Source: Candidatus Kerfeldbacteria bacterium (GTDB taxonomy: Bacteria > Patescibacteriota > Patescibacteriia > SBBC01 > CAIJZX01). From it: a DNA stretch of 64,000 bases. Shown here piece by piece: positions 1-64,000 of the stretch. Numbering within the stretch: the stretch's first letter is position 1; the number at the start of each line of letters is the position of its first letter. Below the pieces are notes generated by a model. The model was not told the DNA's origin and searched no databases. It worked only from the letters and a program-made list of their open reading frames with translations. The stretch covers positions 756,257 to 820,256 of the forward strand of contig CAVSWO010000002.1 of the NCBI GenBank assembly GCA_963731735.1, read 5' to 3'. The position numbers and the translations under genes are program-made.

Positions 1-437
1 CGGCGACCGCTCAACCCGGCCTGCAGGGCACAGTCCTCGGCAAGGTTGATTTCGGCATCCGGTTACTGGGCAAACAAATCCGTCGCGCCAAACGTAAATT
101 CCGAATCCGAGCCACCTTTGATACTCAGGTAGCTGTCATCGATTATCTCCCAGGCATGCAGGCGAAACCCCCGGGCGGCAGCCATCCGCCGAGCGGATAT
201 TTTTTGTCGGTGGCTGAAGGGTTTGGCGACCAGCGCACCATCACCGATCTGATTCGGAAATTGGCGCCGGTGCCGATCGCGGTCTATGCGCCGGGCGGTC
301 AGGGGTCGTTGCCGACGAATGCCTTGATTCTGCGTGATCCAAATCGAACCAATGCCTTACTCCGCTTTATGTGGGCCCTCGGCCAGACGCATGATCCGAA
401 AAAAATCCAGGCCCTGCTGACTCGGGAGACAACCTGA
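1..437 (+). CDS. hypothetical protein, 3' part of a gene that starts upstream of the window
   Basis: The frame read from nt 3 stays open until TGA at 435-437. That stop overlaps the ATG of the next gene (ATGA coupling). Confidence 0.5.
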   Translation, partial: ATAQPGLQGTVLGKVDFGIRLLGKQIRRAKRKFRIRATFDTQVAVIDYLPGMQAKPPGGSHPPSGYFLSVAEGFGDQRTITDLIRKLAPVPIAVYAPGGQGSLPTNALILRDPNRTNALLRFMWALGQTHDPKKIQALLTRETT

Positions 438-1045
438 TGCATATTTACTTTTACGGTCCGCCGACCAAAGCCCAAGCCGCGCTGGATACCTACCAGATAA
501 TTAAAGACAGCCTGCGACAAAATGATATTTGGCTGTCCACCAACACCGAATCGGATGAAGTCCAGGTCTCGGCTGAAGTTATGGCCGAAGCCAAACAGAC
601 CAACGTCCCGCTGCTCGAGCGGATGGACGCCTTTTTAATTGAAGGCTCGACCAACGATCCGCAAGTCGGTTTTCTGTTGGCCCAGGCCCTGGCCCAGGGT
701 AAGCCGACCCTCTACTTGTACCGCCGCGGCATTGTGCCGCAAATATTTCAGCACCTGTCGCAAAAAGAACTGCCAAAGCACCTACACGCGGTCGCCTACA
801 CCGAGACCGGCTTGTCGAAAGCCGTCCAGGCCTTTCTGGAACAACTGACCGGTATGAAAATCAAGCAGGTTCCGCGCCACAAGTTCACGCTGCGGATTAC
901 CGACGCGATCGAGGAATTCCTGCATTTCAAAACGCATAATACCAAACAGACCAAAGCCGATTTTCTCCGGGAAAAAATTGAGGATTGGATGGAATCGGAT
1001 AGTGATTGGCAGCAGCATCAGCGTCGCCGACGTCGGCGCGAATAA
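437..1045 (+). CDS. nucleoside 2-deoxyribosyltransferase-like domain protein with an Arg-rich C-terminal tail
   Basis: MHIYFYGPP... and FLIEGS..DPQVGFLLAQALAQGKP match the YFxGP / ..EIGYAxAxGKP pattern of the deoxyribosyltransferase fold. The gene is translationally coupled to the upstream ORF. Confidence 0.45.
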   Translation: MHIYFYGPPTKAQAALDTYQIIKDSLRQNDIWLSTNTESDEVQVSAEVMAEAKQTNVPLLERMDAFLIEGSTNDPQVGFLLAQALAQGKPTLYLYRRGIVPQIFQHLSQKELPKHLHAVAYTETGLSKAVQAFLEQLTGMKIKQVPRHKFTLRITDAIEEFLHFKTHNTKQTKADFLREKIEDWMESDSDWQQHQRRRRRRE

Positions 1046-1050
1046 AAAAA

Positions 1051-1079
1051 CTCCCCGTTACTTCCGGGAAGTTGGGGAG
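1051..1079. terminator. hairpin between convergent genes
   Basis: CTCCCCgttaCTTCCgGGAAGttGGGGAG palindrome preceded by an A-run on the + strand, which is a T-run on the - strand. It overlaps the last codons of the - strand ORF. Confidence 0.45.
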
Positions 1080-1306
1080 GTGTACGGGTGGTCGCTCGAC
1101 CGAAGGCCGTGTCCGACCAGGAGCACCAGTACCAGGGCCACGATGATGCCGGGCCAGTTGCCGAAGAACTTGACCCACGGTGCGATGATGGTAAACAGGC
1201 TACTGTCCTGCAGTTGGGTGACTTGGGCGATGGGGGCGCTGAAGAAACTCTTCAGCCAGGCGGACGCCAGCAAACCGCACAGCAGAATGAACGCGAGGGT
1301 GCGCAC
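1058..1306 (-). CDS. small hydrophobic membrane protein (DUF378-like)
   Basis: 82 aa with two predicted TM segments (FILLCGLLASAWL and GIIVALVLVLLVG). Confidence 0.45.
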   Translation of the reverse strand: MRTLAFILLCGLLASAWLKSFFSAPIAQVTQLQDSSLFTIIAPWVKFFGNWPGIIVALVLVLLVGHGLRSSDHPYTSPTSRK

Positions 1307-1776
1307 GATGATCCTCCATGAACAAGCGCACTGAATTCGGGGCGGACCTGGGTAGTTATAATAAATAAATAAAAATCACGCAAGGGCGATGCCGGCCTTT
1401 GCCCCCTCCAGCCATCTTTAAGCAAACTGAAAACCGTGTACGCTTCGACGTACAGGCGATGCTTTTGTTGGGCGTATAAGAGTCTTGACAGAGACGCGTT
1501 GTTACCACCGCGCTCCCGACCAGAACATCAGCCGAGCAGATTTCCGCGAGGGAGACCTACCCGACGCCATCGCAAGCCCATTCCGGCTCACACGCCGTCA
1601 TCAGTTTTCAGTCTCTGAATGAAATCACACCAGAACCGAAGGTGTCAATCCCGAATGCTAGCCCTTTACGGACCGGAGGGTGGGGTGTAGGCTTGGGTTA
1701 TAAATACTGGTTATTATCCGAACCAAGTTCGCATAATAACCAGTTGTCCGAAATAACAATAGATTAAAATAATAAT

Positions 1777-2415
1777 GTGATTTATTTAATTGGTGGTCCG
1801 CCAAAATGCGGCAAGACAACGCTTGCCAAAAAATTGTCCCGCAAACTTAAAATACCATGGGTCGCGGCCGATACCCTGCAAGTTGTGGCGCAAAAATATG
1901 TCAAAAAATACGTCTCCCGAAATGAGTTTCGAAGGTTATATCCGAGTTCAGTAAACAAAGGCAAAACGACCGATGAGACCTATTCTTTACGTACCCCAAG
2001 ACAACGGGCGCGGGATTACCAACAACAAGCAAAGGCAAGCTACGATGGTATTGAAATGTTTTCACTTTGTGAAATCAAGGATCAAAACGACTACATCATC
2101 GAAGGATTTCAGGTCACGCCACAACTTGCAGCAAGGTTGATAAAAAAGTACGGTGCACGTAACTTTCGCGTACTTTTCCTGTATAAACAAGATTCGGAGA
2201 AATTTGTTAGAGACGTGCGAAAAAGTTCAACACCAAATGACTGGATTCTGCGGGATACTAAACATCATCGAACTCTTTACAAGATAGCTGAAATGGTTAG
2301 CATTTATGGACAATTTTTTGTCCGCGAATCAAAAAAGTACAAGTTTAAGTCACTCTCGATGGACAGCGATTTTGGCGGACAACTTACAAAAGCGATTGTA
2401 TTACTTTCAAATTAA
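1777..2415 (+). CDS. P-loop NTPase / kinase-like protein (Walker A GGPPKCGKTT)
   Basis: GTG start; N-terminal LIGGPPKCGKTTLAKKL Walker A motif. Confidence 0.6.
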   Translation: MIYLIGGPPKCGKTTLAKKLSRKLKIPWVAADTLQVVAQKYVKKYVSRNEFRRLYPSSVNKGKTTDETYSLRTPRQRARDYQQQAKASYDGIEMFSLCEIKDQNDYIIEGFQVTPQLAARLIKKYGARNFRVLFLYKQDSEKFVRDVRKSSTPNDWILRDTKHHRTLYKIAEMVSIYGQFFVRESKKYKFKSLSMDSDFGGQLTKAIVLLSN

Positions 2416-2455
2416 CCCTATTGTTACTCCGGACAACAGCGTCTATACGAAATAG

Positions 2456-2496
2456 CAAGTACTTCGTATGAGACGCAAACGTTGTACGAAATTCTC
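2456..2496 (+). repeat. island repeat R1 (core CTTCGTATGAGACGCAAACGTT)
   Basis: Intergenic, downstream of the P-loop gene. It shares a CGCAAACGTT core with R2-R4 and contains the TTCGTA..TACGAA inverted repeat. Confidence 0.6.
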
Positions 2497-2557
2497 TTTG
2501 TGAAAAACTTGTAAAAATGATGGTTTTGGCACTTTTTATTAACTTATTCTTGAACAA

Positions 2558-3319
2558 ATGGAAGAACAAAGTGGTGGTTTTAGAAAGTTTCTAAGTACGC
2601 GTGCCGGAAAATGGACGATAGCTGCGGCGGTTATTTTTGTGCTTTATTTGATCGGAAATAACAGCTTGAAAAATGCTCAGGAACAAGTTAACGCCAATCA
2701 AGCCAATACAAACAGCGAGACTAATACGAATATTGCAGTCACAGCTAACAATACCAATCAAGAGCAGCCTCAAGCTAACACCAACACACAAATAAATAAC
2801 AACACAGCAACAGCTCCTGTTTCAACTAATACTAATAAAAACTCAGCCCCTACTAACACCAATAATAATCCAGCGCCAACATCGAACGAAACGACTAGTC
2901 AAAAAAATGCCGTCGCGTCAGCAAAAATTTATTTAAGCACTGGTGCATTTTCCCACGATGGTTTAGTTGCTCAATTAGAGTATGAAAAATTTTCACACGC
3001 GGATGCTGTGTATGGAGCGGATCATTCTGGCGGTGATTGGAATGCTCAAGCCGTTAAATCGGCTAAGGCTTACTTAACCACCTCCGCATTTTCTCATGAT
3101 GGACTAGTTGCTCAACTGGAGTACGAAAAATTCACAGAAGCTCAGGCAGTATACGGAGCAGACAATTCAGGTGGTGACTGGATGGTGCAAGCTGAAAAAG
3201 CCGCCAAAGCATACATGGATAATTCGTCTTTTTCACGCGATGGTTTGATCGCACAGTTAAAATACGATAAGTTCACACAAGCCCAAGCAGAACATGGGGC
3301 TGACTCAGTTGGACTATAA
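2558..3319 (+). CDS. membrane-anchored protein with three tandem Ltp-like (host cell surface-exposed lipoprotein / superinfection-exclusion type) domain repeats
   Basis: N-terminal TM helix and an Asn/Thr/Gln-rich linker are followed by three copies of AKxYLxTxAFSxDGLxAQLxYEKFxxAxAxYGAD..GGDW. This resembles the Pfam Lipoprotein_Ltp repeat. Confidence 0.65.
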   Translation: MEEQSGGFRKFLSTRAGKWTIAAAVIFVLYLIGNNSLKNAQEQVNANQANTNSETNTNIAVTANNTNQEQPQANTNTQINNNTATAPVSTNTNKNSAPTNTNNNPAPTSNETTSQKNAVASAKIYLSTGAFSHDGLVAQLEYEKFSHADAVYGADHSGGDWNAQAVKSAKAYLTTSAFSHDGLVAQLEYEKFTEAQAVYGADNSGGDWMVQAEKAAKAYMDNSSFSRDGLIAQLKYDKFTQAQAEHGADSVGL

Positions 3320-3377
3320 GGGCCGAGAATAAAAAGTGCCAAAATTGAATTGTTTTTCACAAAAGAGAACTCCGTAC

Positions 3378-3440
3378 AACAGCGCGTATACGATATGCTT
3401 CGCAGGATCGTATACGCGCAAACGTTAGTCGAAATATTTC
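3378..3440 (+). repeat. island repeat R2 (13-bp perfect inverted repeat GCGCGTATACGAT..ATCGTATACGCGC plus CGCAAACGTT)
   Basis: Intergenic, downstream of the Ltp gene. Its first 26 nt are near-identical to R3. Confidence 0.65.
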
Positions 3441-3715
3441 TTTTCTTTTCTCGGGCTGTCGCCGAAGCGGAGAACAATCTATTAAATTTCTTTCTTTACA
3501 GCCCTACTCAGATAGCGGCTGTTAAGTCTTGACAAAACCTAGTAAACACCCTATACTGCCACGTCTATCATTCTTACTTTGTAATGTCTGTGGTAGCAAC
3601 GAGAGCATAGCTTAACCGTGCTTTGATTGTTGCCGCGGAAACGCCGTGGTGACTTACGCGCCCCACTTAGCGATCTTGGGTCAACTCAAGACGCAAAGAA
3701 GAATGGAGACGTGTT

Positions 3716-4147
3716 ATGTCAAGCCTGGTTCTTTTGAACAACGAAGGTGTCGTCGCCCGCAAGCTCCAGCTCGTTTCACTACCAGACGATTACATCGTAC
3801 CTGAAGGGATGTTGGTCAGCTGGAGGATGGAAGTCGAATCTTGGTCGCGGGATTCCTTGGCAAGCCTCCTCAAGCCAGGGCCAGAGCCAGTGGAGGCATA
3901 CTTCTACCTCGGTAATGCACGTGCACAGGTCAATCGTACAAGCATCGAGCCATTCGTGGGCGGTGACTTCGGTCGGATGCGTTACGGCCTTCGGATCCTG
4001 ACCATCACGGTACAGGGAACTTCGGCAAAAGATGTGATGGCGTTGCGTGATCGCATCATGCACCTCGTCACCACAGGTGCTCACTGGGCAGTGAGCAACG
4101 ACCTGAATCCAAAGCGCGGGTTCCTGCACAGGCTCATGGGGAAATAG
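3716..4147 (+). CDS. hypothetical protein
   Basis: 143-aa ORF in the island gene array; no recognisable motif. Confidence 0.45.
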   Translation: MSSLVLLNNEGVVARKLQLVSLPDDYIVPEGMLVSWRMEVESWSRDSLASLLKPGPEPVEAYFYLGNARAQVNRTSIEPFVGGDFGRMRYGLRILTITVQGTSAKDVMALRDRIMHLVTTGAHWAVSNDLNPKRGFLHRLMGK

Positions 4148-4282
4148 GACTTCCTCTGCAACATGGCCGCTTAGTAGCGAAAGCGAACGGCGGCCTTCTC
4201 ATTTCCTCATGAAGAGAAATTTGAAAGATTTTTTCCCGCGCCCCGCTACGACGGGAAAAAAAATAAGGAATACGTTCAGCTA

Positions 4283-4347
4283 ACAGCGCGTATATGATAT
4301 ACTTCGTACAATCATATGCGCGCAAACGTTGTTAGGTGAAATAGTGC
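4283..4347 (+). repeat. island repeat R3 (GCGCGTATATGAT..ATCATATGCGCGC plus CGCAAACGTTGTTAGGTG)
   Basis: Paralog of R2, downstream of the 143-aa gene. It is flanked by GCTAAC .. GTTAGG, which resemble inverse-core and core attC sites. Confidence 0.65.
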
Positions 4348-4440
4348 GCGTATGTCTGGATTCTTTTACAGGTTATACATAAAGTGTTCTTTGGCAGGAA
4401 AATCATCTTAGGGGACGTGGCAATCCAAGAAAAGGAGGGA

Positions 4441-4752
4441 ATGGTCATGTTCTTTCGGCCTGGTAAGAAGAAAGAGTTGACTCTGGAACAACAGATCCTT
4501 CGTGAGCTGTTCAACAACGGCCCAATGGACGGAGCTCAGATCGCTGCCAAGTTGTTGGAGCTTGACGAGATCAAGCTTAGATCGGCACTTTCATCGCTGA
4601 TCGAATCAGGGCTCATTGAGTTCAGGGAAGAGCAGAGCGACACCGAGGATTTCTTCTGTCTTGTGTGGGGTAAAGCAACAAGCTTCCGAAAAAAGACACG
4701 TGAGCAACGGAAGTTGCAGGCGAGGCGGGTCCTTAACACCACTCAGGCGTAG
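4441..4752 (+). CDS. small winged-helix-like DNA-binding protein
   Basis: AAGGAGG sits 4 nt upstream of ATG 4441. LTLEQQILRELFNNGPMDGAQIAAKLLELDEIKLRSALSSLIESGLIE reads as an HTH/wing. Confidence 0.45.
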   Translation: MVMFFRPGKKKELTLEQQILRELFNNGPMDGAQIAAKLLELDEIKLRSALSSLIESGLIEFREEQSDTEDFFCLVWGKATSFRKKTREQRKLQARRVLNTTQA

Positions 4753-4869
4753 CAAGTCCATCGCAGTGTTTCACTGAGGGAAACAGTATGTTTCCCTCGT
4801 CCCCTAAGAGGAATTTCAATCGCTGTCAAAGAAAATCGCAAACTACACCCCCTAACAGCACCTATCCGA

Positions 4870-4908
4870 CATATCGAATACGTCCTATGAGACGCAAACG
4901 TTAGCTGC
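4870..4908 (+). repeat. island repeat R4 (CCTATGAGACGCAAACGTTAGC)
   Basis: Fourth copy of the CGCAAACGTT core, immediately upstream of typA. Confidence 0.55.
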
Positions 4909-5023
4909 ATCCATTGACGCAGCTCTCAGCGCATAGTATAGTATGTCTCTGCCTACGCTCGTACCTTGGCTGACAGGCGCGCCCACGAGGCGCTTTTTTA
5001 GAGGATACCGTCATCAATTTTTT

Positions 5024-6841
5024 ATGGAACGCCGCAAGGATATCAGAAACATCGCCATTATTGCTCACGTTGACCACGGCAAAACAACCCTGGTAGACGC
5101 GATGCTCAAGCAGACCCAAGCCGCGCGCAATTTAGACGATATGGGCGAGCGAATTTTGGATTCGATGGATCAGGAACGAGAACGGGGGATTACCATCCGG
5201 GCCAAGAACGCCTCGGTCGTCTATCATGCCATCAAAATAAATATCATCGATACGCCGGGCCACGCGGACTTCGGCGGCGAAGTCGAACGGACGCTGCGAA
5301 TGGCCGACGGGGTCCTGTTGCTGGTGGACGCCAAGGAAGGGCCGATGCCACAAACGAAATTCGTGACCCGCAAGGCGCTGGAACTCGGCTTGAAAGCGAT
5401 TGTGGTGGTCAACAAAATCGACAAAGCGGATGCCGATCCGGACGAAGCGGTCAATAAAACCTTTGACCTATTCGGCACCCTGAATGCCACGCATGAGCAG
5501 CTCGATTTCCCGATCGTGTACGCCTCGGCGATTGCCGGAACCGCCACCCTGGATCTGACCAAACCCGGCACGGACTTACAACCGCTGTTTGAAACGATAT
5601 TGCAGCACATTCCGGGCCCGGAGATTCGGTCGAATGATCCGCTGCAATTACTGGTCTTGGCCCTGGCCAATGATAACTACAAAGGCACGCTCGGGATCGG
5701 AAAAATTTTAGCCGGCAAGATCCGCAAAGGGCAGCCGGTGGCGCGGGTCAAACGCGACGGCACGATTGACCGCAGCAAGGTGACCGATATTTTGGTTTAT
5801 CAGGGCTTAGCGCAAACGGCGGTGGAGGAAGCCGAAGCCGGTGAAATCGTGGCGGTGGCCGGGATCGAAAAAATTGCGATTGGGGAGACGATCGCGGACG
5901 CCGAACAGCCGGTGGCCATACCGCCGGTTGACGTCGATCAACCGACCGTCCAAATGACCTTCGGCGTCAACACCTCGCCGTTCTCCGGCCAGGACGGGAA
6001 ACTGGTGACCTCGCGCCAGATTCGCGAACGCTTGATGAAAGAACTGGAAACGAATGTGGCGCTGCGGGTGGCCGAAACCGACAATGACAACAGCTTCCTG
6101 GTGTCGGGTCGGGGGGAATTGCACCTGGCGGTCCTGATTGAACAAATGCGCCGGGAAGGTTTTGAATTGCAGGTTTCCCAGCCGCAGGTGATTTTGCATG
6201 AAGCCAACGGCCAAAAGTTGGAGCCGTATGAACTGGTTACGATTGACGTGCCGGCCAACTATCAGGGAGCGGTGATTGAGGAGTGCGGCCGACGCAAGGG
6301 CGAACTGCTCTCGATGGACACGACCCCCAGCGGCGATCTGCATCTCGAGTACGACATGCCGACCCGCGGGGTGATTGGATTAAAGTCGGCTTTGATGACC
6401 AAGTGCCGCGGCACGGCGGTGGTCAACCACCTATTCAACAAATACGAACCTTACGCGCCGGAACTGATCGACGCCAACAGCCACGGTTCGCTGATCGCCT
6501 TTGAGCACGGCAAGAGTACCGGTTACGCCCTGGACACCGCCCAACAGCGCGGCACGTTATTTATCGGCCCGGGCGTCGATGTCTATGCCGGGATGGTGGT
6601 CGGGCAAAGTGGTCGGGATGAAGACATTGAAATCAACGTGGCCAAGGAAAAGAAGCTTTCAAACATGCGTTCCAAGGCCTCTGATGCCGCGATTCTGCTG
6701 GCTCCGCCGCGGCAGATGACGCTCGAACTGGCGCTCGAGTATATCGGGAGCGACGAACTGGTGGAAGTCACGCCGCGATCGATCCGGATCCGGAAACAAA
6801 TCCTCGATTCGAACGAGCGCAAACGGACGGGGAAAACGTAA
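5024..6841 (+). CDS. typA: translational GTPase TypA/BipA
   Basis: MERRKDIRNIAIIAHVDHGKTTLVD..DTPGHADFGGEVER..NKIDK. The ORF is open from 4943, but the homologous start is M at 5024. Confidence 0.9.
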   Translation: MERRKDIRNIAIIAHVDHGKTTLVDAMLKQTQAARNLDDMGERILDSMDQERERGITIRAKNASVVYHAIKINIIDTPGHADFGGEVERTLRMADGVLLLVDAKEGPMPQTKFVTRKALELGLKAIVVVNKIDKADADPDEAVNKTFDLFGTLNATHEQLDFPIVYASAIAGTATLDLTKPGTDLQPLFETILQHIPGPEIRSNDPLQLLVLALANDNYKGTLGIGKILAGKIRKGQPVARVKRDGTIDRSKVTDILVYQGLAQTAVEEAEAGEIVAVAGIEKIAIGETIADAEQPVAIPPVDVDQPTVQMTFGVNTSPFSGQDGKLVTSRQIRERLMKELETNVALRVAETDNDNSFLVSGRGELHLAVLIEQMRREGFELQVSQPQVILHEANGQKLEPYELVTIDVPANYQGAVIEECGRRKGELLSMDTTPSGDLHLEYDMPTRGVIGLKSALMTKCRGTAVVNHLFNKYEPYAPELIDANSHGSLIAFEHGKSTGYALDTAQQRGTLFIGPGVDVYAGMVVGQSGRDEDIEINVAKEKKLSNMRSKASDAAILLAPPRQMTLELALEYIGSDELVEVTPRSIRIRKQILDSNERKRTGKT

Positions 6842-6842
6842 T

Positions 6843-8111
6843 TTACCACCGATAGCGTCCCGTCGCCGGGTCGAAGCCGACTGTTTTGCGGAACCCGACC
6901 CGATCCGGCGCGTCACGTTCGGTCATGCCCCAGAAGGCGCCCCGGGTGACCGTAAAGTCGCCGTACTTATCGTTGACCGTATCAATCGCGTCGGCTAAGG
7001 CCGGGGCGTCTTCGTGTTTAGCGCGCGGCCACAGCTCGAGTTGATTCGAGCGCGGTTGTAATTGAAATAGCACCATCCCAAGCGCGTTCGGCAAGGCGCC
7101 GCGCGGCAGGTCATCCAGCAGGAATCGCCAGCAGTGGGTAAAAATATCCCGGGTATCAACGATGGGCGCCGGAAGCCGACCACCACCGCCTCCGCCATGG
7201 CGGCCGAACTGCCCGGCCTGATACTCCGGTAGCCGATACCAGGCCCACACGCCGTGGGCCTCGAAATCATACCGGCGGAGGCGGCGACCGGCCTTGTCGC
7301 AGAGTTTGGCCAGGACCGCTTTCGGATAATCCAGGCTGGTGGCCCGACGGCCGAAGACGTGCTGGTGACCGATCGATTTCGGGATGTTCGGCGAGTGAAT
7401 GCCCGGCAGTTCAATCGCGTTAACGTTGGCCCACAGCTGGTAGCCTAGGATGCCGAAGACCTGCATCAAGTTGATGACCGGATACCGGCGTAACTGACCG
7501 AGGGTGTAAATATTCAGTCGATTGAGCCGCGGTTCGAGCCGATCGGCAATACCCCAGGCGTCGGTCAGGGTGCGGGGATCGAGCGTGGTCGAGAAATTAT
7601 CGGGATGGACAAGCAGCGTTTGTCCTTTCGGCGCGGTATCGCCAGCGAACTTGGCCAGCCAGCGCGTCGGGGCGATGCCGATTGAACACTTGAGCCATTC
7701 ACCAACTTCGGCCTGGATCCGACGGCGAACCGCTTCGCCAATGACGGCCGCTTGCTCAAAGGTTCGGACAAAGCCGCTGAGATCCATAAAGACCTCGTCA
7801 ATGCTGTAGACTTCAACCGCCTCCGTATAGGTGCGGACGATCCGCAGGAATCCTTCGGTGACGGAACGGTACTTGTTGCTGTCGTTCGGAATCAGGATGA
7901 CGTTCGGGTCGAGCGCTCGGGCCTCTTTGACTCGACAGCCGGTTTTGATGCCTTTGGCCTTGGCCTCAATCGAGGAGGCGATAATGCAGCCGTTGGGTGA
8001 TAGGGTGGCCACCACGCCGACGGCCTTTCCACGCAGGTGCGGATTGGCCTGTTGCTCCACCGAAGCGAAGTAACTGTTCATGTCTAAGTGGAGGATGATT
8101 CTCGGGGTCAT
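6843..8111 (-). CDS. dinB: DNA polymerase IV (Y-family, DinB)
   Basis: MTPRIILHLDMNSYFASVEQ and SIDEVFMDLSG motifs are present. It is convergent with typA, with a 1-nt gap. Confidence 0.85.
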   Translation of the reverse strand: MTPRIILHLDMNSYFASVEQQANPHLRGKAVGVVATLSPNGCIIASSIEAKAKGIKTGCRVKEARALDPNVILIPNDSNKYRSVTEGFLRIVRTYTEAVEVYSIDEVFMDLSGFVRTFEQAAVIGEAVRRRIQAEVGEWLKCSIGIAPTRWLAKFAGDTAPKGQTLLVHPDNFSTTLDPRTLTDAWGIADRLEPRLNRLNIYTLGQLRRYPVINLMQVFGILGYQLWANVNAIELPGIHSPNIPKSIGHQHVFGRRATSLDYPKAVLAKLCDKAGRRLRRYDFEAHGVWAWYRLPEYQAGQFGRHGGGGGGRLPAPIVDTRDIFTHCWRFLLDDLPRGALPNALGMVLFQLQPRSNQLELWPRAKHEDAPALADAIDTVNDKYGDFTVTRGAFWGMTERDAPDRVGFRKTVGFDPATGRYRW

Positions 8112-8114
8112 AGC

Positions 8115-8174
8115 GTGTATTCCTGAACGGAGTCCGCCGTAGCTTTAGCGAAGACGGGCGAAGTGAAGGATCTC
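8115..8174 (+). repeat. REP-like unit A1
   Basis: GTGTATTCCTGAACGGAGTCCGCCGTAGCTTTAGCGAAGRCGGGCGRAGTGAAGGATCTC. It recurs at 8675-8734, in reverse complement at 13086-13145, and partially at 8298-8345. Confidence 0.7.
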
Positions 8175-8225
8175 TGGCACCACCCGATTTTCCATCTGGT
8201 GTCGCTCACTGTACCTTTGTGGTTC

Positions 8226-8259
8226 TGGAGACCCTTCGGCTGCGGCCTCAGGGATACAC
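8226..8259 (+). repeat. REP-like unit B1
   Basis: TGGAGACCCTTCGGCTGCGGCCTCAGGGATACAC. An identical copy lies at 8636-8669 and a variant in reverse complement at 13017-13061. Confidence 0.7.
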
Positions 8260-8265
8260 TGGTCG

Positions 8266-8297
8266 AAGTGGAGGATGATTCTCGGGGTCATAGCGTG
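8266..8297 (+). repeat. 32-bp duplicate of the dinB start region
   Basis: AAGTGGAGGATGATTCTCGGGGTCATAGCGTG is identical to 8086-8117, which is the reverse complement of the dinB start codon plus 7 codons and 5' UTR. Confidence 0.75.
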
Positions 8298-8317
8298 AAT
8301 TCCTGAACGGAGCCGTA

Positions 8318-8620
8318 TCAAACGCGGCGAAGTGAAGGATCTCCATCAACCGTAAGGTCATTCCACTCGGGATTGACTGATTCAATCAGCGCAATCTTTT
8401 TCTTGCGCGTCCAACCTTTCATTTGACGTTCGGCTTCAGCCGCTTCGCTGGCAACCTGAAATTCTTGTGCATAAACTACTTTCCGTAGATGATACCGAGC
8501 GGTAAAGCTATTCGAATTCAATCTGAGCCGGTGTTCTCCAATTCGAATCAAGTCCCGACCAGTCATGCCGGTGTACAGGACGGTGTGCCATTTATTTGTC
8601 ATGATGTAGACGTGATACAT
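8318..8620 (-). CDS. GIY-YIG nuclease family protein (COG2827/URI-domain type)
   Basis: MYHVYIMTNKWHTVLYTGMT...YLKxW ~100-aa architecture. The gene is flanked by A'/B/A repeat units. Confidence 0.8.
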   Translation of the reverse strand: MYHVYIMTNKWHTVLYTGMTGRDLIRIGEHRLRLNSNSFTARYHLRKVVYAQEFQVASEAAEAERQMKGWTRKKKIALIESVNPEWNDLTVDGDPSLRRV

Positions 8621-8635
8621 AGATTGGTGGTGCCG

Positions 8636-8734
8636 TGGAGACCCTTCGGCTGCGGCCTCAGGGATACACGAAGTGTGTATTCCTGAACGGAGTCCGCCGT
8701 AGCTTTAGCGAAGGCGGGCGGAGTGAAGGATCTC
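8636..8734 (+). repeat. REP-like units B2+A2
   Basis: Second copies of unit B (8636-8669) and unit A (8675-8734), immediately after the GIY-YIG gene. Confidence 0.7.
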
Positions 8735-8752
8735 CTTCAGTGATACGCTTAT

Positions 8753-9043
8753 TTACTGCTCATAAATCTCCTCCAAAATCCACGTCAGCTCTTCGGGGTC
8801 GTAAATCAGGACGTAGCTGTTGGCCTCATCCGAAACCGCGAAGCACCACTGCCAGCGGTCGCCGTGCTGCCGCTTGTAGGCCAGGTTGACCTTTTTGATC
8901 ACGTATTTCCGTCCCGACCAGACAAAAGCCAGCGGCCGGACCTTCGGCCCGGCAAAATCCACCGCCACCCGAATCGGATCCCGGATCTTTTCAGGGGTAG
9001 AGGAGGGGAGATTGAGCGGGGCGTTTTGGCCGCGATTGGACAT
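8753..9043 (-). CDS. hypothetical protein
   Basis: 96-aa ORF; no recognisable motif. Confidence 0.4.
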   Translation of the reverse strand: MSNRGQNAPLNLPSSTPEKIRDPIRVAVDFAGPKVRPLAFVWSGRKYVIKKVNLAYKRQHGDRWQWCFAVSDEANSYVLIYDPEELTWILEEIYEQ

Positions 9044-9092
9044 AGGGTGATTATAGTATAACCCGAATAAAAACCGAAGGTCAATACTTTGC

Positions 9093-9815
9093 CTAAAACC
9101 TCAGAAGCCTGCCCCGGCTCGTGAGCCGGGGAAACCCGAAGTCAAGAGATATCTTGAAGAACGGGGATGTCAGCGGTATGGCAAAAAAAACTACCCGAGG
9201 GGAGGGTAGTTTAGGGTTGGTGGAGGAAGCAGATCTCAATCTGCTGGAATTCCGGGAGGCATCCGATGCGTTGGAGCCAGCCAATGACTTGAGCTTCCGG
9301 TAGAAGTGACTTGCCTGGCGACCGAATTGGCGGCGGAGTTGCGTCCCCCCGGCAATTACCAGCGGCAAACCCTGGGCTTCGGGCAGCGCCTGTTGGTGCA
9401 ACCAGCGCAAGGCTTGGAAAGTCAGCGGACAGGGGTGGGACAACCGAATACGCCGTCGTGGCTTGATTTGATTCGCCAGGGCTTGCGCCTTGGCAATGAC
9501 GCCGGGATCGTCGATCAGCGCCAAGGTTGGTTTCAGACGAGGAGCCGTATCTTCCGGATGCGGTTTGATCACCACCGATGCGCCGGACTGCCGACGCCAG
9601 GCCTCGGCCAAATCCTGGATTGCCTGCAACGGGGTGGAGCCGGGTTGGATCAGGATCTCCGCCGACTGGCAAGAATTTTTGCCATGCCGAGCGACACTGC
9701 GAATACCGAACGGTGTCGGCCACAGGGTCAGGTCGAGCGTGTATTGTCGGTGGACCGTGACCGGAATTTGACACCAATATCCCATGATACCGGGTTGCCG
9801 TTCGGTCCAATCCAA
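9093..9815 (-). CDS. hypothetical protein (most protein-like of three overlapping ORFs)
   Basis: Contains VVIKPHPED, LALIDDPGVIAKAQALANQ and LPLVIAGG stretches. The competing frames are Pro/Arg/Gly-rich low-complexity. Confidence 0.3.
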   Translation of the reverse strand: MDWTERQPGIMGYWCQIPVTVHRQYTLDLTLWPTPFGIRSVARHGKNSCQSAEILIQPGSTPLQAIQDLAEAWRRQSGASVVIKPHPEDTAPRLKPTLALIDDPGVIAKAQALANQIKPRRRIRLSHPCPLTFQALRWLHQQALPEAQGLPLVIAGGTQLRRQFGRQASHFYRKLKSLAGSNASDASRNSSRLRSASSTNPKLPSPRVVFFAIPLTSPFFKISLDFGFPRLTSRGRLLRF

Positions 9816-10030
9816 GAAGGGACGAAAATACGGTTGCGGCGGGATGGGAACATCGAGTTCCCGAAAAACGTTTCGGAGCGCAGTTTACCCGCGGGAGCCA
9901 CATGATGGTTCCTCCATGAACGGGGGTGGAAAGGGCAGAAACAGGATTGTTCCCAGGCTAGCACGATCACCGGGATTAGGCGAGATCCTATTGACGGGGG
10001 AGTATGCTCGCGATAAAATTTGTATATAAG

Positions 10031-10158
10031 AAAGCCGTCGCAATAAATAGCGCCGTCGCATAAAAAGAAAAATACACTCCCCGTTCTTCGAAAAGTATCG
10101 GAAATATTTACGAAAACGGTTTTCTTTCAGCAGCGCCGTCGCTTGAGAGCGCCGTCGC
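10031..10158 (+). promoter_or_regulatory. iteron-like direct repeats (4x GCCGTCGC / AGCGCCGTCGC) around a GAAAACgGTTTTC palindrome in a divergent intergenic region
   Basis: Copies at 10033-42, 10049-59, 10133-43 and 10148-58, with 15-17-bp spacing within each pair. An AT-rich spacer holding the 10111-10124 palindrome separates the pairs. Confidence 0.45.
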
Positions 10159-10270
10159 AAAAAATGTAGATAACTCAAGATTCTTTCCCAAATATGTATA
10201 TATCCAAAGATTCTCCGGTCCCGAATTCGGATTGGGACGTGCTCATTCCATAACCGGGAAGGCGGTTAGC

Positions 10271-10363
10271 CCTTCCCACCTCCTCGCCGCGCGGCGTTCT
10301 TACCAAGTCAAACGCCAAGCCACCAAAGTTTGTCTATCCCGCGTCGGTGAGGAGATGGGAGGG
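10271..10363 (+). ncRNA. candidate structured element, copy 1 (pyrimidine arm / conserved TTACCAA..CCAAAGTTTGTCTATC / purine arm)
   Basis: CCCTTCCCACCTCCTC pairs with GAGGAGATGGGAGGG. A second copy at 13191-13302 has compensatory arm changes. Copy 1 lies in the 5' leader of the lipoprotein gene. Confidence 0.4.
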
Positions 10364-10473
10364 AAAAAAGCACATTACAAGTTGAGAGGAGGTGAAGTTG
10401 ACGAGTCTGGTTGGTGCTAACCTTTTCAGTTTCTCACGAGGTGTCAAATGACGCCGAAACAAAGGAGTCCGCC

Positions 10474-11235
10474 GTGAAAAAGTGGTGTTTGATTCTTCCG
10501 CTGTTGATTGTGCTGGTAACGAGTTGTGCGAAACAGCAGTCGCATCTTGTGCAACCCGATGTTGCGGAGTTGCGCGGGCAACTCTACGGCTATTTGGAAA
10601 TTCCTCGCGCTGACTGGCCTGTCGAAAAGCGACCGGAGGTACTCGGATACCTTGGCAAGCATCAACTGCCGATTGGATATACGACGATCTCCCTTTCGGC
10701 CGACAGCCTGACCTACACTTTGCAGCGTACACTGCCGACCGACAGTCTGGAATTGACGGTAGGTGGCCAACCAGCGGAACTCCAAGCCGATGGATCGTTC
10801 ATCGTACATAATGTGCCACTCGGCACACAAACGGTGATATTTTCCTATCGGGGGTTACCGGTCAGGACGCAGTCTGTCGAAATCGTCGCGGGGCAACACA
10901 AACTGGAGCTGCAAATCCAGCGAGTGGTTGATACTTGCTGTGAGATGACTTCACAGCATCCAACCGCAAATCAGTCGACTACTTCGATTCCGTGCCTCGA
11001 CAACAACGGATTCGGCCCGAGTAATTTCATCTACAGCGACTGTTACGTCAGCCTGTTGTACGGTCCTCCGTGGTACAGCTGGATGTGCTGGTCAGAAGCT
11101 ATGGATCGCTTCCATGACCACTACGGAAATATCTGGTGCAACGGAAGTCACAATTGCTCGCTCTGGGTTCACGGATGGGACTGGAACAAGCAATACTGGC
11201 ATCGCCATTCCTGGCCATGGGCACCGCGCTGGTAA
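10474..11235 (+). CDS. lipoprotein with Ig-like middle region and a Trp/His/Cys-rich C-terminal tail
   Basis: AAAGGAG then GTG start. Signal peptide with lipobox LVTSC. The C-terminal 80 aa contain 11 Trp, 9 His and 8 Cys. Confidence 0.55.
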   Translation: MKKWCLILPLLIVLVTSCAKQQSHLVQPDVAELRGQLYGYLEIPRADWPVEKRPEVLGYLGKHQLPIGYTTISLSADSLTYTLQRTLPTDSLELTVGGQPAELQADGSFIVHNVPLGTQTVIFSYRGLPVRTQSVEIVAGQHKLELQIQRVVDTCCEMTSQHPTANQSTTSIPCLDNNGFGPSNFIYSDCYVSLLYGPPWYSWMCWSEAMDRFHDHYGNIWCNGSHNCSLWVHGWDWNKQYWHRHSWPWAPRW

Positions 11236-11337
11236 TACAACAACGGGCCGTGAACCCGATTTTCCCCGAGCCTTCGGTCACGGACGAGGGCTCCCATTTT
11301 CTGTAGAATACTTTATACTTTATCCCAACACTTTCAT

Positions 11338-11589
11338 TTGTACTACATTATGAATGTTTCATCGAAAACTCGTTGGATGACTTCGCTGCTCGGGTATGTT
11401 GCCGGGATTATCGTGATTGGACCATTTCTTTCATTCCTGGGGGCGGCAATGGTGTATTGGTCACTTGGCCAACCATGGTTGCGTTCGCGACGCCCCTGGC
11501 CTTCAATCGCTCTCATTCTTATAACTATGCTCACGATCGAGTTCATCTTCGTTCTATTTCTGGGACGATTAGTCCAAAACTCGATGTAA
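11338..11589 (+). CDS. small membrane protein (2 TM)
   Basis: Hydrophobic 83-aa ORF. Confidence 0.4.
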   Translation: MYYIMNVSSKTRWMTSLLGYVAGIIVIGPFLSFLGAAMVYWSLGQPWLRSRRPWPSIALILITMLTIEFIFVLFLGRLVQNSM

Positions 11590-11631
11590 CCAGCGATTCA
11601 TGATCTTCTAAAAAGTTTTATACTCGTAAGC

Positions 11632-11892
11632 ATGAAACGAAATATTTTGCTCACTACCGGTATCTACCTTACAATTGCTGCGGTATCACAAATCGTGTGG
11701 TGCAGTAGTTTTGCATCAAGTCTGTCGGCAGCAGCATGTATCCAAGAAACTATTGGTTACAGCCTGTTATGGCCAATTTTTCTTGTCCTCCGAGCGGGCA
11801 GCAATGCCTACACCTTGGTTGCACTAATCATTCTCCTGGGCGGAGTAGGATGGATATCTTTTACTCGAAAGCAGAGGAGAGAAAATATGTAA
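11632..11892 (+). CDS. small membrane protein (3 TM)
   Basis: Hydrophobic 86-aa ORF. Confidence 0.4.
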   Translation: MKRNILLTTGIYLTIAAVSQIVWCSSFASSLSAAACIQETIGYSLLWPIFLVLRAGSNAYTLVALIILLGGVGWISFTRKQRRENM

Positions 11893-11906
11893 TTCGATTC
11901 CAGAGT

Positions 11907-12428
11907 ATGAATTTTACAGACACAGCTCTCTCACTACTCAAACCGGGCGACGCCGTGCTAGACCTTGGAGCTGGAGCTGGATCATTTGCGGCCGAATGTG
12001 TTGACCGTCAAGCAAACGTTACGGCAGTCGATCGACGCCAACCAGTCGAACAACATCCCGATATTGACTGGCGCATAATGGATGTTCGCGGTTTTATTGA
12101 GGGTCTGAAAGACACCGACATGTATCGCCTTATCCACTCCCGTAATTTGATTCAATTTCTCGATATGGATTGGTCGAAGCGCGTACTTTTTCCAACCCTA
12201 CAAAAACACCTGCTTCCCGGTGGCATGATTGGCATCCAGACGTTTTACCAGGATCCGGAACCGACATTTGAGCGACCCATCTCTTCGCGCTATACCGCAG
12301 CTGATCTTGAGGTGCTCTTGCAACCGATGGAAGTGATTGATGCAAAAATGTTTCGTCACGCTGGTCCGGACATGCGGGGAGTACCGCGGATATTTTTCAT
12401 TACCACCATCATCGCCCGCAAACCTTGA
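11907..12428 (+). CDS. class I SAM-dependent methyltransferase
   Basis: Motif I VLDLGAGAGSFA. The ORF is open from 11736 and the start is uncertain. Confidence 0.65.
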   Translation: MNFTDTALSLLKPGDAVLDLGAGAGSFAAECVDRQANVTAVDRRQPVEQHPDIDWRIMDVRGFIEGLKDTDMYRLIHSRNLIQFLDMDWSKRVLFPTLQKHLLPGGMIGIQTFYQDPEPTFERPISSRYTAADLEVLLQPMEVIDAKMFRHAGPDMRGVPRIFFITTIIARKP

Positions 12429-12599
12429 CGCCATCGCCAAAGGGCGTATACTAAAAACATTAACGGTGGCTTGGCAACGAGTGACCGCGTTTTGTATGCG
12501 CGTAGGCGATTGTCGGTGGCCAATCGCGTAGGCAGATGCATGGCAATGGCACCAACGCACCAGAAGTATGGTTTGTGTTGGCATGAAAGGAACTGAGGT

Positions 12600-13007
12600 A
12601 TGGACCTCAACAAAGTTACCCTGATCGGGAACATGGTTCGGGAGCCGGAAGGTCGCCGGTTGCCCTCGGGCCAGCAAATTACCAAGTTTAGCCTGGCGAC
12701 CAATTATGCCTGGCAGGACGCCAAGACCAAGGCCAAAAAGGAAGCGGTCGACTTCCACGACGTGATTGCCTGGGGCAAACTCGGCGAGATTGTCCAGCAG
12801 TACGTCAAGAAAGGCAGCAAGATTTACGTGGAAGGTCGCCTGCGGAATCGCAAATATACGACCAAGGACGGCCAAAAGCGGACCGCCAAGGAAATTGTGG
12901 CGGATAACATGATCATGCTTGGTCACCGCTCAACCAAGACCGGCGACCCGGTTAACCGCAAGTTGGTCAAGGAGGATGTCGATGTGGAGGACGTCAGCGA
13001 AGAATAA
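12600..13007 (+). CDS. ssb: single-stranded DNA-binding protein
   Basis: MDLNKVTLIGNMVREPE...acidic C-terminus DVEDVSEE; OB-fold SSB pattern. Confidence 0.9.
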   Translation: MDLNKVTLIGNMVREPEGRRLPSGQQITKFSLATNYAWQDAKTKAKKEAVDFHDVIAWGKLGEIVQQYVKKGSKIYVEGRLRNRKYTTKDGQKRTAKEIVADNMIMLGHRSTKTGDPVNRKLVKEDVDVEDVSEE

Positions 13008-13016
13008 CCTCCCCGT

Positions 13017-13145
13017 GTATCCCTGAGCCCCGGCGTAGCCGGGCGTGCGAAGGGTCTCTCCCGGGAACAAGGCTGTTCTGGTTCTGAGATCCTTCGCTCC
13101 GCCCGCCTTCGCTAAAGCTACGGCGGACTACGCTCAGGAATACAC
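13017..13145 (-). repeat. REP-like units B and A in reverse complement, downstream of ssb
   Basis: 13017-13061 is the reverse complement of unit B with a CCCGGCtacGCCGGG stem. 13086-13145 is the reverse complement of unit A. Confidence 0.7.
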
Positions 13146-13190
13146 CTCGTTCCGCACCGGCGAAGCAAAGCCACGACTGGTGCGGGGCTG

Positions 13191-13302
13191 CCCCCTCTCC
13201 ACTGTGCCGGATTTGCTGGGCATGCTCTCCTCAATCATTGAAGGGAGTTACCAAAGTTTGTCTATCAGCTCAGCCGATCCACGGGCAGTGGGGAGAGGGG
13301 AG
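13191..13302 (+). ncRNA. candidate structured element, copy 2
   Basis: CCCCCTCTCCACTG pairs with CAGTGGGGAGAGGGGAG. It shares TTACCAAAGTTTGTCTATC with copy 1 and lies upstream of the NUDIX gene. Confidence 0.4.
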
Positions 13303-13385
13303 AAATAAGTATTTAGAATGGTGCTATAATTTACTGGGTAATGTTCTAGCCACGATACTATACTATAGTTACATACCAATATATT

Positions 13386-13925
13386 ATGATGAATCAAAAT
13401 GGATCTTGGAGGGAGAAGTCTCGCGAGCTTTATTTTCAAAAGTATTCGCGGAAAATTGAAAAGGTTGAGTACGAGCTTCCGGATGGATCGGTAACGGATT
13501 TCTATATTAAACGCGAGGGACCCGCTGCTTGCGTAGTCGCATTAACCCCCAAGAATGAAGTAATTTTGTTCGAGCAATTTCGTCCAGGCCCGAATAAAGT
13601 TCTTAAGGAATTACCTGGCGGCTATATCGAAAAAGACGAAGATCCGATTGCGGGCATGCAACGAGAGCTGCTTGAAGAAATAGGATATTCGGGCCGGGTA
13701 CAATTTGTTACCACATGTTCTGATGATGCTTACTCAACGATGGTTCGTCACTGTTATGTCGCTACGGACTGTATAAAGGCATCCGAACCAAAATCGGACC
13801 CAAAAGAAACAGGAAAGATGATATTGATGCCACTTGAAAAGTTCCGCAATTTACTTCGGTCCGGTGAAATGACTGATGTGGAGGTCGGATATCTGGGACT
13901 CGATTTTCTACATAAGCTAGCGTAG
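13386..13925 (+). CDS. NUDIX hydrolase (ADP-ribose pyrophosphatase-like)
   Basis: Nudix box GGYIEKDEDPIAGMQRELLEEIGY. Confidence 0.8.
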   Translation: MMNQNGSWREKSRELYFQKYSRKIEKVEYELPDGSVTDFYIKREGPAACVVALTPKNEVILFEQFRPGPNKVLKELPGGYIEKDEDPIAGMQRELLEEIGYSGRVQFVTTCSDDAYSTMVRHCYVATDCIKASEPKSDPKETGKMILMPLEKFRNLLRSGEMTDVEVGYLGLDFLHKLA

Positions 13926-13974
13926 GACGCCAGCATAGTAGTGTCTTAAATAAAGAATATATATTGAATTATTT

Positions 13975-14004
13975 GCGCCGTCGCGACGGCGCGGTTTTCT
14001 GTAG
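13975..14004 (+). terminator. palindromic hairpin terminator
   Basis: GCGCCGTCGCGACGGCGC followed by GGTTTTCTG. The same 18-bp palindrome recurs at 26726-26743. Confidence 0.6.
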
Positions 14005-14285
14005 ACAACTTGGCATTGACGACGTCTGCATAAGGCGTAGACTGAAATTACAAACCGGTGGCCTGGTTCGGTCGAGTTCTCTCGACGGAGTTGAGCCATC
14101 GTTTTTTGTTCATCCGATACTTCGGTATCGGCTGTCCCAAATCTGGTGAGGATCGATGGCTCATCGATTGGCTTGGGCGATCTTTACAACCAAGGAGGTG
14201 ATCAAACCCACGTATTGGCAGTGTCCATTGGCCGCGTACGAAAAACGTGAGGTGTCCGATGACGCCGAAAACCAGGAGTCCTACA

Positions 14286-14495
14286 ATGAAGAAGCTGCAA
14301 GGGCTGTTTCCGATGATGGTCGTGCTGTTGGCAGGGATGCTGCTATCCCTGACGGGGTGTGGTGAACACGGACATTCGGTCGTCGGACCGGAAGTTCAGC
14401 AATCGGCTACGCCGGCACCGGATTCGGTCGGTGGTATCGATCGGCCGGGGGTGGGGCCGGAGAAAGGCTGGCCAGCGACCCTCGAACTGCGTTGA
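14286..14495 (+). CDS. small lipoprotein
   Basis: AGGAG 7 nt upstream of ATG. Signal peptide with lipobox LTGC. Its 40-nt leader 14245-14285 is conserved with 10431-10473. Confidence 0.5.
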   Translation: MKKLQGLFPMMVVLLAGMLLSLTGCGEHGHSVVGPEVQQSATPAPDSVGGIDRPGVGPEKGWPATLELR

Positions 14496-15757
14496 TTCGC
14501 GAGGGTTACTATAGCGTCGATCGCCATTACGACGGTCGCTATACGCAGACGTACCGAGGGAATGCGACCGGCATTGGTCGATGTTGACGGTACGATCCCA
14601 ATGGTATAGTTGATCAGGTCCTGGTATAGGGACACTATGCTCGGATCTGGAACGGCAGATGGCCGAGCGACTTATTTTTCAATATCAACGGTATTCCCGT
14701 AGCAACCTGAATCGGTTCGTGCGTCGGTGCACAACCGACGTGACTTAGCGGACGGGGGTCATGGTGTGCATCTCGCGAGGTCAATCTACCTCACATTCCG
14801 GTCGGCCACTTTTCGGCACAACGCGCATATGAACGCGCGTGGGGTTACGGGATCAATCCAAATTTCCGGGTGATGTGATCGAAACGACCTGGAAGCAATG
14901 GACTTACGGCCTTAGTCGTGGCCGTATGTCAGGGGTACCTCGGATGGTATGAAAGCGTTCAACCATGTCGCGGGATGCGACACGAATGGATCGGCGACAA
15001 GCATCGCATGCCCACCATAAATTGAATACCGGGGTGGCTATAGGATCTGGAAGCTACCCGCTTGGACAACCTCGAAGTGTTACCGCATAAACCGTGTGAA
15101 GGGGGGAAAAGCATCTGTAGTACCCTTCTCTTTTTTATCCCAACGAGTACAATAATTTATTAGCCATCGCAAATGACATATAGAATAAATAAGTTTCATT
15201 TTCTAGCTTTGTCATGTGGTCTGGCGCTTATTTTTCAGGCATTGTCATCATCAGGATCTGCGAACATAATCAGACGGCTCAAAAACAGTCGAATTCAATC
15301 AATTGGCTGGCGTTTTACCGGTTATCAATACCGGTAACAAGTTAAACGCCAAGCCTTTGGACAACCTGATACAACCTGGTGCGACTTATCGGATAAAAAA
15401 TTTTGAAATTATGAATCCAATCATACAGATTTGTCGTCGAGAACGTTCCAACTATTTCCATTAGCATCCCAATAAAAAACATTGACCAAGCGAACACCCT
15501 ACTAACGAAATCGAGCCATATGCGATTGCCTTGCAATTACGCAAGTAACTCTTCAAGGGAAGTCAGTGTGATCGTCGTCATCTTATCAAGTCAAAGCCAA
15601 ATTCCCGGCAACAGCGCTGTTTCGAGGATGCGATTCGAGAAGTTATCCACTCGAATATTCAAATCAGTCCGTTATCCTCAGTATATATTAACCCGGCGAT
15701 GTGAATCTGTGATATCCTGGAGAAGCCATTATAAATACTATCATTTGGGGACAGCGT

Positions 15758-16354
15758 ATGAAATGGAACCTCACTATCGTCCTGATTTCCGCCACGCTGG
15801 TTGGATTACTTTGGTTTACCTTTCACGATGCAAATACACCAGCGGGTTCTCAAGAACCAACCGTCTATTACACTAAGGGTCTGATTCAACAATTTGATGG
15901 AACGCCACGCGGATCGTACGAGCTGTACAGAATTCGCGGATTTGATGGCCAACCTGAAATCGTAACCAGCGACCCTGGTAACTCATACCTTCCGCCCCCG
16001 TTGATCCGCCCCAAATATGTAGCCACACGTCCCCACAATTACCCGTACGGATCCGGCCAGGCGATTGATTTTCCATCCTTAACCATTGGCCTGAATGCCG
16101 ATGGAGAACGGCAGGTGACGAATCCTCCGGACATTCCAAACACCGTATACCCGGGTGATGCGATTCTTAGTCCCGATGATCGTTTCTTTGCACAGTCGGC
16201 TGCCGTTTGTACGGAAGTAACCCTGGATGAACCCTGTCCAACAGCCAGCGTGTTGGATATCTATGATTATCAAACGGGGAATATCTGGCATTTTAATCCG
16301 GACCAAGGCGGAGCATTTCGAAGGGATGTTGCCACACCTTTTCCTTCTAGATGA
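15758..16354 (+). CDS. hypothetical membrane-anchored/secreted protein
   Basis: N-terminal TM helix; 198 aa. Confidence 0.5.
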   Translation: MKWNLTIVLISATLVGLLWFTFHDANTPAGSQEPTVYYTKGLIQQFDGTPRGSYELYRIRGFDGQPEIVTSDPGNSYLPPPLIRPKYVATRPHNYPYGSGQAIDFPSLTIGLNADGERQVTNPPDIPNTVYPGDAILSPDDRFFAQSAAVCTEVTLDEPCPTASVLDIYDYQTGNIWHFNPDQGGAFRRDVATPFPSR

Positions 16355-16435
16355 CCATGAACTGCTGGTTGACCTTGAAGGTTTACAGGAACGATCACAC
16401 AATATTACGCCATTGTTGATCTCAACACTGGAAAA

Positions 16436-16999
16436 ATGCATTTCGTGTACGATAACGAGCAGAGCATCATAAATTATCAAATGTTGAATGTTATTGATGA
16501 TAACACCATCCTTGCTCTTCGCTGGCCGTTTGCGAGCGAAAATGCATCCGATGCCTTGGTGAAGTTTAATTTTATTCAGAGGAAAGACGTGGTGATTTTG
16601 GAATTTCCAGAAGCAGCTTGTCCGGAATTGAATTTTCCGATTACACAAATGGGGTATTTCTTCTCACCAGATTACAAAGGCCTGGATTACCGCAACATAC
16701 CCACAAACACTAATCGAGTGCTGGCTCAAACCGGAGAAGTCCGGGCACTTTCCGCTGACGGGAACTACGTGGTGACTTTTGAAGCCTACACCGATACCGC
16801 CGGGTACGGTTCCGGACGGCTGGTGCTTTGGGATACCGTTCAACACCGTTCACGGGTTATATATGACCAGAAATTTGGTAGCGGCAATTCGGGTCCCGTT
16901 AATGCCGACCCAAACCCACCCCTTCAAGTTGGGGATAGTATCTACGGTTTCGTCGGAATGGACATGAATGGCATTCCGGTATTCATGCCCGCCTACTAG
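16436..16999 (+). CDS. hypothetical protein
   Basis: 187-aa ORF in the same frame as the previous gene, but separated from it by four in-frame TGA codons. Confidence 0.45.
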   Translation: MHFVYDNEQSIINYQMLNVIDDNTILALRWPFASENASDALVKFNFIQRKDVVILEFPEAACPELNFPITQMGYFFSPDYKGLDYRNIPTNTNRVLAQTGEVRALSADGNYVVTFEAYTDTAGYGSGRLVLWDTVQHRSRVIYDQKFGSGNSGPVNADPNPPLQVGDSIYGFVGMDMNGIPVFMPAY

Positions 17000-17312
17000 G
17001 CAATCAGAAGAAAAGTTGCGATTTAACCCAACAACCGCCATGATCAAACCAATATTACGAGAAATCTATATAACACATTGGATTAGAGCCTACCGGACAG
17101 TATAATCCAGCTGTACACTTTCTTGATTTGACATTTAGATAGTACTGATTTATAGTCAGTTTAGACAAGTCGGTGGCTTTATTCAGGAGTGCCTCTTAGC
17201 GCTCCGGGAGTGAGTTGCCGGTTTTTCGTATCCGCGCGACTTTGGCGGATTAGTAATTGCGGCCAGGAGCATCCTGGTTGTCTAGAGTTCTTTGACAGCA
17301 GGAGGGGGTTCC

Positions 17313-17687
17313 ATGAAAAACGCATCGGTCGTACACGTGGTGACCAGCGAACTCGAGCGGTTCCTGGTCGTGGCAGAGCAGTACCATCGGGAGACCGGTC
17401 AGCAGGCGGTCATGCCAGCTTGTCCGGTCGATTCCGAATGGCATCGGCTGATCGGACTGCCCGATGAGTATCAGGCGCTTTGTTTGCGTGCCGTCAATCG
17501 AGACGTAAAGCACCTGCCGATGAAGGGTACGGGTGAGATCGCCTGGACTCCGGTTTACGAGCAACTGTTCGGTCGACTGCCTGAGGTCTGGTTTCAGGGC
17601 CCGGATGGCACACTCAACGAAGCAAGCTGGCTCCGGTACCTCCAAACCGGAAGGTTCTACGCGTCCTGGGACTGCGTCCCGAATTAA
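17313..17687 (+). CDS. hypothetical protein
   Basis: GGAGGG RBS 7 nt upstream of ATG 17313. Confidence 0.4.
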   Translation: MKNASVVHVVTSELERFLVVAEQYHRETGQQAVMPACPVDSEWHRLIGLPDEYQALCLRAVNRDVKHLPMKGTGEIAWTPVYEQLFGRLPEVWFQGPDGTLNEASWLRYLQTGRFYASWDCVPN

Positions 17688-17760
17688 AACTCACTGGTGG
17701 GACTGATCATGTTAAATCCTGTTTCAGTCCCACCCAACTTTTCAATAAGGGTGAATCCCT

Positions 17761-18519
17761 ATGAATAATGACAAGTTGCTTGATTTCGGTGTCACAGCCT
17801 ATCGGAATCTTAACGTGCCGGTAGTTCCTGGGTTGTCTGAGTATCTCGACGCGGTTTCGGCGTCCTTCTGTCCCTACATCCGCCCATCAGCTAGGCGTGA
17901 GCAGATAACATTTACCGTTGTCGAATCGTCGCTCACGACGCAGGCCCAGGCGGAAGCACTGGTATTTGCGAGCGGGTTACTCTTAACTGAGCTGTTACGG
18001 CAGAACCGTCGCTCGGTGATAGGGTCAGGACAACGCAGTCTGTTTTGCGAGAACATCATTTTCTCCCTCCCGAACTTGGGCAATGCATTCGGAAAACCGA
18101 TGCTGGCGTGGCCGCACTGGGTCTTGAAGAGCCGCTATACACAGGTCGGTGTGCTATTCGGGAAGTTCTGGAAAGGCGCGATCGAGCATGGGAAAGATGG
18201 CCGACCACTGCCGGTTCCACCATGTCACCTTCTGTCGATCCGTGAAAGCGTTTTGAAGCAGGATCCAAAGTTCTTCGAACAGGCGTCTTGGTTGCGGCCC
18301 GAATTCGAGGCATCGGAAGATTCGGGTCAGGACGTCTTCCACCTTAAGAAAATGAATCTGCAGTTAGCTACTCAGATCGAAGCCTTTTGCCGGTCGTCTG
18401 ATTCATTGTCCTTTCAGCAATTGCTGCGTATACTCATAATGAGTAATATCTACGATCAGCTCAAAGCAAACGCAACCACTGAACTCGAGACTCGTAAAGC
18501 TTTATTAAGAAAAGGATAA
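17761..18519 (+). CDS. hypothetical protein
   Basis: 252 aa. The kinase-like gene follows 7 nt downstream. Confidence 0.5.
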   Translation: MNNDKLLDFGVTAYRNLNVPVVPGLSEYLDAVSASFCPYIRPSARREQITFTVVESSLTTQAQAEALVFASGLLLTELLRQNRRSVIGSGQRSLFCENIIFSLPNLGNAFGKPMLAWPHWVLKSRYTQVGVLFGKFWKGAIEHGKDGRPLPVPPCHLLSIRESVLKQDPKFFEQASWLRPEFEASEDSGQDVFHLKKMNLQLATQIEAFCRSSDSLSFQQLLRILIMSNIYDQLKANATTELETRKALLRKG

Positions 18520-18525
18520 CGTCGA

Positions 18526-19404
18526 ATGAATCTACCAACATCAGTAACTCGGCTGCTCAATGTGTTGCAGCTTGAATACAAGGAAACCGTCGCCGCACGA
18601 CGTGGTAGCCTTGTACTTACTGTGATGCAATCCGGCCAGCGGTGTGTTCTCAAGATTCACATGGAGGATGGCGACCCCTTGTCTGTAGGTAAGGCCGAGT
18701 TGCTGCAGCATGAGGCTACTATACTGGCGCAGATCCCTCATCTTACACGCCAGCTGTATCGGGCTCACGGTACGACAGATGGAATGTACTGGCTATTGAC
18801 GCGTCAGGTTCAAGGGCCTGAGGCGCGCCTTGCTGTTCGTGAAATTCTACATGATCACAACACCAATGATGCACGGAAACACCTGTTGGGAATTCTGACG
18901 ATGATCACCGAATTCTATGACCGGTTATATACGAGCGGGTACTTGCATGGTGACGTGCAACCAGCACATACGTTGCTCGAGGGTAATGCTGTGACGGTCA
19001 TTGACTGGGGTCTCGCGCGTCCTGTCGACAAGCAGCATCCGCTTTACCGAGGCGGGTTCGTCTACTATGTCGCCCCGGAAGTGGCCAAGGACATGCAGAC
19101 CAAGGCCAATCCGGTCAAGTACGGTGCGCAGGCTGAAGTCTATGCGCTGGGAACGACGCTCTTTACGATCGTCACCGGCGAGCTGGCGATCGACTTCGGG
19201 GTGCCGAAACAAGAGCTCCGCGCCACCCCAATGCCACTGAAACTCGAACGAGTCATCAGTAACCATATCCGCTCCTTTTCTGATGTAGGGTCTCTCTCGA
19301 TCCCCGAACTCGAAGATGTGCTTATGCGGGCCATGGCTACGGATCCGGCCAGTCGATTTGCGCATCCATCGGAATTCCATCGGCACCTTCAATCGCTGTT
19401 ATAA
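18526..19404 (+). CDS. protein kinase-like fold protein with a degenerate catalytic loop
   Basis: VLKIH (beta3 Lys), HGDVQPAHT in place of HRDxKxxN, IDWG in place of DFG, YVAPE (APE motif). Confidence 0.55.
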   Translation: MNLPTSVTRLLNVLQLEYKETVAARRGSLVLTVMQSGQRCVLKIHMEDGDPLSVGKAELLQHEATILAQIPHLTRQLYRAHGTTDGMYWLLTRQVQGPEARLAVREILHDHNTNDARKHLLGILTMITEFYDRLYTSGYLHGDVQPAHTLLEGNAVTVIDWGLARPVDKQHPLYRGGFVYYVAPEVAKDMQTKANPVKYGAQAEVYALGTTLFTIVTGELAIDFGVPKQELRATPMPLKLERVISNHIRSFSDVGSLSIPELEDVLMRAMATDPASRFAHPSEFHRHLQSLL

Positions 19405-19449
19405 CGTCAATGATAAACAGGGGCATCGCGAAGGCAATGCCCCTGATTT

Positions 19450-20172
19450 TTATTCAGCCAGGAAGTTATCCCGGATGACCGATGCAATATCGATCGCAGC
19501 CAGGTCGCACCAATCTGGTGCGGTATCGTACTCGTCATTAGTATGGAGATCGACGAATGATGAATTCCGTAATCCATTTCCCACCAGAACGGTCAGGAAC
19601 CCGCAAGCCTTGGCGGTTCGCAAGCTGGACGGAATATCATCAAACATGCAGATCATTTCAGCCGGTACACCGATACGGAGAATTGTTGCATCGTAGACTT
19701 CCCGATGCGGTTTACGGATAAATCCGTGATCCTCGACCGTAAAAACATCGGTGATGACGTCAGTGTATCCCAGCCGCAACAAGCCCCGGGTAACAAATGA
19801 ACGGTTTGAGTTTGAGAGCACGAATAGAGGAATTCGATGTGCTAACTCTTTGAGCGCTTGGTGCAATCCGTGCTTGGGCGTTATCGTACTGATGTCGAGT
19901 CCGTTGTACAGCTCTTCGTAGAATTCGTTCGGATCGATCCCATAGTCCTCCTGCAGTCCGAGAATGCTCGAGCGGTATTCCTTCCGGTAGTGCTCAAGCA
20001 ACTTACGAATTTCGCGGTCAGGTAGATGCAACCTTTTTCGCGCGCAGTAGCGAAAGCGCTCCTTAATCTGTGCCTCAATGCCGGCGCTGGACGGGTAAAG
20101 CGTACCGTCAAAATCGAGCACGCAGGCCTTGATCGGACGATCGGTTCCTTTTGGGATAACGGTGTTGGGCAT
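19450..20172 (-). CDS. HAD-superfamily hydrolase
   Basis: LDFDGTL motif I and MFDD motif IV. Confidence 0.8.
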   Translation of the reverse strand: MPNTVIPKGTDRPIKACVLDFDGTLYPSSAGIEAQIKERFRYCARKRLHLPDREIRKLLEHYRKEYRSSILGLQEDYGIDPNEFYEELYNGLDISTITPKHGLHQALKELAHRIPLFVLSNSNRSFVTRGLLRLGYTDVITDVFTVEDHGFIRKPHREVYDATILRIGVPAEMICMFDDIPSSLRTAKACGFLTVLVGNGLRNSSFVDLHTNDEYDTAPDWCDLAAIDIASVIRDNFLAE

Positions 20173-20490
20173 GGTGTACTCCTCTCCGAAATTAACAAAG
20201 AACGCCGCCGACTGGTTGCCGGGTAGCGTATCGCTTATGCCAATTGCCTAAACCACCTAACCTAAATTTACATCATTTAATGGTACTATGCAAGAAGCGC
20301 CTCGACCCTCAACTATTACCCCCTAAACTAGCCATCCAACCCCAAGTTGCACAATGGGTCGATTTCTGCTATATTCACAGCGTATTTTTTGATACGCCGA
20401 CGTGAATATTTTTACGGCAATCAGTAGCCTGGCTGAGCATCATCGAGTAACCCGCCCCTCCACGAGGAAGGGCGTGATTGTCGTTATTCC

Positions 20491-20622
20491 ATGATCGGCT
20501 GGCTGCTCCTACTCCTCGCGGTGGCCGAATTCGGGCTCGGCCTGTACTTTATTTTCCGCTACCGAGGAAATCAAGCGACGCTGCCACACGACAAGACAAG
20601 TTATATTTTGGTGAAGAAATAA
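20491..20622 (+). pseudogene. orphan N-terminal fragment of a 7TM sensor (GC-rich)
   Basis: The 43-codon MIGWLLLLLAVAEFGLGLYFIFRYRGNQ resembles the N-termini of the 7TM sensor paralogs at 20902, 21746 and 23876. It sits at the left edge of AT island 2. Confidence 0.35.
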
Positions 20623-20644
20623 TGAATCCCGTTAGAGTTGTTGT

Positions 20645-20905
20645 ATGTTTTACACTTAAGTACTTGTCAGTAAGACTAACGGTCGATGGTATACAGGCTT
20701 CACGAACGATTTGCGGAAACGTTTGATGCAACATCACGCTGGAAAATCGCCGTATACCCGCCACCGAGGACCCTATGAACTTATGTATTATGAAGCATGT
20801 ATGAATGAATTTGATGCAAAGGCTCGAGAGCGTTATCTCAAATCTGGAATAGGAAAACGATATCTGAAAAATCGTCTCAAACGTTTCCTAACTCTAACGG
20901 GATGA
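20645..20905 (+). pseudogene. GIY-YIG (COG2827-type) gene with an in-frame TAA at codon 5
   Basis: Reads [26 protein letters not shown]...[18 protein letters not shown]. The TAA sits where the family has Tyr (TAC/TAT). Confidence 0.5.
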
Positions 20906-21573
20906 AAACTCTCCTTCTTACCTTAACGTATCTGGTCGGAGCGGGGGAACTTCTTTTATCCGGATTTTTTTGGAAAACAAATAGCGGAAATACAATACGG
21001 CGAATCATGTCATTTTTCGCTCTTGTTACTGGATTTTGGGTTATTTCAACAGCAGCGGCATCGTATAATACATCGATTTCCGGAATTACGTGGTATCGTT
21101 CCGCACACGTTTTTGGTCCTTTTTTAGTCACCACACTTTTTGTTTTTGCCACTCAATTTCCGGTTAGTACATGGCGACTTGACAAGTTACATTATGTATT
21201 TATCTATGCGCCAGCAACACTGTTTTCTCTAATAATTATGAGTTCGACTGAGTTTTTGGCCGGATTCACTGCGACATCTACAGATTCTGGAAGTTGGTTT
21301 GGAGGATCAATATATTGGCTGTATTCGTTACTGTTATTATGTTTTTATCTGGCCACAGTTATAGTATTAGTTACAAAATACAGAATTGTAGATGGGATAC
21401 ATCGAAAAAATTTGACCATTGTGTTTGTATCCATTGTTCTCGGCGGTTTTCCGGCGATAGTAACAGATGTACTTTTTTCATTATTTACAAATGAAGGACG
21501 ATACGCGATTGTGGGTAGTCTTATGACGGTATTTTGGCTAGGTATTACGAGTTATATAGTATTGAAGAAATGA
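20902..21573 (+). CDS. standalone 7TM sensor-domain membrane protein (paralog 1)
   Basis: 223 aa and polytopic. Its N-terminus is shared with the HK at 23876 and with fragments at 20491 and 21572. Confidence 0.6.
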
Positions 21574-21767
21574 AAACTCTCCTCCTCACCCTAACCTATC
21601 TCGTGGGCGCAGGAGAACTCATCCTTGCAATTTATTTTTGGGCAACGAATTTGAATAAGTGGCATTTATATAAACCTCAACTGTGGAGCTTTTTCAACAA
21701 AAGTTTGGCTTGGGATAACGATTTATATAATCAAAAGAATGATTTATGTACCCGATTTTTGACATAG
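21572..21767 (+). pseudogene. duplicated N-terminal fragment of the 7TM paralog
   Basis: [17 protein letters not shown] repeats the first 17 aa of the 20902 gene. It runs into the next gene in a different frame. Confidence 0.4.
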
Positions 21768-22414
21768 TTTTCCTATCAGGAGTTGGTCTGGCAGAAATAT
21801 TTCTCGCATTATTTTTTTTCAAAAAATATCAAAAAAACTCGGCTATTACAGCTTTCGGATTCTTTACTCTTTCAATAGGTCTTTGGGTATTTCTTAACGG
21901 GATTGCTTACCTATTTCCTCGAGGAAGTCAAATTATCGATATCGAGGGTAGATTGATTTTTGTGGCAGCGGCATTTATTTTTCCCTTCCTATACATTTTT
22001 TTAAAAAACTTTCCACTCCCAACTTTTGTTTCAAAAATGCAGTGGTTTTGGATATTATTTCCAGCCGCGCTCATTTCTCTTACGGTCTTTTCCAATAATG
22101 TTATTATAGGTTTTGCAACTGATACTTACGCCCTTACACAGTATGGGAGTGACTTTTGGATATACACCATATATTTGGCCTTTATGTTTTCGTTAGTACT
22201 CATCGAATCTTGGCAATCGTATGTACGAAAGGATAGCGCACATACGAGAGTCCTTAAATACGTATTTATTGGTTTGCTTATTTCTGGGACTCTAGGGATG
22301 CTCAATAATTTATTACTACCATATTTGTTGCATGTTAAAGAGTTTAGCTGGCTAGGATCAGGAGCGTCCATTATTTGGTTAGCACTTATGGGCTGGGTTT
22401 TGGTAGGTGATTAA
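21746..22414 (+). CDS. standalone 7TM sensor-domain membrane protein (paralog 2)
   Basis: 222 aa and polytopic. Confidence 0.55.
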   Translation: MYPIFDIVFLSGVGLAEIFLALFFFKKYQKNSAITAFGFFTLSIGLWVFLNGIAYLFPRGSQIIDIEGRLIFVAAAFIFPFLYIFLKNFPLPTFVSKMQWFWILFPAALISLTVFSNNVIIGFATDTYALTQYGSDFWIYTIYLAFMFSLVLIESWQSYVRKDSAHTRVLKYVFIGLLISGTLGMLNNLLLPYLLHVKEFSWLGSGASIIWLALMGWVLVGD

Positions 22415-22654
22415 TGTTATGATCAAAACTCTAATAACTCATTCAGACTATAAGAGATACTTTTGTTTTGCTAAAAATTTCAGATCGGAGGCTACAATTA
22501 TTTTATCAATATTATCCTAAATGTGTTATGCTAACGAAGTATTTACTAAAGTTATATAGTCTTAAGAAGGCGAAATACTTACCTAAATAATACTTAATCA
22601 AACTTAAGAGTATAATTTCAAGACCCAGTAGTAATTTCTGAAGACTAAGCGATT

Positions 22655-23866
22655 ATGGACACTTTTGAAATCATAACAAACAAGGTTAAGTCAGAAGGAC
22701 TTCAACCAGACTTCCATGTGCTTCAATCGGGTGTTAATGAACCCGAGTGTACAATTGAAGGCAAGAAGTACATACTATTTTGCGCAAATAACTATTTAGG
22801 TTTAACTCAAAATCCTAAAGTTAAAAAAGCAGCGATTGAGTCTGTAAAAAAGTATGGAATGGGACCAGGGGGGTCTAGGGTTATTAGTGGTAACGTTGAT
22901 ATTATTGTTGAGCTTGAACAGAAATTATCTGAGCTAACCCAAACGGAGGACAGCATCACATTCCCAACGGGTTACATGGCTAACATTGCTGTTTTTAGTG
23001 CGGTAATGGATCCTGTTTTTGGAAGTATTTTTGGTGACGACGCAATCAACAATCAAGGTGGTGTGATATTTTCTGATGAAGATAACCATGGATCGATCAT
23101 TGATGGGTGTCGACTAAGTTCAGCGAAAAAGGTGGTTTTCAAACATAACAATATTGATGATTTAAATAAAAAAATTAAGTTAAATGATCTTCCAAATAAG
23201 TTAATTGTAACAGAGGGGGTATTTAGTTTAGAAGGCGAAATAAATAATATTCCGAAATATATTGAAGTTGCCAAATCGAATGGTGCAAAATTAATGGTTG
23301 ATGACGCACACGGGGTTGGTATTTTGGGAAAACAAGGAGGGGGTGTTGGAGATCACTTCGACTGTTCAGAAGATATCGATATTTATATGGCTTGCATGGA
23401 CAAAGCCTTAGGTGGTACAGGTGGATTTCTTGCTGGGAAGAAGGCTTTAATAGATTTCCTGCGAATAAGTACAAGATCATCCCTACTATCCTCAGCAATC
23501 ACAACTAGTATGGCTGGAGCAATGATAAAATCAATAGAACTAATAAGTAATGGGAGTAAGTTGCGCGAGCAACTATTTGAAAAATCAGATTATCTTAGAA
23601 GAGCTTTAAAAGAAAATGGTTTTACAATTTTGGGTGACGACAATATTCCCTCCGTTCCCCTCCTCGTTGGGAATGATGCTATTGGGGTTAGATTTGAAAA
23701 AGCCCTTTTTGAGGAAGGGATTTATCTTCCAGTTGTGCGTTGGCCCGCCGTACCATATGGCACTTCCAGATTTAGAATTATTGTGATGGCACAACATGAA
23801 AAAAAACACCTGGATAAACTAGTGGACGCGTGTACCCGCGTAGGCAAAACACTATCTATAATATAA
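22655..23866 (+). CDS. PLP-dependent alpha-oxoamine synthase family (BioF/Kbl/serine palmitoyltransferase-like)
   Basis: NNYLGL, GSRVISG, DEDNHGSIIDG, VDDAHGVG and DKALGGTGGF (Lys) motifs. Confidence 0.75.
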   Translation: MDTFEIITNKVKSEGLQPDFHVLQSGVNEPECTIEGKKYILFCANNYLGLTQNPKVKKAAIESVKKYGMGPGGSRVISGNVDIIVELEQKLSELTQTEDSITFPTGYMANIAVFSAVMDPVFGSIFGDDAINNQGGVIFSDEDNHGSIIDGCRLSSAKKVVFKHNNIDDLNKKIKLNDLPNKLIVTEGVFSLEGEINNIPKYIEVAKSNGAKLMVDDAHGVGILGKQGGGVGDHFDCSEDIDIYMACMDKALGGTGGFLAGKKALIDFLRISTRSSLLSSAITTSMAGAMIKSIELISNGSKLREQLFEKSDYLRRALKENGFTILGDDNIPSVPLLVGNDAIGVRFEKALFEEGIYLPVVRWPAVPYGTSRFRIIVMAQHEKKHLDKLVDACTRVGKTLSII

Positions 23867-23875
23867 ATACCATTT

Positions 23876-26708
23876 ATGCTTAATGCTGGGTATTTAACCC
23901 TATTTGTTGCCGTTGCGAATCTTTTGCTCGGATTTTTCGTTTTATCGCGTGGTAAATCAAAACCATTATACATTTCATTTTTTCTTTTCACTCTTGTCGA
24001 TGCAATTTGGAGCCTTACAAATTTTGTATTCGAATTCTATTCTCAATCAATATTTATATTTAGAAGTCAATACGCAACAGGAGGTTTGACCCTTGTAATG
24101 GCTCTAATATGGATTTATTACCTTATTAGGAAAGACTGGCTTTCAAAGAATGAAATTATTTCAACCACAGTTCTTGGGGTAATAATTTTTTCTATTCCAT
24201 ATCTTGGAGGACTTGTCGTGGACTCGATTTCAAAGTTACCAGATGGTAGCTATGATTTTATACCTGGACCGCTTTTTGATTTTTATAGCGGATTACTACT
24301 TATCATACTTGGCTACCTTTTCTATTTGTTGATTAGGGCTGAAAGAAGAGTGAGAGGGATACAAAAAGTCCAGCTCAGGTATGTTATTGCTGGTGTATCG
24401 ATTTTCGCAGCAGTCGCCATATCTTTTGGATTAATACTGCCCCTATTTGGCTACAGTTCGATAGTGGCATTCGATGCTCAAAGCTCGTTGTTTTGGATCA
24501 TATTAACCACCTATGCCATTCTTCGTCATCGTTTACTCGATATTAAGTTTGTACTGACCAGGTCCATTACTTATGGGATTCTCCTTACTCTCGTAACCTT
24601 ATCTTTTGTATTTATTACATTCATTTCAGGACAATTCTTTGGCAATACAACTATAAGTAGGAATATCATTGCATTTATTATCGCAATACTTATAGTTTTT
24701 GGACTCGATCCCCTGAAGAATTGGCTTTCAAGAATTTCCGATAAAATATTTTTCCAAGCCAAGGTAGACTATCAACAATTACTTCGAGAAGTTTCAGAAA
24801 TTCTTGCATTTGAGATTAGCCGTGATGAATTGATTATTAAAATTCGAGAGAAACTTCAAGAAGGATTGAAGGTTAAATTTTCCGGTATATTATTGCGCAA
24901 TCAATCCAATGGAAAAACACAGAAATTTGAAGCTCTTCAAGATCTCTTACATCAATACCCAAACCTCTCTCTCCAAAACACCAGTCCGCTCGTTCACTTT
25001 CTCCGCGAACACAAACACTACTCAATCGTTGAATCACTCGAACGGAAAATAGAAGATGCAGATGATGGGGAACGCACAGAACTCGAGACCTCGAAAGCCG
25101 AATTCGACCGCTTGGAGGCTTCTTTAGTTACGCCAATTTTTGCTCAAGGGCACCTAATCGCGATTTTAGCCCTGGGTCCAAAACTTTCTGGCGATAGTTT
25201 TTCAAACGATGACATCAACCTAATCGAAGTATTATCGCCGCAAATCGGTTCGGCTATCCAAAAAGCCAACCTGTTTGAAGAAGTCCGGCAGTTTAATATC
25301 AGCCTGCAACTCAAAGTCGACCAAGCCACCGCCCAACTGCGCGAAAAGAACGTCTCGCTTGAAACGCTGCAGCACATTAACAAGGAGATTACTCAAACGC
25401 TCGATTTCGAAAAAGTTGTTCAGCAAATCGCCGACTCGGTCAGCACCGAACTCGGTTACCAAGGCGCGATCTTGGCCTTCCTGGATGATGACGGGAAAAC
25501 GTCACGCGCGCGGGCGATTACTCATACCAAGTTGACGGAAACGGCCCTGAAGCTCTTACCGACGCATTTCAGTGAATATCACAGCGACATCACCGACCCG
25601 AAAACCCATAATTTGAGTGGCAAGGTATACCAGACCGGACAGACGCAAATCACCAACAACTTCGCGCGCGTGGTCTCGCCGCCGTTGCCGAAGCTGCTAG
25701 CCCAGACAATTCAAAAGGTGGTCGGGCATTAAATCAATGGTCTTAATCCCGATTGTATCCGAAGGGAAAACTATCGGCGTGATTGAAATCGGTACCAAGA
25801 AGGATCAAGGAAAACATCACCCAGCAAGAACTGGAAACTATGCAATCGGTGGCGGACGAACTCGGAATCGTGTCCCGAAACTTCAAACTCTTCGGTCAGT
25901 TACAAAAAACCAACCAACAACTCGAAGTTGCCAACGAAAACTTGAAAGAACTCGACCAGCGCCAAGTCCGAATTCGTGTCGATCGCTTCGCACCAATTGC
26001 GGACGCCGATGACCGGCATTATGGGCTACCTGTCGATGATGACCCAGGGCGATTTCGGTAAGATTAAACCCGAGCATCGTCGAAATTCTCCGCAACCTGC
26101 TGTCCGAATCGCAGCGCATGATCCGCCTGATCAACCAATTCCTGAATGTCTCGAAGATTGAGGCCGGCAAGTTTACCTACACTAAGAAACCGGTCCAGAT
26201 TCTGGATTTGATTACCCAGGAAGTTTCAGAGGTCAAAAAAGCGGCGGCCGATAAAGGCCTGAAACTGGTGGTCAAATTGCCGAAGACCCTACCGACGATC
26301 GTAGCCGACGGCGATAAGATTCAAGATGTTATTTTGAACCTGGTCGATAACGCGATTAAATACACGGCCAAAGGCAGCGTGACCGTCAGCGCCAGCCACG
26401 AAGACGGCTTGGTTCACGTGAAAGTCAAAGACTCGGGCGTCGGGATTAAACCGGAAGACGCGCATGAATTGTTCAATAAGTTCGTGCGTGGCAGCGGCAT
26501 CGCCCAGATTCATCCGGACGGATCGGGTTTGGGCCTGTTTATCGCCAAATCGATCATTGACGCCCACGGCGGTCGGATTTGGGTCGAGTCCGACGGCGAA
26601 GGCAAAGGGAGCACCTTTCAGTTCGTGATTCCGATTCAGCCGCCGCCCGGCTTGGAAGAAACGCCGAAGTCGGCGGCCGCCCACGTTGTTTCAACCAAGC
26701 ATACGTAA
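23876..26708 (+). pseudogene. 7TM-GAF-GAF-HisKA-HATPase sensor histidine kinase, interrupted by four frameshifts
   Basis: Protein-like segments continue across frame changes near 25735, 25800, 25960 and 26075. They include VLIPIVSEGKTIGVIEIG, AKSEFVSIASHQLRTP and the HATPase_c G-boxes. GC composition switches mid-gene at ~25250. Confidence 0.55.
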
Positions 26709-26712
26709 ATAG

Positions 26713-26760
26713 GCTCTTTCAAAGAGCGCCGTCGCGACGGCGCTTGACTTTTTTTATTTT
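26713..26760 (+). terminator. double-hairpin rho-independent terminator
   Basis: GCTCTTTcAAAGAGC then GCGCCGTCGCGACGGCGC then TTGACTTTTTTTATTTT. Confidence 0.7.
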
Positions 26761-26864
26761 CGGGACTAAGCCTAACGTAGATCATTGACAACCAAGTCCT
26801 TCTTTCGGCCCATAGATTGCAAGGCGCAATCATGAGTAGAACGGGGGCGTGAAAGGAGTATGCC

Positions 26865-27014
26865 ATGCTTACCGCCAGCGTGCATCCGACCGCCAACATG
26901 CCGCGCGTGTTGGAGAACGTGATGCGTGAAGCTGCCGAACCGCCCGAAGAAGCTCGCGAGTTCGGATGGGATGTGGACTGGGACAACGGCGTGGATCACA
27001 GCCACTCCGACTAG
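26865..27014 (+). CDS. candidate RiPP precursor peptide (49 aa, not in the ORF track)
   Basis: AAAGGAG 6 nt upstream of ATG. Product MLTASVHPTANMPRVLENVMREAAEPPEEAREFGWDVDWDNGVDHSHSD. It lies 72 nt upstream of the radical SAM gene. Confidence 0.45.
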   Translation: MLTASVHPTANMPRVLENVMREAAEPPEEAREFGWDVDWDNGVDHSHSD

Positions 27015-27034
27015 TCCTGTGCTCAGATGTAGTG

Positions 27035-27061
27035 GTGGGGAGGCGTTGATTACCTCCCCAC
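27035..27061 (+). promoter_or_regulatory. attenuator-like hairpin between precursor ORF and maturase
   Basis: GTGGGGAGGcgttgattaCCTCCCCAC, 9-bp stem, no T-tract. The maturase RBS AAGGAGG follows. Confidence 0.45.
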
Positions 27062-27086
27062 ATCTTCTCAAAAAGGAGGTGAAAAA

Positions 27087-28193
27087 GTGCATATTTTCAT
27101 CGTTAAGCCAGTTGGCTGGCGCTGTAATATCCGCTGCCAGTATTGTTTCTATCACGAGTGTCCGTTGGCCCAGGCTGGTGATCAGACGCTCATGACTGAC
27201 GACACGTTGACCCACGTGATTCGCGAAGGGCTCGCAATGAACCCGCGAGTAGCGGAGTTCGACTGGCTCGGCGGTGAGCCACTGCTGGCTGGTCTCGAGT
27301 TCTATCAGCGAGTGGTGGAACTGCAGAGTCAATTCTGCGCTCCTCACCAGCGCATCACCAATCGGGTGCAGACGAATGGAACGCTCCTGGATGACCGCTG
27401 GGTAACATTCTTCGCGAAACACCGGTTTACGGTTGGACTGAGCATGGACGGTCCAGCCGCAATCAATGACCGCTTTCGTTATGACGCAGACGGGCGCGGT
27501 ACCACCGATCAAGTGCTCGTGGCGTTGCGACTGCTCCGGCAGCATAACGTCTACCATGGCGTTATCTGTGTGGTGAATAGCCTCAATGTTCACCACCCTG
27601 ACGAAGTGCTGGAGTTCTTCGTACGTCAGGGTATCAACCGGCTGGCGTTCAACCACGCCAAGGGCCTGTTTCCCGACGGCCGACCGCTACCGACCACAGT
27701 CGATCCAGATGACTACGCGCGATTCATGTGCCGACTGTTCGATCGCTGGCTAGAGAAGGACGATCCGAACCTGGTCATCCGCCAATTCAAGAGCATTCTT
27801 CACTCGCTCATGGGTGGCCGGTACCGAATGTGCGTCCTGAGCAATCAATGCCACACCTTGTTTGGCATCGAAAGTGACGGGACGGTCTATCCCTGCGAAG
27901 ATCATCCTGGTGAGGGCTGGCAGTCGTTCGGTAATGTTCGTGACGGCGCGGCGCGGCTCCTGGCGCATCCGAACCGACTGACTTTCAAACAGAAAGTTGA
28001 TGATGCCAAGCGGGCCTGTCAATCGTGTCGGTGGTGGAACATCTGCCAGGGTGGGTGTCCCCGCGATTACTACTTCGGGGTCGCTTCCATGGGGCGCCAC
28101 AACCGTATGTGCAAGGCATACAGAACGCTCTTTGAGCACATCGTGTCCAGGATTAAGCCCTACCTGGAAACGACAGCAAGGCCGGAATCGTAG
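27087..28193 (+). CDS. radical SAM/SPASM-domain enzyme (anSME-like peptide-modifying maturase)
   Basis: CNIRCQYCFY (CX3CX2C). The C-terminal SPASM cysteines (YPCEDH, CQSCRWWNICQGGCPRD, MCKAY) are present. Confidence 0.85.
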   Translation: MHIFIVKPVGWRCNIRCQYCFYHECPLAQAGDQTLMTDDTLTHVIREGLAMNPRVAEFDWLGGEPLLAGLEFYQRVVELQSQFCAPHQRITNRVQTNGTLLDDRWVTFFAKHRFTVGLSMDGPAAINDRFRYDADGRGTTDQVLVALRLLRQHNVYHGVICVVNSLNVHHPDEVLEFFVRQGINRLAFNHAKGLFPDGRPLPTTVDPDDYARFMCRLFDRWLEKDDPNLVIRQFKSILHSLMGGRYRMCVLSNQCHTLFGIESDGTVYPCEDHPGEGWQSFGNVRDGAARLLAHPNRLTFKQKVDDAKRACQSCRWWNICQGGCPRDYYFGVASMGRHNRMCKAYRTLFEHIVSRIKPYLETTARPES

Positions 28194-29234
28194 TTACGAT
28201 TCCGGTTTTTTTATGTATTCTTGGAGTAGGTGTGCAACCCGGCGGAAACTGTCAAGAGTGACGCTACGTTTATTCTGTAATCTTTCTTGCCAGTATGGTT
28301 GAAGATGATACGCGGCGTATGTTCGCCAGGCATGTAGCATTACTTTTTTTTGTGTATTGTGTTTATGCTTCGTCTGCTTGTAGAGTTGATCGAGCGGAGT
28401 TTGTAGATATTGGCGTCCAAGGATCCCTTGTGGTACGAGACTTGATACTAGGCCTTCGTTAAGCCAAACCCAGAGAGAAGGTGAGGGAAGCGATCGAAAA
28501 AGAGTCATCTGCTGTTGGGTAAAAAGCCGCAATTTTCGTTCATATGAGGGGCGCATAAAATGCGCATGGATAATTTCGTGGATAAGAATACCTCGCATTT
28601 TTTTATTACGGCACGAGGTGCGGAATTGGAGATCGCCAGCCTCGAGGACTACCGCATCTTTACCCACGTTAGCATTGCCACCGCCAACTGGGCATGGTAA
28701 TCCCTTCGGTCGCATGAGAAGAATCAAACGAATCTCTGCTTGGGGCCGAGCTTTCGGATAAAGGATCTGGAGGTCACGCATGCAGTGTTGGACCGATTGA
28801 GACTGCCAGATATGCTCCAATACTCTTTGGGCGGTGAGGAGGCGCGCCTTCTCACCCGACCAAACTTTCTCAAAACGAGGGTGTAGCGTTTTTTTGATGT
28901 TCGCAAGTTGATCATAATCTTTTGTTGATAAAGCGAGTGCCAGCGATGGCCAGACTTCAGCCTCTGGAAAGAGCTGGAAGTACGTACCGAGAAATTGACG
29001 CGAGGTACCGAGTCCATACGTACGCATGAGTTTCCGGAAATCATGAAGCGCGCGCTGCTCTGAAGTACGTAAGGGGCCAGTCAAATGTAACCACTTTTTG
29101 TTATAGGCAGGGTTACAGGAAAAGTGCCACTCGCTTAAGTTAGAAATAAAAAAATAGAAATTCGCCTCACGGGAGCAAAAAACTTTCAATTGCATACCTA
29201 CCGTGAGTGTACTCGGACGGCTTACAAAGTTCAA
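28194..29234 (-). CDS. HExxH zinc-metallopeptidase-like protein (MA-clan, HEIIH ... WLNEGLVS)
   Basis: 346-aa ORF in an AT-rich stretch. It is a paralog of the 30773 gene. TTG start, with an alternative ATG at 29195. Confidence 0.55.
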   Translation of the reverse strand: MNFVSRPSTLTVGMQLKVFCSREANFYFFISNLSEWHFSCNPAYNKKWLHLTGPLRTSEQRALHDFRKLMRTYGLGTSRQFLGTYFQLFPEAEVWPSLALALSTKDYDQLANIKKTLHPRFEKVWSGEKARLLTAQRVLEHIWQSQSVQHCMRDLQILYPKARPQAEIRLILLMRPKGLPCPVGGGNANVGKDAVVLEAGDLQFRTSCRNKKMRGILIHEIIHAHFMRPSYERKLRLFTQQQMTLFRSLPSPSLWVWLNEGLVSSLVPQGILGRQYLQTPLDQLYKQTKHKHNTQKKVMLHAWRTYAAYHLQPYWQERLQNKRSVTLDSFRRVAHLLQEYIKKPES

Positions 29235-29954
29235 TACCTATCACGTTCATCGAAATTTACGTATACTGAGGCATATGGCTCATGTCCGTTTTTCCATCAA
29301 TCTCCGCGAGGACGCGAAAAACTGGGTGCGACTCGGTCAAATGAAACGCATGCAGCCATCAAACAGCTACTCAAACTCGGCTGTGATGTCCGAATAAACA
29401 CGTGTGTGGGATCGCATAACCTGAGTGTTATGCCAGAGTTTCTCCATTTCGTGAGCGAGGAATTCGGGATTTTGCATAGGCTTGTGCACGTCGAGCCCCT
29501 TGGGCGAGCGAAAGAGAACTCTGGACTGACTGTCGAAGACAAAGCCTTTGCCCGAGTGGTCAACCAGCGTTCTGGCAAGGTGGAGTTTTTAGATAGTCAC
29601 GACGAAGTGTCTGCTCGTGACTTTCGTCTTCCGCCATGCGGCGTCGGACAATCCATGGCATTTGTCGATGCCTATGGAAATGTTTCGCTCTGTCCAACAA
29701 TGACCCAGAATGAGTACCCAGGTTTCTTGGCGGGTTCTTTACGAAAAACGCCTTTGCAAGAAATCTGGACGCGATCTCCAACGTTCATCCGATATCGTGG
29801 CATCCAGTGCCGTGATGTCACGACCTGTCCGGCCAAAACGCAGTGCAAGGGCGGTTGTCGCAGCCACGCTTTCATTGCGACTGGCAATCCCAATGCTCCT
29901 GACCCTGGAATGTGTGCGGTTTTCCAAGATCAGCATAACCAGAACGGCCCATAA
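29190..29954 (+). CDS. C-terminal half of a second radical SAM enzyme (barrel end + SPASM) lacking the CX3CX2C core; possibly a remnant
   Basis: LPPCGVGQS..VDAYGNVSLCP..CRDVTTCPAKTQCKGGCRSHA..DPGMC resembles PqqE/MftC/SCIFF-maturase C-terminal halves. It has only a TTG start and overlaps the convergent peptidase gene by 45 nt. Confidence 0.4.
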   Translation: MHTYRECTRTAYKVQYLSRSSKFTYTEAYGSCPFFHQSPRGREKLGATRSNETHAAIKQLLKLGCDVRINTCVGSHNLSVMPEFLHFVSEEFGILHRLVHVEPLGRAKENSGLTVEDKAFARVVNQRSGKVEFLDSHDEVSARDFRLPPCGVGQSMAFVDAYGNVSLCPTMTQNEYPGFLAGSLRKTPLQEIWTRSPTFIRYRGIQCRDVTTCPAKTQCKGGCRSHAFIATGNPNAPDPGMCAVFQDQHNQNGP

Positions 29955-29975
29955 CATTGCTTGTTATGGGCCGTT
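29944..29975 (+). terminator. 14-bp perfect hairpin
   Basis: AACGGCCCATAACAttgctTGTTATGGGCCGTT followed by an AT-rich tract. Confidence 0.6.
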
Positions 29976-29992
29976 ATCTTATAATAAAAATA

Positions 29993-30766
29993 ATGTCGAG
30001 CCTTGCTCACGTTCGATTTAAACTGGTGCCGGAAAAGCTTGAGATCGATACGCTGTATGGATTTTTGTTTGAGGACCCTTGGGGATGGGGGGGTCGAATT
30101 GTTCGTAAGCATCCGAATATAAAACCAGTGCTCAAACTTACCCAAGAATCGGTCCGGATACAATATCTTCGAAAATACGTACGAGACTTTCGTCGTTCAC
30201 GCGCAGTCGAAATGCAGCGGCAACTTGAGAAGCTGCCTCGGGCCTGGGGAAGGGTTGAACAGCCGGCTTTTATCGCCCTTCAGCAACTGATTGAAACGAA
30301 TTGGCCCAAGCAGCGTCCCATACATGCCCTGATGTCGATTAACCCGATCTGTCCAAGATTTTTGCGAGAGTGGACTTTTTTTTGGTACTGGCGCTACAAA
30401 CAAAAAGATATTTTTGAAATTATTCTTCATGAATGCAGCCACTTTCTGTATTTTCAAAAATGGCAGGAAGTTTTCCCGCAAGATCGTCCACGATCTTTTG
30501 ACTCGCCGCATCTTATTTGGCATCTAAGTGAAATTCTAACCCCAATTTTACTGATGCAACCGGAGCTACAGAAATATTTACGCCAGAAACCAACTTTTTA
30601 CCGCGAGCACCAACGGCTTCGAATCAAAGGCAAGACCGCGCCAGCGTATTTTCGGGATTTGTATCATCGTTCAAGAAATCGACATGAGTCGTTTGCATGC
30701 TTTCTAATTAAGGCACGGAAGGCTATTGAACAACAAAAAAGAAAATTCGCAAACGTATATTCTTGA
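29993..30766 (+). CDS. HExxH metallopeptidase-like protein (HECSH)
   Basis: ILHECSHFLYF motif. Third member of the local HExxH paralog set. Confidence 0.5.
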   Translation: MSSLAHVRFKLVPEKLEIDTLYGFLFEDPWGWGGRIVRKHPNIKPVLKLTQESVRIQYLRKYVRDFRRSRAVEMQRQLEKLPRAWGRVEQPAFIALQQLIETNWPKQRPIHALMSINPICPRFLREWTFFWYWRYKQKDIFEIILHECSHFLYFQKWQEVFPQDRPRSFDSPHLIWHLSEILTPILLMQPELQKYLRQKPTFYREHQRLRIKGKTAPAYFRDLYHRSRNRHESFACFLIKARKAIEQQKRKFANVYS

Positions 30767-30772
30767 TTAAGC

Positions 30773-31417
30773 ATGCGTCAACAACAACCATCGCCAGTTA
30801 TCATTGCTCGAGCCTTTCAAACGCGACCCGAATTAGCGCGCTTTGCCAAACGCACGCACGCTCGTTACCAGCGATGGTTTAAGACCAAGCTGTCATTACC
30901 AACAATCGTTATTTTGCAACAGCGACGGCTGGTTCGTGAATTCTGGAAATCGGCGCAAGACGACTGGAAAGTCGGTTGGTATCGAAACAAGGTGATTTAC
31001 CTCCTTGATCAGTCGCTGGCAGAAAGAAGCCGAGGGGATTGGTACCGACTCCTTGGGCATGAACTCGCGCACCCGTTTATTAATTATGTGAGCGAAGGTA
31101 AGGCACCGCGATGGCTGAATGAGGGCTTAGCAAGTCGCTTAGCCGGGCAACGCCAGCACCGCGCGACACCCAAAGAAGTGGTGACGTTTTTTCGTCAACG
31201 AAAATCACCAAATAATTTGAATGTCTATGGTGTTGGTCGAGTTATGACCGATGAGGTATTGGCACGGTACGGCCGACAGAAAATCCTGCAATTTCTCAAA
31301 CAAATCGCTAAGACACGAACGATCTCTCTGGCTTTCCGTCAGACGTTTGGCCTCAGTTGGCACGACCATATGCGTGCGTACCAGACTAGGAACCACACTT
31401 CATTGTTGAATAGATAG
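30773..31417 (+). CDS. HExxH metallopeptidase-like protein (HELAH ... WLNEGLASRL; Peptidase_MA-like)
   Basis: LLGHELAHPFINYV followed 14 aa later by RWLNEGLA. Confidence 0.6.
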   Translation: MRQQQPSPVIIARAFQTRPELARFAKRTHARYQRWFKTKLSLPTIVILQQRRLVREFWKSAQDDWKVGWYRNKVIYLLDQSLAERSRGDWYRLLGHELAHPFINYVSEGKAPRWLNEGLASRLAGQRQHRATPKEVVTFFRQRKSPNNLNVYGVGRVMTDEVLARYGRQKILQFLKQIAKTRTISLAFRQTFGLSWHDHMRAYQTRNHTSLLNR

Positions 31418-31437
31418 GGCTGTAGTACAATTATCCC

Positions 31438-31866
31438 ATGGCCACCCGCGTCCTGCTGATCGAAGATGAACCCTTACTGGTTTCGCTGTATGCGACATTG
31501 CTGGCGAAAGAGGGGTATGAAGTGCTGACCGCGCTCGATCTCGAGGCCGGCGAGGAGAAAGTTGTCGTCGTTCGGCCGCATGTCATATTGCTGGACTTAT
31601 TGATACCGAATAAACAGGCGGCTGAACATGCCGAAGGCGACTATCATGAACCGCCGGGTTTTCAAATTTTACGGCTCGTTAAAGGCACCCCCTCATTGAA
31701 AGACACCCGGGTGATTGTGTTGTCCAATCTTGATTCGGATGAACACGTCCAAACAGCCAAGCATTTGGGCGCCGACGCCTACCTGGTCAAATCCAATATT
31801 GACCCGCACGATTTGAAAGCCCAAGTCGAAAAAATACTGCAAACCAATCCGACCAGTCCGGCATGA
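31438..31866 (+). CDS. single-domain CheY-like response regulator receiver
   Basis: LLIEDEP, VILLDLLIP (phospho-Asp) and YLVKS (Lys). Confidence 0.75.
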   Translation: MATRVLLIEDEPLLVSLYATLLAKEGYEVLTALDLEAGEEKVVVVRPHVILLDLLIPNKQAAEHAEGDYHEPPGFQILRLVKGTPSLKDTRVIVLSNLDSDEHVQTAKHLGADAYLVKSNIDPHDLKAQVEKILQTNPTSPA

Positions 31867-33137
31867 TGGACCGTCCGCGGCACGTCCGTAAACATATCGT
31901 GATCGCCGGAGGCGGTTTTGCCGGTTTGGCGGCGGCTTTGGAATTGGAGCGGTTGCGCCGGTCGGACGACCACTACAACGTGACCCTGATCGAGAAAAAC
32001 AGTTACCACACCTTTCACGCGCTGCTCTACGAAGTCGCGACGGCCGCCTCGACGCCGCGCCCGGAAGACCTGGCCAAGCTTGAGGAAGGCGTGTCGATCG
32101 ATTACCGCGCGCTGACCAAACTGGAACTTAAACGGCCGGTCTCGATTGTCCAAGGAGAAATTACCGATATCCGGTTGGACTCGGGTCAGCTCGCGTTTCG
32201 CGACCAGCCGCCGATGGATTTTGATTCGATCATTTTGGCCTTGGGCAGTGAATCTAATGATTTCGGTATCCCGGGCTTGACTGAATACAGCGTCTCATTG
32301 AAAGAACTGCCGGATGCGCTGAAAATTCACGGCCGTCTGCATCAGCTGCTGGATCACTGCGACCGGCATCAGCAACCGGTCACGATGGTGGTCGGCGGGG
32401 GCGGTATTTCCGGGATTGAAACGGTCAGCGAGTTACGACACTTCGTGCTGAAACACTGTCGGGAGTCTGACTATGATGCCAGTTTGGTGCGGATCGTGTT
32501 ACTCGAAGCCGCGCCGACCATCCTGCCGGGTTTTCCGGCCTGGGTGCAACAGGCCACGCTCCATCGGCTGGAGCGCTTGGGAGTCCAGGTTAAAACCGGC
32601 CAAGCCATCACCGGCTTAACCGCCACGCAGGTCCAGCTCAAGGACGGCCAAACACTTCCGCAGGATTTGTTCATTTGGAGCGGCGGCATCAAGGCCCACC
32701 ATCTGGCGCGGAATCTGGGCGTGGAATGCGTCGGGAATAAACATCAAGTTTGCGTCGACGAGTACCTGCGGATCCCGACCCATCCGGAAGCCTACGTGAT
32801 TGGCGACTCGATGCACTTTATCGATCCGGCCACCCAGCGTCCGGTCCCGCAAGTTGCCCAGTTAGCCATCGCCCAGGGTCGGCAAGCCGCCCAGAATATT
32901 GTCCGCCAGATCCACCAACAACCATTGCAGCCGTATCGACCCGATCATGCCGGGTTTGTCTTTCCGGTCGGCGGCCGCTGGGCGATTAGTACGGTCTGGG
33001 GGATGCGTTTGACCGGCGGGTTGGCGTGGTTGGTGCGGAAACTCGTTGATTTCAAATATTACCTGAGCGTCTTGCGGTTCCGCAGCGCCTGCCGAATTTT
33101 CTTACGAGGCGAGCGGGTGTATATGGAGAATGATTAG
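31863..33137 (+). CDS. FAD/NAD(P)-dependent oxidoreductase, type II NADH dehydrogenase-like
   Basis: IVIAGGGFAGL dinucleotide fold; second Rossmann motif VVGGGGISGIE. Confidence 0.75.
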   Translation: MMDRPRHVRKHIVIAGGGFAGLAAALELERLRRSDDHYNVTLIEKNSYHTFHALLYEVATAASTPRPEDLAKLEEGVSIDYRALTKLELKRPVSIVQGEITDIRLDSGQLAFRDQPPMDFDSIILALGSESNDFGIPGLTEYSVSLKELPDALKIHGRLHQLLDHCDRHQQPVTMVVGGGGISGIETVSELRHFVLKHCRESDYDASLVRIVLLEAAPTILPGFPAWVQQATLHRLERLGVQVKTGQAITGLTATQVQLKDGQTLPQDLFIWSGGIKAHHLARNLGVECVGNKHQVCVDEYLRIPTHPEAYVIGDSMHFIDPATQRPVPQVAQLAIAQGRQAAQNIVRQIHQQPLQPYRPDHAGFVFPVGGRWAISTVWGMRLTGGLAWLVRKLVDFKYYLSVLRFRSACRIFLRGERVYMEND

Positions 33138-33244
33138 CGACGGCAGTTCTTCGGCCGCGATTGGCTGAACAGACATTTCGGCCGCCCAAAATTTTCGCCG
33201 TCCGGCTTTTCGCGTTTCGGTCGTATTTGTGGTATAGTTAACTC

Positions 33245-34402
33245 ATGCGGCTACGGAATGTACGGTCTGCTTCAGTCAAAAATAAACGAGTGCTGGTTCG
33301 GGTAGATATTAACGCTGAACGCGATCGACGCGGGCGGATTCGTGACACCTCGCGGATGGAAGCGTTGGTGCCGACCATCAGCTGGTTACGCCGGCATGGC
33401 GCTCGGGTGGTCTTACTGGCGCACCAAGGTCGGCCGACGGGCCGAACGCGATCGTTGTCGTTACGGCCCTACGCGCGTCCATTAGCCCGAATTCTGCACA
33501 CCCCGGTTACCTTTCTGGCCACTCCGCCGTCGGCCGCCACTACTCGAGCTGCCATCACCAAATTGCGACCCGGGCAAGTAGCCTTGCTCGAAAACTTGCG
33601 ATTTTATCCGGGCGAAGAAAAAAATCAAGCCACCTTCGTTCGACAACTGGCGGCCTTCGGCGACTTGTACGTGAACGAGGCTTTTTCGGTATCGCATCGG
33701 GCGGCTGCGTCGGTGGTCGGGCTGGCCAAGCGACTCCCAGCCTACGCCGGCCTCCGGTTACTCAAAGAAATCGCTATCCTCGAGCAATTGCGCCGACATC
33801 CGCGATCACCGTATGTCGCGGTGATTGGCGGTGCCAAAATTTCAACTAAGTTGCTCCTGATACAACAACTCGCCAAGCGCGCCGACGCGGTCGTCCTGGG
33901 CGGAGCCTTGGCCAACACCGCGCTGCAAGCCAGCGGCCAGCCGATCGGCCGATCACTGGCTGAACCGAAACTCCGGGCATCCATCCGCCGAATGCTCCAG
34001 CGTGCCTCGAACATCCGCCTGCCAGTCGACGTGGTGGTTCAGCGCGGCCGAACCAGCAAAACCGTCCAAGTCGCGGCGGTCCGGCCGGCCGACCGCATTC
34101 TGGATATTGGTCCCGGCAGTTTACGCGTCTACGCGGCGATTTTGCGTTCGGCTCGAACGATCGTTTGGAACGGCCCGCTGGGCGTCTATGAACAACCGCC
34201 GTTTGATCGCGGGACCGCGGCCATGGCTCGGGCGATTGCCCGCAGCCGGGCCCGGGCGGTGGCGGGTGGCGGAGAAACGCTGGATGCGATTCGCCGACAA
34301 CGATTGCAAAAAAAATTTTATTGGCTGTCGACCGGCGGGGGAGCGATGCTCGAATTCCTTGAGGGTCGAACCTTGCCTGGATTACAAGCCCTAACGCGTT
34401 AA
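33245..34402 (+). CDS. pgk: phosphoglycerate kinase
   Basis: VLVRVDINAERD, LLAHQGRP and GGGA hinge motifs. Confidence 0.85.
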   Translation: MRLRNVRSASVKNKRVLVRVDINAERDRRGRIRDTSRMEALVPTISWLRRHGARVVLLAHQGRPTGRTRSLSLRPYARPLARILHTPVTFLATPPSAATTRAAITKLRPGQVALLENLRFYPGEEKNQATFVRQLAAFGDLYVNEAFSVSHRAAASVVGLAKRLPAYAGLRLLKEIAILEQLRRHPRSPYVAVIGGAKISTKLLLIQQLAKRADAVVLGGALANTALQASGQPIGRSLAEPKLRASIRRMLQRASNIRLPVDVVVQRGRTSKTVQVAAVRPADRILDIGPGSLRVYAAILRSARTIVWNGPLGVYEQPPFDRGTAAMARAIARSRARAVAGGGETLDAIRRQRLQKKFYWLSTGGGAMLEFLEGRTLPGLQALTR

Positions 34403-34405
34403 CGT

Positions 34406-35665
34406 ATGTACATCACGCAGATTACCAGCCGACAAATTCTTGATTCACGCGGCCGACCGACCGTTGAATCGACCGTCCACCTGGATACCGGTATCTCGGC
34501 CACGGCGGCCGTACCCTCCGGCGCCTCGACCGGAACCCATGAAGCCTTGGAACTCCGCGATACCAAGTCGAAACGCTATGACGGGCTGGGCGTCCTGACG
34601 GCTGTCAAAAATGTGACCGGACCGATTGCCAAGGCCGTCAAAGATCAGGATGTTCGGCAGCAACGAGCGATTGACGAACGTATGATCAGTTTGGATGGGA
34701 CGGTCAATAAATCAAAACTCGGTGCCAACGCGATTTTGAGCGTTTCCCTGGCGGTCGCGCGGGCGGCCGCGGCCCTGGAACGGGCGCCGTTGTATGCTTG
34801 GATCCAGCAGGTCTATGATTTTCCGGCGGTCCGGGCCGACCAGTTGCCGCGGCCGATGATGAACGTCTTAAACGGCGGGCGGCACGCCGACACAGCCCTG
34901 AAAGTTCAGGAATTCTTATTGTTACCGGACGGGAAATCGACGGCCGAACAAATTGAACGCGGGGTCCGGATTTATCGGGCCTTGGGTGAACTGCTGGCCG
35001 AAAAAAAACTCCGGACCATGGTCGGCGATGAAGGCGGCTACGCGCCAGCCCTGACCGAAACCACGGTCGCGCTCGATTTTCTCGTCAAAGCTATTACCCA
35101 AGCCGGCTACCGGGCGCCGAAAGACGTGGCGCTGGGTATGGACGTGGCCGCTTCTGAATTCTTTACCCCGGCCACCGAACGCTACGCCTTCGGCCAAACC
35201 ACCGGCGGCCTGAGTGCCGACGGCATGATACAAACCTTGCGGGATTGGGTCCAAGCCTATCCGATTGAAACGTTGGAGGACGCGCTGGCCGAAGATGACT
35301 GGACTGGCTGGCAGGCTTTGACCGAGGCGCTGGGAAATCGGACGACCCTGATCGGCGATGATTTGTTCGTGACCAACGTGCACCGGTTGGAACGCGGGAT
35401 TGATGCCAACGTAGCCAACGCGATTTTGATTAAACCCAATCAAGTCGGCACCCTCACCGAGGCGATTGACGCGGTGGTCAAGGCCCAGGCGGCCCAATAC
35501 GGCGTGATCGTGTCCCATCGCTCGGGTGAAACGAATGATGACTGGATTACCGATATCGCGGTGGCGGTTGGGGCCCGGTTCCTGAAAGCCGGCGCGCCGG
35601 CTCGGGGAGAACGGGTGGCCAAATACAATCGCTTGCTGGCGATTGCCGATGCTCTACAGACATGA
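34406..35665 (+). CDS. eno: enolase
   Basis: ITSRQILDSRGRPTVE..SGASTGTHEALELRD. Confidence 0.95.
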   Translation: MYITQITSRQILDSRGRPTVESTVHLDTGISATAAVPSGASTGTHEALELRDTKSKRYDGLGVLTAVKNVTGPIAKAVKDQDVRQQRAIDERMISLDGTVNKSKLGANAILSVSLAVARAAAALERAPLYAWIQQVYDFPAVRADQLPRPMMNVLNGGRHADTALKVQEFLLLPDGKSTAEQIERGVRIYRALGELLAEKKLRTMVGDEGGYAPALTETTVALDFLVKAITQAGYRAPKDVALGMDVAASEFFTPATERYAFGQTTGGLSADGMIQTLRDWVQAYPIETLEDALAEDDWTGWQALTEALGNRTTLIGDDLFVTNVHRLERGIDANVANAILIKPNQVGTLTEAIDAVVKAQAAQYGVIVSHRSGETNDDWITDIAVAVGARFLKAGAPARGERVAKYNRLLAIADALQT

Positions 35666-37206
35666 GTGATCCGCGCCCACTGGTCATGATCATCCTGGAC
35701 GGCTGGGGCATCGCTCCGGATAGTCCGGGGAACGCGGTCACGCGGGCGAAAACCCCAACCCTGGACAGTTGGCGATCGAAGTATCCGTCGACCCAGCTCA
35801 AGGCCAGCGGCCAAGCGGTCGGCTTAAGTCCGCGCCAAGACGGCAACTCCGAAGCCGGGCATATGAACTTGGGCGCCGGTCGAGTCGTCAAACAAGATGC
35901 CGAACGGATTTCCGCCACCATCGCGGACGGTCGCTTTTTCCGGAATCCAGCCTTTCATGCCGCTATCCGGCACGTCAACAAGTATAATTCCGCCCTGCAT
36001 ATCATGGGCATGCTCGGCAGCAAGCAAAGCGCCCACGCCGACCCCGATCACTTGATGGCGCTGTTGATGTTGGCCCAGCAGGCACGGTTGCAACATGTTT
36101 GGGTGCATTTGTTTACCGATGGTCGGGATTCGCCGCGCTATTTCGCGCGTGAAATGCTGGAACGGATGCTCCCGCACTTCGGTGACGCCCGGGTCGGGAC
36201 GGTGATGGGCAGATTTTACGGCATGGATCGGAATAAAAATTGGGAACGAACGGAACTGGCGTATAACGCGCTGCGGCATGGCCAAGCCGACTATCATGTG
36301 GACGATCCCTTGGACGCCATCACCCAGGCCTACAATCGCGGCGAGAGTGATGAATTTATCAAGCCGACCATCGTCAACGGTTTTCATGGGATGCAAGAAA
36401 ATGATTCGATCATTTTCTTTAATCTGCGGTCCGATCGGGCGCGGCAAATTGCCAAAACCTTCGTGCAAACCGATTTCGAACGCCAGAACGCGGTCACCGG
36501 CGGATTTACCCGCCGCGATCCGATTCATCCGCTGTTCGTGTCGATGACCGATATTGGTCCGGACCTCGGGGATATGTTGAGCGCCTATCCGGCCGTCGAA
36601 TTGACGGAGACGCTCCCGATGGTGCTCAAGAACTTCCGCCAACTCTATATCGCCGAAAGTGAAAAATACGCCCACGTTACCTACTTTTTTAACGGCGGAT
36701 ACGCGCAGCCGGTGGCCGGCGAGCAACGGCGGATGGTGCCCTCGGCCTCAGTGCCGAATTTCGCGAACACGCCCGGCATGCAATCGCCGAAAATTGGTGA
36801 AATCATCCGGCACGGCATTCACGGGCACCAGTACGACGTCATCGTGGCTAACTTTGCCAATACCGATATGGTTGGCCATACCGGCAACCTGGCGGCCGGC
36901 ATTGCGGCGATGGAAATTACCGATAAAATTTTACGGGCGGTGGGACGCGAAGTGCTGGCGGCCAACGGCACCTTGATCGTGACGGCTGACCACGGCAACT
37001 TGGAAGAAATGCTCAATCTGCAAACCCAAGCGGTTGATACCGAGCATTCGAATAATCCGGTGCCGTTCCTGCTGATTGACCAGCAGTACCTGGGCAAAAA
37101 ACTGCGAACCGGTGGCGAGTTAGCGGACGTGGCGCCGACGATTTTGGAAATTTTGCAGGTCAAGCAACCGGACGCCATGACCGGCCGGTCATTACTTCAG
37201 GCATGA
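35662..37206 (+). CDS. gpmI: 2,3-bisphosphoglycerate-independent phosphoglycerate mutase, copy 1
   Basis: MIILDGWGIAP, SEAGHMNLGAGR and TADHGN motifs. Confidence 0.9.
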   Translation: MSDPRPLVMIILDGWGIAPDSPGNAVTRAKTPTLDSWRSKYPSTQLKASGQAVGLSPRQDGNSEAGHMNLGAGRVVKQDAERISATIADGRFFRNPAFHAAIRHVNKYNSALHIMGMLGSKQSAHADPDHLMALLMLAQQARLQHVWVHLFTDGRDSPRYFAREMLERMLPHFGDARVGTVMGRFYGMDRNKNWERTELAYNALRHGQADYHVDDPLDAITQAYNRGESDEFIKPTIVNGFHGMQENDSIIFFNLRSDRARQIAKTFVQTDFERQNAVTGGFTRRDPIHPLFVSMTDIGPDLGDMLSAYPAVELTETLPMVLKNFRQLYIAESEKYAHVTYFFNGGYAQPVAGEQRRMVPSASVPNFANTPGMQSPKIGEIIRHGIHGHQYDVIVANFANTDMVGHTGNLAAGIAAMEITDKILRAVGREVLAANGTLIVTADHGNLEEMLNLQTQAVDTEHSNNPVPFLLIDQQYLGKKLRTGGELADVAPTILEILQVKQPDAMTGRSLLQA

Positions 37207-38798
37207 ATCAAACGCCCAAGCGACAACCGGCGGTGTTACTGATCCTCGACGGATTTGGCGTGGCGCCGCCTTCGCGCGGGAATGCGATTGCCCTGTCGAA
37301 GACGCCGAACTTGGACGGCTTTATGGAAAGCTACCCGACGGTCACGCTCCAGGCCTCCGGCGAGGCGGTTGGCTTGCCCTGGGGCGATATGGGGAATTCG
37401 GAAGTCGGGCACGTAACCCTGGGTTCCGGCAAAGTCTTGTACCAGGATTTACCGCGCATAACCCGTGCGATTGTTGATAAATCTTTTTTTACGAACCCGG
37501 CGTTCTTGGAAGCGATCGACGCGGTAAAAAAGCATCGCAGCACAATGCATCTAATCGGCATGTTCAGTTCGGCCGGTGTCCACAGTTTTGACGAACACGC
37601 CTATGCGCTGCTGGAGCTTTGCCAGCAGAAAAAAGTCTCTCGGGTCTGCGTGCACGTCATATTGGACGGCCGGGACAGTCCCTATAATAGCGGGTTGGAA
37701 TTCGTGAAAAAACTGCAGCGCAAAATGCAAACTATCGGCCTGGGCCAGATCGCCACTATTTCGGGCCGCTACTACGCCATGGACCGCGATAATCGCTGGG
37801 ATCGGACCGGCTTGGCCTACGCGGCGATGGTCGAGGGACAGGGCCCGACCAATGATGATCCGGTAGCGGCAATCACCGCTTCGTACAAAGCGGGCGTCTA
37901 CGACGAACAATTCGAGCCAACCGTCATCACCCAAAACGGCCAGCCGGTAACGACGGTCGGGGACCAGGACGCGGTCATATTTTTTAATTATCGCTCCGAC
38001 CGCGCTCGACAGTTAACCAAGGCCTTTGTCCTGCCGGGATTTGAAAAATTCCCGCGCCCAAACTACCTGAAGGATTTGGTCTTTGTGACCATGACGGAAT
38101 ATGAAAAACACTTGCCGGTCAGCGTCGCCTTTCCGCCGGAGACGGTGACCGAACCGCTGGCCAAGGTCATCAGCGATGCCGGCTTGCACCAACTCCATAT
38201 TGCGGAAACCGAAAAGTACGCGCACGTCACCTTCTTTTTTAACGGCGGGATTGAGCAACCGTTTCCGAATGAAGAGCGGATATTAATTCCCTCGCCCTCA
38301 GTCACGTCCTACGATCAGAAACCCGACATGAGCGCCCGAGTAATTACCGAGCGACTGCTGGAACAGCTCAACACTGGGAAGTTCGGATTTCTGGTTATCA
38401 ACTTTGCCAATCCCGATATGATCGGTCATACTGGAAATATTCCGGCCACCGTCAAAGCGATTGAAACGGTAGACTGGTGCCTGGGTGAAATTGTGGAAGC
38501 CGTTTTATCGATCAATGGCTTCGTGATGATCACGGCTGATCACGGCAACGCCGAAACGAAAATTGACAGTCAGACCGGCGCGGTCAATAAAGAACACTCG
38601 GCCAATCCGGTCCCGCTGGTCACCATTGCCAACGATTTACCACCCGACCTGGTGGCCCAATACCATGCGCCGATGCGCGACCTCTCCGGCCAGACCCCGG
38701 TCGGCGTACTGGCCGACGTGGCCCCGACCCTGCTGCAGATGATGGGCCTGCCGATTCCGCCCAGCATGACCGGGCGTCCAATCTTCCCAAATCTATGA
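37203..38798 (+). CDS. gpmI: 2,3-bisphosphoglycerate-independent phosphoglycerate mutase, copy 2 (tandem paralog)
   Basis: LLILDGFGVAP, SEVGHVTLGSGK and TADHGN motifs. Confidence 0.9.
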   Translation: MNQTPKRQPAVLLILDGFGVAPPSRGNAIALSKTPNLDGFMESYPTVTLQASGEAVGLPWGDMGNSEVGHVTLGSGKVLYQDLPRITRAIVDKSFFTNPAFLEAIDAVKKHRSTMHLIGMFSSAGVHSFDEHAYALLELCQQKKVSRVCVHVILDGRDSPYNSGLEFVKKLQRKMQTIGLGQIATISGRYYAMDRDNRWDRTGLAYAAMVEGQGPTNDDPVAAITASYKAGVYDEQFEPTVITQNGQPVTTVGDQDAVIFFNYRSDRARQLTKAFVLPGFEKFPRPNYLKDLVFVTMTEYEKHLPVSVAFPPETVTEPLAKVISDAGLHQLHIAETEKYAHVTFFFNGGIEQPFPNEERILIPSPSVTSYDQKPDMSARVITERLLEQLNTGKFGFLVINFANPDMIGHTGNIPATVKAIETVDWCLGEIVEAVLSINGFVMITADHGNAETKIDSQTGAVNKEHSANPVPLVTIANDLPPDLVAQYHAPMRDLSGQTPVGVLADVAPTLLQMMGLPIPPSMTGRPIFPNL

Positions 38799-39358
38799 TC
38801 CAAATTCCGATTGAATTTTCAGCGCGGCACGCGCATCTCAATCAAGCCGACTGGCAAGCCTTGTTTGGCGCGGCGCCGATGACCAAGGGTCGGGAGATTT
38901 CCCAACCGCCGCAATTTGTGGCGGCCGAGCGGATTGATCTGGCCGGACCGAAAGGACAATTGCAACGAGTCGGGATTGTCGGGCCGGTGCGACCGTATAC
39001 GCAGGTTGAACTCTCAACGACTGACGCCCGCCAGCTGGGCCTCCAACCGCCCATCGCGCCGTCCGGTCATTTGGACCAGGCGGCCACCGTGACCATGATC
39101 GGTCCGGCCGGAAAAATTGAACGGGCGGCCGCGATTTTACAGCAACGCCACATTCACGCTTCGCCCGAGGCGGCGGCTCGGGCCGGCCTGACCGACGGTC
39201 AGGAAGTTTCAGTTGAAGTAGCCGGGTTGCGGGGCGGCGTATTTGATCATGTCTTGGTCCGAGTTGATCCAAGCTTTACCTGGACGATGCATATTGATAC
39301 TGATGAAGCCAACGCCTTCGGGCTAACCACCAACGCACATGGCACCATCCACCCGTAA
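38795..39358 (+). CDS. PduL-type phosphate acyltransferase (phosphotransacetylase/propanoyltransferase)
   Basis: SARHAHLN, ..RHIHASPE.. and the second-repeat HIDTDEANAFG motifs. Confidence 0.65.
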   Translation: MIQIPIEFSARHAHLNQADWQALFGAAPMTKGREISQPPQFVAAERIDLAGPKGQLQRVGIVGPVRPYTQVELSTTDARQLGLQPPIAPSGHLDQAATVTMIGPAGKIERAAAILQQRHIHASPEAAARAGLTDGQEVSVEVAGLRGGVFDHVLVRVDPSFTWTMHIDTDEANAFGLTTNAHGTIHP

Positions 39359-40436
39359 CCAGTCGTCACTCCTGGTCCTGAACGCCGGTTCATCATCGCT
39401 CAAATACGCGGTGCTGGTACCGGGTCGAGTGATCGCTCGGGGCGAGATTCAACAGGTTGGCCAACGCGTGACCTTGGCCCAAGCGATTGGGAAAGTTCGG
39501 ACGACGGTTGCGGCCCGCCAGCTCGAACCGCGGGCGGTGGCACACCGGATCGTCCATGGCGGACGAACTTTTGTCAAACCCACCAAGCTGACCGCAGCGG
39601 TTCGCAAAAAACTTACCGAGCTGATTCCGTTAGCACCGTTGCATATGCCGGCTAATCTGGCCGGCCTGGCCAAAGCTCGTCGGGCTTGGCCGCGGGCGGA
39701 GCAGTGGGGCGTGTTTGATACGGCCGCCTTTCACCAGCTGCCGGACGCAGCCCGCTATTATTCCATCCCGAAACAACTGGCCGATACCCACGGAATTTAT
39801 AAATACGGATTTCATGGCATTTCCCACGCCGATGTATTTCATCGGGCGGCCAAGCGACTCGGGAGTGCGACTGCCAAACTGTCCGGGGTGACGATTCACC
39901 TCGGGTCAGGGGATAGCGTTACCGCCTGGCGGCGGGGCCGGCCGATTGATACCAGCATGGGCTTCACGCCGCTCGAAGGTTTAACCATGGCCACCCGCTC
40001 CGGTGACCTCGATCCGATGATCCCGTTATATCTGCAATCGCAGCTTGGCTGGTCGGTTCGGCAAGTCAGCGACTTACTCCAGCAACGTTCCGGCCTGTTC
40101 GGTTTAACCGGTTTGCGGGACATTCGTGATGTGCTGGGTGCGGGCGGTCATCCGGTACCGGGCTGGCCCCGCCGCCGTTGGACGGCCGGGCAACGACGGC
40201 ACGCGCGGCTGGCGTTGGCGATGTTTATCTATGATATCCAACGCTACTTGGCCAGTTACCTGGGTCTCTTGCCCCAGCCGAAGGTGATCGTCTTTACCGG
40301 CGCGGTTGGCCAGAATGCCTGGGTTCGGAGTAGCGTCCTGGGCGGAGTTCGCCGGCCTCCCGGGATAAGAATTTTGACCCTGCCGACGGATGAAGAACAC
40401 GCGATTGCTGAGCAGGTTTGGCCCATGCTACACTGA
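39339..40436 (+). CDS. ackA: acetate/propionate kinase
   Basis: LVLNAGSSSLKYAV, GFHGISHA and HLGSGDS motifs. Confidence 0.85.
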   Translation: MAPSTRNQSSLLVLNAGSSSLKYAVLVPGRVIARGEIQQVGQRVTLAQAIGKVRTTVAARQLEPRAVAHRIVHGGRTFVKPTKLTAAVRKKLTELIPLAPLHMPANLAGLAKARRAWPRAEQWGVFDTAAFHQLPDAARYYSIPKQLADTHGIYKYGFHGISHADVFHRAAKRLGSATAKLSGVTIHLGSGDSVTAWRRGRPIDTSMGFTPLEGLTMATRSGDLDPMIPLYLQSQLGWSVRQVSDLLQQRSGLFGLTGLRDIRDVLGAGGHPVPGWPRRRWTAGQRRHARLALAMFIYDIQRYLASYLGLLPQPKVIVFTGAVGQNAWVRSSVLGGVRRPPGIRILTLPTDEEHAIAEQVWPMLH

Positions 40437-42208
40437 TGACACCGATGGAGCGACAAACAAACGTTTTTAGCGTAAAAATTGGCGGTGAAGCCGGTTTCGG
40501 CATTATGTCGAGCGGTGAAATATTTTCGAAAACCTGCGTTCGGGCCGGTCTGCATGCATTTGATTATTCGGAATACCCCTCGCTCATCCGCGGCAGCCAT
40601 AATACCTACCAGGTAATGGTCGCCGATCATCCGGTGACTGCTTGGCGGTCGGCCGTCAATATTTTAGTAGCCCTGAATCAGGAAACCGTTGAAAAACATA
40701 TCCATGAAGTGACGCATGGCGGGGCGATCATTTATGATAGCCATGGCTACACCTTTCGTGATTTCGATCAACACCGCTTCAAGCGCGATGATATTGTCTG
40801 GTTCGGAGTGCCGCTTGGCGATCTGGCCAAGCAGCACGGCGGCCAGCTGTTCATGCGGAACACCGTCGCCTTGGGAGCGATTTTTGCGCTCTTGAGCGTC
40901 GAGGTCAAGGTGCCGCTCGGCGTGATCCGCGACGTTTTCGGCGATAAGGATGCCAGCGTGGTTGAAACCAACAGCGCCTTGCTGGAAGCCGGCTATGCGT
41001 CGATTCCGCCGGCGGCCAGCCGGACCTTCCCCTGGGACCTGGAACCGCTGGCGCAGCCGGAACAAAAAATCTTCGTGACCGGCAATGAAGCGATCGGGTT
41101 AGGCGCGATTCAGGGTGGCTGCAAATTTTACGCGGCGTATCCGATGACCCCTTCGTCGACTATATTGGGTTTTCTAGCCAAACATGGTCCGGAGTACGGG
41201 ATGCTGGTCCGGCATGCCGAAGATGAAATCGGGGTCATCAATGAAACGATCGGCGCCGCGCATGCGGGCGTGCGCGCCATGTGCGGCACCTCGGGCGGCG
41301 GCTTCGCCCTGATGACCGAAGCCGTCGGTCTGGCCGGCATGACGGAAGTCGGCTGTGTGATCGTCGAAGCTCAACGGGGTGGTCCATCTACCGGACTCCC
41401 GACCTGGACCGAGCAAGGGGATTTGCGGCAAGTCCTGCACGCTTCCCAGGGAGATTTTTTGAAAGTCGTACTGGCGCCGGGTGACGTTGCAGAATGTTTC
41501 AGCTTGACCCAGCGGGCCCTGAACATTGCCGAAGAATTTCAAACGCCGGTGATCGTGCTGACCGATAAGTACTTAGCCGAAAGCCGAGCCAGCGCCAAGC
41601 CATTCGCGGCCAACCTGCCAATCCGGCGCGGAAAAATTATGGTGGCAGCCGATCTGCCGGCCGATGATTCCTATCGGCGCTATGATCCAACCCCGACCGA
41701 TGGTGTTTCCCCGCGCAGCCTGCCGGGCACGCCACACGGATTATTTTTGGCCAATTCTGATGAGCATACTGACTACGGTTTTTCGGCGGAAGATGTCGAC
41801 AATCGGATGGCCCAGGTTGAGAAGCGGGCCCGCAAGGCCGAGGCCGTCCTGCACGCCTTGCCCGAACCGGAACTTGCAGGTCCGGCCGATGCCGACTTGA
41901 CCGTGATTAGCTGGGGCTCGACCAAAGGCGTGGTCCAGGCGGCCCAGAAAATTTTGCGTGAAACTACCCATCAAAAAGTTAATCATTTGCATCTCTGGAT
42001 GTTGAGCCCGTTTCCGACTGAGGCCGTTCGCCGCCATCTCCAAGCCGCGACCCGAACGGTCGTGGTGGAAGGAAATCAGTCCGGCCAGCTGGAAGGATTA
42101 CTCCGGCAGCAGACCGGCCACCAAGTTGATCATCACCTTCGTCAATACGACGGCCGGCCGTTTGAACCGGTGGCGCTGGCTAAACAATTTGCCGATTTAC
42201 TCTCATGA
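40418..42208 (+). CDS. 2-oxoacid:ferredoxin oxidoreductase, fused gamma-alpha subunit
   Basis: N-terminal IGGEAGFGIMSSGE (gamma domain) followed by an alpha domain. Confidence 0.8.
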   Translation: MAHATLMTPMERQTNVFSVKIGGEAGFGIMSSGEIFSKTCVRAGLHAFDYSEYPSLIRGSHNTYQVMVADHPVTAWRSAVNILVALNQETVEKHIHEVTHGGAIIYDSHGYTFRDFDQHRFKRDDIVWFGVPLGDLAKQHGGQLFMRNTVALGAIFALLSVEVKVPLGVIRDVFGDKDASVVETNSALLEAGYASIPPAASRTFPWDLEPLAQPEQKIFVTGNEAIGLGAIQGGCKFYAAYPMTPSSTILGFLAKHGPEYGMLVRHAEDEIGVINETIGAAHAGVRAMCGTSGGGFALMTEAVGLAGMTEVGCVIVEAQRGGPSTGLPTWTEQGDLRQVLHASQGDFLKVVLAPGDVAECFSLTQRALNIAEEFQTPVIVLTDKYLAESRASAKPFAANLPIRRGKIMVAADLPADDSYRRYDPTPTDGVSPRSLPGTPHGLFLANSDEHTDYGFSAEDVDNRMAQVEKRARKAEAVLHALPEPELAGPADADLTVISWGSTKGVVQAAQKILRETTHQKVNHLHLWMLSPFPTEAVRRHLQAATRTVVVEGNQSGQLEGLLRQQTGHQVDHHLRQYDGRPFEPVALAKQFADLLS

Positions 42209-43065
42209 GCCTCCACGAACCCCATCGCTTTGAAACCGGACAAACGCCGACCTGGTGCCCCGGCTGCGGAAATTTCGCGCTCTGGACTTCACTCAATCAC
42301 GTCTTTGCCCGCCGCCAGCTGAAGCCGCACCAAGTCGCGGTGGTCTTCGACATCGGCTGTTCGAGCAACGGTTCGAATTGGATTAAAGCCTACACCTTCC
42401 ATGGCCTACATGGTCGGTCAGTACCGGTTGGCGTTGGCATGGCGTTGGCTAATCAGGATTTGACGACCGTGGTGGTTAGCGGCGACGGAGCGGCTTATGG
42501 CGAAGGTTTCAATCACCTGGTTCACGCCATGCGCGCTAATCCGAATTTAACCGTCATCGTTGAAGATAACCAGTTGTATGCCCTAACCAAAGGCCAAGTT
42601 TCGCCAACTTCGGCTCAGGGAACGAAATCGAGTTCGACCCCCTACGGTTCGCCGGATGAACCGTTGAACCCGATGGCCCTGGCGGTCAGCGCCAATTGCA
42701 GCTTCGTCGGGCGGGGCTTCGCCGGTGATTTACCACATCTGGAAAACTTGTTGGAGCAGGCCATCGCCCACCCGGGATTTTCCTTGGTTGATATTTTTCA
42801 ACCTTGCGTGACGTTTAATCACGTCAATACTTACGCCTGGTTTTACGAGCACGTTCGGAAGCTTGAAACGCTCAAGCATGACCCGCGGGATCGGGCCAAG
42901 GCTTGGACGCAGGCTATGCAGCTGGAAGAATATTTACCGATCGGTGTGCTCTATCAGAACGACCGGCCGACACTTCAAGATAAATTTCCGCAACTCGCTA
43001 AGGGTGCGTTGACCGAGGCAGACTTGCGGGTTGACCTCACGAAACTCTACCACCAGCTGTCATGA
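42205..43065 (+). CDS. 2-oxoacid:ferredoxin oxidoreductase beta subunit (TPP-binding)
   Basis: TWCPGCGNFA, DIGCSS and GDGAAYGEG motifs. Confidence 0.85.
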   Translation: MSLHEPHRFETGQTPTWCPGCGNFALWTSLNHVFARRQLKPHQVAVVFDIGCSSNGSNWIKAYTFHGLHGRSVPVGVGMALANQDLTTVVVSGDGAAYGEGFNHLVHAMRANPNLTVIVEDNQLYALTKGQVSPTSAQGTKSSSTPYGSPDEPLNPMALAVSANCSFVGRGFAGDLPHLENLLEQAIAHPGFSLVDIFQPCVTFNHVNTYAWFYEHVRKLETLKHDPRDRAKAWTQAMQLEEYLPIGVLYQNDRPTLQDKFPQLAKGALTEADLRVDLTKLYHQLS

Positions 43066-44774
43066 GTCGATACCATTGGCAACTTCCATCGGAGGATACT
43101 TCGGAGGTTGATTGGCCGTCCGAGGTGACACCCTTGGTGGCCAAAGTCTTACATCGCCGCGGGGTGACCGATCCGGCGGCGGTCGCGAATTGGCTGGAAC
43201 CTTCATATGATCAGCATATCCACGATCCCATGCTGTATCTCCAAATGGACCGGGCGGTCGAACGACTGATCCGGGCAATTCGCGAGCAGCAGCCGATTAC
43301 CATTTACGGGGATTATGACGCGGACGGAATCTGCGCGACGGCCATCATGGCCGAGACGCTTGAAGTTTTGGGTGCCAAGGTCAATTGGTATATTCCGGAA
43401 CGGTTAGCCGAAGGCTACGGATTGAATGCCGACGCGGTTGAACGTATCGCCAAGCAGGGGACGCAGCTCCTGATCACGGTTGATTGTGGCACCAGTAATG
43501 TCGGAGAAATCGCCCAGGCCAAATCCGAAGGCATGGACGTCATCGTGCTTGACCATCACCAGGCGCCGCCGGTGCTGCCCGAAGCGGTGGCCATCATCAA
43601 CCCATTTTTACCCGGGCAAACCTTTCCGTTCCAAGGCCATTCGTCCGGCGGCGTCGCGTTTACGGTCGCCCGGGCCTTGTTGCAAGCCAGCCGCTCCGGC
43701 CAGGTGGTCAATCGGCCGGTCAAACCCGGTTGGGAAAAATGGTTACTCGATATCGTGGCGATTTCAACCGTGGCCGATATGATGCCGCTGCAGGGTGAAA
43801 ATCGAATTTTTGTGACCTTCGGGTTGCGGGTTCTCCGCCAGACCCGACGTCTCGGACTCCAGGCTTTGTTCGCCGTGATTGGCGCCGAAGCGTCGCATGC
43901 CACCGAAACGACTATTGGGTTTCAAATTACGCCGCGTTTGAATGCGGCCGGTCGGCTGCAGCATGCCGGGACGGCCCTGCGGTTATTATTGGCCAAAGAT
44001 CAGGAGACGGCCACCCAATTAGCGGCGGAATTACAATCCATCAATACCGAGCGGCAACGTTTGACGGAAATGGCGGTTGAAGAAGCGATGGGTCAGGTCC
44101 AAAATCAAGGCCAGCAGGCAGCCTACGCGGTTTTCGCGCCGCACTGGTCGCCGGGTATCGTCGGGCTGATTGCCGGACGGATCGCCGACCGGGTCTGGCG
44201 ACCGGTTCTGGTCATGACGCAAAACGGCGATCACATTGTGGGATCGGGCCGGTCGATACCCGGTTTCGATATCACCAAGCACTTACGGACCGGTTCGGAA
44301 TATTTATTGCGATTCGGCGGCCATGCTGGAGCCTGCGGGTTTACCCTGACTACCGCCGACCAACGCCAAGCCTTCATCGGCTGGTGGCAAACGTCGGTCG
44401 GGCAGGCAACGACCGCTGCCCCGGACCAACCGCCCCTGCAGATCGACGCCGAAACCACCCTGCAGGAAATTACGCCGGAAACCTTGGATCAACTTGAGCG
44501 TCTGGCGCCGTTCGGCGTGGCGAATGATCGCCCGCGTTTTTTACTCCGGAAGATTGCGGTCCAGCAGGTGAAAATGGTCGGTCAATCGAAGCAGCACGTC
44601 CGGCTCCAGGGCCTCCAGCAGTCGGCGGCCGGAACGTTTATCGGCTTTCGCTTGGCCGAACGAGCGGATGAATTAGCCGCCGCGGTTGACCTGGTCATTG
44701 AAGCCAGCTGGAATGCCTGGAACGGCCGCCGCGAGCCACAACTGAAAATTATTGATTTTCAACCAACCGCATGA
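43062..44774 (+). CDS. recJ: single-stranded-DNA-specific exonuclease RecJ
   Basis: IYGDYDADGICATAIM, LDHHQAP (DHH) and DHH-associated motifs. Confidence 0.85.
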   Translation: MSRYHWQLPSEDTSEVDWPSEVTPLVAKVLHRRGVTDPAAVANWLEPSYDQHIHDPMLYLQMDRAVERLIRAIREQQPITIYGDYDADGICATAIMAETLEVLGAKVNWYIPERLAEGYGLNADAVERIAKQGTQLLITVDCGTSNVGEIAQAKSEGMDVIVLDHHQAPPVLPEAVAIINPFLPGQTFPFQGHSSGGVAFTVARALLQASRSGQVVNRPVKPGWEKWLLDIVAISTVADMMPLQGENRIFVTFGLRVLRQTRRLGLQALFAVIGAEASHATETTIGFQITPRLNAAGRLQHAGTALRLLLAKDQETATQLAAELQSINTERQRLTEMAVEEAMGQVQNQGQQAAYAVFAPHWSPGIVGLIAGRIADRVWRPVLVMTQNGDHIVGSGRSIPGFDITKHLRTGSEYLLRFGGHAGACGFTLTTADQRQAFIGWWQTSVGQATTAAPDQPPLQIDAETTLQEITPETLDQLERLAPFGVANDRPRFLLRKIAVQQVKMVGQSKQHVRLQGLQQSAAGTFIGFRLAERADELAAAVDLVIEASWNAWNGRREPQLKIIDFQPTA

Positions 44775-45184
44775 CTGCTGGACTCCGACTAACTATTCAT
44801 ACCGATGGCGGCGCCCGTGGTAATCCCGGCCCGGCCGCGATCGGGGTGGTGATTGCAAGTGACGGCCAGGTTCTGAAAAAACTCAGCCGCACGATCGGCG
44901 CTACCACCAACAATCAGGCCGAGTATCAGGCAGTCCACGCGGCCTTGACTGAAGCGCTGGCCCTGGGCGCGACGCAGGTCGAGCTGTTTGCCGACAGTGA
45001 ACTGATCGTCAAGCAAATCCGCGGGGAATATAAAATCAAGAATCCCGAGCTCGGACCCTGGGTAATCAAAATCCATTCCTTAGTCAATCAGATCGGTCAG
45101 GTCACCTTCACCGCCATCCGGCGTGAACAAAACCAACTGGCTGACGCCTTAGTCAACCAGGCCCTGGATCAGGCAGCCACATGA
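44771..45184 (+). CDS. rnhA: ribonuclease HI
   Basis: HTDGGARGNPGPAAIGVVI..NNQAEYQAVHAAL..FADSELIV. Confidence 0.8.
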   Translation: MTAGLRLTIHTDGGARGNPGPAAIGVVIASDGQVLKKLSRTIGATTNNQAEYQAVHAALTEALALGATQVELFADSELIVKQIRGEYKIKNPELGPWVIKIHSLVNQIGQVTFTAIRREQNQLADALVNQALDQAAT

Positions 45185-46183
45185 AAGAAACGGAGTTTCA
45201 GGCCTGGGCTGAGCAACTTGCTAGACAACACCGTTTTACGCTCGGGCGTGAACTCTACAAAAATACCTACTATGCCACGGGCAGTTTCCGTAACCTGATT
45301 GTCGAAGCTGACTGGCGCGGGCAACCGGCCGTCCTGAAACTTTACGATGACCAGCGAGTCACCGACGAGCCCGAAGCGCTGCGACGTTTTCATCAAACCC
45401 ATCGCCAGCACGAACTCACCGCCCCGCAATATTTTGCCGGACAGTCGGTATCGGCCACCCGCGGCTGGCTGGTGATGGAACGGCTGCCGGCTGAGGCCAA
45501 GCCATTTCGGTCCCCACTGTCAGCCGGCGATCGCGACGAATTTCTCACCATCTATAAAGACTATCGATCCAGCTGGCCGACAGCACCCGATCGTCCGCTG
45601 CGATTTGGAGAGAGGCTTGACCGCCGCTGAATATCATCTCTACCGGATGCATCACTGGTTGCGACTGGCGACGATTCCGTGAACAATCTCGGCCGGATGA
45701 CCGGACAGCCACTCCTGCCGGAATCGGAAATTCTTCCACGTATCCGCCAGGTCGAAAAACGTTGTTCAAAAGTCCTGGCATGACCGCCCGATGTGGTGGT
45801 GTCACGGCCATTGTAAACCGGTTGAAATTTTCCGGACGCCATCAAAAACCTATCTGACCGACTTCGCGCATGTTGGTCTGTACCCGGAGGGTATGGAACT
45901 GGCCTTTATTATTTGGGCTGATTGGTTTATGGCCGCGCCCTGGGATATGTCTCCAGGAGATTGGCAGGCCGGGGCCGAGGAGTGGCGAGAACAGATGACG
46001 ACGCTTGCCAAGGAGCTTGGTATCCGACAGCCGGTTGAACTCCTTCGAGTCAGCCTCTGCGAACGTTTGATCGGGTCGATTTTGGCGGATGTTGTTGCTT
46101 CCGATCGTCCGAGACAAGAGGCTGAAGGACGTTTACATACATTCTTTACATACCTAGATCGACTACTGGCTGAAGAAGTCTAG
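45181..46183 (+). pseudogene. aminoglycoside-phosphotransferase-like kinase split into two ORFs
   Basis: N-lobe ORF 45181-45630 (VLKLY..GWLVMERLP). C-lobe ORF 45791-46183 (WCHGHCKPVEIF, LTDFAHVG) lies in another frame. Stop codons between the two ORFs break this frame, and HGH stands where the fold has HGD. Confidence 0.45.
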
Positions 46184-46354
46184 AATAAACTTGATTGGAA
46201 CGCGCCGGCCTCAGCGCCCACTCAGCTTTTTTTCTTTACCCGATCCTCCCGAGGGCTTGACAAAAGGGTCGAAATCGTGTAGCCTGCGTCCAACCCTACG
46301 CCGCCCTTTTCACGAATGACAATTCACTCGGCCCCTTGCCGCGGAAAGATTGTC

Positions 46355-46735
46355 ATGCACCGCTTGCTGGTGATTGAAGAGGACGACCATCTGCGTCAAA
46401 TTCTCCACCTGGCCCTGACGCATGAAGATGATTTCTGTGTCAGCTTGGCCGCTTCGGGGTATGAGGTGGTCGCTCAGGTTCTCGAAGACCAGTTCGATCT
46501 GATCCTGATGGGCGACTTGTCGCCCTATCCGGTGACCAGCCAGGACTTGGTTCGCGATTTGCGGACTACCTTCGATCTCTCGATACCAATCGTGGTGGTC
46601 AGCACCCAGTGCGACGACGACAGTATCAGCCGCTACTTGCGCTTCGGCGCTGACGCGGTTTTCAACAAACCGTTTAACCTGGGACTGCTGCTGCAAATGC
46701 TGCGCCAGCAACTCGTCCGTTCCTCCGCGGCCTAG
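46355..46735 (+). CDS. single-domain response regulator receiver
   Basis: LLVIEEDD, DLILMGD and FNKPF motifs. Confidence 0.7.
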   Translation: MHRLLVIEEDDHLRQILHLALTHEDDFCVSLAASGYEVVAQVLEDQFDLILMGDLSPYPVTSQDLVRDLRTTFDLSIPIVVVSTQCDDDSISRYLRFGADAVFNKPFNLGLLLQMLRQQLVRSSAA

Positions 46736-46861
46736 CGCCGCTCCCCACGGCCCGCATTCGATCCATTCGAAGCGGGCCTTTTTCTTTACCGGTTCAGCCA
46801 CTGAAAAAAACAGGAGCCACATGCGTGACTCCTGGAGTTTGAGAAAGAACGAGATCGATGG

Positions 46862-47692
46862 TTACGATCGGCGCCTGAGGGCGGATTCCCTGGATTTCGC
46901 CCAGCGGTCGAGCCAAACGACCCACGGCCACGGCTGCTTGATCCGGAAGACCCTGGCGGTGGCCATCCGTCCGTCCAGCAGCAGGTCGGGCGGTTGGTTG
47001 TACGTTCGGAAGACCCAGTCTGCCACCGGCAGACCCAGGAAACCCGAGATGGCTTCATTGGTGCTGATGTTGGCGTGGTGGAAATGATGGAAACCGTAAA
47101 TTTGTTTCCAGAGCGGACCCCAGCGCGGATGCTCGGTAGCGCGCTTCCACCATTCGTACGGATAGTGCTCGATCGCATGGAAGACTTCATACGCGAACAT
47201 CGACCAGGCCACCGACAGGTACCCGCCGAACACGATCGGCCAATCCGGCATCAGGAATTGGCAGCCGATTATCAGCGGTGAGAAGAAGACCCAGAATCCG
47301 ATCAGCGCGTAGACCGGGAAGGCGGCATCTTCGTACTGGTCGGCTTCGAGAATTGGATAGCGATTGAGGATAATTCGATCGGATCCGACTTCGGCCGGTC
47401 GCAGCTTGATCGGCGTCAGGGCATGGTGGTGACGGTGGCCGCGGGAAAAACGCGACAGCCAACCCGCCAGCCGCCCGTGCAGGATGTACCGGTGAAACAT
47501 CCATTCGAAGAAGCAGCTGATGAGCTGCATCCCGAGGAAGACCAATAGGATCGGCCAGCCTCCGCCATCCAATTGTCGTTTCCAGGTGGTCGGTGCGAAA
47601 TGCCAGATAGCGAGACCGAGCAGCAATACTTGGATCACGACCCGCAGGGAAAACCAACGAATCGAAAACGGACGACGGTTCATGGAGATCAC
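46862..47692 (-). CDS. fatty acid hydroxylase / sterol desaturase family membrane protein
   Basis: His boxes HRYILH, HRHHH and HHFHH. Confidence 0.7.
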   Translation of the reverse strand: MISMNRRPFSIRWFSLRVVIQVLLLGLAIWHFAPTTWKRQLDGGGWPILLVFLGMQLISCFFEWMFHRYILHGRLAGWLSRFSRGHRHHHALTPIKLRPAEVGSDRIILNRYPILEADQYEDAAFPVYALIGFWVFFSPLIIGCQFLMPDWPIVFGGYLSVAWSMFAYEVFHAIEHYPYEWWKRATEHPRWGPLWKQIYGFHHFHHANISTNEAISGFLGLPVADWVFRTYNQPPDLLLDGRMATARVFRIKQPWPWVVWLDRWAKSRESALRRRS

Positions 47693-47889
47693 CCCTTTCA
47701 GGTTGGAAAGAACCGGCGATACACGGTTGCTTCGTGCCGCCTTGCGTCGTGTTGACTATACCACTCGAAACAGGTTGGGTCGAATACTTGGCGGGTGCTG
47801 CACCGCTCGCACCCGCTTGCCAAAGCGTCTGGCCCGGCGTAGGCTGCCAGCAACGAAACCCGTTTGTTCCTCACAATCCGGAGGTCCCG

Positions 47890-48474
47890 ATGCTGCTCCT
47901 GACCTTGGCGACGCTCGCGTCGCTGATGACCCAGCCGGTTGAGCGGTACACCGTGGCGGTCGATCACCACCGGACAACCGTTCAGATGCACTACGGTTCG
48001 TCCCGGCTGGTCGCCGACATCCAACTGGATGACCGGTTGGCTTTCCGAGCCGGTCACCCGTTCGGCTTTGCGTCCAGCTTGATTATACCGTGGCTGGGAG
48101 TCGAGCAACGATTGTCCGACGGTGCGGCCGGCGGCACCGCGGGCTTGGAATGGGCCTATGACCTGCCGACGTTGACGCCGGCCGGGGAGACGCCCTTCGT
48201 CCCGCTGCATTTTGAATCGCAGATCAGTCTGCGCTCATTCGGTTCGGAGCGAATCACCACCCAGGTGCGATCCCGGCTGTGTCTGAATATTGATCCGAAT
48301 ATTTCGGCTCGCACCTTTCAGGCCATTACCGAGCGGACATTCGGTCCGCATCCGGGTCACCAGTTCTGGATGGGCTTGACGCGCGAGTGTTGGTGGGGCC
48401 AAGGCGGCTTGTTCATCGGTCCGCGCGGGCAGCACGAGCTGGCCGTCCGGTGCCAACTGGCCCGCTGGTTTTAA
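47890..48474 (+). CDS. hypothetical secreted protein
   Basis: GGAGG 6 nt upstream of ATG 47890; signal peptide MLLLTLATLASLM. Confidence 0.5.
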   Translation: MLLLTLATLASLMTQPVERYTVAVDHHRTTVQMHYGSSRLVADIQLDDRLAFRAGHPFGFASSLIIPWLGVEQRLSDGAAGGTAGLEWAYDLPTLTPAGETPFVPLHFESQISLRSFGSERITTQVRSRLCLNIDPNISARTFQAITERTFGPHPGHQFWMGLTRECWWGQGGLFIGPRGQHELAVRCQLARWF

Positions 48475-48478
48475 GCCT

Positions 48479-48508
48479 AACCGCTGTTGCTCACAGCGGT
48501 TTTTTTCT
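48479..48508 (+). terminator. rho-independent terminator
   Basis: AACCGCTGTtgctcACAGCGGTT followed by TTTTTTC. Confidence 0.8.
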
Positions 48509-48615
48509 GTGGCTGATCATGGCTGGGCGGCCTGGCGGTTTTTTTTCATCCGGCGTAGGCTAGTCTAACCCCGTTGCCGGTACGGACGAGGCTGTTCTTT
48601 TGCTATACTCGAGGT

Positions 48616-49185
48616 ATGCCTAAACGCTGCTCCTGGCCAAAAGACGATCCGGCCATGATCCGCTATCATGATCGGGAGTGGGGGAAACCGGTCCATCGTG
48701 ACCGGAAGATGTTTGAGTTTATTATTCTCGAATCCTTTCAAGCCGGCCTTTCCTGGCGGACGGTGCTGCATAAACGCGTGAATTTTCGCGCCGCCTTCGC
48801 CGGGTTTGATCCGAAGCGGGTGGCGCGATTTACCGCCCGCGACGTTGCACGATTGTTGCGAGACGCGGGGATTATTCGAAATCGGATGAAGATCGAGGCG
48901 GCCATTTCGAACGCCCGAGCCTTTTTGGTTATCCAAAAATCTCACGGCACCTTTAGCCGGTACCTGTGGTCGTTTGTGAACAATCGGCCGGTAAACAATC
49001 ACTGGACATCAGACCGACAAATACCGGCCGTCACCCCTTTGGCGGAAACCATCGCGGCCGACCTCAAGCAGCGCGGCTTTAAATTTTTTGGCCCGACCGT
49101 TGTCTACGCGCACCTGCAGGCGACTGGTCTGGTGAATGATCATATTGTGTCATGTTTCCGTTGGAAAGATTGCCAAACGATTTGA
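48616..49185 (+). CDS. tag: DNA-3-methyladenine glycosylase I
   Basis: RCSWP..DPAMIRYHDREWG..FEFIILESFQAGLSW. Confidence 0.9.
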   Translation: MPKRCSWPKDDPAMIRYHDREWGKPVHRDRKMFEFIILESFQAGLSWRTVLHKRVNFRAAFAGFDPKRVARFTARDVARLLRDAGIIRNRMKIEAAISNARAFLVIQKSHGTFSRYLWSFVNNRPVNNHWTSDRQIPAVTPLAETIAADLKQRGFKFFGPTVVYAHLQATGLVNDHIVSCFRWKDCQTI

Positions 49186-49242
49186 CGGTTGATTCCGTTT
49201 TCGGTATTCTACCTATACGTTGGTGGCCAAGGACACCGCTTT

Positions 49243-49533
49243 TTGCGCACGTACTACGTCTACATTATGGCAAATCGAAAACATGGCACACTGTATATCG
49301 GCGTGACCAATAATTTATTGCGCCGTGTTTGGGAACATAAACATAACGTTCACGAAGGTTTTACCAAGCGGTATCAAATTCATCGGTTGGTGTATTTTGA
49401 AGACACCAACGATATCGCGGCTGCCATCTGGCGGGAAAAGTGTTTGAAATGGTGGAAACGAAGCTGGAAAATTGAACTTATTGAAAAGACAAACCTTGCA
49501 TGGAGAGACTTGTGGTATGACATATACCAGTAG
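49243..49533 (+). CDS. GIY-YIG nuclease family protein (COG2827 type)
   Basis: TTG start preceded by AAGGA. (M)RTYYVYIMANRKHGTLYIGVTNNLLRRVWEHK. Confidence 0.75.
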   Translation: MRTYYVYIMANRKHGTLYIGVTNNLLRRVWEHKHNVHEGFTKRYQIHRLVYFEDTNDIAAAIWREKCLKWWKRSWKIELIEKTNLAWRDLWYDIYQ

Positions 49534-49804
49534 ACTCTGGCTTTTGCCAGAGTGACAAAATACTCCACCTCACCTGTCGTTCCGGCGTAAGCCGGAATCC
49601 ATAGATGTCCAGTGGGAATGTATCTCGGAATTGATCCGGGGCAGGATCTAGAGACTCGAGAAAAACATACTTCACCATCACCTGTACGATGGAGTCGTTA
49701 AGGGCAGAGTGGAGATTGAAGTTTTTCGAAAATTACGACATGTATCGAGCATAGTCACACCGGCGTTTTTTGCCATTTCCCTGAATTTCCCGTACCCTTC
49801 CGGC

Positions 49805-50455
49805 ATGAATACCAACCGATTGAGCGCGCTGGCCGATGGTGTCTTCGCAATTGTCCTGACCTTACTGGTACTTGAACTCAAAGTTCCACAGTTGCTCGGT
49901 CAGGTGACCGACGCGCAGATTTGGGCGCAGTTAAAAAGCCAGGGTGCGGTCTGGCTCGGCTTCGTTTTGAGTTTCTCATTCCTCTTTAGTATCTGGCGGG
50001 TGCACCATTTTATTATGTCCGTCTTGGCGAAAAGTTTGGATAATAAACTTTCCAATTGGAATGGCTTCCTCTTATTTTTTGTGGCGGTCGTGCCGTTTAC
50101 CGCCCACCTGCTGGGTACCTATCCGCGTTCGCCGTTGGCGATTAGCGTCTACGCCGCGAACGTTATTGCAATTGCGTTCCTGATCGACGGGATGCGGCGG
50201 TATATTCTGAAATCCGACAAGGTCGAAAGCCAGCCCTGGACACGGCGGGAGGAATGGAGCGCCAACATCCGCGTTGGGGTGCCGATTATTTCTTCGATGG
50301 CTGCGATTGCAGTCTCATGGAATTGGCCGCAAGCCTCACTTGGTTTATTTGCTTTCGGAATTTTATTCAGCCTGTCGACCATCAGTGTACGCGTCATCTA
50401 CGCGATCCTGAGTGCCTGCGGCGTGCGCGTTCCTCCGGTAGAACACCCAGAGTAA
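49805..50455 (+). CDS. TMEM175-like (DUF1211) potassium channel family protein
   Basis: RLSALADGVFAIVLTLLVLEL signature. Confidence 0.7.
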   Translation: MNTNRLSALADGVFAIVLTLLVLELKVPQLLGQVTDAQIWAQLKSQGAVWLGFVLSFSFLFSIWRVHHFIMSVLAKSLDNKLSNWNGFLLFFVAVVPFTAHLLGTYPRSPLAISVYAANVIAIAFLIDGMRRYILKSDKVESQPWTRREEWSANIRVGVPIISSMAAIAVSWNWPQASLGLFAFGILFSLSTISVRVIYAILSACGVRVPPVEHPE

Positions 50456-50477
50456 GAATTTCTGCTATACTCCCCAT

Positions 50478-50708
50478 ATGTCAAAACCAGTGGTGATGTT
50501 GATTATGATCGTGAGCCTGGCCGCTTTCGGCGTTCTCGGTTGGTATAGTTGGCAGGCGAGTCGGCCGAATATCGCGACAAATTCCATCCACGTCAGCGCC
50601 AACCCGACGACCACGGTTGCCAACTCTAAGACCGAGGTGACTAAAAACAGTACCACGTCAGTTACCAACACAAACACACCGGCGGAAGATACGTCGGCTG
50701 AAAGGTAA
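50478..50708 (+). CDS. small membrane-anchored Thr/Asn-rich protein
   Basis: 76 aa with N-terminal TM. Confidence 0.35.
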   Translation: MSKPVVMLIMIVSLAAFGVLGWYSWQASRPNIATNSIHVSANPTTTVANSKTEVTKNSTTSVTNTNTPAEDTSAER

Positions 50709-50752
50709 ACCGCGGCCAAGCGTACGAAAACTATTTGTGATATACTTGCGCT

Positions 50753-51715
50753 ATGAAATCAACCCGCCTTGGTATCCTGATCGTCATCGTCCTGCTGGTT
50801 GGATTTTTTGTTTGGTGGCGGCTAGCAAAGCCGGCCGAGCCCTCGGCCAACCCGACGGCCAGTGATTTTACCAATACGTTGACTTCAACCGGCAAGCAAC
50901 CGGACACCGGCCAGTATCAGTGGTCAAGCATGTCGCAGGGACCATACCGCGACAACATTTCGTTCGCGACCAGTACCGATTTGCAAACCTGGACCGATAG
51001 CGGTCAAACCCTGGCTGAACATGCATCAGTGCCAGGCGCGGTCATGAAGGATGGAACCATCTTTGTCTACTTTGTGGATGTGCATCAAGACGGGAAGCCG
51101 GAGCAACTCGGCCTGATCACCTCAAAGGATAATGGGAAAACCTGGAGCGATCCGAAGATTTTAACGATCAAGAATATTGAGAAGCGGGTGGTTGCCGATC
51201 CTGACCCAGTCTTGCTGGCTGACGGCCGCATTCGATTGTACTACTTTGATATCAACGACAATCGGATTAATGGGCCCGACGCAACCTTTAAGATTGAGTC
51301 CGCTATCTCAAATGATGGCGAACATTTTACGCAGGAAGACGGTATCCGATTTGAACGACCGGCCGCGGCCGGCGGCGTTGATCCGGACGTCGAACTGATT
51401 GATGGCACCTGGTACCTGTATGTCGGTAGTGTCGGCGGGAACACGGTCGTCGGCGCAACTTCAAAAGACGGTATGACCTTTACCGAAGCCGGTCCGGTCT
51501 ATAGTGAAGGCGCCGTTCCGGACGTCGTCCAAGCGGGTGACGGGCAGTTCTACCTATTCACGGCCGGGATCAATTATGCCGTCTCACAAACCCCACTCTT
51601 CTTCTTCCAGCCCAGCGGCAGTTTTCACTCCAGCTTGGGTAAGGTGACGGCCGATCCGTCAGTCGTGCAATTACCGGACGGCACCTACCTGATGCTCTTC
51701 AAGTATCAACTTTAA
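50753..51715 (+). CDS. membrane-anchored BNR/Asp-box beta-propeller protein (sialidase/glycosidase-like)
   Basis: N-terminal TM; Asp-boxes SKDNGKTWS and TSKDGMTFT. Confidence 0.55.
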   Translation: MKSTRLGILIVIVLLVGFFVWWRLAKPAEPSANPTASDFTNTLTSTGKQPDTGQYQWSSMSQGPYRDNISFATSTDLQTWTDSGQTLAEHASVPGAVMKDGTIFVYFVDVHQDGKPEQLGLITSKDNGKTWSDPKILTIKNIEKRVVADPDPVLLADGRIRLYYFDINDNRINGPDATFKIESAISNDGEHFTQEDGIRFERPAAAGGVDPDVELIDGTWYLYVGSVGGNTVVGATSKDGMTFTEAGPVYSEGAVPDVVQAGDGQFYLFTAGINYAVSQTPLFFFQPSGSFHSSLGKVTADPSVVQLPDGTYLMLFKYQL

Positions 51716-52068
51716 AAGTATTTTTTGCCTTTTTTGCTTTCCAGGCGTAAGCTTCACGTATGACAAAAACTCTCAATCTCATTCTCCTCATCGGCTTCCT
51801 GCTGGTTGATTTCCTCTTCTTCCACGATCTGTTCAAAACCGGCGAGCATATAACCGCCGCTCAATATCTGACCGGTATTTTGAGTATCCCGGTGATGCTT
51901 ATGGCTGGTCGTTCACTGCTGCAGTCTAGCCGCCAAACTCGCGGGCCGGTCGCGTAGGCTGCATCGCCCATACCATCCGGGTGGCCGCTGAAAGGACAAA
52001 GCATGAACGATTATGTTAGTCGTGCAATTACCGAACGGCACCTACCTGATGCTCTTCAAGTATCAACA
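51661..52068 (+). repeat. 50-bp direct repeat (51661-51710 and 52019-52068) flanking a 308-bp insert
   Basis: AGTCGTGCAATTACCG(G/A)ACGGCACCTACCTGATGCTCTTCAAGTATCAAC. Copy 1 is the 3' end of the BNR gene. Confidence 0.75.
51760..51957 (+). CDS. small membrane protein inside the 308-bp insert
   Basis: 65 aa with two hydrophobic segments. Confidence 0.35.
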   Translation: MTKTLNLILLIGFLLVDFLFFHDLFKTGEHITAAQYLTGILSIPVMLMAGRSLLQSSRQTRGPVA

Positions 52069-52123
52069 ATAACAGCTTCCGATCCAAGCCGCCGGGGGAT
52101 CGGGTTAGCGGCTCAACCAGCGA

Positions 52124-52342
52124 TTATTGTTCGTGACGGCGTTTGGTCGTCCATTGGACGTACAGCCCGAGTAGCACCAAGCCGAGTCCAACCATCCAGC
52201 TGTCTGTCGGCAGTTGGTACGCTTGGGTCAGGCGGCCGATAATCTGCAGGATCAGCACCAGGATCCCGCTGATTAGCAAAAACCAGGCCACCAAACGGAA
52301 ATTGACGGATCGAAAACCGGTCGGGAGTTGGGTTTCGGGCAT
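52124..52342 (-). CDS. small membrane protein (2 TM)
   Basis: The ORF is open to 52531, but its upstream part runs through a repeat element. The call starts at M of MPETQLPTGFRSVNFRLVAWFLL. Confidence 0.3.
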   Translation of the reverse strand: MPETQLPTGFRSVNFRLVAWFLLISGILVLILQIIGRLTQAYQLPTDSWMVGLGLVLLGLYVQWTTKRRHEQ

Positions 52343-52382
52343 GCCGATACGATAGCACGCAGCCTTGAACGTGTCGAAAGGC

Positions 52383-52459
52383 CGAACCCCTCGTTCCTTC
52401 CCAGTCGGATAGCGGCTGGAACAACCATCCGGCCCCCACACCAAGATTTGGTGTGGAGG
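52383..52459 (+). repeat. two-hairpin repeat element, copy 1 (CAGyCGGATArCGGCTGG + CCCCACACCAAGATTTGGTGTGGRGG)
   Basis: ~75 bp. It recurs at 55975-56049 and partially at 62792-62826. Confidence 0.7.
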
Positions 52460-52522
52460 CTGGTTTTTCCCTCTTGACTTCTTGGCGGCGCGGGGTAGGC
52501 TTGAAAGGCGTACGCCACGCTT

Positions 52523-53602
52523 ATGAAACACTACCCTATACTCCGGGGGAATATCGCCATCATGGTAATGGTGGTCTTGGCTTTAGTCCTTGTCCGTCCC
52601 AGTCAGGCAGAGACGAAGCCGGAATTAATTTTATATTACGGTCAAGGTTGTCCACACTGCGCGACGGTGCTCGAATATTTCGCCAATCATTCAATCGAGG
52701 ATCGATTCACCGTCGTGAAGAAAGAAGTGTATCAGCATTCGGACAATGCCCAAGAATTAGCGGCCCTGTTTGATCAGTTCGATCTGCCCGCGGAGAAACA
52801 GGGTGTTCCGTTTATGCTACTTAACGGCACCTATGCAGTAGGTGATCAACCAATTATTGATAGTGTTAGTAAAAACACCTTGACGACAAATGTTGAAGCG
52901 ACACCGCTGCCGGCTCCGACCAAGGTGCCGACGCCGGTGACCTGGTGGGCGGTAACGGGGGCAGCGCTGGTGGATGCGATCAACCCCTGCGCCTTCGCTG
53001 TGCTGATTATCCTGATGGCGACGGTCCTGGCCGGAGGCCAGCGCCGCCGGGCGTGGCTGAGCGGTTTGGCTTTCATCGCCGCCGTTTATATTTCCTACTT
53101 AGCTATGGGCTTTGGGCTATACTCGGCCGTCGCCGCGGTCGGGGTCACCTGGTGGATTCAAAAAGCGGCTGGCAGCCTGGCGATCGGGCTTGGCTTATTC
53201 AATCTCAAAGACGCGTTTTGGTACGGCCGCGGGGGATTGATGGAGGTGCCGCTGAGCTGGCGACCGCGGATGAAAGCGCTGCTGCAATCCGTCAGCAGTC
53301 CCGTCTCGGCGGTGCTGGTCGGCTTCGCGGTCAGTTTGTTCCTGCTGCCCTGTACGTCGGGACCGTACATCGTTATTATCGGGATGCTGGGTCAATCTGC
53401 GACACGGGTGCAAGCTGTCTGGTGGCTGGTGTATTATAACCTGTTGTTTATCCTGCCGATGCTGGCTATAATCCTGGCCGTGTATTTCGGTTTGCAACCC
53501 GCCGCGATGGAGGCTTTGCGCCAACGCCGCTTACGGTGGTTGCACGCGGTAGCCGGTGGTTTGCTTTTAGCCCTCGGACTTTGGTTAGTGTTCTCGTCCT
53601 GA
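52523..53602 (+). CDS. thioredoxin-fold / CcdA (DsbD-like) fusion, thiol:disulfide interchange membrane protein
   Basis: CPHC thioredoxin motif, then NPCAF and LPCTSGP conserved Cys motifs in TM helices. Confidence 0.75.
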   Translation: MKHYPILRGNIAIMVMVVLALVLVRPSQAETKPELILYYGQGCPHCATVLEYFANHSIEDRFTVVKKEVYQHSDNAQELAALFDQFDLPAEKQGVPFMLLNGTYAVGDQPIIDSVSKNTLTTNVEATPLPAPTKVPTPVTWWAVTGAALVDAINPCAFAVLIILMATVLAGGQRRRAWLSGLAFIAAVYISYLAMGFGLYSAVAAVGVTWWIQKAAGSLAIGLGLFNLKDAFWYGRGGLMEVPLSWRPRMKALLQSVSSPVSAVLVGFAVSLFLLPCTSGPYIVIIGMLGQSATRVQAVWWLVYYNLLFILPMLAIILAVYFGLQPAAMEALRQRRLRWLHAVAGGLLLALGLWLVFSS

Positions 53603-53741
53603 GCGAGACGGGTTCGCGTTCATCATCGGCAACACCTTTGGGAAAATGGTGAGTGCGTTTGTGGCGCTTGTAATCATGCCGTTGTTCGGTCTGCGTGTCG
53701 AAGGGAACCCCCCGCGCCCATACAAAGGCGGGATTTCTTTA

Positions 53742-53790
53742 GCCGGCCCGCGCAAAGCGCGGGCCGGCCTCTTAGTCTTGACTTTTTCGT
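53742..53790 (+). terminator. GC hairpin terminator
   Basis: GCCGGCCCGCGCaaaGCGCGGGCCGGC followed by a T-rich tract. Confidence 0.55.
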
Positions 53791-53866
53791 ATTTTCTGCT
53801 AGGGTCAAATGTTTAGTGTAGTATCGATCGGTATAAGAGGTTTGTTCATTCCATAGGAGGTCTCAA

Positions 53867-54331
53867 ATGCAAAAATTCGGATTGTGGTGTTTGCTGTTAC
53901 TCGGGATCTCGAGTTGTGGTCGGACCCTCGTTGGGCCGAATGGAACACTCCCGCCAAGAAAAACAACCGGCGTGTTCGTGCTCGATTCAACCTACGTTCC
54001 CTCTGAAACCATTCTGTGCCTGGTAACAAACGGAACCAACGACACCCTGGAGTTCGTTCAGGATCCGGATGCCGCGTACGGTTTGATCTACCAGGACGGA
54101 TATCAGTGGAGAACCGGGTTTCTCTTCTCCTTCATTGGCAGACCCTGGGTCATTCCGCCACAGCGCAGTGTGCAGCTGGAGATCGAAATCCCGAGCCCGT
54201 ATGATCACTTTGGAGAACATCAAGTGTTGGTGGGTTTGCAAAATATCCACCACTCCAAGGTCCACCGAAGATATTATTCGGAAACGTTCTTGATCCAGCC
54301 AAGTCACCAGCAAATTCCAGGCCCGGCGTAA
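53867..54331 (+). CDS. lipoprotein, hypothetical
   Basis: GGAGG RBS; signal peptide with lipobox ISSC. Confidence 0.55.
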   Translation: MQKFGLWCLLLLGISSCGRTLVGPNGTLPPRKTTGVFVLDSTYVPSETILCLVTNGTNDTLEFVQDPDAAYGLIYQDGYQWRTGFLFSFIGRPWVIPPQRSVQLEIEIPSPYDHFGEHQVLVGLQNIHHSKVHRRYYSETFLIQPSHQQIPGPA

Positions 54332-54353
54332 GTCTACAAGTCCAGAATCACAA

Positions 54354-54390
54354 GGCCGCCGAGCTCGACTCGGCGGCCGATTTTATTGTT
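54354..54390 (+). terminator. rho-independent terminator
   Basis: GGCCGCCGAGCTCGACTCGGCGGCC followed by GATTTTATTGTT. Confidence 0.7.
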
Positions 54391-54401
54391 ATACGAATAT
54401 T

Positions 54402-54626
54402 ATGCGAAGGGTATTCCGTAATCGACAACAAATTGACGCCGCGATTGCGAACGTCCAGACATTTATGAATATTCAGAAGAAGTACGAAACGTTTTTCCAC
54501 TATCGTCACCATTTCGTGCACTACTGGCCAGTTTATACTCCGCCCGTCAAACCCCCGGACTTGACTTTACACCAATTTATGCTAGGGTGGTCCGGCACAT
54601 TGAAAAGTCCAACCTCAACCGGGTAG
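54402..54626 (+). pseudogene. C-terminal fragment of a second DNA-3-methyladenine glycosylase I
   Basis: NRQQIDAAIANVQTFMNIQKKYETFFHY aligns with NRMKIEAAISNARAFLVIQKSHGTFSRY of tag at 48616. Confidence 0.45.
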
Positions 54627-54633
54627 GTACCAA

Positions 54634-56000
54634 ATGATCATCTCGGAACCATCGCGGAAAATTCGTTCGGCGGGACCAACCTGGTCCCTGCGCCGTCGGG
54701 GAATTCTGGAGCAGCTGGATATCAAAGTCCGAATCATTGGACTGATCCAGGCCACCCTTGCGTCCGTCCACATGTCCTACACCAATAAGCGCGTGTCCGC
54801 CATGTTTGATGCGCTCTGGAATCAAATCCTGAGCGAGTACCCGCTGACCACCCAAGCGCTCTTCCGTCGCTACTGGAAACTTCGGGAGCGGATGCTCGGC
54901 ATGAGCCCGCGGAAAGATGCAACCGGGCGGCTGATCAAACCCTGGCGGTACACGCGTCGGCAGGTACGTCGGCGGGTGGCCATCATGCAGGTCCAGGACC
55001 GTCTGATACAGAACCCCGATCTGGAGTTTTTGGTAAACGTCCGGAATCTCCTGCAGGTGCTGGAACAGAAACATTGCTTCATCACCTGGGCTCGCCGTGA
55101 TCCGAATCGGGTCATCAGCCCCGTTACCAAGTACTTCGGCCTTCGCACCTTGCAGCCCGAATGGATCAAGCGGGTCCATTTCGGAGGGTTTTCGGCAACG
55201 GTTCTGTTCAATCCAGCCGGCTTCAAGCGTCTGTTGGCCAACACCAGAAAAGAGGGAAGATATACGGCTTGCACCTCCGCAATACGGCCATCAACGTGGT
55301 CCTCGCGCATCATGACGCTGACCGGACGATCGACCACGAGAACCGCCACAATATCTTCGATGGCGTCTTCGACTGGGTTTTCGCCAAGGATCCGTTTACT
55401 GCCTTCCGGGCTGATCTGTCGCAATACCGACAGGCGGCGTCGTCACGCGAGTCACACGCGTCGGTCGTTACCATGCTTCGGAAGCAATCGCTGCTGCGCT
55501 GGAATACTCGCCGGGTGCTGAATGACTATCACCAAGAGATCCTGGCCGGTCTGCCGGAAGCCGCAGCCCAGGGCTTCGCGGGAGTTGACGAAGCGCTGTC
55601 GGTCGAAGAAAAGCTCTTGATAGCGATTTTCGGCCAGCCGCAGCCGAAACCCCGGAAGTCATTGAGCTTCGAACATCAATTCCTGAACGATGTCGGAGCC
55701 ATGTACACCATCGGACCCGATATCCATCAAGTTCGCCGGGAGATCCATCGCTTCATTCCGCGCCTCGGGGATCCCGAATTGCGGGTCTTTCTCCGCCGAC
55801 ATCGGCGAGAACTCGGAACCAAGTACATGCAACTCATCGCCCACCTGACCGCAACTTTTGCCCTGGCCGAAGCCATGGGTGAGCAGGCGCGACGGGACTT
55901 GTACGCGGTGCTGCACCTGTTGCCACCAACACAATTCCGCCACGCCGCCACCTACCTGCGGTTCAAGTACGGCGAACCGCGTTCCTTCCCAGCCGGATAA
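54634..56000 (+). CDS. hypothetical protein with a probable frameshift near 55250
   Basis: Protein-like sequence in ORF 54634 up to ~55250 continues in ORF 55161 (different frame) to 56000. Confidence 0.35.
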
Positions 56001-56049
56001 CGGCTGGAACAACCACCCCGCCCCCACACCAAGATTTGGTGTGGGGGCA
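55975..56049 (+). repeat. two-hairpin repeat element, copy 2
   Basis: Near-identical to 52383-52459; followed by TTTTCTTTT. Confidence 0.7.
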
Positions 56050-56130
56050 GGTTTTCTTTTGCGATACCGAGCTGCCCTACGGCGTAATCTACCTCAACGG
56101 AGACAGATGTTCATGCTCGACGAACATAAA

Positions 56131-56400
56131 CTAAGCAATCTGAAGGGATTTTCTCGGGTCAAGCACTTCAGTGATCCTGGCCACGGTTGAAACGGTCGGA
56201 TTGTTTGTGCCGCTTTCGATCCTAGCAATCTGGCTTTGCGTCATGCGCACCTTACGGGCGAGCTCAGCCTGTGTCAGCCCACTTCGTTCTCGTAACTGGG
56301 CTAGTTGGTAGGCAATATCAACCAGCTGCCGTTCTTCGCGATAGATCTTCGAAAATCCCTTTCCGCGGCCTCGCTTTGAGTAAAATTTTTTCGTTCTCAT
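56131..56400 (-). CDS. higA: XRE-family HTH antitoxin (HigA-like)
   Basis: LTQAELARKVRMTQSQIARIESG helix-turn-helix. Confidence 0.8.
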   Translation of the reverse strand: MRTKKFYSKRGRGKGFSKIYREERQLVDIAYQLAQLRERSGLTQAELARKVRMTQSQIARIESGTNNPTVSTVARITEVLDPRKSLQIA

Positions 56401-56410
56401 AGGTGTAAAG

Positions 56411-56782
56411 TCATTTAATATATTCTCGCACTCTTTTTGTCATGAGATATTCATCGTATAATCCGTTGAGTTTTTTTAATACACGTGATTCGATGCGATC
56501 TGATTTCTTGGTGTAGCCATCTAGCATCACGATAGTATTTCTCGATGTTGTAATGTAGAAAACCCTGTTTCCTGGCCGAGTTCGAATTTCCCAAAATGAC
56601 GTGCCTGTCAATTTTTTCGTAAATTCCTTTGGGATCAGACCGTCAGTTTCGATTATTTTATCAATCACTGCAATGACTCTGGCATACTCCCGGTCATCAA
56701 CGATGCTTTCGAGGTATTCCTGAACCGGACAGCGGCCGTTTTGGCGTTCGAACAGATAGGCTTTTCTGGGCATTGGGCGCAA
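56411..56782 (-). CDS. higB: HigB-like toxin (phage Gp49-like / RelE-ParE superfamily)
   Basis: FERQNGRCPVQEYL...WEIR...RVFY pattern. The toxin lies upstream of the antitoxin, which is the HigBA order. Confidence 0.75.
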   Translation of the reverse strand: MRPMPRKAYLFERQNGRCPVQEYLESIVDDREYARVIAVIDKIIETDGLIPKEFTKKLTGTSFWEIRTRPGNRVFYITTSRNTIVMLDGYTKKSDRIESRVLKKLNGLYDEYLMTKRVREYIK

Positions 56783-56794
56783 TAGAGCTATATA

Positions 56795-56826
56795 GCATAT
56801 ATGCTATATACTCTGTTTATCATGAT
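56795..56826. promoter_or_regulatory. palindromic operator in the higBA promoter
   Basis: GCTATATAGCATATATGCTATATAC. Confidence 0.5.
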
Positions 56827-56931
56827 AAACACTATCTGTCAAGCGGCTTAGATGATGGTGAGAGCGTACGAATGAAACCTGGTATGAAGATAAAAAAACC
56901 CACCGGACGGATCCAGTGGGTTAGAAAAGTA

Positions 56932-58083
56932 CTACTCGACATCGATCTGGGCCCCACCGACCTGGGCATTCGGCGCTAGACGATTGCGCTGGACCAAGAC
57001 GGGACGGATCCAAACGGTTTTGCGTGCTCGGGGGTTCTTGGCCTGCCCCCATGGCCGTCGGAAGTGCCCGCGGCGCCAGTGTGGTGCGACCTCATGAAAC
57101 GGTCGAATGGCCAGTTCTCCTCCAATTGATTCGACTTCTTCGTCGGTCAAGGTGAAGTTACTGAGCACGCGGCAGACGTCAGCGCCGCGCGTGATCGGGT
57201 AAACCAGTTCTCCGGTTGGCGGCTGCCCCTGGTAGACCACAGATGCATCTTTCGCCGGCAGTGATGAGAGATAGAGCGAAAGCCCGACTGCAATCCGCAA
57301 CGCGTGCGCCGCGGTCTTGTTCGTCGACGCATCCGGCCCGGCAATCGGCGCCTTTGGATTTGGTTGGCTGAAGGTCAGTTCATCCAGGCTGTCGGTTATG
57401 AATTCGAGGTCATAGGCCGGAATTTGGAAAACCTGAAGGTCTTCCACTTCCTTGTTCCGAAAGCTGCGAAGAAACTGACGTGTTTCCTGCTTCAGTTGCT
57501 CCCAACGACCAGACTCGCGCAGCCGGTCCCATTGACGGATTTGTGCGCGTGTCAGACGCGGCACGTCCGCCAACGTTCGAGGGAGCAAACGCAGCTCAAG
57601 GTCGTTATCGCGAATTTCCGGCTTGACTTTGAAGTAGATCCGCCGACTGACCATGATCACGTCACAGGGAACATTTTCAAGGTTGTAGACCGGTCGGTCG
57701 AACAGAATACAGAAGGCTGTATATGGCCAAGGCACATCCTGCCACCGAAGGTTGTTCACCGGCGTCAGCTCGAGCATAGCTTGGAGTTGCGGCGTCAAGT
57801 GGTAGACGGCGCGTGAAAATGCGCTCCAGGCGGCGAAGGATGCAGGAATGCCACGGAAACTCGTGTCTGTATCTTCGCCGATCGTAAATTTATAGAGGTC
57901 GAAATTTTCGCCGCGAAATGACAACAGGTATTTGCGAAAATCTCGCCAGTGCTTGATGACACCGCGCGGATTCGTCCGAACCCCCTTGAGTTCGATGACC
58001 GCGAGCGTGAGCTGCGAAGTCGCGAAGGTTAGGTCTTCCCACATCTTCAACGCCTGCTCGAGGCGGTCAATATGTTTTGCCAA
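56932..58083 (-). CDS. hypothetical protein
   Basis: 383 aa; no recognisable motif. Confidence 0.5.
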   Translation of the reverse strand: MAKHIDRLEQALKMWEDLTFATSQLTLAVIELKGVRTNPRGVIKHWRDFRKYLLSFRGENFDLYKFTIGEDTDTSFRGIPASFAAWSAFSRAVYHLTPQLQAMLELTPVNNLRWQDVPWPYTAFCILFDRPVYNLENVPCDVIMVSRRIYFKVKPEIRDNDLELRLLPRTLADVPRLTRAQIRQWDRLRESGRWEQLKQETRQFLRSFRNKEVEDLQVFQIPAYDLEFITDSLDELTFSQPNPKAPIAGPDASTNKTAAHALRIAVGLSLYLSSLPAKDASVVYQGQPPTGELVYPITRGADVCRVLSNFTLTDEEVESIGGELAIRPFHEVAPHWRRGHFRRPWGQAKNPRARKTVWIRPVLVQRNRLAPNAQVGGAQIDVE

Positions 58084-58235
58084 AGAACACCTCCAAGTTC
58101 AGAGAAAATAGCGGAACAGTTTCGGGTCGACGCTAACAGAAATTACGGGAAATGTCAATCAAACGCAAATTGACCCGCGGGTTTGAATCTTAGTTCTTGG
58201 GCAGGCTGTTGAGTTTGTTGTATACTCTAGAAGTT

Positions 58236-59111
58236 ATGTTTGATGCACCCACAAATCTCCCATCCTCACAAAACTTGAACCCCGGATCGCGCCGGCCGAA
58301 GCCTGTGGTAGTTATTGCGGCCATCGTCGGGGTGTTGATTGCGGCCGGGGCCATCTATTACGGCCTGGTGTATTTTCGCGCCAAATCCATTTTGACGGAT
58401 AACACGGCGCTAAACCAAGCGATTACAAATATCGAGGTAGCCGCTGATCAGATCGATCTTCAGGCCGTTGATCAAGGGAATGACCAGGCGGTCAAACAGC
58501 TTGCCGAAGTATACTCGACTGATAGCGAAACGGTGCGAACGGCCGTTCAATTTACCCACATCGCGTATCTTTATGCAGTACTGAATGACTACTCCGGACT
58601 TTACGGCGCCTATCCGACAACGCTTGATGCACTGGTGGCGAGCTGGCAGGATATCGTTGACGCCTGTCGGATCCAGCCCGGTTGTCACATTAAGAACATC
58701 ACCAAGCAAACCGCCACGGATTTCGTCTATGACGTCTTTACCCAAGCGCCGTATGTCTATGAACTCCAGGCACCGAGCTATACGCTTACATACCGCATGG
58801 GCCATTGCAAAGACCAGCAACTTTGCGATGACGGTCAGGGCTATTACCGCAATGGCATCAATACCATGTCCGCCGAAGACATTTCACTTGAGCAAAAACA
58901 CGCGAGTGACGCAGCCGGAGGTGCCAACACGAGTACCCTGATTCCACTCGACCGTGATACCGACGGTGATGGACTGACCGATGTTGAAGAACTGTACGTC
59001 TATAAAACAGATAGTACGAAAACCGATACCGACGGTGATGGTTTTACCGACGGCCAAGAGGTGTCGAATGGTTACGACCCGAACGGACCGGGTCAACTCC
59101 CGAATAGGTAG
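58236..59111 (+). CDS. membrane-anchored protein with C-terminal TSP3-like Ca-binding Asp repeats
   Basis: TM helix VVVIAAIVGVLIAAGAIYYGLVYF; DTDGDGLTDVEE and DTDGDGFTDGQE repeats. Confidence 0.55.
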   Translation: MFDAPTNLPSSQNLNPGSRRPKPVVVIAAIVGVLIAAGAIYYGLVYFRAKSILTDNTALNQAITNIEVAADQIDLQAVDQGNDQAVKQLAEVYSTDSETVRTAVQFTHIAYLYAVLNDYSGLYGAYPTTLDALVASWQDIVDACRIQPGCHIKNITKQTATDFVYDVFTQAPYVYELQAPSYTLTYRMGHCKDQQLCDDGQGYYRNGINTMSAEDISLEQKHASDAAGGANTSTLIPLDRDTDGDGLTDVEELYVYKTDSTKTDTDGDGFTDGQEVSNGYDPNGPGQLPNR

Positions 59112-59179
59112 CGTTTTCCCTCAAAGGGGAGTAGGGGGTACTTGCCATCACCCACCCCGTGGTGTAGAATCCTACTAGA

Positions 59180-59389
59180 ACAACTGAATACGTTATCAAG
59201 AGTGCAGCGAGGGAACGAGCCCGATGCCTGTCCGCCGAAGAATCGGCGCAGGCGGAACCTGCCAGCAACCCTTGTTACGGACCTGATCCGGAAACCAAGA
59301 AGGTGCTAATTCTCGCCCCAAATCGGGGAAAGATACTTCGCGCAACCTCTTTCCTTGACTGGGAAGAGTTCTTTCACATGGAGGAAGCA
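59180..59389 (+). promoter_or_regulatory. conserved structured 5' leader, copy 1 (candidate riboswitch / cis-regulatory RNA)
   Basis: The -10 TAGAAT is at 59167-72. A ~95-nt block matches copy 2 at 95/97 nt. It is followed by GGAAAGA, CTCTTTCC and GGAAGAG alternative pairings, TTCTTTC, and the RBS. Confidence 0.5.
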
Positions 59390-59797
59390 ATGACGAACCG
59401 AGAAAAGTTGCAAGACATGACAGTCGTGTGTTTTCCGAAGAAGCTGGTGGTGGACGGTCGGCCGGAGCTGTCGGTCTTTCCGCTCCAGGTCGCTTTTATG
59501 GCGGTAGCGGAACGCGACGGCCAGGTGACGGCCCGGGCGTCGTCGTACGTCCCGGAACTGGCCACCTACGCGCTCGACGGATCGAAGCGCAGCCTGTACT
59601 ACGACAACGTCCTCGGCGGGGATTCTGCGCTGCGGATTACCTTTGAAACGATCGGGGGGACGTATGTCGGCGAAAAAGTATTGGCTGGGCACTGCGTCGC
59701 TCAGGCAACCGGCCGAGACTGGAACGAGTTCTTCGTTCAGCTCTCCGGGGTCGGCGTTGTCGATGGCGAGCGGTGTGAATTGCACCGCTTCGGTTAG
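59390..59797 (+). CDS. hypothetical small protein (paralog A)
   Basis: GGAGGA RBS; MTNREKLQDMTVVCFPKKL...; ~55% identical to the 62375 gene. Confidence 0.55.
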   Translation: MTNREKLQDMTVVCFPKKLVVDGRPELSVFPLQVAFMAVAERDGQVTARASSYVPELATYALDGSKRSLYYDNVLGGDSALRITFETIGGTYVGEKVLAGHCVAQATGRDWNEFFVQLSGVGVVDGERCELHRFG

Positions 59798-59882
59798 CCC
59801 CCACCTCAACCCGGCCGTCCCGATGTGTAGCTATCGGGACGGCCTCTTTTCTTTTCCCCGAAAACTATCGTACACTCTCTCT

Positions 59883-60551
59883 ATGTGTGGCGCATTCTCC
59901 ATTCGCATCAACCCCTCGATGGCCGATTTCCTCCAGGATGTCCAAGCCATCAAACCCTGGGAACCGATCTATAACGCTCGACCCGGCGAATGGTTGCCGA
60001 TGGTGACCGAAACCAAACCACACAAACTCACCTCCGCCTACTGGGGTTTTGTACCGCACTGGATGGATCCGAAACAGGGGAGTCCGGTCATCAACGCCCG
60101 GGGTGAAACGGTCATGACCAAACCGTATTTTCGGAAAGCCTTTGCCGGACAGCGCTGTATTATTCCGGCCGACGGATTTTACGAATGGGAAAAAAATGGC
60201 CGTCTGCGCTTACCACACTATTTCCGCCGACGCGATGACCAGCCCTTCGCCTTTGCCGGACTCTACGACGCCCTCCCAAAGACTCCGACGAAATTTGGCT
60301 TCGCGATTATTACGACCACGCCGAACACAATGGTCGGAAAAATTCACGACCGGATGCCGGCGATGTTACCGGATGAGGCGGTGGCTGCCTGGCTCAATCC
60401 CGATACCGCGCCCGAGCATGCCGCCGAGCTGATCCAACCGTACCCTGACCGGGCGATGGTGTCGTATCCGGTCTCCCGGGCGGTTAACTCCGCGAAGCAT
60501 AAAGGCGCTGACGTGATTGAACCGTTTCAGGAGACGGGAAAGTTGGTATAA
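59883..60551 (+). CDS. SOS-response-associated peptidase (SRAP/YedK) abasic-site processing protein
   Basis: The N-terminal MCGAFS catalytic Cys2 and the family length (~220 aa) fit. Confidence 0.8.
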   Translation: MCGAFSIRINPSMADFLQDVQAIKPWEPIYNARPGEWLPMVTETKPHKLTSAYWGFVPHWMDPKQGSPVINARGETVMTKPYFRKAFAGQRCIIPADGFYEWEKNGRLRLPHYFRRRDDQPFAFAGLYDALPKTPTKFGFAIITTTPNTMVGKIHDRMPAMLPDEAVAAWLNPDTAPEHAAELIQPYPDRAMVSYPVSRAVNSAKHKGADVIEPFQETGKLV

Positions 60552-60739
60552 TTGTTTAATAGAATTGCTGTCCCGCCATACAGGTAACCTGGGATTACAG
60601 TGGCACAGGCAGTGTTGGTGATTCACATCCAGCCGGCCGTTTCTCCCTCTCGACACTCTCGAGACGAGACGGCCGGTTTTCTTATTATAAAAAAGCCCAT
60701 CGTATACAACCGATGGGCAGATGGTGCGATCCGAGGCGA

Positions 60740-61843
60740 CTACGCTTCGGCGGCCTCGGACAGGTCTCCCGAATCGTTGTCACTCTCGTCGAAGTTCACG
60801 AGGGCGCCCAATCGCGGCGTCAGGCGCCGCGTACGCTTCCCACTGTTGATGTGGTCGCGCATCAAGATGTACAGCATCTCGTGAGCCTTGCCCGCGGAGG
60901 AGGCCAGCCGCACGATCTCCGGATCGTTGATCTTGAACAGGCCGATCTTCCGACGCAGGCTGGCGTCGACGAACAGTCGCCGATCATCGTCCTTGGTCCA
61001 GAAGTCGAGATGGTCACAGAGCAGCTTGGCCATCACGAACAGGAAGGTGCCCCGCATGTAGATGGCCGACTCCCTGAACTGGATTCGACGGATGCCCCAA
61101 CACTCGTCGAGCAGGTCGAAGAACGTCCGGATGTTCTCTCGGAAGATATTGACGCCGAAAACGTTGATCGCCCGGTCGAGCGACGGCACGAGTTCCTGCG
61201 TCCGGCTGCTCCGGCCACCGGGAGCCCGGTGAGACATCAGGCGTCCGGCCACCTTGGTCAGCATGGTGGCGGTGATGAACTCACCGCGCGTCATGCGCTG
61301 GTTCCAGCACACCCGGCCTTTCAGGACGAATCTCTCATCCCGCGTAGACAGGGAGTACAGCGCCTGGATCGCCGGACTGTTCTCCCGCATGTTGCGCAGA
61401 ATGACATTCGACGACACCTTCAAGCGGCTGGTGTTGGTGGCCAGGAAACGCTCGCGTTCCCAGGCCTTGGTGGTCCCGAAGTGGATCATCGCGCCGAGGC
61501 GCAACGGCTTGTCCGGGTTGGACCGCAGGAAGTGGATGGCCGCGTTGACACGCTGCTGGCCGTCGACGATGTACACGGGATCCTTGAGGATGAAGACGCC
61601 CTCTCGCTCGGTCACGGAGTGGCCGCGCATCCCCAACTCGACGTCCGGGAAAACGACCTCGTCGGCCAGTGCTTCGAGCATCGAACTGAGGCTCGTGACC
61701 GGCAGCGCTTCGCGCTGGTACTCGTCGACCATCAGGTCTTGGAGGGACCGTGGATCGATGGATCCGCGGACGATGATGTCGCCCTTGAAGTCGTCGAGGC
61801 CGCCGTTCAGAATCCGGATGGGCTTCTGCGTCTGCTTGGTCAT
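60740..61843 (-). CDS. DndB-like / DUF262 (ParB-like nuclease domain) protein
   Basis: DGQQR signature (YIVDGQQRVNAAIHFL). The 367-aa length fits the DndB/DpdB family and there is no DUF1524 half. Confidence 0.65.
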   Translation of the reverse strand: MTKQTQKPIRILNGGLDDFKGDIIVRGSIDPRSLQDLMVDEYQREALPVTSLSSMLEALADEVVFPDVELGMRGHSVTEREGVFILKDPVYIVDGQQRVNAAIHFLRSNPDKPLRLGAMIHFGTTKAWERERFLATNTSRLKVSSNVILRNMRENSPAIQALYSLSTRDERFVLKGRVCWNQRMTRGEFITATMLTKVAGRLMSHRAPGGRSSRTQELVPSLDRAINVFGVNIFRENIRTFFDLLDECWGIRRIQFRESAIYMRGTFLFVMAKLLCDHLDFWTKDDDRRLFVDASLRRKIGLFKINDPEIVRLASSAGKAHEMLYILMRDHINSGKRTRRLTPRLGALVNFDESDNDSGDLSEAAEA

Positions 61844-62181
61844 GTCTGCTCCTTAGGGTGGGCAGATGTCAGAGAACGTCCCGAAGCAGTACCCAAAGTA
61901 GGGCCTTATGTTCGGGGCTTGCCTGGATGGCAATGCTCGCTGTTCTTACCTGATACTCGGCATTTTGTCAAGCCGTATATATCGGCTTGCTAATCTTACC
62001 TCGTCATCACGGTGATCCGGAGCGAAATTTATTTGCCCATTTTCTTAACATCAGAAATTTCGATATAAGATCATTGATGTCCGTTTTTCGGACATCGGTG
62101 GTTTTCCGGATTGCTTGAAAAAAAGTCAAAGCTTAGCAGCGCCTTGCGCGTCCTTAGCCGGTGCGCTACAATCCGAAGTGG

Positions 62182-62374
62182 ACAACTGAATACGTTATCA
62201 AGAGTGCAGCGAGGGAACGAGCCCGATGCCTGTCCGCCGAAGAATCGGCGCAGGCGGAACCTGCCGGCAACCTGCCAAATTGGTAAGGTGCTCCATCTCG
62301 CCCCATTCCGGGGAAAGATACTGCACGCATCTCTTTCCTTGAGTGGGAAGAGTTCTTTCACATGGGAGGAAAAC
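62182..62374 (+). promoter_or_regulatory. conserved structured 5' leader, copy 2
   Basis: The -10 TACAAT is at 62168-73. Same leader block and alternative hairpins as copy 1. Confidence 0.5.
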
Positions 62375-62782
62375 ATGTCACACCACGACCAGCGTCCCGA
62401 CGTCAACGTTGTCTGCTTTCCGAAGAAGCTGCAGATCCCGGACCGGCCGGAACTGTCGGTCTTCCCGCTGCAGGTCGCCTTCATGGCCGTGGCGGAACGC
62501 GATGGCCAGCTAGGGGCGATCTGCTCGTCCTACGTCCCGGTCCTGCCGACCTACGCGGTCGCTGGCTCGCAGCGCTACCTTCGCTACGAGAACATCCTGG
62601 GCGCCTCGTCGCTCCTGCATCTCACCTTTGACGATGTGGGTGTCCGGTACGTCGGCGAGAAAGTCGTTGACGGACGCTCGATCGGCCGGGCTTACGGGCG
62701 CGACTGGGAGAGGTTCTTCACCCATCTCGCCGCCCTCGGCATTGCCGAAGATGAGCGGCATGAATTTCGTGGGATAGGGTAG
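62375..62782 (+). CDS. hypothetical small protein (paralog A')
   Basis: GGGAGGA RBS; MSHHDQRPDVNVVCFPKKL... Confidence 0.55.
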   Translation: MSHHDQRPDVNVVCFPKKLQIPDRPELSVFPLQVAFMAVAERDGQLGAICSSYVPVLPTYAVAGSQRYLRYENILGASSLLHLTFDDVGVRYVGEKVVDGRSIGRAYGRDWERFFTHLAALGIAEDERHEFRGIG

Positions 62783-62791
62783 AGTTCATAT

Positions 62792-62826
62792 CCTTCCCGC
62801 CCCCACACCAAGATTTGGTGTGGGGG
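62792..62826 (+). repeat. two-hairpin repeat element, partial copy 3
   Basis: CCTTCCCGCCCCCACACCAAGATTTGGTGTGGGGG followed by a T-run. Confidence 0.65.
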
Positions 62827-62892
62827 CTTGACTTTTTTCCAAATTCATGTATACTGCCCGGTTCCAAAACCCAAAACACGGAGGTTCCTTCC

Positions 62893-63267
62893 ATGAACGT
62901 TACCCTCGAGCCGAAAACGACGCTCGGGTTCCCGACGCAGTTCACGACGCGATCCGAAGTCAAGTTTTCACCCGGCCTGTCCTTCACAGACCATCAGACC
63001 GAAACTAAGCGGACGGAGTGCCATGAAGTGCTTAAGGACATGCTCCAACAGATCACCGGATTGCCGGTCGCCGGGCGGCTGACCTTCACAGTGACGAAGA
63101 AACACATCCAATCATCAGGGCGTCTGTCCGTCTACTTCGGTCAGCAGCAACGTTGCTCGGATCGCATCCGGCAGATGATGCAAGCGCTTGACGACTATCG
63201 GCGACGATTCCCTGATCGGGTTACGTCAACCGTTTTCGAGGTTCAGGTCAGAATCGAGTTTGCCTGA
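62893..63267 (+). CDS. hypothetical protein
   Basis: GGAGG 8 nt upstream of ATG; 124 aa. Confidence 0.45.
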   Translation: MNVTLEPKTTLGFPTQFTTRSEVKFSPGLSFTDHQTETKRTECHEVLKDMLQQITGLPVAGRLTFTVTKKHIQSSGRLSVYFGQQQRCSDRIRQMMQALDDYRRRFPDRVTSTVFEVQVRIEFA

Positions 63268-63382
63268 GCCAACTCCCGATACGAATGGTTACGGCCCCCA
63301 TAACTTAATTAGTGAGGGGGCCTCTTTTTTACTCCACCCCGAAACCCCCGAACGTGATCCGGGGCGGAATCCATAAAAACTA

Positions 63383-63462
63383 CCCTGCCTACCGGTAGGC
63401 AGGGCTCAGCCTCGCACGGACAACAACCGTGCCTATCGGTAGAGAAGGATACCGATAGGCAC
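63383..63462 (+). promoter_or_regulatory. two related perfect hairpins upstream of the B12-radical SAM gene
   Basis: CCCTGCCTAccggTAGGCAGGG and GTGCCTATCGGTAgagaaggaTACCGATAGGCAC. Confidence 0.4.
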
Positions 63463-63757
63463 TAGGCTGAAGATGGCAAACCACAGTATGTTGGATACTT
63501 CAGCCAAAGCACGGTCGAACCGCCCTAACGAGATCGTCGCCCAACCGAAAGTAGTGGTCAGTTTTTTGCAAATTTTAAAATATGGTGGACAAGGATAGCG
63601 TGGATTGGCCGATTGACAAATCGTGTCAATTTACGTAGTTTGGGTGCACTCGACTGCTCGTTGACAACTGAATATCTTGGCATTTTCCGAGCTACGGAAG
63701 GTGTCAATTAACTCTTCTGTAAGTATTCGTCTATACTCCCACGGAAAGGATGGAGAC

Positions 63758-64000
63758 ATGAAGATCGTGCTAATCATGCCCCATGGGCAGGCGCATCGAA
63801 AGGGCGGTATTTTTGGTAAAGCCCTGCGATACGCTCCGCTCACACTCACGACGCTGGCTGCAGAAATTCCGGCCGAGCTGAACGCCGAGATTCAATTGAT
63901 CGATGAAGGGGTCGAAGACCTGATGATCGACAAAATTGAGGCTGATCTGGTCGGAATTACGTGCATCACCGGGACGTCGTATCGAGCGTATGAAATCGCC
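63758..64000 (+). CDS. cobalamin-binding-domain radical SAM protein, N-terminal part (runs off the window)
   Basis: GGAG RBS. MKIVLIMPHG...LAAEIPAELNAEIQLIDEG...ADLVGITCITG reads as a B12-binding Rossmann domain typical of class B radical SAM enzymes. Confidence 0.5.
   Translation, partial: MKIVLIMPHGQAHRKGGIFGKALRYAPLTLTTLAAEIPAELNAEIQLIDEGVEDLMIDKIEADLVGITCITGTSYRAYEIA

Follow-up and report, generated by a model that had tools for sequence, protein, structure and literature searches.

What do two nearly identical leaders do in front of two genes whose proteins have diverged to about half identity, and do they still do it? The question arises from the window, i.e. the whole 64-kb stretch of DNA analysed here, where the leaders belong to a pair of paralogous genes that we call copy A and copy B. 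An earlier note, made from the sequence, had proposed that these are riboswitch leaders whose terminator and antiterminator structures exclude each other and whose ligand-binding part fits no known riboswitch class.

Extent of the shared leader and the two transcription units

The shared block covers 59180-59270 in copy A and 62182-62272 in copy B, and the two match at 90 of 91 positions, the sole mismatch being A59264 versus G62266. The earlier note counted 95 of 97 positions; the near-identity stands while the length was slightly overstated, because the identity stops at 59270/62272, the start of helix P3. The 84-nt string that it quoted is the same in both copies. A motif search found TTATCAAGAGNNNNNNGAGGGA at exactly two sites in the window, where 0.01 would be expected by chance. 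Beyond the block only 12 of 39 positions are identical in the P3 region, owing to a 17-nt length difference between the copies, and 73 of 88 are identical in the 3' portion. The whole leaders, leaving out a 30-nt insert discussed below, are 77% identical. The coding sequences have 66.7% DNA identity (51% at codon position 3 and 74-75% at positions 1 and 2), and the proteins are 55.6% identical, in agreement with the half identity estimated before. The flanks, 100 nt upstream and 100 nt downstream, are only ~39% identical, so the block does not lie within a longer segmental duplication, a possibility the earlier note had itself raised. Its view that conservation is stronger in the RNA than in the proteins extends to other genomes, where the leader (insert aside) is 76-93% identical, the coding sequence 60-80% and the upstream DNA ~40%.

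The promoters, the leaders with all their elements, and the genes lie on the forward (+) strand. A promoter-like site for copy A was found by a promoter scan at 59142..59170 (TTGCCA, 17-nt spacer, TAGAAT) with 10/12 consensus matches. The conserved block begins 10 nt past TAGAAT, and transcription would start near 59178-59181, judging from the sequence. A -10-like hexamer likewise stands directly 5' of ACAACUGAAU in L001 and L002, two leaders that lack the insert. The candidate promoter of copy B at 62144..62172 (TTGCGC, 17-nt spacer, TACAAT) was read by eye and is not listed by the scan because its -35 element is weak; a plausible -10 before each block had been noted earlier, and that of copy B belongs to the weaker site. 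Gene A (59380..59797) has a Shine-Dalgarno sequence GGAGGA at 59380-59385, an ATG at 59390, and a stop codon ending at 59797, and is followed by its own terminator at 59813-59844. Its paralog gene B occupies 62375..62782, with its own terminator at 62799-62827. Each copy would form a unit of its own, in which one gene lies between a promoter and riboswitch in front and a terminator behind.

SAM-I aptamers and their expression platforms

The Rfam SAM-I model RF00162 (clan CL00012, gathering score 44.4 bits) aligns end to end with both leaders over model positions 1-108, scoring 33.4 bits (E = 5.8e-6) for copy A and 28.3 bits (E = 1.6e-4) for copy B. Both scores are below the threshold because of the 30-nt insert and a long P3; the alignment sees a 48-nt stretch at the insert where 17 nt are expected. 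Across the whole window, no Rfam family attains its gathering score. Aligned as a whole to the subfamily model R1, copies A and B score 65.2 and 61.0 bits, respectively. With RF00162 the insert-free Kerfeldbacteria leader L001 (5860-5962) scores 56.3 bits and the insert-free leaders L002/L003 51.1 bits, all passing the cut-off. Of the 12 distinct homolog loci in all, 11 pass it (48.9-67.1 bits), the exception being L072. The classes compared in the earlier note (ZTP, ykkC, mini-ykkC, fluoride, glycine and c-di-GMP) omitted SAM-I, and its statement that the ligand-binding part fits no known class is not supported.

The aptamer of copy A covers 59190..59338, as located by the RF00162 and R1 models and by covariation in relatives. 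Its order is as follows: the P1 5' strand (59190-59197), J1/2 (AAGA, 59198-59201), the P2a 5' strand (59202-59207), the non-bulged strand CGA of the K-turn (59208-59210), P2b (GGG at 59211-59213 with CCC at 59220-59222) enclosing the pseudoknot strand CGAG (59216-59219), the K-turn loop GAU with G1b (59223-59226), and then, past the insert, A2b, C3b and the P2a 3' strand (59257-59263), P3 (59264-59307), the pseudoknot partner CUCG (59312-59315), P4 (59316-59328) and the P1 3' strand (59332-59338). Copy B, located by the same two models at 62192..62324, has the same architecture with a shorter P3. P1 is weak in these leaders, with a bulge and a mismatch. Both copies keep UAUCAAGAG, RGCAACC, GGUGCU and GAAAGAU unchanged. 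These hold the conserved segments J1/2 (AAGAG), P3 (GCAACC / GGUGC) and J4/1-P1 (GAAAGAU), which we take to line the SAM pocket as in the T. tengcongensis structure.

Covariation supports the same helices. In 15 diverse relatives 91.0% of the helix cells are paired versus <=50% in slid controls, and in 64 distinct sequences 91.9% are paired, with 16 of 30 pairs changed on both sides; the slid controls stay at <=52% for both alignments, and the number of pairs changed on both sides is 15-16 across the two. The 4-bp pseudoknot that joins the P2 loop to J3/4 is 100% paired in the 15 sequences, and 3 of its 4 pairs show compensatory changes, the variants seen being CUAG:CUAG, CGAG:CUCG and UUGG:CCAA. 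The window has CGAG/CUCG and most relatives have CUAG/CUAG.

The leaders share with known S-box riboswitches (e.g. Bacillus subtilis yitJ and metI, and Thermoanaerobacter tengcongensis metF) the P1-P4 four-way junction, the sequences UAUCAAGAG, GCAACC, GGUGC and GAAAGAU, the pseudoknot, and a platform whose antiterminator shares the P1 3' strand. They also share a C.C pair beside the G.A pairs of the K-turn, a position which varies from G-A to C-C in SAM-I (Barrick and Breaker, PMC2258182). The aptamer subtype of the window controls metK in related genomes. With helices, pseudoknot and junction sequences intact the leaders are homologous to SAM-I, and we have very little doubt that both derive from it. 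They differ from the known members in the hairpin-forming insert between G1b and A2b with scores under the Rfam cut-off, in the Patescibacteria-type host, whose closest relative is Kerfeldbacteria, and in their genes, which belong to an unannotated 135-aa family and not to any recognised methionine, cysteine or SAM gene.

Both leaders contain terminator and antiterminator alternatives, i.e. U-tailed hairpins together with competing helices, as the earlier note had described. The intrinsic terminator of leader A (59347..59377) is a hairpin at 59347-59368, CUCUUUCC-UUGACU-GGGAAGAG with 8 bp and -10.3 kcal/mol, followed by UUCUUUCAC; that of leader B (62331..62361) is CUCUUUCC-UUGAGU-GGGAAGAG at 62331-62352, also followed by UUCUUUCAC. 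Constrained folds with the terminator 3' strand blocked give for copy A an 11-bp helix (59323..59358) of -11.9 kcal/mol between UCGGGGAAAGA (59323-59333) and UCUUUCCUUGA (59348-59358), which the folding suggests to be the antiterminator, and constrained folds of copy B give a 9-bp helix GGGGAAAGA:UCUUUCCUU with GGGGAAAGA at ~62311-62319. Folding also bears out the choice of CUCUUUCC between the upstream GGAAAGA and the downstream GGGAAGAG, and the three local hairpins pointed out before (GGG/CCC, CGCCGA-AGAA-UCGGCG and GCAGG-CGGAA-CCUGC) are all found. The antiterminators of both leaders overlap P4, J4/1 and P1: in copy A UCGGGGAAAGA spans the P4 3' strand, J4/1 and the start of the P1 3' strand, and UCUUUCCUUGA comprises the terminator 5' strand and loop.

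The leaders would thus be S-box (SAM-I) riboswitches acting through transcription attenuation. In the ancestral design SAM would bind the four-way-junction aptamer and lock P1 and P4, so that GGGGAAAGAU is sequestered and CUCUUUCC is free to pair with GGGAAGAG; the terminator hairpin and its U-rich tail would then halt transcription before the ribosome-binding site. At low SAM, UCGGGGAAAGA would pair with UCUUUCCUUGA into the antiterminator and the gene would be transcribed. A terminator with SAM and an antiterminator without it make a switch that is OFF in the presence of its ligand, and we infer this behaviour in vivo.

The insertion in the P2 K-turn

A 30-nt sequence, CCUGUCCGCCGAAGAAUCGGCGCAGGCGGA, splits G1b from A2b in the P2 K-turn of both copies (59227..59256 and 62229..62258), with the same sequence and position, as seen against the insert-free L001 and L002. 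Exact copies of it occur in the window only at these two sites, and it was not found in 58 metagenome relatives. The canonical K-turn is strictly kept in 68 of 71 related aptamers, none of which has the insert, as [C/U]GA opposite NNNGAC with strands of exactly 3 nt and 6 nt and an invariant GA; only copy A, copy B and L072 carry a helix there. The standard simple K-turn (a 3-nt bulge followed by G.A and A.G) is absent from both window copies, where the sequence past the insert reads G-G-A-A-C and the canonical G.A/A.G register needs one extra nucleotide. Standard annotation misses both leaders because a 30-base hairpin sits inside this normally invariant kink. A single insertion can hence hide true SAM-I riboswitches from threshold-based annotation, as happened with copy A, copy B and L072 at the gathering score.

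The insert could fold as GCCUG-UC-CGCCGA(AGAA)UCGGCG-CAGGC, which would make the kink a three-way junction, and P2 folded by itself gives this junction of P2a, P2b and the insert hairpin. The insert yields no covariation signal since both copies are identical. K-turns elaborated into three-way junctions are known as k-junctions from the TPP riboswitches of Arabidopsis and E. coli (PMC4005666, PMC10573300), and by definition their third helix interrupts the non-bulged strand (PMC10573300, PMC4316175). The window K-turns resemble them in having, in the predicted fold, a third helix inside a riboswitch aptamer, but that helix interrupts the bulged (3') strand, between GAU-G and A-C-CUGC (1b/2b), which sets them apart from k-junctions and leaves them without structural precedent. 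In L072 a helix was independently inserted at the same K-turn on the non-bulged strand, making it the closer analogue; both arrangements are known from sequence. Natural SAM-I riboswitches with a helix on one strand or the other probe what the kink requires.

We consider it fairly probable from the sequence that the leaders remain functional SAM sensors, and we put about the same trust, if slightly more, in the explanation as a whole, namely working attenuating SAM-I leaders in which the insert hairpin is tolerated. The insert would fold as a separate hairpin, the modelled three-way junction would provide the kink, and both RNAs would still bind SAM. An alternative hypothesis, less probable yet to be taken seriously, is that the insertion disabled the switch: with the K-turn destroyed, the P2 loop could not reach J3/4, and the pseudoknot and SAM binding would be lost. 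P1 and P4 would then be unlocked, the antiterminator would form by default and both genes would be constitutive, or else a misfold would always favour the terminator; the lesion would have passed to the second copy by gene conversion. The strong constraint on the K-turn in 68 of 71 aptamers and the sub-threshold scores of both copies agree with such a loss, and the absence of the insert elsewhere in the metagenome scan is what one would expect of a recent event limited to a single lineage. A competing fold, in which GCAG (59204-59207) is paired to the proximal CUGU (59228-59231) instead of to CUGC (59259-59262) and two additional hairpins form between P2 and P3, is also more stable than the three-way junction by 1.6 kcal/mol (-45.7 vs -44.1 in the nearest-neighbour model). 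Against such a loss, the other conserved SAM-I positions, CGAG/CUCG and the terminator and antiterminator are intact in both copies, a point that is weak if the event was recent. The hairpin-forming insert leaves P2a and P2b able to form, L072 provides another natural case of a helix at the K-turn, and the fixation of the same insert in both leaders makes more sense if the insert is tolerated or useful. In engineered SAM-I the K-turn can be exchanged for a structurally unrelated pk-turn with SAM still bound (PMC4316175, PMC3672288), showing that P2 needs a kink but not necessarily a canonical K-turn (PMC3672288); that was an engineered swap with a known motif, whereas the window has a natural insertion whose kink fold is predicted.

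It is very improbable that the likeness of the leaders reflects only recent duplication or gene conversion of a functionless RNA. The insert is indeed identical although the paralogs are old, and protein B shares 72.6% identity with P0002 of Kerfeldbacteria yet only 55.6% with protein A, so that the insert, at least, must have undergone gene conversion. For the leader as a whole this reading is contradicted by the insert-free leaders kept in other organisms at the identities given above, by the compensatory changes in the helices and by the unrelated flanks of the two copies. The sequences suggest that the insert arose once and then probably reached the paralogous leader by gene conversion. 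Selection on the RNA, as the earlier note had it, is accordingly supported by the leader across genomes, while for the identical insert gene conversion is a better explanation than purifying selection over a long time. A new riboswitch class with a novel aptamer and ligand, unrelated to known ones, is hardly credible and we regard it as refuted: it could appeal to the lack of any Rfam family at gathering score, but all SAM-I hallmark sequences are present in a full-length alignment, the orthologous leaders without the insert, from other Patescibacteria, score 49-67 bits, and one 30-nt insertion plus a long P3 account for the deficit.

The 135-aa protein family

The SAM-I class is among the best known and finding one more is ordinary, but a riboswitch ties an unannotated protein family to a ligand. 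Proteins A and B, 135 aa each, belong to an uncharacterised beta-rich family of ~237 clusters, for which there is neither a Pfam entry nor a fold match. Regulation has hardly been studied in Patescibacteria, which are ultrasmall and depend on hosts, and full-text searches turned up no paper that deals with SAM riboswitches in them.

The linkage between riboswitch and gene family is conserved. A SAM-I aptamer lies upstream of the family gene in 12/12 distinct homolog loci with DNA, with metK between them in one. Six of the loci are distant (28-39% protein identity, several phyla) and have the aptamer upstream on the same strand at 53.5-67.1 bits. Four further loci, picked via the protein alone, all have the aptamer, and three of them pass the Rfam cut-off. 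The 135-aa protein would be made under SAM scarcity, and this association points to a probable role in SAM or methionine homeostasis. This family and several other small Patescibacteria proteins, all presumably switched on at low SAM, offer a handle on the SAM/methionine economy of these bacteria.

We tentatively speculate, and consider it rather unlikely in full, that a previously undescribed three-way junction on the bulged strand supplies the kink in working SAM-I riboswitches, with L072 as its k-junction-type counterpart, and that in addition the 135-aa family is a SAM-starvation-induced part of SAM/methionine homeostasis or of a SAM-depletion response, confined to Patescibacteria and a few further lineages. 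Among metagenome loci, the same aptamer subtype stands before metK in 16 and before the 135-aa family in nine, and it is also seen before Cys/Met PLP enzymes and a SAM hydroxide adenosyltransferase-like gene. In L005 (Wolfebacteria) metK and the family gene follow in this order behind one riboswitch.

Assignment of the leaders to SAM-I

Our analysis indicates that the two paralogous leaders, with aptamers at 59190-59338 (copy A) and 62192-62324 (copy B), belong to a known riboswitch class, SAM-I, in an unusual form. Rfam at its curated gathering thresholds gave no match anywhere in the 64-kb window, and SAM-I, whose model RF00162 has a gathering score of 44.4 bits, became visible there only in a permissive E-value scan. 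In that scan copy A (searched over 59100-59420) aligned to RF00162 positions 1-108 with 33.4 bits (E = 5.8e-6), and copy B scored 28.3 bits (E = 1.6e-4). All the SAM-I hallmark segments are kept in the alignment, i.e. UUAUCAAGAG, GAGGGA...CCCGAUG, RGCAACC, GGUGCU and GAAAGAU. The scores are low because the P2 interior holds 48 nt where the model expects 17, copy A having a long P3 besides. R1, a subfamily covariance model of SAM-I relatives, found just these two copies across the window, with 65.2 and 61.0 bits. The permissive matches to mir-2818 and a manganese riboswitch, at E about 6, are due to chance.

Close relatives of the downstream proteins A and B are rare, only three being found among 5.8 billion sequences. 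The same leader lies upstream of two of them, in a Candidatus Kerfeldbacteria MAG (L001) and in an activated-sludge contig (L002/L003). From ACAACUGAAUACGUUAUC on, these leaders agree with the window at every base apart from one site, where ACCUGCC follows directly 3' of CCCGAUG, and therefore the window copies differ from them by one clean 30-nt insertion. The insert-free leaders exceed the SAM-I cut-off, with 56.3 bits (L001) and 51.1 bits (L002/L003). The earlier note was thus right in reading a riboswitch with terminator and antiterminator alternatives, as both leaders carry a SAM-I aptamer and alternative hairpins; its statement that no known class fits was mistaken, since RF00162 aligns over its full length and the insert-free relatives pass its threshold.

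The secondary structure is supported by comparison. In a MAFFT alignment of 15 diverse relatives, not fitted to any model, the SAM-I structure is 91% paired, against no more than 50% when the 3' partners are slid, and both sides have changed in 15 pairs. The pseudoknot between the P2 loop and J3-4 is 100% paired in the same relatives, with compensatory changes in three of its four pairs; CGAG/CUCG in the window is among these variants, CUAG/CUAG being the commoner form. Among 64 distinct sequences 91.9% of the cells are paired and 16 of the 30 pairs are compensatory, in an alignment that leans towards the structure because it was fitted to the subfamily covariance model. The minimum-free-energy fold of the entire aptamer did not recover the SAM-I fold, and its z-score of -1.6 is uninformative. 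Length variation in the subfamily falls mostly in the P3 and P4 loops, the K-turn being rigid by contrast; for example, L056:2072-2248, upstream of a Cys/Met PLP-type gene, has about 67 nt extra in its P3 loop, and P4 is extended in L027:1055-1187.

The insert in the P2 K-turn

The insert, CCUGUCCGCCGAAGAAUCGGCGCAGGCGGA, occupies 59227-59256 in copy A and 62229-62258 in copy B. There is no ambiguity about where it sits: in the 3' (bulged) strand of the K-turn in P2 it splits the G from the A of the GA step, which are positions 1b and 2b in Lilley's nomenclature. It contains copies of both P2a strands, one to each side of a CGCCGA-AGAA-UCGGCG hairpin, and was not found as a repeated element in the window. 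Among 71 related aptamers, the K-turn strands read exactly [C/U]GA and NNNGAC in 68; the other three are the two window copies and the aptamer of locus L072. A metagenome scan permitting 1-31 nt at the insert site yielded 58 loci, every one with 1 nt, so that the insert has no second example there and offers no covariation.

Folded alone, P2 forms a three-way junction in which P2a and P2b meet the insert hairpin. With P1, P2b, P3 and P4 enforced, a competing fold comes out 1.6 kcal/mol more stable than this junction; it pairs GCAG with the proximal CUGU, puts two extra hairpins in tandem between P2 and P3 and would break the junction. Constrained folding did not separate the two folds. SAM-I aptamers conserve the K-turn (PMC2258182). 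Its kink lets the P2 loop dock, and SAM binding is kept when a pk-turn replaces the K-turn (PMC4316175, PMC3672288). Judging from sequence, we lean with modest confidence towards the window aptamers still binding SAM. The variant does not fit the definition of a k-junction, because its helix is on the bulged strand and the definition places the third helix on the non-bulged one (PMC10573300).

The aptamer at L072:3754-3932, upstream of the family homolog P0171, is k-junction-like in its topology, with a hairpin UCGCGU(12-nt loop)ACGCGA inserted in the P2 K-turn on its non-bulged (5') side. Its K-turn 3' strand reads CCU-GAU-AA-U and its P4 has a 32-nt insertion. Like the window copies it stays under the Rfam gathering score, and it reaches 52.4 bits with R1.

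History and expression platform of the leaders

The earlier note described two highly conserved leader blocks, and the pairwise comparison confirms this: 59180-59270 and 62182-62272 match at 90 of 91 positions, and the 84-nt string that it quoted is the same in both copies without any difference. Identity ends at the start of a variable stem and returns to 83% across the final ~88 nt. The 100-nt flanks of the two units are only ~39% identical, which speaks against the longer segmental duplication that the note had named as a refuting outcome. DNA identity between the two 135-aa coding sequences (59390-59797 and 62375-62782) is 66.7%, and protein identity 56%; by codon position, the DNA identity is 51% at the third and 74-75% at the first and second, a pattern of purifying selection on the coding sequence. 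Once the insert is taken out, the leaders are 76-93% identical, compared with 60-80% for the coding sequences and about 40% for upstream DNA, which argues for purifying selection on the leader RNA as well, as the note had proposed.

Protein B shares 72.6% identity with the Kerfeldbacteria protein, which stands behind an insert-free leader, and only 55.6% with protein A, so the A/B duplication predates the split from the insert-free lineage. The 5' block outside the insert is the same in all four leaders. Since the insert is the same in both window leaders though the duplication is older than that split, it was probably made common to them by gene conversion; the pattern would otherwise call for two precise losses of the insert, which is unlikely.

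An 8-bp hairpin of -10.3 kcal/mol, CUCUUUCC-loop-GGGAAGAG, stands ahead of UUCUUUCAC in both leaders. When the 3' strand of this hairpin is withheld in constrained folding, mimicking the state during transcription, the most favourable structure has UCGGGGAAAGA paired with UCUUUCCUUGA, the former comprising the P4 3' strand, J4/1 and the beginning of the P1 3' strand. Blocking the J4/1-P1 strand instead, to imitate the ligand-closed aptamer, gives P4 and the terminator. The predicted logic is like that of the classical S-box: SAM binding would let the terminator form and transcription would end. Such attenuation is plausible here because strong intrinsic terminators stand at the ends of both genes (59813-59844 for gene A, 62799-62827 for gene B).

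The regulated protein family and its neighbours

Distant homologs were collected by a protein-profile scan of representative genomes. Six more loci, with 28-39% protein identity, all have a same-strand upstream SAM-I aptamer (53.5-67.1 bits); their hosts are Wolfebacteria, Saccharibacteria, another Patescibacteria MAG, Gastranaerophilales and two MAGs labelled Gammaproteobacteria. Four further loci, picked via the protein alone, all have the aptamer too, three passing the Rfam threshold. Overall, SAM-I precedes the family gene in 12 of 12 distinct homolog loci with DNA at hand. In one of the MAGs labelled Gammaproteobacteria (L007:1914-2723) the family domain is C-terminal in a longer ORF of up to 269 aa, with a longer aptamer-to-gene spacing of about 250 nt; its true start is probably further downstream because the ORF overlaps the aptamer.

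In Wolfebacteria the family gene follows metK, with one riboswitch ahead of both. The same aptamer subtype in metagenomes has metK downstream in 16 loci and this family in 9, and also precedes Cys/Met PLP enzymes and a SAM hydroxide adenosyltransferase-like gene. From this regulatory association the 135-aa family is predicted to be part of a SAM-starvation regulon, and both this uncharacterised SAM-regulated family and the K-turn helix insertion are worth follow-up. Three other small unannotated families lie behind the same subtype, of 95 aa (6 loci), 109 aa (cysteine-rich, 5 loci) and 88 aa (cysteine-rich, 2 loci), which suggests that Patescibacteria have further unannotated small proteins under SAM regulation. 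These first ORFs after the aptamer (L013, L018, L021 and their clusters) have no Pfam match. At L020 the first ORF downstream of the aptamer is an IS200-like Y1 transposase (PF01797, E = 3.1e-29), probably a later arrival between this riboswitch and the gene it originally controlled.

The family comprises 237 clusters at 50% identity in a profile search (E <= 0.001); the source-named clusters are all called hypothetical and come from Patescibacteria. Proteins A and B match nothing in Pfam or NCBIfam, PADLOC and PHROGs and a PDB sequence search gave no match, and 58 family members yielded no consistent Pfam match even at weak scores. An AlphaFold model from the 58-sequence alignment predicts a beta-meander with two helices (pLDDT 93.6); an AF2 model from 5 sequences only was poor (pLDDT 63). 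Fusions to TPR repeats, a DSP-type phosphatase or a CpXC domain occur in some members; these partners give no clear hint of function.

Between the two riboswitch units a 367-aa protein (60740-61843, minus strand) has a weak DGQHR / DpdB / GmrSD_N-like (ParB-type) signature (TIGR03187, E = 1.2e-6, below cut-off), and family homologs at L070, L071 and L072 have DNA methyltransferases and an HpaII-type R-M system in their vicinity. Such neighbours and the fusions lead us to speculate about a role in defence or immunity; the neighbourhood may also be coincidence. Directly 3' of gene A's terminator is an SOS-response-associated peptidase gene (SRAP, 59883-60551, plus strand; PF02586, E = 3.6e-61). 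The 124-aa ORF after gene B (62893-63267, plus strand), with no match in Pfam, NCBIfam, PADLOC or PHROGs, has its own promoter-like site TTGACT-16-TATACT at 62828-62855. Just upstream of leader A, a 304-aa protein (58197-59111, plus strand) combines an N-terminal hydrophobic segment with C-terminal bacterial TSP3 (thrombospondin type 3-like, calcium-binding) repeats.
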